A stretch of 63,434 bases of DNA, counting the filler, from Choristocarpus tenellus KU-1152 (Eukaryota; Protista; Phaeophyceae), in assembly GCA_964200185.2 (NCBI GenBank). It is 9 parts of 9 records of this genome, joined end to end, with 100 filler letters (N's around TTAATTAATTAA, not from the genome) between each part and the next. Parts side by side here need not be neighbours in the genome. Positions count along the whole stretch, not along the records: positions 11,314 to 19,068 come from CAXNAD020005637.1; 8 more parts are not named here. One strand, given 5' to 3'. Position numbers and translations under genes: made by a program. Under the pieces are notes generated by a model. That model saw only the letters and a program-made list of their open reading frames with translations, made no database searches and was not told the origin of the DNA. This document shows, one piece after another, positions 1 to 63,434 of the stretch. Within the stretch, counting starts at the first letter, position 1, and every line of letters begins with the position of its first letter.

Positions 1-470
1 GCACGTAGCTCTCCCGAATGTGATTTATGGGATCGAGCTAGAGCAGAAGAGATGTCTGGTTTGTTGTTGAATAATGTTTGGGTGGAGGTCGTATTACCCC
101 CTGGAAGCAGGGCAATAGACACTAAATGGATTCACAAGCGTAAGACTAACAAATTTGGTGAGGCAGTTAGATACAAGGCACGTTTGGAAGCAAAAGGTTT
201 TTCGACAGATTGAGGGTATAGGTTACCAAGATACCTTTGCACCAACACCGTCCCCTGCGTCTTTGAAAATGGTTTTAGCATTAGCTGCAGACAAGGATTG
301 GGAATTAAAGCATTGGAATGTGAAGCAAGCTTTTATCCAAGCAGACAGTAGTGAAGATATATTTGTTCGTTTATGTGATGGATGTGGTATATGGTCTGGA
401 ACGATTGTACGTTTAGTCAAGGCCAGGTTGGTGGCACAGGACTTCACTCAACGAGAGGATGTACAAGACA
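1..470 (+). mobile_element. Ty1/copia LTR-retrotransposon reverse transcriptase fragment (frameshifted)
   Basis: Frame 1 reads W..A..EEM..L..NNVW.EV.LP.G..AIDTKWIHKRK....G...RYKARLEAKGF. After a frameshift in the T-run near 200 it continues RQIEGIGYQDTFAPTP...LALAADKDWELKHWNVKQAFIQA, the canonical copia RVT_2 motifs. Confidence 0.92.
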
Positions 471-1676
471 TTCAATTATGATAGGCTTCAAGCCTAGGGG
501 AGTGGGTGCTACGTCCAACAAGAGAAACAGCAAAGGGGGACTGGTTCGAATTTTTGACCATAAACTAAGCGAGGGGTCATCATGGGACACGATTATGCAT
601 CACTGTGTTGATGCATCTAAAGAAGCAAGTACAAGACTTTGTAGACACTGTGTGTTGACTATATGAATGACGTATGTTCGAGGTCAAGCAATCAGTGTTC
701 TTTTATTGCGTTGACAAGATAAATGTGATATGTGTGAGAATTCAACCAATCTGATGTCTTTTACTTCCATTTAATGGAAAGTGTGCAGAATGGGAGTGTA
801 CACAATAAGATGTTTTAGGTTTGAGAGTTCCAGCAACTCTTTCATTGCCTGCACTCTCATGGGGGAGTGTGCAAAATAGGACAAAGGTGAAGTGTACCTT
901 ATTTTGTGTATATGAGATTATTGTGTTGAATTGAAGATAGTACATCCAGATTATATATGGAATTTGTTTGTTATTCATTCCCTTTCGCTACTTTGAAATA
1001 GATAGCGAAAACACAATAATAATAATAAACAAACAATGAGAAGACACCCCACAAAGGTCACTCTCTCTTCCAATTTCAACCATGTAATCACGTTCAGCAA
1101 AGGGGGTCGTGTGAGACTTCACACCTTCTTATCTTCACTACTAACAAATAGCATTACCTCCCAAGGTCATTTGCACAGTTTACGGTGTTGAACATTCAAT
1201 TATTTGGCGAGTGAAACAACCTTTAGAACGATGCGATTGGGTAATGATCTGTCCTGTCAAATGTCACAGATATTTCCAAGTGTGTTGTCGAAGCAGTGTC
1301 AGCGATCAACTAGATGGTGTTCCGTAGTTGTGGGGGGTTTCTGTACTACAGTTGTAGAGGTTACTGCATGATTGTGATGAGTGATGAATGATAACCCTTG
1401 AACTCTAGAAAACCACCCATCCAACAATCATTCTCTATTCGAGACTTTCTGGCTCTCTCAAAACCAACATGCTAGCTTTCTCCGTTCCAAAACCCGTTGA
1501 ATTTTGGACTTCACCAAACAACCCACAACCTAGACTTGAAGATGTTACAGCGAGAGTCTTCGACCACAGCAGTTGGGAGCACATGTGCTAGGAAGGCGGC
1601 CAAACCAGGACAGAGATACTGTTCCGATCCATCTTCCAATTGTAGTTTCGAATTGTCTGTGGGATTCCATCGTACT

Positions 1677-1928
1677 GAGAAAGTATCTTAGAGGGTACGA
1701 GGTTTTCCCTGTTTGTCCATTTGGGACATGGCTTCCCATGGGTTCTTTTATGACATTTTCCTACTCCAAAAATGTTTCGGAGCAGGTAAAGTGCGTATGT
1801 TATGAAAACTGTGTCTGGAACATGGATATTGACACTTCCTAACACGATAGCCAAAATTACATCAAAATCATAACATTGGATTTTTTCCCCAAATGGATGC
1901 AGCTCTACCCTCCAAGATACTTTGGCTC
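1677..1928 (+). mobile_element. MITE family A copy
   Basis: TIRs GAG(TG)AAAGTATCTTAGAGGGTA ... TACCCTCCAAGATACTTTGGCTC; aligns with seven other full-length copies in the window. Confidence 0.88.
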
Positions 1929-2439
1929 TGACCTCACTAAGGTGAGTATGGAGATGCTGTTCTTATTGAGAGTTTTATTTTTTGTCAACCGCTGCTACTA
2001 TATGTGTGCTCATTGATTTGTATACTCGGGCGCAGAAGAGCTTGAATGGCATGAGACATGCAAATCATTACCTGACATGAGGTTTTGTGAGCGGGGCTCT
2101 AATTTGTTGTCAGGCTCCAGAGAACTCTAGAACAGAGAACATGCTCTACTTCTCCCAAGTTTCTCTGTTCTTACCAAGTCAGGACAACTCTATCTTTCCC
2201 CAATCCCATGTCAGGGTACTAGCGGAGATGACACTACGAGGACAATTATTATCACCTCAATGTTGGGAGTCGATCACTTTCCGCAGGATGGACATGTCCA
2301 GACCTCCTTTGAGATGAACATGTCACAAGATCTATGTATGCTGCTCTTTTTTCCCTGTTGCACTTCAAGATACTCTGGATTCCTCACATTGGAGGCCTGA
2401 TCCGCTACTTTGTGTTATTTTCGTGAGGGAGTCAAACGA

Positions 2440-2870
2440 CAAAACGGAAAGTGGGCAGGGCGATCACGAGTTCATTCGCATTGAAATGCCCTCTCTCGAC
2501 CGTTGAGCAATCATTAGACCATGTTAGAGATGGTACAAAATGTTTTGAGCGACTTGGAAGCGCACATCCCTGCCGTGGAGCACAGGAACAGTGGAGGGTG
2601 GAGAATGGATAGTAGTCAAAAGCAACAAACTTCGTAGAGAAACAAGAGAGCAATCCTTACATGGAGTGCAGCTGGTTGCAAGGATGCGAAACATCAAGTG
2701 TACAGCGCACCAAGCACCTCTGCCATTGAGCTGAATAAGTATACGTGGTGTGTTGTGGATTTCAAGTAATAGATAGCCCTGGCAGTCAGTGACTTGGCCT
2801 TGCCCTCTTCTTGGAAACATTTGGAGTGTGGTATCGGGTTGTGTTATGTGTCTGGAGTGGATTGCAGTAG
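2440..2870 (-). mobile_element. Possible degenerate hAT transposase C-terminal remnant
   Basis: Minus-strand fragments KSLTARAIYYLKSTTHHVYLFSSMAEVLGALY and a frameshifted VER-AF..MN-like motif resemble the hAT middle and dimerisation regions; many stops. Confidence 0.3.
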
Positions 2871-2900
2871 TCCCGGTGGCTGTGTCTGTGTGGGTGTGTA

Positions 2901-2945
2901 TGTATATTATTATGCTCTCTGACATTTTGTAGTTGTGTAAGGTAT
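2901..2945 (-). repeat. Short 3' end of RLE-type LINE (stem-loop plus TAA-rich tail)
   Basis: attattatgctctctgacattttg matches the copies at 3313, 4107, 11162 and 38755. Confidence 0.55.
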
Positions 2946-3156
2946 GTGTGTCGTTTGGTTAGACTCTTCGGACCGTATATATCGGGAGAATTCTGCTTGC
3001 GATTAATGGAGTCCGAGTAGAATTGTTAGTTGATGGTAAGGTCAGAAACTTTATTATCTCAGTTCATCCGGTGACTTGCCAGCATTTAATTCCATCCAAT
3101 CAACCCCTGGTAATTTCTCACCCATTGTCCTTGATAAAACAAAGGGTGCCATTGTC

Positions 3157-3260
3157 CTTGATACCATACAGTATTACCAGTTCATACTGATTCGCACATC
3201 AGTACTGGTCGTTGCTCACATTTCCATTTTTACAATAAATTATTTGGTACATTATTGGAA
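3157..3260 (+). repeat. Dispersed repeat family D (second copy inverted at about 21465-21546)
   Basis: ttgataccatacagtattaccagttcatactga...gtactggtcgtt matches the reverse complement of 21465-21546. Confidence 0.55.
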
Positions 3261-3312
3261 TATTTTTAAACTACGGTGCGATACGATAGCGTCTGCTGTG
3301 ATATATATGAAA

Positions 3313-3370
3313 TATATTATATTATTCTGACATTTTCCGGATGTATCAAGGAAAAACCGATGAAAAGACA
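3313..3370 (-). repeat. Short 3' end of RLE-type LINE
   Basis: attattctgacattttccggatgtatcaaggaaaaaccgatgaaa is similar to 38775-38827. Confidence 0.55.
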
Positions 3371-3437
3371 ATTCAATACCAAAACTCCTGAAAAAATAAC
3401 AATTGGCGTAAATGTGAAAGATATTTTTATAATTTCT

Positions 3438-3617
3438 GGCTCAAAGTATCTGGGGGAGGGGGGGGGTCTACACCAGGGTGTCCATTTGGGCCTGACCAGG
3501 AGAAGTGAGCTTACGTTACCCATCCAACGCATACAACCAAATCACCCAAATATTGCAACATGAAAAAATGGATCCCCAGAATGGACAGCCACCCCCCCCC
3601 CCCAGATGCTTTGAGCC
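3438..3617 (+). mobile_element. MITE family B copy (complete)
   Basis: TIRs GGCTCAAAGTATCTGGGGG ... CCCCCAGATGCTTTGAGCC; flanks ttct/tact form a near 4-bp TSD. Confidence 0.85.
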
Positions 3618-3677
3618 TACTATGACTACCACCTATGCTACACCACTCCCCTCCTATGCCTCCAACTTAGCTTAGCC

Positions 3678-3960
3678 CTACACCACAGGGCGAGAAGCTA
3701 GGGAAGCATCCCAAGAATCTGACAGGCCCCTCCTTGCCCATCTCCCTGGTGTCTCCAGCTTAAATTGCATGAGGCGTCTTGATAGAGCCACTTGTGTTGT
3801 GACAAACACTATCTGTCGTAAATCGGATTTGACAGCTCCTTTCCTGTTGTAGCCTCCCACCCCTCTCCTCCCTACCACGTGCATAGTCAACTCATCCAGA
3901 AACATTTCTGCTTGCTTACCAAGGCACCCTAAACGTTTCGCTGCAAAGGTGTTGAAGTAA
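3678..3960 (-). mobile_element. 5'-truncated non-LTR retrotransposon, C-terminus of a restriction-like endonuclease (CRE/R2-type) ORF
   Basis: NTFAAKRLGCLGKQAEMFLDELTMHVVG...GAVKSDLRQIVFVTTQVALSRRL resembles the F.VE..G.LG..A..FL..L end of RLE domains; homologous copies at 6088, about 37820 and 38940. Confidence 0.65.
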
Positions 3961-4106
3961 TAAACTATTAGGGTAAAAAAAACACTCATAGTGAGTGCGC
4001 TTTCGCACCTCAGCTGCAGCATCAACTACACCATTGCTGGTGGATGGGTGGGGTAGATGGTAGACTGCTTGCACTTCTGGAAACATAACATCCAGGAGGA
4101 GGCTTA

Positions 4107-4143
4107 GTATATTATTATTTTGTCCTCTGACATTTTTGTGTCA
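4107..4143 (-). repeat. Short 3' end of RLE-type LINE
   Basis: attattattttgtcctctgacatttttgtgtca matches the family tail. Confidence 0.5.
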
Positions 4144-4599
4144 TACAATATGGTAACAGCAATTTTGAAAAAAGGTGAGGTCCAGTACGGTAAGATATAC
4201 TGTGAAATGTTGTGTATGGTCCCTAAATGTCAATTTTTGAAAAAAAATCACGGTTAGGTACAGTAATTCCACTGTTTCCCACAGTATTTTGACATTTGGA
4301 TGGCACGGTATGGACGTAACACTGGTCCTACAGTTTTCCGTGCGGTTCAGCTTTCTACCACATGTGACCATTCTACACACCCTGGGATGTTTGCAGTCTC
4401 TCCTCTGGGTTGATGCTGAACACACCATCAGGTTTTGTATTAAAAGTTTATCTCCTCCACGAAGCATGTGAACATCAACATCCCTGCACTCGCTGCTGTT
4501 GAGTAAGAATGGAGCAATAAATTGGTTGATTATATGAATTGTTAGATAATACAAGCCCCAAACCATGGATATCAACATCTATCCTCCAAAGTGAATCGT

Positions 4600-4870
4600 C
4601 ATGCAAAGGGGTTTGGGTTAATTAGACACAGTGACTACTCTCCACGGCCGTTGTTACCATGCATTAGACTTGATCACTTCCTTGTGTTCCTGCTCGTGAA
4701 ACTGGTTGAGGTGGGTGTTGAGCCTGGATGTGCCATCCTTGGGCTTTTGAGCGAAGGAGATGCCTGCACTCAGTTCGTTTGCCATTGATGAAAGAGACGG
4801 CACACCTTGCATTCTTCGTGGTTCTTTGGGGGGATGAACTCTTTGAAGAATTTCCAACTACTGATCTCAC
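4600..4870 (-). mobile_element. Degenerate BED zinc finger (hAT transposase N-terminus)
   Basis: Across frameshifts it reads RSVV.KFFKEF...KNARC......EC.HLL.....DGTSRLNTHLNQFH, matching the BED pattern S.VW..F...A.C..C...GTS.L..HL...H. Confidence 0.6.
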
Positions 4871-5821
4871 GGCAGACTTCCCCTACTTGGCCTCTCAATA
4901 TCTGTCACCACCACCTTCCTACCCCTCAAACTAAGTTTAGGAGAAGTCAGAGTAGGCCTGTCTGACCATGCTGCTGTGCTGTCAATCTCAGAAGATCCTG
5001 CCCCCCCCCATGTTTGACAATTATCAGAGGTTGTGGGATCGAATCCTGGCTGCACCGCTTTTCCAACTCCCTATAACGGGAGGATAAACAGATAAAATGT
5101 GATCCTGAACTGGGCAAGAGGGAAAACACGAAGATTGAGATGACCGCTCGGGGAGGAAGCACAATTAGTGGGGTGATGGCCCACGGATTATCCTGGGTTA
5201 GCTCCCCAGTCTCTGATTCTGTCGAACATTGAGATACCACTGTTCCACTGGGGCAAAAAGTCGCGTTGACAAGCATCCACAAGAAAGTTAGGAGTCACCA
5301 AGCGATGAAGAGGGCAACCTCTTCCTCTTCTTCCTTGATCCCCCCTTCCTCAACCCTCAACAAATTGTTTTCCGCCACCATCACCCAGTCCCAAAAAGGA
5401 AAAAGAAAGACACTTATTCATGTATCAATCTATGCCTGCCAATTGTCTAACTGTATGGTACAGTTACATCGTTATGGTGTTGCGTTGTTATGGTGGAGTG
5501 TGATGGTAGAGTGGAATGGTGTGATCATTTAAATGATTACACACAATCCTCAGACAAAATATGAAGACAATCAATGTTAATATATACTTCGAAGTATATT
5601 TTTGGAGTGTATGGATGCGGCTTTCCATTCAGGAGTTCTCTCCAATGCAGGTACTGCCACTTACAGGGGAAAGAGACTACTCCTAGATATGGCCTTTCGC
5701 TGAAGTACAAGCAGAGAACTGCCTCCTCAGTTCATCAACCAACATTATTAGCATCACCACTGCTGCAGCGAAGTCCCATAAGTGAAACTACTACGAGGGG
5801 TCTTTTGAGCCTGGTGGTTTT

Positions 5822-6078
5822 GAGTGAAAGTATCTTAGAGGGTACGAGTTTTGCCCTGTTTGTCCGCTTGGGCCTTGGCTTCCCACGTTTTTTTTATGAC
5901 ATTTTCCTACTCCAAAATGTTTCGAAGTAGGTAAATGTATACGTTATGAAAAGGTGTGTCCGGAACAAGGATATTGACACTTTCTAGCAAACACGATAGC
6001 CAAAATTACATCAAAATCGGAACATTGGATTTTTGCCCCCAAACGGAAACGACTCTACTCTCTAAGATATTTTGACTC
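5822..6078 (+). mobile_element. MITE family A copy
   Basis: Both TIRs present; 4-bp TSD tttt/tttt. Confidence 0.92.
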
Positions 6079-6087
6079 TTTTAACCC

Positions 6088-6410
6088 CAATACCTTCACA
6101 GTAGAAAGGTTCAGGAGTCCTGGCACACAGGCAGGACCATTTCTGGATGAGCTATCCACTCATGTTGTAGAAGGTAGGAGGGCGGAGGGTTTCAGCAGAA
6201 ATGGAGCTGTAATATCACAAGACATATTGTTTCAGTTACTGCTGAACTGAGGATCTCAAGAAAAGTTGTGGGTTTCAAATGAGAGACTCCAGGTTGATGG
6301 AATAGGAGAGGGTCAACGGATTCCTGGGATTCTTCCCTCCATTCTCGCCCACCTTCGTAGAGTCAGTGTAAGGACTTGTTTTTCATTGTTTTCTTGTATG
6401 TTGTTTTGCA
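6088..6410 (+). mobile_element. RLE-type LINE 3' fragment
   Basis: Homologous to the reverse complement of 3678-3960 (NTFTVERF...QAGPFLDELSTHVV...SWDSSL). Confidence 0.65.
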
Positions 6411-6413
6411 TAC

Positions 6414-6673
6414 GAGCCAAAGTATCTTAGAGGGTAGAGTCGCGTCCATTCGGGGGCCAAAATCCAATGTCGTGATTTCAGTGTATTTTTGGCTATCATG
6501 TTTGTTAGGAAGTGTCAATATCCTTGTTCTGGACACACCTTTTCATAATATACAATTTTTTCCTATTCCAAAATATTTTGGAGTAGGAAAATGGCATAAA
6601 AAAACCCCATGGGAAGCCAAGCCCCAAACGGACAAACAGGGCAAAACTCGTACCCTCCAAGATACTTTTACTC
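6414..6673 (-). mobile_element. MITE family A copy
   Basis: Both TIRs present; perfect 4-bp TSD atac/atac. Confidence 0.93.
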
Positions 6674-7132
6674 ATACATACTCTACCTCTGTGGTTGGCG
6701 TTTCTGGTATAGGACGTGGTATTTCCTCTTCTCCAGTCTCTGTTATATTTCCAGTTTCTCTGACATGACAATTCATGCAAATATCAGTTATAATGGTATA
6801 AATATCACAATGAAAACGTACAAGAGTGCACTACTTGTTGGGTTTTTTAGGGTGTGTCAGTCAACAAGGCGAGCCAGTCAATAAAAAGTGGGGTAGAAAA
6901 TAGGAAATAGTACATCCACAAGAACGTGATAGCCAACAGATAGACACCAACACCAGTACCAAGGAATTATGTCCTTGACCTCCATACATCATGCCATTCA
7001 TTCTTGATTCTTATTGATGTCAAGTGTTTGCACTATAATAGCGTCCAAGAAAATTGTCTTTCAGCATCAAAGAGGCTGGTGGCGAAGGCTCTTTCCATGT
7101 TGATAATCTACTCCTCACTTACCTTGCTATCG

Positions 7133-7389
7133 AAGTGAAAGTATCTTAGAGGGTACGAGTTTTGCCCTGTTTGTTCATTTGGGGCTTGACTTCCCACGGG
7201 CTCTTACATGACATTTTCCTACTCCAAAATGTTTTGGAGTAGGAAAATGTATACGTTATGAAAAGGTGTGTCCAGAACAAGGATATTGACACTTTCTAAC
7301 AAACACGATAGCCAAAATTACATCAAAATCGCAACATTGGATTTTTTCCCCAAATGGACGCGGCCCTACCCTCTAAGATTCTTTCGCTC
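7133..7389 (+). mobile_element. MITE family A copy
   Basis: Both TIRs present; flanks atcg/gtcg (one mismatch). Confidence 0.9.
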
Positions 7390-7719
7390 GTCGCTACTTG
7401 TCATTTTTTGAAGCAAAAGATCATCAGCAGCCAGATTTTTTGTCATAATATGCTTCAACGAAGTTCCCAGGGGGGAACAGGACAGCACTTCCTGTTGGTT
7501 GAGCACCATCTGCCCCTCCTTTGACGGACAAGGTTCTGACATTGGGTGCAAATCACCTCAGAAGTCGGGTCTCTCCCGATAGGATGCAGTTGTCCATTTT
7601 AAAGGCAGGATTCACTATCACCTTTTGAGCAATACATCAATCGATTTGAAGTGTAACTTACTCTCTGTTGACATAACCTTACTTGGAACCCCTCTTTTTT
7701 TCATCTTGTTATTTTGCAA

Positions 7720-7819
7720 NNNNNNNNNNNNNNNNNNNNNNNNNNNNNNNNNNNNNNNNNNNNTTAATTAATTAANNNNNNNNNNNNNNNNNNNNNNNNN
7801 NNNNNNNNNNNNNNNNNNN
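7720..7819. other. Artificial contig spacer
   Basis: N44-TTAATTAATTAA-N44, which has stops in all six frames. Confidence 0.99.
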
Positions 7820-8931
7820 CCAGAAAACTCTTGAACTAAAGGATCAATAAGGAAGACTCAAAGCATTGTCCCAGGAGGTATTACCGGTACCTCCTTCGTG
7901 GGGGGGGGCGAGCATTTTTAATTTTCTTTCTAAATTCCATCTTCATCTACTGCCCTCATGAAATGTAGACCAAGGTACAACCTAGGTGTACAACTGTTAC
8001 TAGCCTGTGAGAGAAGCAGCGATTCAATCAAATGACATATGCATAGTTTTGTAGTAGGCATTGACATGACAATCCATCTTGGTTTTTTTTCTTTTTCACA
8101 ACTAAAGCCTTGGTGGCCAAGCCGCACCCTCTTGCAGGTATACCTTTTCTTTGATCGAACCTAGGCCATCAAGAGAAGAGTTTTCGTATTTTCAAGATAC
8201 ACGTGCTCACAGCTTCTAGTGATGTCACCAGTACTACTCCGTGTCAAAATCCGTTGTGTATGAGGAAGTTCAATTTCACTCATTATCTCACATCCTTGAA
8301 AGGATTTGTCTTCGTTTTTTTGTAAGCAAGAAGCGAGATTTTGAAAATGGCTAGTATATCATTATTATTTTTTTGCTATGAGCTCTGAGAGCGAGTGGGG
8401 TTTGTTTATTTTAAAGAAACTTTAAATTAAGCGTTACAAAAAGAGAGCGTAACGTTGTTGCAGCTTATTCTTTACCATGTACATACCCTCTGCTCGACCC
8501 TTCTTCCCTAACTGCAGCTCTATCCGTGGTTCTAAGTGTCTTTCTATTCTCAGTTTCTTGTTTGTGTCTCACACCTCTCGCTTCAAGTTTCTTAATGCCT
8601 CTCAGAGATGAAAGGAGGGCAAGAACACTAGCCCAGCCTTTTATTTATTATAACCCATCATAATTTAAGTTAAACAAGCAAAGAATTCGTCTCATGAGAG
8701 CCCAGACATGAGCCCAGACATGTCCATGATTCGGCGTTGAAACCATGTATTTGTAACATAATGCCACGTCAATGTAACCACATTGTTTGGAAAAATCGGA
8801 GAGGTGGTCCACAACTATTTTTTTTGCTGAAATATAAGCATTTTTTTCACTTATCGACTTCTTATTTGTCCCTGTGCTCACCTTCTCCTCTTCCCCATCC
8901 ACCTTTTACCTATTTTCTTCACCTTGTAAAA

Positions 8932-10053
8932 ATGAAGGGACAGATCGGTTCTTCAGGGTCAGACAAGAGCATTTTAGCAGGAGTGGCCTTGGTGGCATCC
9001 CTCCTTCTGCGCAGGCTAGGACACAGCGACTCTGATACTGGCTCAGGTTTTGACTATGTCAATGACACTGTGGCAGACAATAAGAGCAAAACTCCTTGCA
9101 TGGCCAATCATGGCACCTGGAGAAATAGCGATCGAGCGTACCCACTCTACCTCGTTCTGTCTTTCATTGCTTCCGTCACATACTACTTCAACCCTCTTGA
9201 AGAGACCTGTGACTGCTTTCTTCCCCGTGACAATATGTGCAACCATGGGCACCACCATTGTGCAGACAGGGAGCCTACCATCGCCGCTGGTGCAACACTG
9301 ACAGAAGCAAAGGAAAAGACTTTCGGCATCACCAATAATGAGAAAATCTGGAAGAACTTTAATGTTCCTCAGCAGTCGTTTTCCCCTAACCCTGACAACG
9401 GCAAAATTGCATTCCCCAGAGTCTGGGTGGGCTTCTGGAGCCTTGTGCAGGCTTTGGTGTGGCACTCTAATGCCTGTTTCTCAATTGTGGACCTGCAGCC
9501 CCCAGTCGCCATTGATGCAGTGCACCGCCTGCGCCCTACTCTTGCCCTGGAGTTCTACCTCCTCCTCCAGGATTGCCCGCCTTGCCCATCAGAGCACAGG
9601 AGGCAACGACCAGATATCTCCTCTACGAGTCACCCCTCAGACTATTTCTTAGTAGACAGAGGAGGAAGATGTCTTGGACAAGGACGGTCACCGGGGCTTG
9701 ATGGGGTGGGGAGTGTTGCAAGAAGGGATAAGGGAGACCAAGCTACCAGCAAAGTAATCCGTCCGGATGGTTTTAAGGATAGGGCAATAGGCAACAGCGG
9801 TAGAAGAGGGGACAATGTGCAGCAGGAAGAGAACAATAGGAGGAGTTGTAGACTGCAAGGCAGGCACAGCAAAGCGGTAACAGAAGAAGTATATCCTCCT
9901 CCTCCTGAAGGATCAATAGCAACAGCAACAGCGGCAATAGAAACTGCTGTGAGTGCAGCAGTGGTGGAACGTTGCTGTGTTTTGTGCTGTGGAGGAGATT
10001 CGGCTTGGGAGAGGCGTATCCAGAGGGTAGCATATGCGATTGGACTGCTGTGA
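8932..10053 (+). CDS. Intronless hypothetical ORF (about 373 aa from the first ATG) with hydrophobic segments; function unknown
   Basis: Long open frame (8737-10053) with hydrophobic stretches ILAGVALVASLLL, YPLYLVLSFIASVTYYF and VWVGFWSLVQALVW; no family recognised. Confidence 0.35.
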   Translation: MKGQIGSSGSDKSILAGVALVASLLLRRLGHSDSDTGSGFDYVNDTVADNKSKTPCMANHGTWRNSDRAYPLYLVLSFIASVTYYFNPLEETCDCFLPRDNMCNHGHHHCADREPTIAAGATLTEAKEKTFGITNNEKIWKNFNVPQQSFSPNPDNGKIAFPRVWVGFWSLVQALVWHSNACFSIVDLQPPVAIDAVHRLRPTLALEFYLLLQDCPPCPSEHRRQRPDISSTSHPSDYFLVDRGGRCLGQGRSPGLDGVGSVARRDKGDQATSKVIRPDGFKDRAIGNSGRRGDNVQQEENNRRSCRLQGRHSKAVTEEVYPPPPEGSIATATAAIETAVSAAVVERCCVLCCGGDSAWERRIQRVAYAIGLL

Positions 10054-11161
10054 TTGTCTGCGTGTGTGACTTTAGTGTTTGGCAGCATCTACAGACGTAT
10101 TTGGTTTGTTATAGTGACACGAAATGGAGGATGAAGGAGAAGAAGTATCTTTTTTTGGTGAGTGATGACCAGGCAGGAGTAGTGGGAATACAAGTAGTGG
10201 CAGTTTTGTTCTTTTCTGCCGAGTGCAGAGTGCCTTGTCAATATTCTAGTGTACTGATGTGCTTTTGTTTACTTTTATTTTCAGACCTAGTGCGTTGGGT
10301 AATAATTTTTATTTTTTGAGTCAAGTGTGGAAAGCATGTTTGCCTGTTATTATACCGTTATTGCTGTATGCCATATGCCTTTATACCGTGGTACCGATTG
10401 AGGTTCCCAGTCAAGAGTCCATGGTTTCATTCTAACGTAATAAGAGGAGATTCGAGCCTCCTTCAAGTTTTATCTCTCATGTGACCGACCCACAATGCCA
10501 CGCCATGTATGATCAACCATCATATTATATCTATACTTTAATATATATATGTATATATACGAAACGTTTAAAAGGAGAAGAGTGTTTTTTGCCTGTTGTT
10601 TGACAAATGCTGATCTTTCATTCGTATGTTCGAGAGTGTCACACTGCTAGAGTATTTTTCCATGTAATTCTTCACCAAGGTATGTTTCCTCTTACTGTCG
10701 TGAAAGAATATAAATTATGCATTCTGGGTTTGCGTTGCTGCTTCTTGGCTGAAGATTCTTTGTTTGTAATGTTTTGGGATTAATCTTGTGTGTAGCACAT
10801 CGTGCACAATTTGTTTTATTCATCACTTACTATAAAATACTCCAGAGTACGTCGTAGAATATTGGTACGAAGAATTATTGATACCTCTTTGTCAACAAGT
10901 ATTATCTGCCTTTTGTTGTGCCTTTTTTTTTACTCCTACCACAAAATGATTTAAACTAAGAATGAACTATTAAGCACTAGAATTTTCAATCGAATTTTCA
11001 AAGGGATTAAGTTCTTCTCTGACAAGAGAATATAAACGCATTTTCTTTTGCTCATCGAGTTTCTCAAACAAAAATATACTTCTTCGAAGTATGAAGTATA
11101 TAATTCGAAATATTTGAATTCATGAAGATGATTTGTCTCAGCCAAAAGAGAAAAGATATCT

Positions 11162-11213
11162 TATAATTATATTATTATGCCCTCTGACATTTTGCAGATG
11201 TGTCAGGGGAAAA
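11162..11213 (-). repeat. 3' end of RLE-type LINE with stem-loop
   Basis: attattatgccctctgacattttgcagatgtgtcagggg; the ctgaca/tgtcag arms form a stem. Confidence 0.65.
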
Positions 11214-11313
11214 NNNNNNNNNNNNNNNNNNNNNNNNNNNNNNNNNNNNNNNNNNNNTTAATTAATTAANNNNNNNNNNNNNNNNNNNNNNNNNNNNNNN
11301 NNNNNNNNNNNNN
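11214..11313. other. Artificial contig spacer
   Basis: N44-TTAATTAATTAA-N44. Confidence 0.99.
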
Positions 11314-11385
11314 CACTTTTCCTGGTTTTTGTCCAAATGGACGCCCTGGTGTAGACCCCCTCCCCCCCCCCAGATACTTTGGGTC
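11314..11385 (-). mobile_element. MITE family B partial copy
   Basis: ccaaatggacgccctggtgtagacccc...cagatactttggg is one end of family B, cut by the contig edge. Confidence 0.8.
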
Positions 11386-11528
11386 TGCTGTTAGTGGATA
11401 GGTACGCCAATACACAGCATACACGGCTTGTGTTCTCTAATTATGATGTTTCGAATCCGACACCCTAGTGTACACCCTTGAAATCCACACAGTTGACGTT
11501 TTATGAATTAAAGAGGAATTGAACTCAC

Positions 11529-13965
11529 GTGTTCCCGAGCTTGCCAAATTGCAGATTCTTCATGGGCCTTCTTGAGTTCTTGCATTGCCTTATCGAGGTC
11601 AGAGTTCATTTTTTTCTTCTTTGCTTCCCCTCCCTCCATCTGTCTCTTGAGATACTGAACCTGCTTCTCTAGCTCTGCAATCCTGGTGCAGGATTGTTGA
11701 AGGGATGCCACATTCACCTTACTGTCAGTCTCCATGATTAGAATCCTATCTTCTTTTTCCTGGAGAGGGAGGAGTGAGATGTGGTGGTACCTGTGTGTGT
11801 TGTTTGGTTGACAGCCACATGCAAGAAGCACGTGTGGTGTGACAAAGAGAGAAGGATCACTTCTTATCCACACTGGTGGAGTGTCCATGTTTCATTTGCT
11901 TGGAGTTTCACACGAACACAGTAGTATTATTGTGGGTTGGTTGCAGAGAAAGGAATATTTACTGCCATACAGCCACATGTAAGAAGCATGTGTAGTGTGA
12001 CAAAGAGAGACAAGGATCACTTCTTATCCACACTGGTGGAGTGTCCACGTTTCATGTGCTTAGAGTGTCACACGAATGCACTCGTATTATTGTGGGTAGG
12101 TCGCAGAGAAGGGAATGTTTACTGTGATAGGTAGGAACAATGATCTGATTTGAGCATTAAAAACACTGAGGCATTGGGGATGCAAAAAAAAGCAAGTTAT
12201 CTGTGGAGTATGCATGTGGAGCAAGGGGATTGCAAGGAATAAATAGAGATTGCAATCAGCTCGAGAGACAAAGTTGCAACAACAACAAAACCTTAGATCT
12301 GATATATTATCATCTAAGAACCATATACAAAGTTTGAAGGAGAGAGGAAAGAAGTGGCTCATGGCAGCTGTGTTTCTTTATGTTTCAGTCTCCTGAATGC
12401 AGTGTATGCAAGAACAATGTGAGACCCATGGCGAGATGAAAGTGAAAAAACGTAGGTAACGCGCTCTCCATAGCCTACTTTCACAAAACTCCCCCGGATG
12501 AACTGTGTAGAAAACATACTCCTTAAATAGAATCGACTTCCACAGTTAGAACAGCCTCGCCTTGAGGTTCAGTAGGAGATGTTTTGTATTTGCCTCCTGA
12601 CCCCGAATCTGTTCCACAAGGTTATCCACTCGTTCTGCTTCTGCAGTTAGTGATGATGTCAGCTCGTGGAGTTGATACTTGAGACTTTCTTGCCCTAAAC
12701 TGTTCGTGTGTCTGCGCCTGACCTCCGCCTCAAGGTCAGAGCACCTTGCCTCCAGCTGTTCACAGTTGTCAGGAAGAGATGGGGGGGAGAACGAGAAAAC
12801 TGATGAAACACTGGAGGAAAAGGCTCAAGGGGAACAACTCTCAAAAGAGCAGGGTGGGTAAGATGTTTGTCAATGTCTATGGTTTATAACGCAATTGCAG
12901 CAATCTTACCAAGTTATTCTTGTGTTTCTACATCAAAATGCTCGAAATATTTGAGCAAGCTATCATTACTCTTTGGGCTTACTCATCAATCAGGCCAAGT
13001 GTTCACATCAAATAGGATCCTGGCACTTACAACCACAGTCACTGGGACCATTTGCTTTGCATCAGTGATGAGCTGCTGCCAATACCCATCGTAGGAGACT
13101 AATGCTTGCCTGGTTCTTCTCTTGGCGAAGGCCCTCCCTCTGTTGGTTTGCATCCTCCAGAATCCTGGAAGATGCTTCCTTGACCGAAGAAACCTCAGCT
13201 TGAAGGTCACTAGCTCGTTTCTGGAGCCGCTGGACATGATCGTGGAGCTTGAAGCATTTACCATATCGTTCGGCAAGGGGACAAATGCCACTGTTTAAGG
13301 TATCGAGAAGGAAATCTTGTCTGGTGAAGAATCGATTAATTCGAATTATACGCGACAATTTTACTGATAATATGTATGAATTTCTTGTTGTGTAATCGAA
13401 AACATCTCCTCTAATCCAATTTGATTGCTCACCTCCTCTGCTAGATCGTTGGGACCTGCGACTGCAACTGCGATAGCTTCGGCTATCCTGGTCTCGATGC
13501 TTTCTTCGTTGGGGACATCCTACCAGAAGGACAAATGGCAGGGACGAAATGATAAGAGGCCAGAAACGATGCCTCCAAAATATCTGCGTCTCCTTCTCCA
13601 CGTTTCTTAAGCGACATGTTCGAATACGTATCGTGGAGTCCCACGTACTTCAATCACTATTATTTATCGGTACAAAAATCAGGAGTCATGAATCACCTCC
13701 AGATTTTTCCTAAGTCTGGCATTTTCCTTTTGCAATGAATGCAGCACCTCAAGGGTCCGGATGTGCTTTCCTAAGAGCAAAGAGGCAGTCCTGCCAGTAT
13801 CGGCAACCATCCCTGATGTAGAGGCCATCATTCCTGCATCGCTGTGTCGGAGCGTGTTCACTTGTGTGTGTGGAGGTTATAAATTTGCCGATCCTAATAC
13901 TACAGTTTTGCCGTTACAAAGCACAACAGAACGTTGTGTTGTCGTGTTTCTTCACCAGAAATCAT
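11529..13965 (-). CDS. Multi-exon coiled-coil protein, 3' end missing
   Basis: Phase-compatible exons 13965-13956, 13860-13697, 13519-13433, 13247-13110, 12755-12561 and 11759-11529 give heptad-rich peptide (LHSLQKENARLRKNLE...RIAELEKQVQYLKRQME); two introns need GC donors. Confidence 0.7.
11811..12124. repeat. Intronic tandem duplication, two units of about 158 bp
   Basis: acagccacatg...gacaaagaga..aaggatcacttcttatccacactggtggagtgtcca...gaat.tttactg occurs at 11811 and 11969. Confidence 0.9.
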
Positions 13966-14017
13966 TTTGGATTCTGACGGATGTAACTGTCGTTGTTGAC
14001 TCAATGTAGTGGTCAAA

Positions 14018-14610
14018 ATGTATAAATTGTTCAGCGGAGGTAGCAAAGGCGGCAAAGGAGATAGAGACATGGAATCGATTGATAATGAAACCACAACAGA
14101 TGTGGCGGGTGGCATCCAAATCTTCGTGTCAACCCTACATGGACAGGTTTGTGTACAACTCAGCGTTTTCGAACATCCATATTAAGGCCAAGAATATGTA
14201 TCTTTCTCACAACTAACCCTCCAACCGACCTCACTCCCGAATCCTGTCAAATTTTTCTCACACAGGTAGTTACTTTGAGAGATGTATGTCTCACGGGGGA
14301 TGTGTCTCAGTTACGTCAAAAGGTGGTCAACCGTGTGGGAATTACACTAATCGATCGTTCAAACAACAACGCTCTGGGAAAATACGATTTTACTGGTGAA
14401 TGTTTAGCAAGCAATGGGGCTGTTTTGGAGGGGATTGATTGTAACGGGGGGGTTAGTGATCACTGTGAACGTCTTCTCTACGCTGGAAAGGAACTGGTGG
14501 AAGGAAGGCCTTTGCAGGAGTATGGACTTGGGGAAGGGAGCACGATCCATTCACTAGGGAGGTTGAGGGGGGGTGCACAGCTTGGGAAAGTGGTCAAAGG
14601 AAGAAGTCAG
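14018..14610 (+). CDS. Ubiquitin-like domain exons (14018-14146, 14266-14610), probably the 5' exons of the DRC2 gene
   Basis: IQIFVSTLHGQVVTL...LRQKVVNRVGI...ERLLYAGKELVEGRPLQEYGLGEGSTIHSLGRLRGG aligns with ubiquitin (MQIFVKTLTGK...[34 protein letters not shown]); GT-AG phase-0 intron. Confidence 0.85.
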
Positions 14611-14972
14611 GTGCGTTTCTCAGGATCTTAATCACGAGTTGATGAGAAGGTGGGATTATATAGATGGGATATCCTACGGTTCTGCTTCATCATACGTTTC
14701 GATGTCTTGGGGAAGGTTTCAAGGGCAGCCAATGTGACTAGGGTGATCGACACGACAGATCATGACATAACCCTTAAGTCGAGGGTACTTTTCTGATCAT
14801 GAAGCAGAAGTATCTCAGTAAGAGGGAGAGAGAGAGCGGGTGAAGGAAGAGGGAGAGGGAGGGAGAGGAGGGAGAAACAAAGCAAGCAATAGCCCTTAAA
14901 CATTCAGGGAAGCGAAGCAAAAAAAAGGTCGAATCCTTGAGCACTTTTCGACCCATCTGTTCCTTTAAAAAG

Positions 14973-17900
14973 GTGAAAAAGAAAGCACCAGACAAACCCA
15001 AGGAGTATGCTGAGATGCAGGCCAAGTACGCCAAGATGCAAGAGATGGACGTGGCTCGCCAGCAGGCTACTGCTGCCAAGGCAGACCTCCGACGAAGGAT
15101 GGAACAGGAGGAAAAGAACAGTAGAACAAACCGCCTCAAGATACAAAACCAGTGGCGAAAGATCATGCGCTTGTCCAAGGTGAGATCTGGCATTCTGTTT
15201 TCTGTTTGTATTCCATTAATGTGGAAGGGGGGTTCAGGAAGTTGCAAGAACACGTTTGTATGCTTGCCTTGTGATGTTTTGATTGTTGAATCTCAACGAG
15301 CCAAAACATTTTATACTGATCAGAGTGGAGGGCAAAATTCTGCCACAAATTCCTCTCTCTTTCAGGATTATGTCCTTACATCATAACTGTGTACTCTAAT
15401 TCCGTTGGACTACTAACACTAGAGAAGGAAAATCCTAATAATCTTTTATGTACAGAGAATGAGATTTCTATCATGTGTATCCTTCAGGGGTAGGGCATGC
15501 GACCCCCTTTCTGCATTTCCTATTCAGGTCCTGGTCTATCCACTTTGTCATCGCTCCAGTCAGCAATGAGACGTTCTCCACAAAGAAAGCTTGCCCATTC
15601 CTGATTTCCTTGACTTCCTGATTCCTCTGGACTCCTTGATTGTACTTCACAACAGCAAAGATTAAGCCAAAGAAAGGCACATAGACTCAGCTACAGATAC
15701 AGACAAAGATAGAGACAAAGATACAGATGAACACAAACACAGATCCTGCAAAGAGCAATCTGTATATGCATCTCTACCTATTACCCCAGAGTACATAGTA
15801 TTACTGTTGCTCACCTCTTCTTTCTCATCTTTCTTTTCCTTTGTGAGCAACACCTCTCGTGCATCCTCTCCAAACCTATGTTTTAGGTAGCAAGCCTGAG
15901 GAAGGATATTGAAATCTTGTCTCAGAACCATGAGCGAGATGTGGATCGCAAGGATGCTATTGTCCAGATGCTTGACAGGGACCTTGAGGAGGTGTGCATG
16001 TGTGGGGTTTGGGGGGCACGCAGAGGGGAAACACATTTATGGGGGATTTAAAGCATTATGTACTCTAATGTGTTGGGAGAAGTCATCCATAAATTTGTGC
16101 GTGTGTGTATGTGTGTGTGTTAGATGTCAGTTCGTATTTCGATTTCAAAGCCATATTGGTGCCACTTGGCCAAGGAAAGGGTGGATTGATTATAAAGCAG
16201 GGGAAGGAATGACAAAGTTGGCCTTCTTAGGGTCTAGTGGAGCAGTGAATAGGCCGATATGAAGGTGAGAAACAGGACTCTGTTCTTGTTCAACGAGAAG
16301 TATCATTGCAAGAATACTGTTCACTTGGAGTTGGTCTTTCCATGGTGTAAAATGTTCGAAGGGGGAGAAAAAACTTCTTATTTTGTCACTGCAAGGAATG
16401 CCATGCCCTCCTCCATCTTATAGTGCTCACCCACTCTTCAGATGGGGATTTTTCCTCATTGGGCGTCCCAAAAGCATCGTCCTTAAGAGCACAGTTCACC
16501 CTCCCGTTCCCCTGAACACAATGGAAGGCAGAGGACCAGTTTCAGATGGCGCTGCGAGCACACCTGCAGAACATGGACCGCCTCATCGACCTACAGGACT
16601 CCAGGCTGTTAGCTCTTGAGCAGGAATTTGAGGTGGAACTGAAGACTCTGGAGCAGGTCTGCAGTGAAGGGCGATGGTATGATATGTACTCCAACAAGAC
16701 GGTTGTGTGTAAGATATGAAAGAAGACATATTTGTTTGATACCTCTCTCTCACTTTGGATCCATAACGTATATTGATTATTTTGCTCCCCCCCCTCCCAG
16801 TTGCTTGGGACAATTGAGAGTACTGCACTTCTTTGTGTGGGCAGCGTAGTGAAACTCCTGGCTATCTTCCTGCAAATTTTGATGACACGATCATACCTTT
16901 GTGGTTTTGGAATATCCACGACCTCTGTGTGTAGGACCAGGAGACTTTAACCCATCCGTATGATGCTTTCTGGAATATTCTTCCTGGCTCTGATTTCCCT
17001 TTCAAGTCTGTTTTGTGTGTTGCCCCCCAAAATCGACTCCGTGCGCACGGCATACACTACTGTGGACAGTTGCAAATCATACCTTCAAATATAACCTCCC
17101 CAATGCACTGCATTAGCATTGCAACCTGTATACATCCAACATGTGTATTGATTGAGGGCAGTATGCATTCGCACTTCGAAACACTTCTGAATACTTCTTA
17201 GTAAATGCTTACTCCTCAACTACAGCATAAGCTCGTGAGATATTGTGTGCTCAAGACCAACCATTGTACACTTGACTCTTGTTTCAGGCTGTTGAGTGCT
17301 CACAAGTAGTCTGTACAAGTGTGCAAGTGCACACCCATCTCCTGAGCGTTGTGCACTACATCTGTACCCACACAGATTGCAGTGTAGTAGTTGAAGATAC
17401 TGGTTACCTTTGGGCGCTTCCCACATACTCTGGAACATCTTTCATCGGGGTGGCAGGTAGTATTGCTTGCTCCTTTTCCCTTCTCTCTCGCATATTTGAA
17501 TGGGGTAGATGAATGCCTTCTTCTCTTCTTCAGGAAATTGAAGTTGAACGCGAGCTTATTGTGAAGCACCACGCCACCGAGACCCAAGAACTCAACGACA
17601 TCATCTCTGCAGTAGAGGTGGGCGGTAGCACTGGTTGAATGATCAATCACCCCCACCTTGTCTGTACATCAGTCACTACCTTAGTGCTTGCTTGTACTGT
17701 GCTAACCACTTGCGACATGGTGGATCCTGTGCTTGTTTCAATAGGGTTGGTTGCATCAGGAATGCTATTGTGCTCTTATTGGGACAAAATATCGATAAGA
17801 GGTGGTGTTTATTCGGCCCCCTCCCAACCTTTGATGCCAATGAGTTGATTTCCAGTTACAGCAAACCAATACTCCTGCCTCTGAATCCCCACCGGTGAGC

Positions 17901-18852
17901 TTTGAAGTATTTCATGGACATGAGGTCTTCTCTGAGTAACACAAGGGGCTTATTATCCTTCCCTCTCTTGCTTCGTTTGGTCCTCCTCTATCTTTTTCTG
18001 TGCTCTACTTTTGGATTATGGCAATGTCGCAGGTTCAGGAGGAGGAGAGGGAGGCAGAGGCGCGCCAGGAGCATGAACAGCTTAGGGAGGAGATTCGTAA
18101 CAAGGTACGAAACCTTACACAAATATGTAGACATAAGACTGATGGAATAGGATCTGAACATGAAGAAATATAGATTGTGCAATGTGAGAAGTGGCTGATA
18201 TTCTTCTGAGTTGATCTCCCTGACCATTTGTAGCTTATACAAGAGCAGCTGGCAAGGACCAGAACGCACTGGGATGGTGAGCTCCAGAGGGAGGAGCCTT
18301 CTTAGAGGCTAGGTTTGTTGTTATTGTCTTGTTTACTGCGGTAGGTGAGCAGCGGGAAGAAGCCTCCTTTGTAGGTGTTAGTTCCTATTGGAGAGGAATT
18401 ATTGAATTACGATAGGGTGAGTAGCAGGACGAACAAGCCTGACCTAACAAGTATAGATCAAGGAGGCGCTTTGATTTTCAGGAGAGGCGAAATACATAAA
18501 GGCAATAACTCACATTAGGTGATGGTAGGGAGCCTGAGGGTGAGATTGAATGCAACAAAGACCAAAACTTAATAGGCGAAGATACGAATGTGTCAGATTG
18601 TTGCACCAATGTTCCCACAATACAGCAGTTGGCCACTGAGCAACCTTGAACATGAGCCCCAGTAACTGCACTTCCGAGATGACCCAACTCCGAGATCCTC
18701 TGGTTCTCAGCTCTCAGTTGTTCTGTCTCTCTACCCCCTGAACATATGCAATGCAGAATCTGGAGGAGATCAATGTCCTCCGTATCACCCTGGACACACA
18801 AATTGAGGACCTTGAGCAGCACTTTGAGACGGCCCACATCAACTACCTTCAG
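14973..18852 (+). CDS. CCDC65: Dynein regulatory complex subunit 2 (CCDC65), 3' part cut by contig end
   Basis: Exons 14973-15179, 15887-15991, 16528-16656, 17534-17617, 18033-18104 and 18757-18852 (all phase 0) give [72 protein letters not shown]...[13 protein letters not shown], hallmark DRC2 sequence. Confidence 0.93.
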
Positions 18853-19012
18853 GTATCGATACTAGTCTCTTTGATCGCTCTTTTCCCCACAGATTGTCTC
18901 GTCCCTGGTCGTGACATGTTGCTTTTCAATCTTTTAATTGAAATCAAGATCCCAAATCAAATCCCTCATACTGCGCTGCCCCTCCTGAATGTCCTTTAGC
19001 CACCTCCATCCT

Positions 19013-19068
<56 letters not shown>

Positions 19069-19168
19069 NNNNNNNNNNNNNNNNNNNNNNNNNNNNNNNN
19101 NNNNNNNNNNNNTTAATTAATTAANNNNNNNNNNNNNNNNNNNNNNNNNNNNNNNNNNNNNNNNNNNN
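19069..19168. other. Artificial contig spacer
   Basis: N44-TTAATTAATTAA-N44, preceded by a long poly-C run. Confidence 0.99.
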
Positions 19169-20106
19169 GCCGTATGCATGTATGTAGCGGCCAATCTTCA
19201 TACCAGAGGAGGCGTCGACCTACAATTTGACATTATTATTGGTAATGAAAAAATGTATACAATAAACAGGACACAACAGACAACAGTGAGAGTTTCTCAT
19301 TCACCGGCACGCTTTGCATGCTGACTTGCCTTTAACGTATGTATGTATATCCTCCACCACTGCATAGTCGGGTGCTTTAAGCTCCTCCCCCTTTCATTCC
19401 CCCCCTGCCATGCACATGCAGTCGCTTTTTTAAGTACAACAAGTCGCTGAGCGTGTCGGGGAGATAGATGATAAAAGATCACACAAAATAAAAGAAAATC
19501 GCATCGATGTACGGCGAGCGCACGTACGTACGTATATATGGATGGGAGCAACTGTCATGGTGTTTTCAGGCAACAGGTGGTCTTGGGCAGTGAGAAGGTC
19601 TTGAATTCGAAGCCGGGCGTACGATGTTTGAGTTTCAAGTGATCCGTCGGACCAGCCTGAAATCCATGTTGTGGAAAATACGTGTATTCTGGTTATTATG
19701 AAATAAAAATTAGATTATATTCGTAATTTCAATAAATAAAAATATAACCACATACTTAATTGATCTAATATGTTTGAAATGTTCCGAAACGAAAAGGTCA
19801 CAAAAAACTGATACTCTCTATTTGTTTTAAATATGAAATCGTATACTGTTCGATATTCATATTTTTTGGAACACAACTATCAATGGAAGGAGAAGTTTGA
19901 GTTTCTTGGGTACCGACGGACCAGATGAAATAAAGCAGCACCTCCCAGCCCTCACTCCTCATTTCCATTCCTTCCCTTCCGCACACACCACCAGCAGCTC
20001 TTTCTTATCTATCCCCGTCACACCTTCTCAATCTTCGCCATGTCCAACATTCGCTCAACAACGACCTGCCCACGGATCGAGAGCGTCGGACAGCAATGCC
20101 AAGGGC

Positions 20107-20390
20107 ATGTCCTCGCTCCTCGAAAAGCACTACCTCGGCATGTACAAGATGAAACTCAGCAACATCCCGTGCACGGAGATGGTGCGGCCCCTGAGCGAGC
20201 GTGGCCTTGCGCGTCAGCAAATCTATCAGTGAAAAGGGCTGGCTCGAGCAGTTTGCTCCGTCCATCGTCATCCAACAAGACTGCATAGGCAACGGGGACC
20301 AGCTCACCGCCGACGCCGCGCTTGCCGTTCAAGGACACACAATGGACGGAAACCATAGAATAACGGTGTTGAAGAGAGAGTTTGATCATG
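20107..20390 (+). pseudogene. Frameshifted ParB/sulfiredoxin-like domain ORF
   Basis: MSSLLEKHYLGMYKMKLSNIPCTEMVRPLSERGLARQQ/SISEKGWLEQFAPSIVI...TMDGNHRITVLKREF shows the ParB N-terminal pattern (R......L..SI...G....I.V ... DGNHR), with a 1-nt frameshift near 20221; locally GC- and CpG-rich. Confidence 0.65.
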
Positions 20391-22990
20391 AACGCGCTTT
20401 CAATTCAAGCAAGCAAGCCAACGCAGGGCATACATGTACACGACAATCAAACGAAATCGTTGCCGCCCCCCACACACTTTCCTACTACCACCTTCATCGG
20501 GATGGATTCCCAATCGTAGCAGGGCCTTCCAAAAGTGCCGCAACATTTTTTTTTTTAACATTATGTGCACTTTCTGCACACCAATCCACGTCTCGCTCAT
20601 CCTCAATAAAATGCTCCATCCTCAATTTTGATGATCGACTGTTAAGTGTGGGTATTCATTGAGGCATCAAATGAAGAAATGCATGCTCTCTGAAGAGACT
20701 TGTCACCTTGACAGGCAAGGATTTCTGAGGATGTGTGAACTAGGAGTATATTGCATCCAGGTGCGTATCACGTACATCTCATGCAGAGTAATGTTGGTGT
20801 CTTATGAGGGGTAAATGCAAACCAAGAAAAATCATAATTAACACGTGATATATGTGGAAGTGTCAAAGGTGCCAAGTTCTCTGCTCAAGGGGGCAATCAC
20901 AATCACCGGAATGAACTCTTCCACCTCAGAGGGTGAGACCGAGTGTATCTAAGGTCTTGTCCCAACATCTCAGAACAGTTGAGTAAATCCAGAACAGAAC
21001 AAAAACCTCATGACACAACAAATGTTCGCGAATGACTGAGCAACGTCACAGCAGAGAAATGGATCAGTCAGAATCGGAATGGATCTTCTTTCTGACAGTC
21101 CATTTTGGCTATTTGGTCAAATCCGGATATTATGGTTGTGGTTGGTTTATTGGACTGGTCGGTATGGGTGGGTTCAAATGACGTGGTTGGCACGCACAAA
21201 TGTATATGACTGCGCGTCTTATGTACAAGTGTGTGTGTTGGAGATCCCAAAAAAGGAACCTGTCCGTGACATATACAACTGATGGTTTCTTGTTGTGTGA
21301 AGAAAAATAAGAGAGGAAAAAACAAAGAAACAACAACACAAACTGGAATCAATATTTAGAGGGGATAGATGTTGTGGCAGGTAGGGACTGTTCTGATGAT
21401 TCTTATGTATTTATGTACTGTAATGTTTTTAAGGAAATTGATGATGTTGTGATGATGACCTAATAAAGTAAAAGTGGAGATAACGACCAGTACATTGTAC
21501 AAATCAACATTCAGTATGGACTGACGATACGGTATCGTATCAAGATAAATCAAATGAGTAACCTATGTTTTAAAAACCCTTCGTTTTCATTTTCCTGGAG
21601 GACCTTGACAATTCCTGAAGAATGTGAAGCAATTATGTCCCTGTCATTGCTGCCTCCACTCTTCCCTCCGATCTCATTAACTTTTTTGTTCCTGGGCACG
21701 TCTGAGTTTCCTATTTTCCCACCTTTGGGAGGAGATCGATTGTGAAGATGGAGCTCTTCCACGCCGTCCAGTTCCCCCTCCTCAAACCCGTCAACCTCCC
21801 TCACCCTTTCAACTGTAAACTCCTAGTCATTCTCCTCTTCCACGCTTGTGACCATGCAATTGATCGGTGGAGACTTCATAAACTTCTTTCTTCCAAACAA
21901 AGAACCTTGGAGATGTTCTGGACGTTTCCTGTACCGAATCGTCATCACTCTCACCCGAAGAGTCCTTGTCACTTTTCCTTGAGAAGTTACTGTGGCGAGG
22001 ACAGTCCCCATTGGATGGCGCACTTCCGAAGTCGCCAGTAACATATATATATATATATATTCCTGCTCTTCTCACCCTTCTGGATCCTCTTGTTTCGCCC
22101 GACTCTGACCTCATTCTCATTATTGTCATTCAACAAGTCATCGTTATTTGTCAAAGAGCTGTCGCTGTTCTTTGACGAGTCATTGCTGTCCTTTGACGAG
22201 ACCTTGCTATCCCAGCTACTGTCTGAACTGTTCTCGCCATTGCCGCTGTCCCCTATTCCCTCATCGTCGCTATCCTTTTCCTCCCCCTTACTCTCTTCTC
22301 TAGTTAGATCTAAAGTGACGTCCTCCTCTTTTTTCATCTCAGGGTCCAGGTCTTCATTACTAGAACCCACTCCATCGCCCTCCATTGATGTCTTGGAGAG
22401 TGGAAACGTGTTGAACTTGGAAACTTCCGAACAAGGCCTTCAACACACTTGGGATCGTGGTTCCTGCCCAGTATGGTACACGCCAAAAAATACCTCCCAA
22501 CTGGGTACTCAAGTTGGTGATTGTGTTCTTCTGTGCGATACGGGTTTTCTTGAGCACTTCATTCACATCATGTACTGCTGTTTCATTTCCGTCCGGTGTT
22601 ATCATGATGCATGCTGCATGGTCGATGTCTGACGTGCCCACACAAAGGCAGGGGGGAAAAAGTTAGAGGTTGAGAAACAGTTAAGGACTGCCGTTGACGT
22701 TTTGCTATCGTAGACAAGAAAAATTAATTTGTGTAACATGTGTATATCAAAGCTACACAGGAAGAATAAGAACACCACTATAATGACAGGTACAAGATAT
22801 GCACTTGTGTCAGTCGTTGTGTCATCACGAAAAGTCTAATGTACTTATGAAATCAAGTTAAGTTTTTAATTTCTTTGATTGACAATTAAATCTAAACGAC
22901 ACTACTGTGTAGAAGAAGAAATCACTTGCTTTTGTATATTGACGATGCAGAGACTGCAAGAGCGACCTTTGCATCATGTATAACAGGGAG

Positions 22991-23040
22991 GGTGAAAGCA
23001 TCTTAGAGGTAGAGCCCAGTCTGTTTGAGGTCCAAAATCC
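22991..23040 (-). mobile_element. MITE family A end, interrupted by a family B insertion
   Basis: gggtgaaagcatcttagaggtagagcccagtctgtttgaggtccaaaatcc matches the first 50 bp of reversed family A copies. Confidence 0.65.
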
Positions 23041-23200
23041 GGCTAAAAGTATCTGGGGGGGGGTGGCGGCTGTCCATTCGGGGCCCATTTTTCCATGTCG
23101 TGATTTGGTTGCATGCGCTGGATGGACAATGTAAGAGCACTTTTCGTGGTCAAGGCCCGAATGGACACCCTGGTGTAGACCCCCCCCCCCCCCCCCCCCC
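23041..23200 (-). mobile_element. MITE family B copy
   Basis: ggctaaaagtatctggggg...gtccattcggggccc...aatggacaccctggtgtagacccc. Confidence 0.85.
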
Positions 23201-23232
23201 CACCCCCGCCCCCCCACCCATGGTGTGGGTTT

Positions 23233-23332
23233 NNNNNNNNNNNNNNNNNNNNNNNNNNNNNNNNNNNNNNNNNNNNTTAATTAATTAANNNNNNNNNNNN
23301 NNNNNNNNNNNNNNNNNNNNNNNNNNNNNNNN
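23233..23332. other. Artificial contig spacer
   Basis: N44-TTAATTAATTAA-N44. Confidence 0.99.
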
Positions 23333-23428
23333 GCAGCAGAATGTATTATTATACCGCCCTAGCTGCCCCGCGGGGGCAGAGGAGGAGATTAGATGGGAAG
23401 CTAAAAGGGATTGCATTATTGAACCCAC

Positions 23429-24958
23429 CCTGATTCTCGGCAACAAATGTGTTTGCCCTGGAAACGTCAAGGGTTGTCACACCCATTAGTTTCTGGGGGT
23501 CAAAAACACCGGCCTTCTTGAGCACGTCTCCAAAGATGGGCACAGTGGAGTTGACGGGGTTGGAGATGATGAGGACGCATGCCTTAGGGCAATTCTTGGC
23601 GCAAGCCTCCGCAATACCCTTCACAACAGAGGCATTGGTGTTGAAGAGATCATCCCTTGCATTGTACAAAGAGGGGGAGGGAGGGGAGGGAGGGGAGGGA
23701 AGGGGGGGGGAGGAAGACGACAAAAAAGAACTTCAAGAGGTCATTTTGGCGGCTGGCAGATGGAAACTTGCCCAAGTTACAAAGACCTGTCACAGCTATC
23801 TAGGCTACAGAAATGGCTACCAAATGATCCCTCAACTTCAAAACTGGCTCAACAAAACACATAAAAAAATTAGGGGGAAGCTACCTTCAGTGCATGGTTA
23901 CTAGTCTCCATCGCACATAAAAGGAAAATACGTAGTACCAATTGCGTGACTTCTGAACAAAATCTTTTCATCACGGCAGGGGAATGTGCTTGGGTGAAGA
24001 TAATCACTTCAGTCAAAGAACTTTTGGTAAGTCGTGTATCATGGACTGCCACTGAGTAGTTGTACACTCACTGGTATACTAAATGTACCGCCATTGCGGT
24101 AAGGAAGCAACAATTGTGCAATGTTTTTCACGCAATAAGAGGACTGATCAGTATGTCAAAAAATATATGGTGAAAAAATATATTTTTGTAATTGCGCACC
24201 TAGTCATGCCCGGCTTTCGTGGCACTCCAGCAGGAATCACCACAATATCGCAGCCGTCAAGAGCTGCATCCATCTCCTCCGCGCCCTTATGTGCGGTGAC
24301 CTGTTAGGAGGGGAAGGGTGGGGAAAATGTGAAAGTAAACCCAATTGCTAGGTAACGTAGGCTTGAGTGCCTTCAATGGCGGAGGTTGTTTGCCTGCCTG
24401 GTCCTACAGCCCCACTTAGTTCCAAAAACCAACGGATGGATTCATACATACCATCTTGGGGAAGTTAGGATGCACCAACCCAATGCACTACGGTAATTGC
24501 AACCAGTTCCTGCACAAAAGTGTGTAGGAGTCATCCATCAACTACTGAAGTTGGGGTGCCCTACCTTCCCATATGTGTTGCAATGAGCGATATCTGCCGC
24601 CACACCAGGTGTATTGACGATATCGAACAAAGAGAGGTGCTCTATCTTGCCAGACAATTTGAGCAATAGGGACATTGGTTGTCCGATCCCACCAGCTGCA
24701 CCAACTACGGCCACCTGTACGACCAAGAGTTGGGGGCAACGTGTGAGGAGTAGTGATTATTCCCAGCAGATGCTTCAATCCACCCCTCGGTTGCTATTCG
24801 ATTTTCGTAACTATCCGGAAAACAAGCGCAACTTCAATTAGCACCTTGTTCTGAGTGGAAGAAGTGCCTGTGAAAGACCTGGTGGCACTAACCCCAAGGG
24901 CCTTGGTCCCCACATTTGAGGCAAGCTTGATCAGCGGGGAAGCGCGAACGGCAGCCAT
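23429..24958 (-). CDS. MDH2: Mitochondrial NAD-dependent malate dehydrogenase, 3' part cut by contig end
   Basis: Exons 24958-24845, 24714-24565, 24300-24200 and 23655-23429 give a transit peptide, then [20 protein letters not shown]...[26 protein letters not shown]...[12 protein letters not shown]...[15 protein letters not shown]. Confidence 0.97.
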
Positions 24959-25337
24959 TATCAGCCCGACTGTGCACAACACTAGGGTAGGGGGTAGGGG
25001 GACTTTGCAACAAGAGGGTGCGCACTGCTAGTTTTGAGAATGGGTGCGTAAGGTGGTATCTAGTGTGAGAGTCGGTTAGAGCAGCTCTCGACTTGACTGG
25101 ACTTATTCTGAAAGACCATTGGGGAAAAGGCTTGAAGGTTACAGGGTTAGGGATATGCTTACTTCGGTTGTATACCGTACAATCATACCGTCATTCGCTA
25201 ACACTACTGCTGTCCTCAACCCACCACCCATGAGCACAAAGGTCTCACTCTATGATGCTGTCTGAATTCCTTGGTCGCCCGCTGTGACTAGACATTGTTG
25301 TGATCCGTGCACTTTACAAGGAAACCTCAGCACCCCA

Positions 25338-27682
25338 ATGGCTGAGTGGACGCATCCTCGGAAAGCCTCGAAGGAGACCATCTCATACCTCACGCAGATC
25401 GAGCCTGTACTTGACCAATACGATGAAGATGCCACGGTAGGGCGTGGGGGTTATGGAATTGGTGGTGTAGAGGGTGATGAAGACGGAGACGAGGATGTTG
25501 ACCAGGAGCAAATGCTGGACAATGTGTTAGATGAGCTTAAGCACCAGACGGCCAGCATCATGGAAGATCGCCAAGGTAGTGTTGTTGCTGAAAAACTTGC
25601 CAGACGACTCACTCCCTTGCAACTACGACTCATGCTCAGTCGCTGTGGGGGGTATATGCTCAGCTTGGCCAACAACCGCTACTCGTCGCACGTGTTGCAG
25701 ACCCTCCTAAGCCTTGCTGGGCAGGTCGTGGAGGCGGAGCTCATGCATGGCACCGGATTCGTGATAGACACCGAAGGTGAACTGAATGGAGCTGAGCCCG
25801 ATGAGGTGGGGACTGCTGGCAAGGAGGCTACAAGCGTCGATACTATGCAGGATGTTATTCTCTCCCTCGTATTGGAACTGTCGGGTGTGTGGAGTGAGCT
25901 CATGGCGGACATCAGCGGCAGTCACACTGGTCGGGCTTTCCTCCAGGTCCTGGGTGGGTTGCCCATCCTCGCGGAGAAGAGAGGCAAGGAGTCTCGTCAC
26001 CAGCATTCGATTGAGACTGCAGCGAGGCCTGTTGGGTGGAAGCAAGAGGCAGTGAATGGTGTAGGCCCTGATGTAATCGGCAACAGGGGCGGCGCAAGAC
26101 CTCCAGCCGACCCTGAGGCCTTGGCGAAGTGGTCAACCTCCCGACGATTCCAGATCCCGTCGTCGTTCCAGGAAACATTAGCAAGTATAATAGGAGAGCT
26201 GCTGGAATTACCAGAGACAAACTTGCTGAGTCTAGCGTGCAGTACCTTTGGTTGCCCGCTCCTAGTCATGCTCCTAAGGGTATATGCCAACCTTGACATG
26301 GATCCTGCTATTGGGGAGTTCCCACGACTCACAGATGAGTCTCTAGCTATGGCCCTTGTGCGCAGGACCCTCAATTGGCAAGGCGTTGAACGCAGCGCAC
26401 AGGTAGTTTATGCTATGTCTGGTGAAGGCACTGGAAGTCATCTGATGGAGGCGATAATATGGCTCTCGCCAGATGGGTTCTTTGGCGAGCTCTACAGCCG
26501 TTGCTTCGAGGGCAGGCAAGGATTTGGACTTGTCAATTGTGATTACATTTGGTTCTTCGTTTCTGCTCTTTATTTTTACCCTACCTGTGTATGCTCTTCA
26601 TCGCAGGTACTCTAGGCGGTCTCCAAGTAATGGGTGCGACTAAAGTGGCTATTTCACTTGATCTTTCAATATCCTACATTTCTTTTACTGGCTCAGTTCC
26701 ATACACCCTGTCAATAGTGAGAGCTTTACCCTTAAGAGCATATCCCCATTGACTGTACGATGGTATCTATGTGTTAATACCTAATACTACGTACTATAGT
26801 ACTTCTACAATGCTGTAATACATGCAGTTGAAGCGAAGTCAATACCAGAAGAAAATCAACATCGCCAAGAACTAGTGCCCAATTCTCCAACCCCAACCCA
26901 TTTCCACATGCCTCATCCCCCCTCCCCCAACCCACGATTCCCTCCTAAACATCATATCTCAGCAGGCTTTACGAATATTGCGAGCATGGCGTATCAAACT
27001 TCCTTGTTCAAGCCTGCCTACAGCGAGTAGATGACAAAGCCATGGCAACGGGCATGGTCGAAGTACTGGGTGGACGGGCAGCCGACCTCTTAGCTTGTAG
27101 GCGGGGTGGTGTGCTCTGGCGAGCGGCACAGGCTTGCGTTCGGCTTGGACTTGGGGCCAAGACACAGGCAGTTTTCCTTGCAGAGATAGCATCAGCAGTA
27201 ATAGCCAGCAAGGGAGTTGGAGTCGATACCGAAAGCCACAAGAGTGAGAAGACCACCAACGCCTTCCAGGATGCACGAGAGTGGGTTCCAGCACTGCTGA
27301 ACCCTCAATTGCCCAAGCCAGGGGGGTTTGATAGGCTGGCGCTGAATGTGACCGGAGCCCGGATAGTCCAGAACATCGTCCAGTTTGAGACTTCGGTAGC
27401 GGCGCCAGTAGTCAAGGCGGTGGCGTCACTGCCGGAGGCGACACTGGCTGCTGTAGCAAAGGATAACCTTGGTAGCCGTTGCCTGCTGGATCCCATTCTC
27501 GAGGTGGCTGCTGCTGCTAATGCAGGGACGAAGGCTGGAGGTGCTAAGGGCAGGCCGGGCGAGGATGCACGGCGATCGTTGCTGAGGACTTACCGGGGAA
27601 ATCTTGTGGCTATGGCATGTGACCGTGTGGCATGGCACGTCTTGCTGAAGCTGTTTCGTGGGGCAGACATGAAGGGAAAGAG
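25338..27682 (+). CDS. NOP9: Nucleolar protein 9 (Pumilio-like repeat, 18S rRNA processing), 3' part cut
   Basis: Exons 25338-26515 and 26966-27682 (GC-AG intron) carry repeated NOP9-type motifs GSVVAEKL, LANNRYSSHVLQTLL, DISGSHTGRAFLQVLGG, GSHLMEAII and EHGVSNFLVQ. Confidence 0.88.
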
Positions 27683-27789
27683 GTACAGATAAAGGATTCT
27701 CATGGGGGGGGGGGGGGGAATGGGGGGGGGGGGGGTGTGGGTGGGTTTTTTAGTGGGGGGGGGGGGTTTGATTTTGGGTTTTTGTTTGT

Positions 27790-27889
27790 NNNNNNNNNNN
27801 NNNNNNNNNNNNNNNNNNNNNNNNNNNNNNNNNTTAATTAATTAANNNNNNNNNNNNNNNNNNNNNNNNNNNNNNNNNNNNNNNNNNNN
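27790..27889. other. Artificial contig spacer
   Basis: N44-TTAATTAATTAA-N44. Confidence 0.99.
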
Positions 27890-28173
27890 ATGTTTAGGTG
27901 TGGGTAGGGGGGGGGAGACAACAGGATCGCCCAGAGCTTGTGTGGTTGATGTTTTGGTTTGTCTGGGTAGGTGTAGATTTCAGGGCTTGGGGCTAGATTC
28001 AGGACTAGAATGCACCATTTTCCAATTATTCCAAAAGTTGTTACTGTTTTTTTTTAACAGTAGCCAAAACGTTGAAACCTATTTGTGTCTGAGAGTATGG
28101 GCAATCTGTAAGGTGGTCCTCCCCCACCCCCCACCCCTCCCTTGGGTTATGGATGTGTCCTTGCCTACTGCAG

Positions 28174-28301
28174 GCAAATCTTCTAGTGGGGGTGATGCCA
28201 TGGCCGTGGAGGAGTTGCGACGCCATGACCGGGCGGTGATGTCGGCGGTCAGGACACGGATGGAGTCGTGGCGTGCACACAATACCAAGTTGGTTGAGAA
28301 G
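28174..28301 (+). CDS. Isolated internal exon of an unknown gene
   Basis: GC-rich open segment bounded by cag and gtac: KSSSGGDAMAVEELRRHDRAVMSAVRTRMESWRAHNTKLVEK. Confidence 0.5.
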
Positions 28302-28906
28302 GTACATGTACCTTGCATTGTCAATCATTGTCAATGTGGGGGAGGGGGGCAAGGTTAGATGCTAGGGTTGGATTAGGGTTGGATTAGTTAGGGTTAGGGT
28401 ATGGAATAGGTTCCTTCTTGTTGTTGGGGCTGCAGAATGGTGTTGTGAAATTTCTGATGTTTGCCGTCTGAGGAGTTGATAGTCGTAGATTGGGATGATT
28501 GTTCTTGTGTAGAGCCCCACGGTTTCATGGGCAGGGAAGCATATACACGAGTGGTAAAGAGTTGGGTGGAATGGTGTGACTAGCTAACTACTGTGAAATA
28601 AATCAATGATGGTATGAGGTGTTTGAATATATGCTGCGATTGGTGTATGAGCATATATTGGCAATTTTTCCTTACAAATCGTACTGATTTTTTCCTATCC
28701 CCCAAATTATCTGGTTTGGGGGGAAAATCTCTGATTCGTGTTCGAAATCAGCACGCGGTAATTTTTTGTTGTTACATTGACTTCCCTCCCTGTTTGTAGG
28801 TGACAGTATAGGGATACCCCCAAATGGGATCTCTGTCTTGCGCTGTTGTACTGCACTTCTTTTTTGAGCCATAACCCTGTTATATTTGGGTTAAGGGTTA
28901 GGGTTA

Positions 28907-29173
28907 GAGTGAAAGTATCTTAGAGGGTACGTACGGGTTTTGTCCTGTTTGTCCATTTGGGGCTTGGCTTCCCATGGGTTCTTTTATGACATTTTCCTAC
29001 TCCAAAATGTTTAGGAGTAGGTAAATGTATGTATGTTCTGAAAAGGTGTGTCCAGAACATGGATATTGACACTTCCTAACAAACACAATAGCCAAATTAC
29101 ATCAAAGTGATCGCCGCATTGGATTTTGGCCCTCAAATGGATGCGGCTCTTACCCTCTAAGATGCTTTGGCTC
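28907..29173 (+). mobile_element. MITE family A copy inserted in a TTAGGG tract
   Basis: Both TIRs present; TSD gtta/gtta within agggttagggtta...gttaggg. Confidence 0.92.
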
Positions 29174-29262
29174 GTTAGGGTTTTATTTTCATATGTGAGT
29201 GGTACCATTTTGAGAGGAGGGTGCTGAGTTCTGAGGTATCCCTGTGAGCTACTGACTCGTGG

Positions 29263-29266
<4 letters not shown>

Positions 29267-29300
<34 letters not shown>
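29267..29300. repeat. (TG)n microsatellite
   Basis: Seen directly. Confidence 0.95.
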
Positions 29301-29301
<1 letters not shown>

Positions 29302-29371
29302 CAGGAGAATTTGGTGGCCATCAAGGAGGCGAGTAGAGTTAGACTTGGAGAGGAAGTACTGGGGGGTAGGG

Positions 29372-29459
29372 GAGGAGGAGGAGGAGGAAGAGGAGGAGGA
29401 AGAGGAGGAAGAGGAAGAGGAGGAAGAGGAGGAAGAGGAAGAGGAAGAGGAGGAGGAGG
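29372..29459. repeat. (GAG/GAA)n trinucleotide repeat
   Basis: Seen directly. Confidence 0.95.
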
Positions 29460-29835
29460 GATCGGGGGTGTGGGGGGGGTGACATCGCCGGGGCTCTCCA
29501 GTGTGCCCCAGTCCAAGTATGGGAGGAAGAATATGATGAGGCAAGTCTTTTTTTTTTTTTCTTGGCTATGTGCAGTCTGATGCTCTGGTGTGTGCTTTTG
29601 TGCGCTTGTGTGTGGAAAGGAAAGGAAAGTTTTGTTCCTTGCTTTTTTTGTAATTTTTTGTTTGTTTGTTGATGTTTTGGAATGCGTGTAGCATGCTTGT
29701 GTTAGAGTGGAGTGAAGTGTGGAGGGAGTGATAGGTTTTAGAGATTGTGGAATTGTGTACCTTGTTTTGTTGCAGTAATGACGATACGGGGTATGTTATT
29801 GGATAGGTGTACTGTCAGAAGTATTTTTGTATTTG

Positions 29836-30100
29836 GTGGTATACCTTTTAATGTCATGCCGATGACATTGTGGAGTAAGTTATTGATTAAATGTACTGGA
29901 AGTGGTATTTATCTAGTGGTATACCTTTTAATGTCATGCCGATGACATTGTGGAGTAAGTTATTGATTAAATGTACTGGAAGTGGTATTTATCTAGTGGT
30001 ATACCTTTTAATGTCATGCCGATGACATTGTGGAATAAGTTATTGATTAAATGTACTGGAAGTGGTATTTATCTAGTGGTATACCTTTTAATTTCATGCC
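29836..30100. repeat. 80-bp tandem repeat, about 3.3 copies, each with an internal hairpin
   Basis: gtggtataccttttaatgtcatgccgatgacattg... recurs at 29836, 29916 and 29996, and partially at 30076. Confidence 0.95.
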
Positions 30101-31024
30101 AATCCATCAATCCCCCCAATATCTGGTGGGCAGGAATCTCCAGTCTGTCCTCAGAGTTGCCACACTATTGATTTATTTTTTGGTTATATTACACTTTTTT
30201 TTTTGTTGCGGGATGGGATGAGGGTGATGATACTACAGTCTTGGTAGGCGTGTTGCCTCAAATAGCCTGTTGTGGTCTTTAGTGGAGGTTCCGGAGATGG
30301 CTGCAACATCAATTGGGATTTTTTGTTTGTGACAATGCACTCTTTATGTTTTTTTCTAGTAGGGCTTGAAAGAGTTGAGGGTTTATATTTGATGGTTTGT
30401 GATGTGCACCAGTGCCTTGTCCTTCCTCCCTCCCTTCCCACCCACCATTTGTCATCCCCTCTCTCTGATGTTCATATATATATATATATATTCTGAACCG
30501 TCCTGTGATATCAACTTAGTTGCTGTTACGACTCCTTCTTCACACTCTCCAACCCCTAACCCTAACCATATCTGTAGCCTCTGTTTACAGCCTCCCTGTT
30601 TACGTTTTGATTTATTTTATTATTTTTGTTATTTGTTGAGACTCGTAACATATATTTATATATATATATTATCCTATGTTTTTGTTGCGTCAACAGTTGC
30701 ATACTTTTTTTCTTTATTATAATGAAAAAAATGTTTAAAGAAATAAAAATTGTTCTTTGGACAGAGGACTCATGACATTCATTTGATACAATTTGTCTAT
30801 TATTTTCATCTATAATTTTTTCTATTTTTATTTTTTCCACTGTTTTCAACTCTCTCCACATAGCGCTGAAACTGTCACACCCTGCTCCGGTCAGACACTC
30901 TTTTTACTTGATTTTTCATTGTCTGGTTGTTGATGTCCTCTGTGTGATGTGTGTGGTGTTCAGGTTTCTCATGCACCTTCAGGCTGCTCCTGTTGCACCC
31001 TCGTGGGTGGAGTCGCTCATGATC

Positions 31025-31124
31025 NNNNNNNNNNNNNNNNNNNNNNNNNNNNNNNNNNNNNNNNNNNNTTAATTAATTAANNNNNNNNNNNNNNNNNNNN
31101 NNNNNNNNNNNNNNNNNNNNNNNN
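31025..31124. other. Artificial contig spacer
   Basis: N44-TTAATTAATTAA-N44. Confidence 0.99.
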
Positions 31125-31274
31125 GTGGAAGAGAGTTGCTGCTGCACAGTGGTCAGGGGAGGGGAGGGGGGGGAGGCGTTGTTGGTGACCAATCAAAATG
31201 TGTCAAGGAGTTCATCTTTTTTGTCCCTCTGAGAGGATTTGGCTTCCATTTAGTAATGGACAAATCCTGTCCAG

Positions 31275-32180
31275 GTTGGCAGAAACGAAGGTGTGTTGGT
31301 GATTTGTAGGGTCCCATGGTGGATTATTCGATGGAGGATTGATTTCGAGCCCCCACCTAAAGACTTGAGACATTTTAAAGAACATGTTACGGGTTGTTCC
31401 AGTGGTATCTTTTTCATCAAAGGGTATTGCAAACGAGTGTGTGTGCTTGCTGCACCTACTAGGCTATCTACGCTAGCCCTCATTTTGCAATTAAAGGTAC
31501 GTAATTGTCCCGTTGCACCTTAGGCAGGGCAGAAAGAGTAATATCAAACTTCCGTCAAATTGTATGGCAAAACTGATGAGATGTTCAGGCAGGCTGATTG
31601 CATTTTGTGAGTGGGATTTTAATAGTTGATTTTCGCTAGTTTTGTGGATGAATGTACTGCTCACATGCCTTAGCCTGTGTATTGACTTATGTGTGCGTGG
31701 TATGTATCAGCAGCAGGGTGACTTGGCAAGTGCTGCCAACAAGCAGTTAACATCAGAATAAAGTAAAATACATGAAATGTGTGAGGAATCATTTCTTACC
31801 CATTCTCGGTTCACTCTGTTTTAACTTGGTGAGGGAAGGAGACTTATCATATTATACCAATTCATAACCTGTATTATGTGTACTTAAGTTTATCCTAGTT
31901 TTTAGGCATTTATCCCAACACCTATTTTGCTGTTACTGTGATGAAGTGCATGAACTTCCCTCAAAGATATGCACACTTGACATTTCTAGGCAAATACAGC
32001 ACACCCCTTGGATGCCATCTGAAGTCTTGACTTGGAGTACAATAATGAACAGTTCAGTATCATATCTGTCTCTGAATCCCATGTCCACCAACATGATACA
32101 AAGGTAGACAATGATGGGAGAGTGTGTCTTATCCTTTCATCTCACAGGGAGAAGACACGTCCCTCGACGGCTTGATATAG
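31275..32180 (+). CDS. Probable last two exons of an unknown gene
   Basis: Phase-0 exon 31275-31496 (VGRNEGVLVICRVPWWIIRWRIDFEPPPK...LILQLK, then gtacg) and terminal exon 32148-32180 (GEDTSLDGLI*). Confidence 0.4.
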
Positions 32181-32697
32181 TTAGTTGTAAGTTAATCAAT
32201 CTGCAACACCCTCTGAAAAAGGAGATGAGAGAGTAATGTGCATGAGACACTTTTTATTAAGAAGTGGATTAATTGTTTTGGTAGTGTCGGGATCATGTGC
32301 ACTTTGAAGTATCTGCTGAAGAAGAAAATAAAAATATGTTGCTCACTGTGATTGTTACACACAACGAAAATCGCAATACAATGAAAAGGAAGTTAACATC
32401 AGTGTGTTATTGCCTGAAACATAGTATACTGCTGCAGACATGCCTCTACCCTCACGGGTGATTGACCCATTATCATGGAGAAAAAAAAAATCGTCTGACA
32501 GGTGTCATTCAGCAAGACGATTGACCATGGGCTGAGCTGAACAGAAACTCTCATGTGGCAAAGTCTTAAAAAATGTCACACATCATTTGTAGCAAAGGTT
32601 GTGCCAACCATCTAGAAGGCGAATTCATCTTACAGGGGATATTAAAAAAAAAGGGATACACAAAATGTCTGTATTTCAGGACAACTATAGATTACCA

Positions 32698-35600
32698 TCA
32701 TGCAACACCCTCCTCTGCCAAGGTCAACACCCCCAACTTGGCTTTCGCCACCTTATCCAACATAAACTTCTTTTGTACACCATATCCCCCTTCTTCACCC
32801 CTTCCAACACTCAGCAAGTTCATGAAAGTGGAGACATACTCCTCCAAACTCCCATAGGTGCTCAAAAGATCAGCACTTTCTAACGGTGGATACAACGCCA
32901 TTCCAAGTTCAACAGAACTCTCGTAAATACTACCTACTGCAGTTTGAACACCATGCGCCCAGGCCATACCACGCCCCCCTTCCTCCCCTGCCCTGCCCTC
33001 CCACCCTGGATCAGAGGTTCCTCCAGAGCCCCCCTGCGCCACCGTAGCTATGGATGGTGGCATGGGCGGATCTTCAAGGCTATTCAACTCATCATTTGCC
33101 AGCCGAAGGCAGCGCCGTGCCATTCGGAGCAACTCTATAGCATCATCCACACACTTCAACTGGTCTTCATCGTATTGGTCCTCGTCATCAAAGCCATCCA
33201 AGTCTGCAAAACCTCCCTCCGATAATGAAACATTTCCCCCGTGAGCAAGGAGATCGCTCAACTGGTCTACTGTTGTGTTGCTGTCGCTGGCACTGGCAGG
33301 GTTGTCGGAAGCAGCTGGCGGGGGCCTAGGATCGAGATTTGTTTCGGCAGTGGAGGCGTTTCTTGAGGACACCGCCTTTGCTTGGAACTCATCTACAGTG
33401 TCCTTGATCGCAAGACTCCACTGCGGGAACACATATTAAAAATAGGGTTGTAAGTTTAACTTTTGTTAGCACTGTAAGGATAGCACACATACCTTGGAGT
33501 GTCTGGTGTGACTTGTGTTAGTAAGTGACAAGAAAAACCTTTACACAGTCACAATACTAATCAAAAATGTGCAAGCAAGAGGACACTTTAGATTCCATCG
33601 CGTTTCAATTTTTTAAAAGAAAAAGTTCAACAAAATTCTGGGAGAGTACTGTATTGTAGGGGTGTAAGAGATTACACGCCCCGGTGGAGATTCAGCATCA
33701 AAAATTGACGTAGACTTGTGAAATTGAACTGTGCCCAACATGTTGATTATCATGAAGGAACTACGGGGGAAAATGCCTCTGGCATTTGAGGCATGCATCA
33801 AGTTCTAACACATCTAGTACACGCCCGACAAAGTATTACGTACTATTATGTACTATTACGTACCAGTACACAAAACAAACGAAAAAAAAATGCACGATGC
33901 AGTGTTTTGAGTCATCTTGGTCGCAACTTCTATCTGCCATACAGCCAAAACAACTTATTGGTGTGCTGTGAAAAGAGCTGCAAAAGTACCACATTGAGGT
34001 GGAGTGACATTATGTGCGTGAGAGGGCTCCTTCACCGGGTAGGGCAGATACTGTACATGGTGCATTGCAGATAGTGTTTTGTAGTTCATCGAGTCATTGC
34101 CAATAGGCAGGATTAATGTAGCAGCGTTGCAGCAAAAAAAGATAGGTCAAGTGATGTCAATATCAAGTGATGCTGAGATCAAGAGGAAAGGGAGATGGAT
34201 ACATCCGATTGGCTCAACCGTGCGGAAAAAATGTTATCACATGGTCCTATTGGTCTACACAAAGGTATTGCCTTCCATAACATATCCTGACAACTACCCA
34301 TCAAACGTCCGATATTCTAAGCTCTGGTATGACTCCCCTGCACTTTCCTACCAAAAAAACACGCTGCCTGCAAGTTTTAAAAAAAGGAGATTTGGCATGA
34401 GAGCTCAACTTAGAAGGGCAAGGATCCCGTTCAATAACAACAGTTGAGAGTGCCCAGCACATCACTGGACAAACCGTGAGGCTGCAATGCCCTCTCAACA
34501 TGTCCAGAACCCAGGAAGAGAGAGATGATAGTTACTTCCATCATGTCAAAGGATCAAGAACACATTCTTTTGGATATGCACAGCAATGGAATAGGGTTAG
34601 GGTTAGGGTTAGAGTTAGGGCTGGCAAGTCTTGAAGTTGGCAGCATCCACTAGGCCCCCCCCCCCCCCACCTGCATTATTTGTCTTCGGCATGCTAGCTT
34701 GTTCGTCTTGGGGATCCGTTGCAATTCCTGGCTTGCCGCCCAAACCTAGAATGGAAATATATACACACGGGTATGTTAGACCAGGAGCACATTGTTTTAG
34801 AAACACAAAACAAAACAGTGATTAGATGGTCTCACACTGCTCTTTTGCCCTTGAAGGGCAGGGCTATTGAGGCTGTGCTATGGTACTGAAGTCAGCGGAT
34901 TCCATATTGGAAATATATCGTTCATGGGAAAGGCACCTATGTTCAGTCCAGAAAGCTGGATCTATCCTTCTAGGCCTACACAGATACTACAACTGAGGGA
35001 CAAGTGCTAAAGATGGTTGAGAGAAGACAAGTGTAGACAAGCGTAGGCTGGGAGTGAGGATGACAATTGAGCAAAATTTGTTCGTCATAGAGGAAAGCAT
35101 ATATATATATATATAGCTTCAATCAGTGTTCAACAAACATGCATCTCTGAAAAACGCAAAAAAACATTGAAGCTGATCAACACAATAGCCTGTGCTTCCA
35201 GAATCCATAGGACAATCCATCCCGAGGTATACCCCCTCATCCGTTCCCAGGTTGTAATCACTTCTTCCAGAAGAGCCCCTTTCCCTATCCTCCAAATATC
35301 AAAAGAGTGGGAGGGTTTTCTTTCTCACCACTCCAGTGAGGCTGTTGAGCTCGCCAAGGCGACCTTGTACTATAGCAAGAGCAACCTCTCGAAGGGAATG
35401 CAGGACAGCCCTAACCCCAGTGCACATGAACTCAACCAGGGGATCGCATGCACCCACAGAAATAGCAACACTGCAGAAGCGGTGTGATAAAAAAAAATGC
35501 GTTAGTCCTTTTTTTGGCCCTTTGACCGGCTCGAAAGAAAGTCAGCAGGTAGAGGAGGATATTGCACAAGGTTTTATTTTGCCGAAAGTGTTTGTTCTAT

Positions 35601-37176
35601 GTAAGGTAGGTTCCACTTCTGCTGCGGTGTTCGTCGTACAAAAGTTGGACAGATGAGTGTCTTCTTGACATATGGTGCCCTGCATTAATTTACATTCTCT
35701 AAAGAGTCTTGTATATGAGAGATTCGCTAAACATACACACTGGGCGATCCATACAATACTGAAGTGATATATTTGTATAGTATATTCTTTCCTATTTTGT
35801 GTCTCCATTGAAATTAGGTGTAGGACCATTGCATAAACTTGCGCAAGAAACACTAGATGTGTGCACATCCTCCTGATGTCTCCCACTGTGCCAAATTACT
35901 CTGATCCACTTGAAACAAACACAACTTACGTTATCGCACTTGAGATATAGAAAAAATATTGCAGGTCACTCGCCTTTGGGCACACCGACCACCTTAGCAA
36001 TGCATTCTAAAAGGAAAGTACTTGATTTATCAGACCAATGTCAAGGCTGACCTAGTCCAGCAAATGCGGATATGCGCATCATGATTTAGCAGCTCAGTAG
36101 AACTACTATGACATTCATTCAACTCAAAGAAGTGACCAGATGACACACTGCTGCGACACCGGAAAAACACACCCTCGTTTCCTACGCCACTTGCGTAACT
36201 AGTTTTTTGCAGAAGTTGCAGCTGTCTTTACCTTTTGTTGCTGCGTAAACAAATACAATAGGTAGGATTGAGGACTTGCTATGTAGATCAAATCCCTTTT
36301 GAATAGGATTGTAAGATTCTTGATTCTAGTTGGGACCACTCCTTGTACACTCACTAGCACTCTATTCTAGTGCTCCGTTGTCTTACAACAACACATATAA
36401 AATTCTCTGGATATTGGATGTTGCACTCTACTTGTGGGCATATGAAACTGACGTAGAAAATAGGCGGAACAGCGCCATCCTACACTGTCATCGCGGACCC
36501 AGTCTCAACTCCGACCATAGTCTGAGTCTCCTCTCGAACATACCACTCACAGGAGGGATGATACCATTTCGTTGCAGAAACCGCTCATCTCCTTAGCCAT
36601 ACTAGCTGAGGCCTCCTCGCCTGGGTTAATTTTGTACAACAGCGTTAAGCGAGTGATTCCATCCCCGATAGATGCACCTGCCTGATGGCAATCAATTCAA
36701 ACAACCACAAGGATGCAGCGAGGACTCGCTTGGATTACAAGGTTCGCTGTTACTTCTCACTGTTTCTAGCACTTGTGTTTTCTTGAAATACCAAAACCCT
36801 GCAGTATGTGAGTTTAGCTTCTCCTATGTTAGAAAATCCCCTACCTACTGTCTCAAGTCTCATCATACCAACCAGCATGAATTCTAAAGGTTTTGACACG
36901 GGGCCAGGGCAAACATGTTGAGCTTCTCCTAGCATTGTGCTCGACAGGTAGTGGCTACGGTATTTAACATGCACCTAACCGAAAAGGGCTTACCGCCTTG
37001 GTCACTGCCATCGCTACGGTCACATCCTCGCTGTTGGTGGCCCAGCAAGATGGGGCCTTCCCACTAAGTTTGACCTTCGTATGCCCCACCAACTCTAGGA
37101 TCTCCTTTACCAGGGCCTCTAGGTACGATTTGGGTGATTCACCTTGTCTCTTCGGTTCTCCGAGCAAGGATGCCAT
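32698..37176 (-). CDS. CCNDBP1: Cyclin-D1-binding protein 1 / GCIP family protein (complete, 5 exons)
   Basis: Phase-consistent exons 37176-36994, 36681-36551, 35470-35329, 34745-34671 and 33420-32698 give ITRLTLLY, LTGVVWAASQELQRIPKTNKLA, IKDTVDEF, an acidic DDEDQY tract and ELGMALYPP, in the GCIP motif order. Confidence 0.8.
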
Positions 37177-38129
37177 GGGATCAGACAGTGAGGAAAATTG
37201 GGTGTGAAGTAGTGGTATATTTGTAATGAGACAAGTATAATAATAGTCACACTAAGTGGAAGTCAAGTTGGAAAGGAAAAATCCATCAAAAAGACAATTT
37301 TGTGGTGGCAAACCCAACTCTCTCTCTCTCTTTCTCTCTCTATTTGAATAATTCGAAGTATGCATACTAACATCACTCTAAAAAAACGTCTTTAGCCTAT
37401 TGTAGACAGAAAATGGATCTCACTACCTCATATAATAGGAAGTTGTGGACACCTGTCAGATTTATGGGTTACCTTGTGAGCGCCTCTCTCTTTTCTCCCA
37501 CAATGTTGAAGGTGTGGTTGACGGATTGCTGGCAGTAACAAATACATGTCCAACAGGGTCTCCTATTCTGCACAACAAGGAATCCGTTGGTGACTGCCGC
37601 CCACTCTGATTCGTGGTATCTGTGTGGGATGGTATCATTTTAGAAGTGTACACATACATATATGGCTACTATTATTGTTGTTGGTTAGAGTGTTCATCTG
37701 TACCACATAAAATATCTATATAATTATGTGACAATCCTATCGTCCAATCCTAGTCTACCCACAAAGAAAATGGCTTTTTTCTTCTTTAGGGAAGAATTCC
37801 AATAGTAGTATATGGCGCCCGTCCTTGAACACCGATCTGGCGTCTCCAGCTTGAAGCATACGACACGCCTTTGAGAGATGAACAATTACATCTGTGTGTA
37901 TGTAGTTAACGGTAGCTGCACACAATAGTTGTTATTGAGGATCACTTTTTTCTTCTTCTTCTCCTCTTCCTTCTTCCACTACTTCTATTGCTGCTGTTAT
38001 TCCTGTTGTTCTCAGGCTTGCACAGATCCCACAACAAGGCAAGGGAAACCCCAGCTTTGGCCGCCCATTTGCGGAAGGATGTGGGGTGCACCAATGAATG
38101 GGATATCCCAAACGTCAAGGATAGTTGTA

Positions 38130-38340
38130 CGGTAGCAACATTGCCCCTTGCAACGCCATGCAAGGTCCATGCATTCACCCCGTGCAATCTGACTGTCATA
38201 CTCCTTCACATACATGACGGAACACAGTGATTTGGGAAATTCCAAAGTCCTCCGCGATGGCTGTCACTATCCCCTGAGGCATCCCAGTCTTGTGCCTTCT
38301 TGCCTCCAGGAATCGCACCACCACACTGTTCATCAGGGTG
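38130..38340 (-). mobile_element. Mariner-like transposase N-terminal HTH remnant
   Basis: VVVRFLEARRHKTGMPQGIVTAIAEDFGISQITVFR, then frameshifted IARGECMDLAWRCKGQC, resembles the plant/oomycete-type mariner N-terminus. Confidence 0.5.
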
Positions 38341-38754
38341 TTTGAGTCTGGACCCCAGATAGACTTCTGGGTCGAAGAATTGAGACTGATGGGCGACGAC
38401 AGGATGAGCGAGCCGCTCAAACAACAGAGGGCCTTTGTCCTAGGCATCCCAATAAACACCCACCTTGACAGTTTCACAAGGTTTTTGAACCTGTCAAATG
38501 TGACTTGGCCAGCTTTGCACTGGTGATCCTCCACAGTCATGACAGCCCATCTCAAACTGTGCATGCCTCTCAATGTATGTGTGGGAATTGAGCCTAGTCC
38601 AGAACGTTTATCATGTGGGTCGTTCCCGGGCGAGAATGGAGCTTCCAAAAGTTATGTCACATTAAATTCTGAACAGAGGAAGTATTCCCACTTTACTATT
38701 GCTATCAATATTACTTTCGTACTACTATCGTCATCATTAATATAATTTTTTGTA

Positions 38755-38990
38755 TTGAAGTTATTTTTATTTTTTATTATGCCCTCTGACATTTTGGAGA
38801 CGTGTCAGGGAGGAAACCAATGAAACCATTCACATGTCAGTATAATAAGCTCTAAAGAAATAAAATATGTCACAACTGTGAAAAACACTAACTTATTTGT
38901 TATTTCACTATGTTCTTCCACTGCCTTCCTGTGCCTCCAATACACCAATTCCTGTACCCCAGGTTGAGGAGCAAGGGAGGCATCCCAAGT
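38755..38990 (-). mobile_element. RLE-type LINE 3' end (ORF end, 3' UTR, stem-loop, A/TAA tail)
   Basis: Links the WDASLAPQP ORF end (shared with 3678-3960) to the ctgacacgtctccaaaatgtcagagggcataataa terminus. Confidence 0.65.
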
Positions 38991-40059
38991 TAATTTTAGC
39001 ATTATTATTATTACCATTATTTTTACTATTATATTTATTTTATTATTGTTATGGGATCTGGTACTTTGTGATGGGAGTGATAAGAACCACCAGAGATGAG
39101 GTTAAGAAAGGAAGTGAGATATTAGACTAAGAAATGCTGGGCGTATGATGACAGCCTCAGAGTGTGCCATGTGGATCAATCTCCACTGTGATGGACAGCG
39201 ACCAGTCAGGACAGAAAACACAATATCAGGCTTTGGTCGTTTGAATCCACCGTTCATGTGGGGGTTACGGCGAGCCCGTCGTGCGTCTGACCCGCTTCAC
39301 ATCACCTGGACTGATCTCAATGGCAAGAAGTACAAAATGTGTATGATTGCGTAATAGTATCCTCATCAATGTCGAGAAATCTCAAAAGTGGGACCTGTCT
39401 CTAAGATGATCAAAACTACTGTTCCATGATAATGATTAAGATGATTCTGAATATTATTACTAGTATGGATATTATTTGTATTCTTCATGTTGATAATGAT
39501 CATCATCAGAATATTCTGAGGAAAGGCAGACCTATGGTTGAAAGGTAATCCGAAGAAAAGAAATCAGAGAGTTTGTGCTCGACACTTTTCCTCAGCATAT
39601 CAGCTTTTCTGGATAATTTGTAAGCTTAACGGACACTTTTCTAAAGGATATCACCTGAATGACGAACACCCAAACCAGAATGATCCCTTTTTGCTTTAGT
39701 TCAAATATTATTTCTTTCACTTCGCCCCTAAAGGGAGTCTGGAGGCATTCAAAACACCGCTAAATCTGTACAGGTGGTTCATCCCATGAAATACATATTG
39801 AATAAAAGCTGATGTCCTAACGTATCAATCAAGCTATAGCACCACCACTTTCTATTCACATTGCAGAGTAGAGTGCAAAGTGCAGAATAAATATGGGGGA
39901 GGATTTCTGTTATTTTGGATACTTCGTTCAATTTATATTTGGACGATGGTTTCGCTGTTCAGGGCGTGAAACCTATCTCATTTGTAAAGGAATGCACACA
40001 CAGGAGGGGACATATGGTATCTTCTTTGTGGCTCAAATTGCTGTGGCTCTAAAATGCTT

Positions 40060-40420
40060 GAGGCATCCACCTGGTGGCGAAAGGGTTTGTTGACGTAGAC
40101 GATGACCACAGCCCCTTCAACTTCTTTCTTACCGGCGTCCAAGTATTCAACCAGAAAATTGAAAACATATGCTTTCCTCTCATCTGTAAATGGTGATACC
40201 ACGATTCGACCCCTTCTCCACACATAGCCCAACCGCTTGAGGATGGCATCGAGACCCCTCATTGAGAGTTCCACCCCAAAGTTTGTCCTTACCCAAAGTT
40301 CCCAGGGTCCCGACAGAAGACCATACTACCTAACGAGTGCTGCGTATATAGATGAAGAGTTCTATCTCATCAACCTTTGAAATTATCGCTGATTTTGGTT
40401 TGCAACCCAAAAGCAATCTG
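40060..40420 (-). mobile_element. IS630/Tc1-like transposase remnant (winged HTH plus first catalytic strand)
   Basis: WVRTNFGVELSMRGLDAILKRLGYVW...FNFLVEYLDAGKKEVEGAVVIVYV(N)KPF.HQ matches the wHTH and the V.Y.DE motif, with the catalytic D decayed. Confidence 0.65.
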
Positions 40421-40725
40421 GAGTTATCGATGCCCAAGGAAGGTCGATGGTGGAGAATATCAAACAAAAGTTGGAGACGGTCACTCTCAGAGTCACTAGC
40501 AGAGGAGGGGACACCAGAAAACAAGAGAAGGAGGTCGAGCAAAGATCATAAAATTGAAAATACATCAAACTATTGTTATTCTATAGTAGTATATATATAG
40601 TGGTGGATATATCATCATTCTTCTATACTGGTAGATATATGGTGGTAGTTGAGCCTCATGTTGAAGTTTGTTCTATACGGTTTCATTTTGGAGCATGATT
40701 CTCTTAGGGCGTTTCTCACGTATAG

Positions 40726-43700
40726 AAGAACGTGGTGTTGAGGGCTGATGATATAGGAAGGCATACACACGCAATGGGGAGGGACGTGGCGTTAGCACAC
40801 GGAAGGTATGAGAGACGGCTGGGTGCCGATGCCCGCAAGTTGAAGGTGATCGCGGACGGACTTCGGAAGGCCCATGGCTGTGACATGAACAACCTGAGAG
40901 CTCGGGACAGCAGCATTGCTGAGTCAATGTCCAGCGTACGAGCTTTGTGCCAGAAGAATCTTCGGCTCGCTGTCAATTTGGATAGAACGTAAGACCTCAC
41001 CTGGCAGAGACTGTGATCTTTCGTTTTGAACATACCCTCTAGATGGCCGCTTCCCTTCGCCTTGGGTCTCATTAATAACGTTAATACCCTCGTCGGCTGC
41101 CGCAACCAAGCAGGAGAGATGGCACCCACACCATCAAGACCCTGGACGACTCCTTTGTGATCCAGGCCATTGCCCTTGTGGAGCGGACGAGGCGAAGCTG
41201 GGTCGTCCCAGAGGTACTGGCACCCTCCACAGAGGATGGGGAGCAGATTTCTGATAGGAAGAAGGCTATTGGCGACAGTGCGCAAAATCCGTCTTATAGG
41301 AGAACGGATTCAGCAAGTGAGGAAAAGGAGACTGGACTGACTGCTGAAGCTGAGGAAGGAAGACAATCTCTTCCCGAGAGTACGGAAAGCCTAGGAAATA
41401 GGTACGTGTGTGAGGAGAGTCGGCTATCACATAGTCTCCTCTTGTTGTTGTACTGCATCTATTCGTACCCTTTTCTCGTCACCCTCTACGTATGCTAATC
41501 CTGTTGCTGATGTTTTCCCCTTGACAGACCCAAACAGGCGAATAGACAGTGTAGAACTTTCAAATTGTCAATCCGTTGTCTGTAAGTCGACAAGAAAATC
41601 CCATCAAGACCTGACCTAATGGTTGGCAAAAAGAGGAGAGAAACGTTGTGTTTTTGGCAGGGTGGGACAGTGTGGACTCCTGTATTCTCAATCGTTGCGT
41701 GGCTTGCTTGGAAGAACATTTCACCGTCATGCCGCCCTTTCCAGTGATTACCGGAGTCACTCCAGACACTGGACGGTTTGGGGATGGGGGTCTGCATTTT
41801 GCTGTCAATATTTGGTCAAAGCAAACTTGAACGGGGTAGATTAGGGGAAGCGGGTGTGAAGAACTACAGCAAATCGGGAAGTGATGTGGGTAGGCAATGC
41901 GGTCAACACCCACACCCTGTATGGAAGAGGAAAATGATATTCAGTTGTTCCATCAGGAGTTAGTTACCTAGTGGGAGGCTGAGATGTAAGAAAAGCTGTA
42001 AGTTGAGGTCATGACTAGACGTGGACTGATTGGTTGACTCTTTGAATCTCTGTTTGGTGATACGATGCGTGGGGATCTATCTCTACAATGCATTCATTGT
42101 CTATGTGCTACAAATTGGATACCATCGGAGAGCCAAAGTATCTTAGAGGGTAGAGCCGCGTCCATTTGGGGACCAAATCCAATGTTGCGATTTTGATATC
42201 ATTTTGGTCATCGTGTTTGTTAGGAAGTATCAATATCTTTGCTCTGGATACACTTTTTCATAATGTTTACATTTTATCTACTCTGACACATTTTGGAGTA
42301 GGAAAATATCACAAAAAAATCCCATGGGAAGTCAAGCCCCAAATGGACAAACAGGGCAAAACTCGTACCTTCTAAGATACTTTCACTCCGGATCTACAGT
42401 TGCCCCAGATATTTTGTGATGGAGTTGGGGTGTCTTACAATCGCTGAGAAATGCTGATCCACTGCAGTGTTCCCCCCTCAAGCAATGAATGCACAGTGAA
42501 GGTGTCGTGCATGACCTGCGACAGATGTGACCTCTGTGTGATAAGGCAGATTTAGTGGAGTGGACTAGGTGTCATATACCTCCCATACTTCTGGTTTGAA
42601 TTTATCCTGTAGAATAAGAAAAAGCTGAGTGTGAACAGGAGAAGGGTGACGGTGTGGCATGCACATGTATTGTTGATGAGGGTGTGAATTGAAACCAACT
42701 GGCACTCTTTCACTAAAGCATCAACAAGGTGTTCTTTGTATTTCTCTTACAAACATCATTTTAGTATTTTCCTACCCTCCTACCCTCAATGCTCCTTCTC
42801 CTCCTCACTTGCCGGTCTGTGTTGTCTGTCAGATTAGTAAACCTGGAGAATGAGCTAAAAAAGGCAGCAGAGGTTTTGACTAGACAGAAGGATGCTGCGT
42901 GGGCCCGAGAGGTAGGAAAAGCGTGATTTCCCCTTCCCACCTCCTCCCCTTCTTCAGTCGAATTGACTGCTCACATTGCAAATGGTATCAAGGTGACAAA
43001 ATATATACGAAATGTAAGGGTTACGGAATGCTATAGGACAAACACACCCTATTGGCTCAATGTGAATAGGCCATATTCTATTGGTGTAAACATATACATG
43101 CTTTTTGTCTATGTCCCTTACCCCTCTAAGCATTTTTTCTTAACCCACAGGTAATAGATGCTGAATGTAAAATACAAGAAAGACAAGTAAAAGGTTGATG
43201 TTTGAATTATACACTTCTGACCCCCCTGTCATCACTCCCCCCACCTGCCCGCCCCCCTTAACTCCTTTTCCGGTTACAAACATCTCTCGGTTCTCTTGTC
43301 CTTTGACCAAAACCCCTCTTGCTGCCACAGCAAGAGCTTTTGAGGAGGATCGAGGAGCACCGCCTGCTCAATGATGAACAGAAAAGGTTTTTCACCAATG
43401 AGATCACAGCTGCAAGAGCGACTATAGAAAGGAAGCAGGAAGAGGAAAAGCAGGTGGGGTGCTTTGATAGATCCATCAGGGGGTGGAGAGCGGGCAGAGG
43501 GAAGAGAGGTGAAAAAAATAGAACTAGTTACTCTACATTACTCCATAAAATAGTACAGTTTACCATCGACCTCCGTTTTTGAATGTTGGATTTGTTACTT
43601 GCACAGGGTTTTCCATCATGTCCTTCTCTTGACGTGTGGGGTGTACTGACTGATTGTGTTCTTGTGAACAAGACCTTTTTTTTTTGCAAAAAACGACATG

Positions 43701-44954
43701 TAGGGGTGGGTCAGAGGGCGTACCTCTCTTTTTGCTCTGTGAACACGAACAAAGCAAACAAGCAGACTGATCTGGCTGAGAATGAATACTGACAGTCCTA
43801 TCACAAAACGTCCACCAACGTTATTATATTACATCATTCCAATAGGAACAAATATTGGGGGTTGCTTTGTCATGTTGTGGAAGGGGGAAAAAACATGACT
43901 GTATACGGGGCCACTGCCAAATACTCGGGCTGGCCTAGGGACAAGGTCATGGACTGGCCTGTGGCTTGGTCCCCTCGACGTTTCTGAAGGGTACTGGCCC
44001 AGTCCCTCTGAAAGATACCTTACCTGGGCCAACCCCTAAGCCTTTGTTGTGCCCTGACCTAGCCCAGGTAAATCACATTTTCCCTATGCCAGCCCTCTGT
44101 AAAGAGCAAAACGCTCTCTGGGCCGGCGTAGGTGTATTCTTTATTGCTCTAACTTGAACATTTGAACGCACAAAATTGCTACTATTAATATTGGAGATCT
44201 ACACTCTCTAGCATTGAACATTGAATGGTACCATAATTGAAATGTAAGCCACTTGACGTAAACCACCAACCTGCATCCCAACCCGCCCAAAATCAGGACC
44301 CAAGCCCGGTCCTTTGAAAAGATATCTTGCCCTAGTCTGCTGGTGGGCCCAGTCCACCTGAATTCCCAATGACCCTGGTCCATCTCTTTCAATAATTTTG
44401 TTACTGAGTCGAGCTGCGGTACAGCCACTTAGTCCAGTGTACAGCCCTGAAAGATGATCCTGATAAGCTCTTCTCAAGCCTTTATAGTGATTGTTGATGA
44501 AGAAATGAAATTTCCAAATTTCTAATCAACAGCTCACATCATAATTGGACACCTCAGACCAATTTCTTTCACTATTATCTTATCCGTTGAATTGATATAC
44601 TTACATATCAAGAGAAAGAAGTCTAAAATGTTTGGTCTTTGAAAGTTGAGACATGGCAGTGGGGATTTTGATGCTCTTGGTGAGATAGGTGCATAGTGGT
44701 GGTCACCATATCAGGCAAGGAGGACGAAACCGCTCAGCTTGGTGCTGTCCTTCTATTATTTTCTGTTGATAACAAACACACACACTTGCCTACTCAAGGT
44801 TCGGGAGTTCTTGATGCAAGCCGAGGCATGCAACAAGACTCAGCATGACATGTTAATCCTGCGCTTGCAGATTAAGCTGGGTAAGGTGGTGGACACCTCT
44901 TCCCAGGTGGCTGAGGACCTGAGGGAACCCGATCCAGTACTTGGCGATGAGAAG
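40726..44954 (+). CDS. Multi-exon coiled-coil-containing gene segment (possibly the 5' part of the PIH1-like locus)
   Basis: Phase-consistent exons 40726-40988, 41111-41401, 42833-42911, 43331-43453 and 44799-44954 (LVNLENELKKAAEVL, QELLRRIEEHRLLNDEQK). Confidence 0.6.
42130..42388 (-). mobile_element. MITE family A copy (intronic)
   Basis: Both TIRs present; perfect TSD cgga/cgga. Confidence 0.93.
43926..44097. mobile_element. Small TIR element (MITE-like)
   Basis: cgggctggcctagggacaa and ttttccctatgccagccct form an imperfect 19-bp inverted repeat. Confidence 0.4.
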
Positions 44955-45018
44955 GTAGGTAGTGATGTATAATGGGGATAGGATGGGTGGGAAGGTGTAT
45001 TGAAGGTGGAGTGAAGGA

Positions 45019-45293
45019 TAGTCAAAGCATCCTAGAGGGGGGGATGACATTTTCTTTTTTGTAGTCAAGGGGTCTCTAACTATTTTCTTATTTGAATATT
45101 GATATCCCCCTGCATCCCCCAGCCCAATGACAAAACATTTATCCAAAGGATGCTTTCTTCTATATCCACATACTCCAGATGGGAGTAACCTGGATTCGGG
45201 CCATGAAAGTGGGGTATCACGCATCACATTTTCAAGTCCCTTAACAGCGAGATGTCCAAAATATACCCCCTCCCACCCGTAGGATACTTTGAA
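45019..45293 (+). mobile_element. MITE family E copy
   Basis: Ends tagtcaaagcatcctagaggggg ... cccacccgtaggatactttgaaa share the AAAGTATC TIR core; second copy at 46080-46610 and an inverted partial copy at 45903-46034. Confidence 0.65.
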
Positions 45294-46079
45294 ATGCTTT
45301 GGGTTGGATGAAGAAATGAAATTTCCAAATTTCTAATCAAGAGCTTACACGATACTTTGTCACATCGGAACAAGTTCTTTCACTATTATTTTATCAGTTG
45401 AATTAATACATTTACACATCAAGAAAGAAGAAGTATTAAAAAAAAAATGGTCTTTGAAAGTTGAGACATGGCAGTGGGGATTTTGATGCTCTTGACGAGA
45501 TAGGTGCATAATGTGGTGGTCACTATAGCAGACAAGGAGGACACAACCGCTCAGCTTGGTGCTGTCCTTCTATTATTTTCTGCTGATAACAAACACACAC
45601 ACTTGAACAAACGCCTACTCAAGGTCCGTAAGATATTGATGCAAACCGAGGCATGCAACAAGTCACAGCATGACATGTTGATGCAGCGCTTGCAGATCAA
45701 GCAGGGTAAGGTGGAGGACACCTCTTCCCAGCACCTCACAAAAAGAGGTTGCAGATGAAGCAGGCTTCTATATTCTTGATGTGTAAATACAACAATTCAA
45801 CGGATAAAATAATAGTGAAAGAAAATGGTCTGACGTGCCTAAGTATTGTATAAATTCGTGATTAGAATTTTGGAAATTTCATTTCTTCATCAAACCCAAA
45901 GCGTTTCAAAGTATGCTACAGGTGGGAGGGGGTATATTTTGGTGACCTTGCCGTTAAGGGCCATGAAAATGCGATGCATGATACCCACTTTCATGGCCCA
46001 AATCGAAGTTACCACCACCAGGAGTATGTGCATATGGAATGGGATGGGTGGGAGGAGGTATTGAAGGTGGAGTGGAGGA

Positions 46080-46610
46080 TAGTCAGAGCATCCTAGAGGG
46101 GGGGGTGACATTGTTGTTAAGGGGTCTCTAACTATTTTCTTATTGAGCTAAAGTATTTGAGCGCGTAGAGTCGCGTCCGTTTGGGGACCAAAATCCAATT
46201 TTACAATTTTGATGTAATTTTGGCTATCGTGTTTGCTAGGAAGTGTCATTATCCTTGTTCCAGACACACCTTTTCATAACGTATACAAATTACTTACTCA
46301 GAAACATTTCGGGGTAGGAAAATGTCATAATATTCCCGTTGGAAGCCAAGCCCCAAACGGAAAAATAGGGGAAAACTCCTACCCTCTAAGATACTTTCAC
46401 TCATTTGAATATTGACGTCCCTGCATCTCCCAGTCCAATGATAAAACATCATCCAAAGGACATTTTCATTCTATATCCACATACTCCTGATGGCTGTAAC
46501 CTGGATTTGGGCTATGAATGTGGGTTGTCACGAACCACATTTTCAAGCCCCTTAACAGCAACATGTCCAAATTCTACACACACACCTCCTTACAGGATAT
46601 TTTCATTCAA
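46080..46610 (+). mobile_element. MITE family E copy containing a nested family A element
   Basis: Colinear with 45019-45293 once 46145-46402 is removed. Confidence 0.7.
46145..46402 (-). mobile_element. MITE family A copy
   Basis: Both TIRs present; flanks tatt/attt; the empty site is visible at about 45086-45096. Confidence 0.9.
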
Positions 46611-46623
46611 ATTCACCTTCCAG

Positions 46624-49600
46624 GAGCATTCTGTTCTGATTCCCTGTGGTCTTTCAAACATTATCATATCGGTTAATCCCAAATGAGGTGGGCAGACGCT
46701 TTGCGGTCTCCTCGTGTGCATAGGCACGCAATTAGCCACTGTGCTCGCTTCAGTCTCATGCAGTCTTTGTTGGTACAAGTATCCCTGTGTCAGTTCCATT
46801 CACCGTCCCCAGAGTACCCTACCACCTTGCTGCATTCATTTCTTGGTAGTAGTTGTACAATTGCTCATGTCAAAGTCATTGTCGGGGATACGGGGATATG
46901 GTAGGAACTGCTCTGTGCTGATGCAACTCTGTCCCTTCTGTGACATGCTCCAGTCTCCAAAGAATTGTGAAAGGAGGTAAGAGATATTGCAACCTCACAA
47001 TGTTCAACATTTCTCCTTGCAGGAGAACCTTCTTGAGCCGCTGAGGGAATCTGGTACTCTTAGCCTTTTGACTGTCAGTCCCAAACAAATATCAAAGCCC
47101 TCAGGGGGTTCTTTTCCTCTTGCAAACCAACTTTCATTCTGCAGGGCCTCCCCCTTCCCAAAGAAATCATCACAAAAAACTTCAATGACCAAGCTGTACC
47201 ACTCCTACGGGGGATAGCAGATCTCTGCGACTCTTGAGGAAGGCCTTCCGCAAGACCCTGCCAACTCCAGTCCGGGATCACAAGCACCACCAGTGCCGCA
47301 AAACGATCAGGTTGTCGAGGCTTGTGAGGGACAGGAAGAGGACAGGTAACGGATTGAAATTTGGTAGACAAGAGAAAGCGGTTGGTTTATCCAACCAATT
47401 GACACAAGGCTAGTTGTTGCGAATTGCTGAGCCTTAGAAAATATGTGTGGGTGTTGCATCAGTTCCAATACCTTTTCGGCTCCACACTTTGCCCCACTCC
47501 CCCCTCCCACAATAGCTTATTCGCCGCTGAGTGAGGCCATACTTCCTGGCTGCTATTCTTTACCAATCTTACTCCAAGCCTCGTTCTTACCTCCCCAAGC
47601 CATTTACTTCTCACCCCCTGGCTGAAAAGAAAATGGGCAAGATTGATCTCGATCATTCCCATCGTCTTGAAGGATACAACCCTGACCCCAATTCCACCAC
47701 AAGTTCTGTTTATTATTATTTTTTGTTCTTACTCTCTCCAGTCGATCTCAGTTTCCTAATCCATCACATTTTGTCCTAACTCCTCCAACCCCTCTAACCC
47801 TCACCCAACACTGACGTGGACCACCAACCATAAACACGTAGACACTCTTGCAGTCAGACACCTTGACAATATTGATGCAAAGTCAAAGAGTAAATTTCAC
47901 ATTGACCTTTCTCGTGATGATGCCAGGAACGTTAAGGATGATGAAGAGGATGTCGATGTCCTCTCAGTTGCTGGCAGCAAGGCTGAAGACGGTCAGGACC
48001 TCACCCTGGAGCGGCTGACAACTAATTTTAAAAGTGTAGGTCGCTTGGCCTCCACAGTAGCAGTTACACAACGAATGTGCAGCGTTTTGGGACATGTAAG
48101 AAAGGGTGTCAAAGTCTGAACTGTGTATTCGTTCAGCACATTTAACTCAGCCCTTATCCTAATCGACGAGGCCAACCTGCGTTGGGGAGTAGGGGGCTCC
48201 TTCAGTTACATCCAGATTTTTTGGGGGGTTTTCCTTCAAGTCGAGAAATCACTACCATGAAAGTCCCAGGTATAGAGCAATGGCTGTCAGCACTGTTTCT
48301 TACCATCCCAAGTCTTGGACGATGCAATACCCACTACATTTTTCAAAGGTTGGTAAAATGTTGAGAACCCTAATATTTATGGTAGATTAATTATAGCTCA
48401 AGGTAGTGTTGTCACATGGAATTGATGGAGGATTATCTCGAAGTGGGGTTGGTGAACCACCACCATGTCTGAGGAAACACCAAACTCATTGTCATGTCAT
48501 TCCTCCAATTTATCGCTCACCCCCAGGCTTCTGATAAGAAGGTTTTGCTTTCCTGTTCAGCTCGAGACACAGTTATTGTTCTCACTGACCGACGACTGGG
48601 TAAGTCAGAGGAGGAAACGCCTTCTCAGAAGTGGAATCACGCTGGAATGGACCTCGGCTACTCCCTAGAGGTAAACACCAACACTAGTCCGCTTCGTTTT
48701 TCACTCAGAAATGCAAATAGACCAAGATTATCTACCATGAACTTACCGAATGTGGGCTGTTCCCTCCCCCCCCCTGTAATACTTCAGGTACTGCGTAAAT
48801 TAAAGGAAGAAACCACTCGCTATAGGTTTGCAGTCCTTGATTGGCAGGTGGTAGCTGCCAAGTGCGTATTTCACGCCAAGCACTATCTGGAGCCTGCCCT
48901 GGAGGGCACTATCCAGGGGTGAGTGATTGTCTTGTTCCCAAAGTACAAGTTGATTGTTGCATTATCAGCTGTAGAACATTGAACCAGCGTCACCCCTGTT
49001 GTATCCTGACACAGGACTGTTAAGATATGATAACAGGTTCTTCAAGTGTAGTTCAACGTCCGACTTGTCACAGGTCTGCTGAAAACAATGTTTGTAGTAG
49101 TAACCACATAATGGCATATCTCAGGGAGAACAGCAGAGGGAATTTTTGCACACTAAATCCAGTATGCATGGACTGGTCGATTGGTGAACTCACTCTGACC
49201 ATCCTGAGACCAAATACTCTCGGGAGGGATTTCATTGCCATGAAGCTCTCGGAGGGGTGCAGAATCGCTCTGAACCGTAGCCTTGAATAACTTGAGAAGA
49301 ATAACTAGGACAATCTGATCATTATTTCCTAGTAGTAACCAGTAGTGAAATTTCCATGCAGAGACTCAGACTGGATAGGTAAGGCGTATGATAGTTTTTG
49401 ATTGGATATGGAAGAGCACTGGAGTTTGTCTGTGCTGCACTGAAGGAATGAAGATGATCGTGCTACCTGACGCTGGCCTTTATTGCACAAGGTTGTTTGG
49501 AAGTCTGTGTTGGACTCGTCCACACCCCAAGATGATGAAACGAAGAAGATGACCCACAACATATTTTCTACTCCATTGCGTACTTGAGAAGGGCAAAGGA

Positions 49601-51511
49601 GCACTACCTGGAACTCTTAGGACACAGAGGGCAAGGTGTGGCGAAGACTATGGAGGGAAGAGGAGGAGGTGGGATGGTGGGAGCCCGTAAAACACTTGTT
49701 GATGAGGTCACCATGACAACTCATTTCGGGTTCAGGTTGAGGTCCAGTTGCGCCATCAGCAAGGATGAGACTTTGGAGGTGAAAACGAGTGTTGTTTTAC
49801 CTCCCACAACGTCAGACCCCTGCAAGTAAACGAAGGAGGGGAAACACCCATATACATTTACCCCCTCACATTCATTTCCCTTGGTTCTAGGTGTCGATTT
49901 GCACTGCTTGGTCAGAATAACCCAGACCTCCCCCTCGTCTGTGCAATGCCCTGATCTCGTTTTGCAGGTAGTTGTGGACATCCTGGGGTCCATCCTGGTA
50001 AACCGGTAGAGCAGAGATGCGGTGCCTGATTGTGGGCCTTTACACCCACAAATCATTGTCCATTCTCCCAAGGAGGATGCAGGTGGATTAGCGATCTATT
50101 CATTGATTGAGAAAATAGACCGTCTCCCTGGTGGGGATGAGGAACTGGAGGACAAGCCATAGGGAATTGAGCCCATTCTGGCCTCGATCAGTACCATCTT
50201 CAATTGTCCCTTTGCTCTCTACCACTGCTCCACCTAATCTGTGCACTTGTGCACTATTGCCAAAAACGTTCTCAATCCTAACTCCAGCGTCCATATTTCG
50301 TGTGTTTTGTTTGCACAAGAATGCCATTTTCCTTGTCGACTGATACGCTCCCACATAATTCACTTGTGTCTTCCCTGTCTCTGTCCTTTTGGTGCTACTT
50401 AAGGAGATGTTGCGGGCAAGACCACCATCCGAGCGTACGCTATTGTTTATCACTCGTCCTTGTTGGACCAGGCCCTTCGAGATGGAGAGATCAAAGAATC
50501 AGTCATCAACGTTGCCCTGGAAAGCGTTCAAGGGATGGAAAAGAAGAAGTATCACCAGGAGGGCGAGGAAATCTTCCAGGGTGCTCAAGGTGAGCAGAAC
50601 AAATCCGACCTGGTACTACTCCTACCGTAATGGTGACGAAAGGCCAGACGTATCTCGTAGGGGGTAACAGCTGTCTATTCGGGGCCCATTTTTCCATGTC
50701 GCCATTATGGGTGATTTGGTTACTCGTGTCGGATGGATAATGTAAATGCACTTCTCCTGGTCAGGGCCCGAATGGACACCCTGGCGTAGACCCCTTACCC
50801 CCCCCAAGATAGTTTGAGCCTCAACCCAGTAATGGTTTGTACTGAGGGCTGTTGTGGAGTGTGACTGCAGTGGCTTGGATGGAATGATGAGTGCTGATTA
50901 GGTGGATATATCGCGGTGCTCCCTCTTTGATCTCCAGTGGTGCATTGCGCTCTTAGACCAGGGATACAAATGGGTCCCTGTCTGACGTAAGAGACGAAAT
51001 GGAAATAGGTGAGTCATTATCATTCTTTGTGCTAGTTGTACCTTACTAGGCACACATTCGCTTTTGTGGTTAAGAAAATTGTACAGAAGTGCCTTTCTGT
51101 CTTGGGTCCTCAGTACTGACCCCCTGTCGCTCTCATGCAATCTCTAGGGTTTCGCCATGTGCCTTCGAAGAATGTCAAGCCACCGGTCTTCCTGGTGCCG
51201 TCCAGTGTTCTCAGCCAAGCTAGTCAGGATATGATCAAGTCCGGGGAGACTGAGGGTGCGGATTATTTCCGTACAAACTTCTTGGAGGGCCTGGAAGAGG
51301 CTAAGGTAGGACTCTGGTTTGTAGATGTGCAGTCGCCACACTTGAACTCTGTACCCAATCTGCATGTGCACTAGTGGTTAGTTTGGTTTTGGTACACACG
51401 ATGAGGGGAGTGGCACACCATCTTTCCTTCCAGATCTTGAGTGCTGTGGCCCATAATGTCGTAGTGGGGGGGGTCTGGCGCCCATTCGGGGCCTTTATGA
51501 CCCTGAAGTGA
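46624..51511 (+). pseudogene. Multi-exon gene with a divergent PIH1-like domain and in-frame stops
   Basis: Phase-consistent exons 48527-48670, 48788-48918, 49592-49778, 49968-50082, 50404-50589 and 51148-51305 give HFGFRLRS...EVVVDILGS...IIVHSPKED.GDVAGK...AYAIVYHSSLLDQALRDGEIKESVINVALESVQ, the PIH1/kintoun layout. Stops at 46684 (TGA), 47215 (TAG) and 50007 (TAG). Confidence 0.5.
50642..50820 (-). mobile_element. MITE family B copy (intronic, diverged)
   Basis: Colinear with the 23041 and 54454 copies; ends agtttgagcc. Confidence 0.85.
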
Positions 51512-52539
51512 TTTTCACATCACATGAGTGAATGTATTTGGTTTGAGGTATACTTCCTTCACCTGGATGCACTTTCCTTTTCCATCCCCGTGCCGGGACC
51601 AAATCTGAAAGGAACTCGCCACAAAACGACCATCGTAATGATGTATTTTACAACTCGCCATGAAGGCTGGAATGGACGACCTGGCTAATCCCCCCCGCCC
51701 TCTCGTATGAATTTGGACCTGTATTTCACAATGTGACAACCGAGCCAACTGGGTGCACACTCCAAGTTCCGCCTTCACGGCCAGGGAAAATTTCTAGCAC
51801 GACTTTTTACTCAATTGTTTGTCATCCTCTCTTTCATTGTGTTCTGCAAAATTCACGAAGGCACTGTTGGAGGAACTGGCAGAGATGGTGACCCTAGCTT
51901 CGAAGGGGAGCATGAGAAGGAGGAATATGTTGGAATCATCCAAGATGAAGATCCTTGCAGCGATTCAACTCCTGCAGCGGTACGGGATCAGGCTCAGCCC
52001 TCAAGATTGTTTTCGTATGGCATGGATGTCCAAGGAGAAGTATGCACATTAGTCAAACATCCTGTTAATTCCAATGATGACTGTACAGTCCTGAGCGTTG
52101 CGTGTTTGAAGAGAGAATGCGGATGTGCTGCACCCTGTAGGTGTACACAATTTAGCGAAAGAGATTTTCTTGTGGGGGATAGTATTTATGCTCTGGATGG
52201 TTTGAACCACTGTCTACCTCTGTATGTGTTGAACACAGGTCGATAGAGATCCATTTTGGCACCACCACCACAGCATGAGAATAACAACCTGAGGATGAAA
52301 TTGCACTCACATACATTTCTATACTATCAAACAAATGACACTTTGCCCTCTCAAATTTCTGGTTGTTTTTTGCAGCGTTGACAGAGTGGATCCTTGTGTC
52401 ACAAGCTTCACCAAGCTCAGGAAACTCCTTCTGCTGATGCAGAAGCGAGAAGAGCAATTGGTGAGTCCTGCCAACTTTAGTTGCTAGAAGGAGATGACAT
52501 GTGCGGATTTGCCTAACAAGTCTGTAACCAATGAAGGAA

Positions 52540-52801
52540 GACCCAAATTATTCAAGAGGGTAGGGCCCCATCCGTTCGGGATCATAAATCCAATGTTGTG
52601 ATTTTGATGAAATTTTGGCTATCGTGTTTGTTAGCAAGTGTCAAGATCCTTGCTCCGAACACACCTTTCATAGATAGTCGTACACACTTTAGGTAACTGT
52701 GTTTACACAGAAAGTCGAAAAGGGGCATAAAAAGACGTGCGAAGTCAAGCCCCGAACGGACAAACAGGGCAAAACTCCTGCCCTCTTAAATGCTTTGACT
52801 C
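52540..52801 (-). mobile_element. MITE family A copy (diverged)
   Basis: Colinear with the other copies (aatccaatgttg...ttttggctatcgtgtttgttag...ggacaaacagggcaaaactc). Confidence 0.82.
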
Positions 52802-53587
52802 GAATTGAGAGTACAAAATATTCATTTGTCAAATATTCTAGGAACGCAGTAGTATCTTACCACGCACTTGTATCTTGAAGAGGCAATAATCTCATATGTT
52901 TTGCCCGGAGTCCATACACAAGACTGCGTTAATGGTCAGGGAGTAGCTCTTGTCCTACGCTTATGAGGGTGACATACCTTGTAACTGATAATTTCTGCCC
53001 GGAGTGTTGCTTGGAACCAGCTTTTAGTGGAAAGAATGACCCCCCCCTAACGTACACCTTGCCCTAGCAAATGTGCCATGCTACACGACTCAATGCAAAC
53101 GGTGCTGATCATGTGAGACCAAACTTGTATGTCTCCGATCAAACTGATGCTTCACGGAGAGAGGTTACTAGTACGGACAAAAACAAATGCCCCAGTTTGC
53201 CCCTACAACTTGTTTAGGGACAGACCTAACCAGCAGCATTCTTTTCCCTCACTATTATTATCATTATAATTATTTCATCCGAAGAGTATTTTTTTTCTAC
53301 GTGTGATATTCTCTTTGTTAGCGTAAAGTAAACGCCTACCTACCGTTTCAGATGTCCTACACCACACACACTCACACACAAGTCCGCAGACAGGCATCAC
53401 CGTGCAACAAATCAGCACACACACAATTTTTAGGTATATGTCTTAGCATAGAATATGTACATCAAGCTATTCATAGTGTATTACGCCTTCTTCCGGGTGA
53501 GGTGAATAGACATATGGATGCATCACAACGTGTGAGACTCTGGTATTTCTCAAACTAAACACCTCCCTCCTGTCCTCTTGTTATACT

Positions 53588-54034
53588 CTACCGCTTTTAC
53601 TGTAGGCCTATATGGCAAAGTGGGCGGGAGTATAGCGCCTGCAATAGCAGCCAAGGAAGAGCACAGTCCTTCCACAGGCTCCTTCGTGAGAGAATGCACC
53701 AATGGTTATTCACGCCCCACAGCATCTCCTGGTTCACCACTTCAGCACAAGTGTGGAATTCGGTTCATGTCGGGAGATTCGAGGTCCTTTTTTGTTTCTT
53801 CTCCAGCTCCTTACTGCCAGCACATTATTTGTATGACCTTGGATCCCCCAACATGAACCGGACTCCACACCTGTGCTGAAGTGGTGAACCAGGAAATGCT
53901 GTGGAGCTTGAACAACCATCGGTACATTCTTTCACTTGAGCAGCCTGTTGAAGGACTGTGCTCTTCCTTGACTGCTATAGCTGACGCTATTCTCTCGTCC
54001 AGTTTTCCATTTAGACCAATAGCAAACGAGGTGG
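53588..54034. repeat. Long imperfect inverted repeat (arms about 200 bp, loop about 46 bp)
   Basis: 53588-53787 is the reverse complement of 53834-54034 (for example caaggaagagcacagtccttc and cctggttcaccacttcagcaca). Confidence 0.92.
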
Positions 54035-54453
54035 AGGTTTTAGTCTTAGTTTGAATGGGACCGCAGTGTAGCACTCTGTAGAGGTCTAGTGGGAACATAC
54101 TTCACTGAGATGTAACCCTACGTTACAGAGTCACCTGTCTATTCTCATACCCAGACGAAGTGGGATTAGCACGGGTTGTTGTAGACACAGCATGGAGGAT
54201 TTTCCTAACATAGCTGAGGCATTTGGATAATTTGTTGTTCGGAGCATATGTGATCCTTGACTGAATCTATGCTCACCCACCCCTTAACAAATATTAGAGC
54301 TGTAAGCCCCAACGTGGGGTGGAGTTCTTACAAGCTATCATAGACCAGTTCCTCTGGTTGAATTATCTATAGGGTACACATATACCTACACATACGAAAT
54401 GAAGTCTGTAGTTCACTTGAATGAAAAGAAAACTAGAAATGGGTACCACACCG

Positions 54454-54611
54454 GGCTCAAAGTATCTGGGGGTGGTAGTGGCTGTCCATTCGGAACCCAT
54501 TTTTCCATGTCACGATTTTGGATGATTTGGTTGCATGCGTCGGATGGATAATGTAAGTGCACATTTCCTGGTCAGGGTCTGAATGGACACTCTGGTGTAG
54601 ACCCCCCCCCT
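54454..54611 (-). mobile_element. MITE family B copy cut at its poly-C run by the contig end
   Basis: ggctcaaagtatctggggg...aatggacactctggtgtagacccc. Confidence 0.85.
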
Positions 54612-54711
54612 NNNNNNNNNNNNNNNNNNNNNNNNNNNNNNNNNNNNNNNNNNNNTTAATTAATTAANNNNNNNNNNNNNNNNNNNNNNNNNNNNNNNNN
54701 NNNNNNNNNNN
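54612..54711. other. Artificial contig spacer
   Basis: N44-TTAATTAATTAA-N44. Confidence 0.99.
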
Positions 54712-54774
54712 CCCAGATACTTTGAGCCAGTACCAAGCAACAAGCGAGGTTGTGTGTATGCCTTTCTTCTAAAC

Positions 54775-57305
54775 CTGACAAGTACGATGAGCTCGACCTC
54801 CGTAGGTCCAAGAATGCCCAGCACTCCTCTGTAGTGTTTCACAGCCTCGTCTGTGTCCCCATACTGGTGGTGGAGTGTTGCAAGATTCAGAGATGCACCG
54901 ACGTGCTATAAAACGGATTAAGAAGTGTGACACAGTCAGTCGCAGGTAGTAAGTAACACTTTATGGGGAGAGAGTTCGTTTGGTGATGTTCAGATGATAA
55001 GAGAAGAACAATGAGAGAGGTGAATTGGGTTACACAAGGAACAGAGGAGTAAGGGGTTTAGTAGAGAATGTCACTACGGTGTCTGCAAGAGTCTAAAAAC
55101 ATATATGTGTACATTTACTGGGGTGTGGGTAGTGCTGGGAGTACCCTAACATTAGTTTGTTATCAACACCCCTGCGGAAAGGATGCCTTTGATTAGGTGT
55201 GCGGATTTGACTATGTTGTGTGCAAGATGTGTTCTTGCTGATCTATCTGTGTACTACACAACCATGGTGGTCGTTGTATAATAGATCTCAGATACATTGG
55301 CATCCTTCCAAATTTGTTTTTTTTATTGTAGGTTTACTAATGTACTATTCTGGAGTGCTTTGTAAGCATGCTAACCAACTAGACTCTTCTCCATTCTGCC
55401 CGGATAACTCCTGTACTGTGGTGCTGGCATATGCATTGAACATTTATGGTCTGTACATGTTTTAGGAAAGCTATGCATATTCTCGATACATGTGCTCCCT
55501 ATCAGAAATTGTGCGAAGTCTCTAACAAAGCAATCTATTCAATACCTACCCAAATTTACCATAGAATTTTTTAAGTGTGATGACTCTGCTGAACTCCTAC
55601 GCAGGCTTTTCTGATCCTAGAGCAGAACCTGATGAGTCAATATTATTCCTACTTGTCGATGGATACTTGTAGATTGATACTTGTAGGTGGATATAGTACA
55701 TGTGGTGCTCCTCGTGCTGTTAGAACAGTGCCCCTATATGAAGCACACAATGCATTCCATTGTTCAAGACTGACTATGACACAGCAAAAATTAAAATGTT
55801 TCAATCTATTCATTGAGGTCAGTGCATGAGTCCAATTTTACAGAGTGAAGATTGAGATGGTTTCGACATGTGAATCAAGGGAGAAGTGCAGTTTTTATTT
55901 CACCTTAAGCTCAGCTGCATGAATTCTCACACCAATCACATGTCAAGGAGTCCTGTTTCTATTTCTTCAAATTTGGAAACTACGCCAAAGGCTAACAAAT
56001 ATGTCATTCATGAATTTGACCTGACCACAACTCTATGGCTTAGTCCAGGGTGCAGGAGAACACTAGCAGACATGATTCTCTTCCTTGGAGCTCTATTCAA
56101 CTGCAGCACTTTGCTCACCCCTGACAGCTGACCTGTGGGTCTATATCAGCGACTGCTGAATATTGCACGGCAGCTTCCTTGACCATGCCCATGCCTTGTA
56201 AAACAACGCCCATATTGAAGAGGACCTCCACATCGAGTGGGTTGAGTTCCAGAGCTCGGGCGAAGATGGTGACTGCCTATGTGAAGTGAGTCCGTGGGTG
56301 TTTATGTGTGCGCATATATGTGCAGGGCATAGGTGGGGTAAAGTCCGAGCTTCGTGATTGGCGAAAATCTAGATCAATCGTGGAGGTACCAAGGAGGTTG
56401 CTCGGACATGTGATGTTGGTACCCTTCTTGGTTACATACGGTTTTGATTAGCCCTTGAATTACGTCCTTCTTGGCCCAGCCCCGCTTCTCCTCTTAAACC
56501 TTTTCTTAATCGCCACCAACTTGCCTCCTGACATAGTGAGGGGGGCACTCACCTCACTATTGAAGCCCCGGCTGCTTAGGTGTAACCCAAAGTTGTTGAG
56601 CGCCCATCGGTGCCCAGGGTCATGCTCGAGTGCACTGCGGTACAGGGCCTCCACGACCCTTGAAGCATCTTCCTCCATCGAAATCAAAGCTGATGGTCCA
56701 CGATACACCCCTAACCCCGGTAATATAAGACTAGCCTCCGACGCCATTTTTGCCCTTTCTACGATGGGTAGATCTGACAATGCCTTGGCGAGATTGTTTG
56801 TGGCATCAACATGTGTAGGGTCTGCAATAGGGGGGTGGTCGAGGTCAGGGCAAAGTCATGTTCTTGAGATGATGGATATTTCCGGTTCTGTAACGACTAA
56901 GAAATTTTTTCACCTATTTCCTTTCTGGAAGATATAATTTACCTTAGTCCCTTGAAAATATCGCTGATATCTTGACTCCAACGACATACCTGCTCGCAGG
57001 GCATTGGTGTAGAAGTTCGCGGCTTTCTTTGCCTCTCCTCTCTGCTGGGCAATAAGGCCAAGAAAGAAATGAACTGGAGCATAATCGGCATAGTCCCTTG
57101 CAATATTCTGCAATTCAATCTCTCCCTGTCTCTCATTGTTCCCCTGAAGGAGTTGCAGTGCCGCAGCCACTCGCTTTTCGATGTCCATGCTGGTTACCCG
57201 TTCAGTGGCAATGGGACTGTTGATACCTCCAACGACCAGTTGGATGACCATGAGGCCTACTGTGAGCATCCGCGGACATCTCTTAATGCGTCCCGACCCA
57301 GGCAT
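54775..57305 (-). CDS. TPR-repeat protein with a hydrophobic N-terminal leader, 3' part cut
   Basis: Exons 57305-56990, 56821-56553, 56276-56133 and 54905-54775 give tandem TPRs (VHFFLGLIAQQRGEAKKAANFYTNALRADP, ALNNFG, FARALELNPLDVEVLFNMGVVLQ, LNLATLHHQYGDTDEAVKHY). Confidence 0.85.
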
Positions 57306-57597
57306 TTCGGTACGAGTTGGTGTTCGATCCTCGAAAAATGTTGGGGATTGAAGATTTTCAAATTATTTGTTGAGGGATGGAACCGCCAAAATGCCTCCGG
57401 AAGGTGAGCCAGTATCAACTTAGACTAACACAAAACTCACCCAGTCTCTTGGTTGTTCATTAGGACGGCCAGGACCACGAATGAGGGGCATGGGCAAGAA
57501 TCAAGTCTGATCTCGAATGCAGAATCAATCGTTTGCTCTGTAGGATTGACACCATCGTGGAAAAAGAAAATCAGTTCTTTGCATATTGCTGCCAAAC

Positions 57598-58679
57598 ATG
57601 TGCGCTAAGGTCATCATGTCACTACAATGTAGACGGAAAGCCATGACCCTTCTAATAGTTTGCTTAGCCCTAGCCCTACCGGAACCTGTTAGGGGATTCG
57701 TAGGCGCTCGATCCGCCTTTATGGGAGCTACAGATTTGAAAGCAAAGCTCAGGTCCCTTTCGCCGTCTTCACTAGGTTCACCGATCCCAGGGAAGTGGTC
57801 TGACACTCGAAACCTGGGACGTGACCAGGCCAGAGGTATCAAGCAGTTGAAGGCAAGGGAAGAATGTAAAGAGGAGACTATATATGCACAGGATGTACTG
57901 GACAGGGCATGGCGGTCAGAGCGACGAGTTGGAGAGCAGCACGGGAACGAGGGTTTTGGCAACATGATCAGGAACGCCTTTGGTGGAAGGAGGGGAGGGA
58001 TGTTTGGCGAAGACAGGGGATATATGGAAGGAATCCTGGATAATGTTGTCAGGGTGAGCAAGTAGACTGGAGGGTATTATCTCTTTTTCTTAGTCCACGA
58101 ACATCCATCCAGGTTGGCTAAGTCAGTGTAGGAACCGTTTAACAATCTAGTGTTTGTACGCTGCACGAACCAACACCCGAATGGAGCGATGGATATGTGC
58201 TTTAGACCCAAACGTTCTTCATTCTTCTCTCGATATAGATAACACTGTTGCAAGCATGTAAAACGACGCGTCCCCTATTTACAAGGATCGTCTATGGGTA
58301 CCTTCGAGGTCGATGATATCCTAAGGAGTAAGTATGTTTCGGATCCTTTCCTAAAGTGGTGTTTGTGCGCTGCCACCTCTCCAATCGTGTCATGATTACC
58401 ATGCTATCAAGAGTAATGGTACAATGCGAATTGAAAACCGCTTGTAACCTACGCCCATCTCTCCTCTGCGCCCCCCCCCTTCGCCCCAATCCTCAATCCT
58501 CGGCACTCTCACCAATGTACCCATTGGTTGTATAGGTGTACTGTACACACAACCTCCCAAGCTGGTCCATGCCATGGCAGCGGCTACGCCAGGAACAGTC
58601 TACCAGCACTGGCTTCATCATTGACGGACGACGAATAATAACAAATGCCCACTCCGTTGAGTACTCCAGCATGATTCAG
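57598..58679 (+). CDS. Deg/HtrA serine protease (Deg2/9/10-like), plastid-type presequence, 3' part cut
   Basis: Exons 57598-58053 and 58536-58679 give [48 protein letters not shown] (catalytic His motif TNAH); signal peptide ending VRG-FV. The start could instead be 57616 or 57643. Confidence 0.92.
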
Positions 58680-58802
58680 GTTGAAGATTGTAATGGTCAA
58701 AATGGATGTTGGGGCAGGGGCTAGTTTTGACATTGCAGAGATCTGCTTTCTCTACTCCCCCACCCCCCCCCCCCCCCCCCCTCCCCCTCTCTTCCTTGTG
58801 TC

Positions 58803-58902
58803 NNNNNNNNNNNNNNNNNNNNNNNNNNNNNNNNNNNNNNNNNNNNTTAATTAATTAANNNNNNNNNNNNNNNNNNNNNNNNNNNNNNNNNNNNNNNNNN
58901 NN
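58803..58902. other. Artificial contig spacer
   Basis: N44-TTAATTAATTAA-N44. Confidence 0.99.
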
Positions 58903-59385
58903 TCTTTGTTTTCTGGTTTTGTTTGTGTGGGGTGGGGGGGGGGGGGGGGGGGGGGGGGGGAGCGGAAGCAGATTTAGTCATCTTGGTCAAATTTTTATTT
59001 TTTATTTTTACTTTAAAAAAAATGGGAAGGGCTTCTGTCGTCTGTCCTCTGCCGCCCCTCTTTGATATCACATCCCCTCCACCAATTCGTAAGGAGGTTA
59101 CCTTGCCCACTACTGTGTTTTTTTTTGTTCTCAAATAGATTAGAGATGCGTAGGCGACACCTTCATCGTACTCGTCAAACTAAATGTTCCAGAAGGCGTG
59201 TACGCCTGCTGCAAGCGTGCCCCGCAGATTGTCGCTTGTTTTTTTTTCTTGCCCCAAGAAAAATCGCATTTACAACAAAAAATGCTTGGATTTATTTATT
59301 TTTATCTCTGTAGTACTAACTACGAATCATTTCGGAATTGATCATTTTTCTTTTCTGCTGCTGCTACTTTTGGGGGGTTATCCAG

Positions 59386-60143
59386 TTTGAGGTGCAGCCA
59401 AGTACTGTGGCACTGACAACCCAACTGCCCTTCCTCATTGCGCTGTTGGGGATAACCTACGCTATTGTGTCGGCAAGCTGGGATGAAGAGGTGCAGTGGG
59501 AAACTCTATCGGGCAGAGGCAAGGCATTGTTGAGGGTAGGCAAGAGAACGTAATGCAATTAATGGCATCGTTAGTGCAGGTGCGCCCTGTAGCCGCCCTG
59601 TAACCAGTTTACTTTCTGTTGCAAAGATGCGCCCTAATCACTTCTGTGCTCGCCACTAATTTGCGGGACTATGAAGCACTAAAAATGATGGTTTGCATGC
59701 TGGTGGTCATAGAACACAATGGTGCTCTATTCGATCCTCTACTCCTGTGACCATGTTGTTTCGTCGGTCGTCGGAAGAGTAGTGCGCTGGAGGCATGTTG
59801 CACACGCCTTCTAAAATCATAGAAATGTGGTTGTTTGGCTCAAGAGCATGCCCTGTTACAGCTCGACTCGAGTACATCGGACAAAGGGAGATAGTAAAGG
59901 GGGAACCGGCTCCTGTTATTTGCAACTCTTTGGCGGTCAACGCACACAGTAAGAGTCGCCAAGATGATACTATGGAACAGGGACCCTTTTGCCGCCCTAT
60001 GAGTCTGGTGTTGTTGTTTGAAGCCAATGCTACTATTACAGGGGCCAACTCGATTCATGTACACCTACTGTATTTCATATCCATCATGCTTTGCCACTTG
60101 GCACTCGTATATACTATGTATGCAACTTTGGGACCTGTGAGTA

Positions 60144-60177
<34 letters not shown>

Positions 60178-60681
60178 GTGGAGTCTTTTGTCAAGTGTTG
60201 GATCTGCTCAATCTGTGAACATTTGATCGAGGTATGCACTTTCTGTTACAAGCCATATGGAGTTGTGGATGTCCAAATTTTTCCCATCTTATCTGTCTTA
60301 CTGAGTGGGGCACCCTTGGCATGTGCAGGGGGGTTGGGGGGTCTTCAATATACATAGAGAAGAGATTTCCTCTGGGACTGACATTTGTGGTCGTTATGTT
60401 TTGATGTTTTTGTGTGTGTTTCTCTTTGGTGTGCATGACCTTCTAGAGAGAGGGATCTTTCCTTGGATTTGAAGAGGCCAAGGTAAACCTGGGTAACATA
60501 CTTGCAGGCCTGAGACGCTCTTCTGATAGGATGGATGTTGAGGATGCCATGCTAGAGGTAAGTTAACTCAAGTGGGTTTGTCTTCGCCGTCTTTTCTCAC
60601 TCTCACCTCTTCCTTATCACCGTTTGTTCCACTCTGGTGTGGTATACTTTGAAGTAGCATCATGTTGTACCCCTCCCTATA

Positions 60682-60716
<35 letters not shown>

Positions 60717-61434
60717 CTTGAACACAGATTTGCTCAAAATGGGCACCACAAAACCAACACTGATTTATGATTTTGAAGTATTTACAACAAAGAGTGAATT
60801 GTAAAAGAGCCCAACCAATTGGGAGGTAGACAGGTTTGGTCCCTTTTTCATTCTAAGCAATCTTTCTTACCCTTTGTAGTAATACACTGTATTTCATTGC
60901 TTTTATGTGCACATTAGCTTACGCAAAAGTGATATTTCCACTTTACACATACACAAAGTGAACGGACGATTCAGCAAAGACTCTGCAACTGTGCAAAATT
61001 GCATATTTTTGCACTTTCTCAGGGTTCTTGAAAAAATGCAACCCTGCCTACCTTTCAGCTGGTTTGACTCAAAATCAATTAAACACCCTGCAGTCTTCTT
61101 CCAAGTTCAATTCTCTCCTGCACACTTTGCGACAACTCATGTGAAGCAAACTCCATTATTAAGCACACATCACTGCATTCACGCTGTCTTCTTCTGCACC
61201 CACTAGTCCTCTCATTTCACCAGCCACTGCAAGCCCAACATGTTTGCGCCTGGCTTCACATCTTCCCTCCCATGAGATTGCCCCTCCAGTTGATTCTTGA
61301 TTCTATTTTATCAACTATTATTGTCACACACACACCTCTCCTTCCAGGCCAAAAATGCGACCAAGGGCAATCGCTTCGAAAGGCGCCAAAAGCAGCGAGA
61401 GGGCAGTGATGATGGAGATGATATCCTTCCGTGA
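59386..61434 (+). CDS. PAM68: PAM68 (DUF3464) photosystem II assembly factor, 3' exons
   Basis: Phase-0 exons 59386-59490, 60447-60557 and probably 61348-61434 give PFLIALLGITYAIVSASWDEEREGSFLGFEEAKVN, the PAM68 signature. Confidence 0.88.
60685..60714. repeat. (CA)n microsatellite
   Basis: Seen directly. Confidence 0.9.
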
Positions 61435-63434
61435 TAGAATTCAACAATCCATTTCTGATCAGGGAATGCAAGGCCAAAGCACTACTTGTAAGAATGAACA
61501 GAGGTAGGAGTTGTGACTAATTCCTCGCCTGACCACATTGTCTTGCTCCCCCCAGAGAGAGAGAGAGGATTGAGTGAGGCCAAGGAGGAGGCATGCTGTT
61601 TTCTCTTTGCATTGTTTAGGGGATGGGATTTTCTTGAAGAGGCAGGAAGCATCCACCCACGTCTTGATTGTTTTGAGTGTGTGTAAGGTACAAGTTCCTT
61701 TGAAGTATATATATATATATACATGGATAGTTTGAAGTGTTGCAGCAGTACACAGTGGAACTTTAACTAGATAAAAAAAATTCAAAGCAATGATGCAAGG
61801 TTGTGTTGGACTCCCACTGTTGAGTTTGACATGGTTTCCCCCGTACTACAAAGTAGTGGTAAAGTTAAAGTCTTCAGCTTCAGCAATCCGCTGCTGGGTG
61901 CATTGGATGGGAGACTGACCATGTAAAGGTTGCTGGCATGGAGTACACACACCATATATGTGTGTGGATGGCACAAGGTTGTTTATGTAACTGTCTCTTC
62001 GTATTTTGATATTGTAGTTACTCCCTCACACTGATGCTGTTGCCACTACCCAGCATTACAACCACCACATACAGCAACGAAGTATATTTCATTTACATGA
62101 AATAGAGTACAGTAGTAGTATATAGTATGTGTACTCAGCAGAGCAACCCTAGGATATTAAAAGCAAGCAAACTGATGAGGAGTGGATGGTCAAAACAGTC
62201 AGTAGCTTGCATTGGTTGGGACAAGAAACATGAGCCAACTCTTAGATTTCTAAACAGTATCTGTGTGTACACATGTGTGAGTTGCCCAAGTTCAACTTAG
62301 GATATATAGTGGCAGGTTGCATTTTACCCCCAGACAGTCATGGAGAAAGAATATGTGATAATGACGCTATACATGATGGTGACGTCATTCATACCACAGA
62401 CTGTCATTTAAACTTTTCATCTTCAGATAAGAAAGAGTCAAGTGTATTGAAATAGACAACACACGTTCAGTTGGTCTACTTTCCGACCTGTCCCATTGCA
62501 AGAACAATTCTATCTTGTTCACTTGCTTTAAGAAGTAATAGGTCTCCAACACCAGCATGGCAGTTTAATAAACGATTTCTACACAAAATGCACTTGTTCT
62601 CACCCTAACCCTAAACCCTATATTTTGAGGATCAGCCAACGATGAATTCAACACTTACCTGACTGACTTGGTTCAGAAGAATCATATGTCCCTCTGCCAG
62701 TCCCTCCCTCTCACCTGTGAAGAACTCCAAACTGAAGTCTTGCTGTAAGGCCAGCAATTATTTTTATTACCCATCACATACAACGAGGGTTATTACATTC
62801 GCTAATGTTTTCTAAACAAGACAGTCCCACAATTCCTGTATATCCATCCCCACCCATGGTGATGCCCTCCTTGAAAGGCCCATGAAAGTCCAGGGAAGAA
62901 GTAGTTAGTAGATGATCACACCATATCTGTATCCACTCATGCATCGTCTAACCTCTATGATAAGGGAACAATGATAGGGGCATTGTCCCTGCTCTCACCA
63001 GGACATGGGACTACCTCATTATAGATAGGGGGATGGGGACCTCTGTACAGTGAGTGTAACACGAACAAGCAACTTGGCAAAAACAGTGCCACACTCAAAA
63101 AGACTTTCTCAAACCAAACAACACCAGAGAGTTTATTGTTATAATAGCAACACTCCCCAAGCCTCAAGTCAAAAATCTTGTTACAGTTACATGCTACTTG
63201 TCCAGGATCCCCTGTGCATTTTCTACCCCCTCCCTCCCTTAACCTTAGAACACTCTTCCGCAACCATCCCATGCTCCAAAACCCCCCACAAACACAGCCA
63301 AAATATTTTGTCTTGTCACTTATGTCCCACCCTCATCAGTGTTACGGCTATCACTCTCATTAAACCCTCTACTACCACCCGCATGAGCATCCAGTAGCCT
63401 ATTCTGGGCTCTATACAGCACCCGTGACCACCCC

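Follow-up and report, generated by a model that had tools for sequence, protein, structure and literature searches.

Does the flagellar protein DRC2 (CCDC65) of Choristocarpus tenellus begin as a fusion to a ubiquitin-like (UBL) domain, and, if so, what becomes of that domain? The question was raised by a first-pass annotation of the DNA analysed here (the window; 63,434 nucleotides in total), in which a UBL exon with an intact RLRGG motif precedes the DRC2 exons on the plus strand. The UBL coding region (14018–14610) consists of two exons. UBL exon 1 (14018–14146, plus strand) starts with the ATG at 14018, encodes a 32-residue leader and the ubiquitin strand β1 (IQIFVSTLHGQ), and ends directly after this strand at a phase-0 CAG|GTTTGT donor; the Ectocarpus loci have an exon ending in ...LFLASPQGQ at the matching position. 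Intron 1 (14147–14265, plus strand; 119 bp, GT–AG) interrupts the UBL. UBL exon 2 (14266–14610, plus strand) contains the remainder of the β-grasp with a lineage-specific insert, the RLRGG motif (14560–14574, with the di-Gly codons at 14569–14574), and the linker AQLGKVVKGRSQ (14575–14610), and terminates with ...GRLRGGAQLGKVVKGRSQ at a CAG|GTGCGT donor (14610/14611) in phase 0. This exon scored 34.7 bits against the Pfam ubiquitin family (PF00240; cut-off, 25.4) and matched ubiquitin chains in the PDB (residues 60–107), and the C-terminal tail, RLRGG, is invariant across 29 brown-algal-type sequences. An unspliced reading of exon 1 suggested by a tblastn alignment ('...CQIFLTQ', in the intron frame) was rejected, because that frame has neither an ATG nor the β1–β2 turn and corresponds to the polypyrimidine tract of the acceptor. 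The two sequencing runs listed for the organism, both DNA-like, reproduced the region 13900–15300 with zero differences and yielded no joints. Window exons were searched singly, with natural orthologues (P0087 and others) taken to represent the complete protein. Upstream lies a minus-strand gene for a coiled-coil protein, which matched no Pfam family.

The UBL and DRC2 exons are separated by a predicted 362-bp intron (14611–14972, plus strand; hereafter the fusion intron) in phase 0 at both ends, with the CAG|GTGCGT donor and a tttaaaaag|G acceptor (...ttcctttaaaaag|GTG at 14972/14973). If retained, it would add VRFSGS before a stop at 14629–14631. A purine-rich tract is found at ~14815–14880 within it. 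DRC2 exon 1 (14973–15179, plus strand) lacks an in-frame ATG at its 5′ edge; upstream of 14973 the frame is open for 43 codons with zero ATG, and, within the exon, the ATG that comes first (15007) lies outside this frame, with 15015 the earliest in-frame one. All the sequence features that the first-pass annotation named are found at the coordinates it gave. This exon is 79% identical to residues 144–216 of Ectocarpus fasciculatus DRC2, and is followed on the same strand by exons 2 (15887–15991, 35 residues), 3 (16528–16656, ending in ...KTLEQ), 4 (17534–17617, 28 residues), 5 (18033–18104, 24 residues), and 6 (18757–18852, 32 residues), all located by tblastn; the six exons are colinear with the full-length Ectocarpus DRC2 P0087 at 59–97% identity (tblastn). 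The NYD-SP28 domain (PF14772; cut-off, 22.1 bits) is split by an intron in the window, with exon 2 scoring 27.9 bits and exon 1 scoring 22.0, just under the cut-off, and lies near the N-terminus as in DRC2/CCDC65. UniRef calls the relatives 'Dynein regulatory complex subunit 2', which identifies the protein as DRC2 and not DRC1. The gene runs past the edge of its piece at 19068, so that roughly 300 C-terminal residues are absent from the piece, including the part corresponding to the NYD-SP28_assoc domain found in the orthologues.

Comparison with related loci indicates that 14018 to the edge of the piece is very probably one gene, in which the UBL is joined in frame to DRC2 by splicing 14610 to 14973. 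The 12-residue linker AQLGKVVKGRSQ is invariant in 29 relatives whose DNA differs synonymously, and RLRGGAQLGKVVKGRSQ-V is likewise invariant in 29 sequences with UBL bodies that are just 40–54% identical, with all similarity among the 29 relatives ending at the donor GT. The codons of the linker show synonymous differences among five loci, so selection acts on the protein. A CAG|GTG donor and an AG| acceptor, both in phase 0, are shared by the window and four other brown-algal loci (L001, L003, L004, and L005), which have equivalent introns of 613–2225 bp with identical phases; in L003 and L005 the acceptor itself forms an in-frame TAG, making an upstream extension of the DRC2 exon impossible there. 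Since many species conserve the identical junction, such an arrangement is beyond chance. The fusion is modelled at full length in Ectocarpus fasciculatus (671 aa), two further Ectocarpus species, Undaria, Chrysoparadoxa, Tribonema, Aureococcus, Pelagophyceae CCMP2097, and Chrysophaeum. UBL-DRC2 is also encoded as a single continuous open reading frame by two MMETSP transcript contigs (L008 and L009), by L007, a contig of transcript size, and by an intronless metagenomic ORF (L002); in all four, in-frame stops precede the UBL ATG. The proposed production of DRC2 as a UBL fusion thus receives strong support, all of it comparative, from the linker, the phase-0 sites, the fused models, and the transcript contigs of relatives. 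Judged from the same comparisons, the fusion is old and widespread in stramenopiles, ranging over brown algae and pelagophytes, with only a stump in oomycetes (water moulds).

Two separate genes could in principle be drawn here, with a UBL protein ending at the stop at 14629–14631 and DRC2 expressed from its own promoter, starting at Met 15015 or in an unseen small exon. The stop lies only 18 nt beyond the donor, in-frame ATGs occur at 15015 and further on, and two phase-0 ATG...GT mini-exons can be drawn inside the intron. However, the read-through tails are conserved in neither sequence nor length, the out-of-frame ATG at 15007 comes before that at 15015, a start at 15015 would leave the conserved VKKK...KPKEY untranslated, and the transcripts and annotated models of relatives show the fused frame. 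The two mini-exons (14642–14695 and 14664–14678) are weak, and the intron has no other candidates for a concealed first exon of DRC2; they were dropped since both are unconserved and find no support from relatives. We therefore regard both the separate UBL protein and the independent DRC2 start as very improbable.

The position of the junction becomes meaningful when the fused proteins are aligned with unfused stramenopile DRC2, the N-terminus of which reads M-A-x-LGK-x-VKG (e.g., MAKLGKNVKG, MALLGKDVKG, and MAQLGKTVKG). The fused forms have GG|A-x-LGK where the unfused orthologues have M|A-x-LGK, and the UBL-GG accordingly occupies the exact position of the initiator Met. This exact correspondence between UBL-GG and the initiator Met is new here. 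Among 20 unfused proteins, many of which are ORF calls on metagenome contigs that may miss an upstream exon, 17 begin with Met and a small residue that run straight into the motif, and three begin with MRLGK. In 52 long DRC2 relatives with a UBL-sized extension, the residues before the junction are GG in 43, GS in six, and GA in three, and Ala follows the junction in 50. The variants include one clade with RLLGS and another with GA. Oomycete DRC2 has a stump of 13–38 residues ending in LKLRGG, followed by AQLGK, with no ubiquitin body; no UBL exon was seen within 1.3 kb upstream of DRC2 in Phytophthora infestans. A relation of the linker to the N-terminus of ribosomal protein eS30 (GSLARAGKVRGQTPKV) was considered and dropped, because the motif is the ordinary stramenopile DRC2 N-terminus; Ribosomal_S30 gave no match in Pfam scans of the junction pieces with E up to 10.

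In marked contrast to the tail and the residue that follows it, the UBL body evolves rapidly, its identity across classes being 28–41%, compared with the 40–54% among brown-algal-type relatives. Its inserts are large and variable (40–60 residues in brown algae), and the body is lost or stump-sized in several lineages where DRC2 persists. An AlphaFold model of residues 1–175 of Ectocarpus P0087 has β-strands at 14–20, 26–33, 97–101, and 122–127 and a helix at 39–50, and resembles ubiquitin with a target TM-score of 0.83–0.86 (Foldseek), predicting a β-grasp fold in this orthologue. The model consists, in order, of the ubiquitin fold, a junction of low confidence, and the DRC2 helix, and this low confidence suggests that the junction is probably flexible. 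A search of the ESM Atlas gave no usable look-alike for residues 1–260 of another fused protein, P0154.

Taken as a whole, the proposal that seems reasonably probable to us is a fused gene whose UBL is a removable N-terminal pro-domain cut off by a deubiquitinase, on the model of ubiquitin-eL40, ubiquitin-eS31, and FUBI-eS30; for the cleavage step after GG itself, we infer that it is rather likely. An added argument for cleavage is that UBL-GG takes the place of the initiator Met, and indirect support comes from the GG kept in 80 of 90 extended sequences and from the predicted flexibility of the junction. A deubiquitinase would cut after RLRGG to yield a DRC2 with Ala at its start (AQLGKVVKGRSQVKKK...), identical to the basic N-terminus to which Met excision leads in unfused relatives. 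The DRC2 N-terminus has been placed on the linker side of the N-DRC, or nexin–dynein regulatory complex (PMC4294676), and in the linker's positively charged top, in contact with DRC8 (PMC10504270). In Tetrahymena this N-terminus sits at the positively charged linker tip, towards the neighbouring doublet. The released UBL would most likely be a disposable folding or dosage helper rather than a conserved modifier.

The UBL might instead stay uncleaved as an extra globular domain at the N-DRC linker tip, with a possible role there in binding the neighbouring doublet or some partner. Stable N-terminal UBL domains do occur in many proteins, and junctions with GS and GA exist; RLLGS and GA are expected to be poor deubiquitinase substrates. 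The oomycete stump, too, offers a deubiquitinase no ubiquitin body, so that the conserved LRGG-AQLGK could serve a non-cleavage role, such as a structural motif. Stable UBL domains usually lose the di-Gly, however, whereas 80 of the 90 extended sequences keep GG here; the fast-evolving body is dispensable in oomycetes, but the tail and the next residue are fixed; and the junction coincides exactly with the Met-Ala of unfused relatives. Retention of the domain, and with it a binding role, is for these reasons rather unlikely. Less likely still is the idea, put forward in the first-pass annotation, that the freed di-Gly UBL acts as an axoneme-linked modifier by conjugation to targets. In its favour, the window and most relatives have an intact RLRGG, and MS/MS of purified Chlamydomonas N-DRC detected a 'ubiquitin-like protein' (PMC4294676). 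True modifiers are highly conserved, however, and the UBL body falls short of the conservation of those of the ubiquitin, NEDD8, and SUMO type: its low identity within brown-algal-type relatives and across classes, its large variable inserts, the GS and GA clades, and the oomycetes that keep DRC2 but no body all speak against such a role. This fast evolution makes a conserved conjugatable modifier improbable, and that part of the earlier proposal is not supported.

Returning to the removable pro-domain, a more far-reaching version of it can be offered tentatively. From an early point in their evolution, stramenopiles might have applied a natural 'ubiquitin-fusion technique' to a protein of the axoneme. 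A post-translational cut, and not co-translational Met excision and acetylation, would then perhaps yield the free Ala N-terminus, which might sit on the basic N-DRC tip towards the neighbouring doublet, and cleavage could possibly set the moment at which DRC2 enters the complex. The oomycete ..LKLRGG|AQLGK stump might, with the same reserve, represent a pro-peptide of minimal size that a tail-recognising protease cuts.

For two or three ribosomal proteins, natural ubiquitin fusions belong to textbook knowledge: the ubiquitin part aids production, and maturation includes its removal. As in Ub-eL40, Ub-eS31, and FUBI-eS30 (FAU), an N-terminal ubiquitin or UBL ending in (L)RGG directly precedes a basic, Met-less partner that has to be incorporated into a large assembly, and the poorly conserved UBL body is shared with FUBI. 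Unlike the ribosomal fusions, UBL-DRC2 has an axonemal coiled-coil scaffold as its partner, its brown-algal UBL carries the 40–60 residue insert, some lineages have GS, GA, or a stump only, and its processing is inferred. Canonical DRC2/CCDC65 (Chlamydomonas FAP250, Tetrahymena, and human) starts with Met and a Lys-rich stretch, and we know of no UBL in these forms. The stramenopile orthologues share with them the NYD-SP28 coiled-coil scaffold, the Lys-rich extended N-terminus, and the C-terminal NYD-SP28_assoc domain, but differ in that the A-x-LGK-x-VKG motif is preceded by UBL-GG. Ubiq-NiSOD and other non-ribosomal fusions (PMC6332867) likewise join an N-terminal ubiquitin to an unrelated protein, there in Guillardia and Bigelowiella, algae with complex plastids, whereas the UBL of DRC2 is divergent and its fusion occurs in most stramenopile lines; the terms dynein, flagell-, coiled-coil, nexin, and NYD-SP28 have no occurrence in that paper. 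Its observation that gene predictors often overlook such small ubiquitin exons (Sibbald et al. 2019, PMC6332867) is in keeping with the truncated DRC2 models of Laminaria digitata and older Aureococcus, and there is a lesson for annotation in these and other public DRC2 models that lack the UBL exons.

We found no description of a UBL-DRC2 fusion in the searchable literature, and in this respect the earlier statement that it is not described holds; it does not extend to automatic annotation, where the domain pair is already visible, e.g., as 'Sperm tail/Ubiquitin family'. UBL-DRC2 is classed with the natural ubiquitin-fusion precursors, as one present in database domain tables and absent from searchable papers. 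Oomycete zoospores are the infectious stage in major crop pathogens, which makes the biology of flagellar assembly in this group of practical interest. The replacement of Met by GG, together with the graded decay of the UBL from a full domain through GS/GA variants and the oomycete stump to loss, is a natural experiment on the roles of the UBL and the junction. With a conserved fusion to this core N-DRC scaffold, the logic of ubiquitin fusions would extend to cilia; such a fusion also offers a concrete means of testing how an axonemal subunit is produced, matured, or withheld from its complex until needed.

The gene under study lies on the plus strand of the piece at 11314–19068, intron-rich eukaryotic DNA of 46% G+C, and its architecture can be read directly. 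The ubiquitin-like (UBL) exon 1 (14018–14146) opens with the ATG at 14018 and ends in ...GGIQIFVSTLHGQ at a CAG/GTTTGT donor; after an intron of 119 bp (14147–14265), UBL exon 2 (14266–14610) runs from VVTLRDV to ERLLYAGKELVEGRPLQEYGLGEGSTIHSLGRLRGG-AQLGKVVKGRSQ at a CAG/GTGCGT donor, beyond which the frame, were the donor unused, would add VRFSGS and stop at 14629–14631. DRC2 exon 1 (14973–15179), preceded by ...ccatctgttcctttaaaaag, begins 362 bp farther on and is followed by exons 2–6 (15887–15991, 16528–16656, 17534–17617, 18033–18104, and 18757–18852), all introns of the gene being GT–AG and phase 0. Pfam assigns UBL exon 2 to ubiquitin (34.7 bits; cut-off, 25.4), with its last 48 residues matching ubiquitin chains in the PDB, and DRC2 exons 1 and 2 to NYD-SP28, the "sperm tail" domain of DRC1/DRC2. 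No ATG is present in the 43 open in-frame codons upstream of 14973; the earliest within DRC2 exon 1, at 15007, is out of frame, and in-frame ATGs occur only from 15015. The first-pass annotation, which had described a UBL exon ending in RLRGG plus a linker at the phase-0 donor at 14610, and a DRC2 exon starting at the phase-0 acceptor 14972/14973 without an in-frame ATG at its 5′ edge, was correct in all these details, and the region 13900–15300 is matched exactly by two DNA runs.

The intron between the UBL and DRC2 exons (14611–14972) contains a purine-rich GA/GGGAGA tract at about 14815–14880. One of the DRC2 introns carries a (TG)12 microsatellite (16096–16120), and the piece terminates in 55 consecutive C residues (19014–19068), which may be why the contig stops there. 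Upstream, a minus-strand coiled-coil gene (11508–13861), for which no Pfam family was found, diverges from the UBL start in a head-to-head arrangement, with ~150 bp separating its ORF edge (13861) from the ATG (14018); two tandem copies of a 160-bp unit (11811–12124; 89% identity) are located within the stretch of this minus-strand gene, and an unnamed minus-strand gene likewise lies upstream in Ectocarpus sp. 13 (L001:500–3798).

Searching with UBL exon 2 gave 28 relatives, the majority of them ORF calls from brown-algal assemblies. In the alignment of 29 sequences, the UBL body is 40–54% identical to that of the window, whereas the junction R-L-R-G-G-A-Q-L-G-K-V-V-K-G-R-S-Q-V is invariant in all 29; past its last V, which coincides with the donor GT, neither length nor sequence is kept. 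The linker codons differ synonymously among loci (e.g., gtggtcaaaggaagaagtcag, gtggtcaagggccgaagccag, and gttgtgaaaggaagaagccag), indicating selection on the peptide. At four brown-algal loci, L001 (Ectocarpus sp. 13), L003, L004, and L005, the UBL exon is separated by 759, 613, 2225, and 663 bp, respectively, from a DRC2 exon beginning VKKKGAEKPKEY, with donor and acceptor both in phase 0; at L003 and L005 the acceptor AG sits within an in-frame TAG, so that the DRC2 exon is unreadable there from upstream DNA. Right after this TAG, the DRC2 exon of L005 (Logan SRR23272292) starts with ATG at L005:5093 (MKKKGSEKPREY), a position at which each of the remaining four loci, the window's included, has a Val codon (GTG or GTA); this ATG might be an alternative start codon or a relic.

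The fused reading frame is seen in relatives. For Ectocarpus sp. 13, an incomplete NCBI gene model joins ...VKGRSQ to VKKKGAEKPKEYAELQAK, and when the 69-residue product of DRC2 exon 1 was searched against 1.8 billion representatives, it matched proteins at positions 145–213, 91–157, 104–159, or 102–156 rather than at the N-terminus, which is occupied by a UBL. Fused models of full length are available for Ectocarpus fasciculatus (P0087, 671 aa), two further Ectocarpus species, Undaria pinnatifida, Chrysoparadoxa australica, Tribonema minus, Aureococcus anophagefferens, Pelagophyceae sp. CCMP2097, and Chrysophaeum taylorii. Moreover, without recourse to any splicing model, UBL–DRC2 ORFs of 592 aa are found on two MMETSP transcript contigs, of 628 aa on a transcript-sized Logan contig of 2109 nt, and of 596 aa, uninterrupted, on a metagenomic contig; all are preceded by in-frame stops 5′ of the UBL ATG. 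The invariant linker, the phase-0 sites, and these models and ORFs strongly support the proposal that DRC2 is made as a UBL fusion; judged from such sequence comparisons, the window very probably carries the fused gene, part of the residual doubt being that two weak, unconserved ATG...GT mini-exons can be drawn in the intervening intron.

Sorting 125 DRC2 relatives of at least 450 residues by what precedes the motif [A]-x-L-G-K-x-V-K-G-[RK]-[ST] gave 52 proteins with a UBL-sized extension, 38, mainly of oomycetes, with a short leader of 9–53 residues, 20 unfused proteins beginning at the motif with Met before it, and 15 without the motif. The N-terminal UBL with a conserved GG, which the first-pass annotation had suggested seeking in stramenopile orthologues, is widespread: the UBL-sized extensions end in GG in 43 cases, GS in 6, and GA in 3 (Ala following in 50). 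The short leaders end in GG in 37 cases (Ala following in all 38). The unfused proteins start, for example, MAKLGKNVKGKSK (Bicosoecida), MALLGKDVKGKK (Mucochytrium), or MAQLGKTVKGRTR; three of the 20, two from Triparma, start MRLGK, and 17 carry a small residue (A, V, T, or P) after the Met, which would accordingly be excised under the established rules for methionine aminopeptidase. UBL-GG takes the place of the initiator Met, residue for residue, and a cut after GG would thus yield the same N-terminus as that of unfused relatives after Met removal. Of the new arguments for processing, this register weighs most, and the linker is strongly conserved because it is the N-terminus of stramenopile DRC2.

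Two metagenomic proteins, P0138 and P0200, have near-identical DRC2 cores and different N-termini, one with a very ubiquitin-like UBL ending in LRLMGG followed by AQLGKTVKGRTR and the other starting MAQLGKTVKGRTR; the pair may be alternative forms or come from sister species, or an exon may have been missed when the ORF was called. P0120 (Laminaria digitata, 495 aa) and P0133 (an earlier model for Aureococcus, 475 aa) begin at an internal Met and lack the UBL and basic N-terminus, both of which are present in newer models of close relatives, and are likely annotation truncations. Aureococcus is known only as a coccoid, non-motile alga, and the UBL–DRC2 gene of A. anophagefferens (P0107 and P0108) is apparently intact.

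In the oomycetes that make up most of the short-leader class (Phytophthora, Pythium, Lagenidium, Saprolegnia, Achlya, and Aphanomyces), the leader has 13–38 residues and ends ..LFHVSLKLRGG before AQLGKAVKGRSK (proteins among P0144–P0198), a typical junction being MPRRKSLRNNPRREHELPALFHVSLKLRGG followed by AQLGKAVKGRSK; by sequence it looks like the last ubiquitin strand plus tail and nothing else. The 1.3 kb preceding Phytophthora infestans DRC2 (L006:3001–4686, DS028137.1) showed no UBL exon. A quick, coarse tree was built from 72 rows and 200 columns of the DRC2 core, with SH-aLRT as the sole support measure; unnamed ORFs from metagenomes account for many of the rows, and some of those scored as "unfused" may merely miss an upstream exon. 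In this tree, fused forms are spread over every major branch, and P0150, the closest non-oomycete relative of the oomycete proteins and their sister, has a full UBL. This distribution fits an early fusion with later decay and loss.

The N-terminal region of the natural orthologue (P0087:1–175), modeled with 22 aligned fused N-termini as input, shows the ubiquitin fold: a β-grasp (strands 14–20, 26–33, 97–101, and 122–127; helix 39–50; pLDDT ~90) interrupted by a 45-residue disordered insert (51–95) found in brown algae only, with ubiquitin as the top Foldseek match (target TM-score, 0.83–0.86). The RLRGGAQLGKVVKGRSQVKKKGAEKPK stretch is of low confidence and the DRC2 helix begins at residue 154; the junction, if flexible, would be open to protease. 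For Ub–eL40, Ub–eS31, and FUBI–eS30, deubiquitinase removal after GG is established, and by likeness to these precursors a deubiquitinase would take the UBL off after GG, leaving DRC2 with a basic N-terminus starting at Ala.

We consider such cleavage probable. The clades ending in RLLGS (P0154, a EukProt transcript with the label INCI and perhaps from Incisomonas, P0159, P0162, P0170, P0177, and P0193) and in GA (P0131, P0132, and P0145) do not fit neatly with it, and cutting may have stopped in these lineages if the UBL is normally removed; the oomycete stump is also an uneasy fit, as poor binding to it would be expected of a typical deubiquitinase. Retention of the UBL on DRC2 is a less likely, though appreciable, possibility. 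The DRC2 N-terminus is among the positively charged loops facing the adjacent doublet (PMC10504270), and Oda et al. 2015 (PMC4294676) assign it in Chlamydomonas to the linker side of the N-DRC. A bulky UBL kept on this N-terminal tip would be placed in the inter-doublet contact. The paper by Oda et al. also reports a "ubiquitin-like protein" by MS/MS in purified Chlamydomonas N-DRC, which may be a coincidence. That the released UBL, whose di-Gly the first-pass annotation called conjugatable, is conjugated as a modifier is very improbable: the body is fast-evolving, with variable inserts, and is gone from oomycetes, the tail and the next residue alone being fixed, a pattern that fits a disposable pro-domain, as in FUBI, better than a many-partner modifier.

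Full-text literature searches, which covered journals outside subscription, found no paper on a UBL–DRC2 fusion, in agreement with the earlier view that no such system is known to have been described; the domain pair can be seen in automatic annotation (e.g., "Sperm tail/Ubiquitin family", PF00240+PF14772). The terms dynein, flagell-, coiled-coil, nexin, and NYD-SP28 are all absent from an algal ubiquitin-fusion survey (PMC6332867), and the brown-algal genome paper contains neither "dynein regulatory" nor DRC, its mentions of ubiquitin and gene fusion concerning other matters. As a mere gene-model question, UBL–DRC2 would be ordinary; it is best grouped with the natural ubiquitin-fusion precursors, and its interest lies in the exact replacement of the initiator Met, the stramenopile-wide breadth, and the natural decay series.
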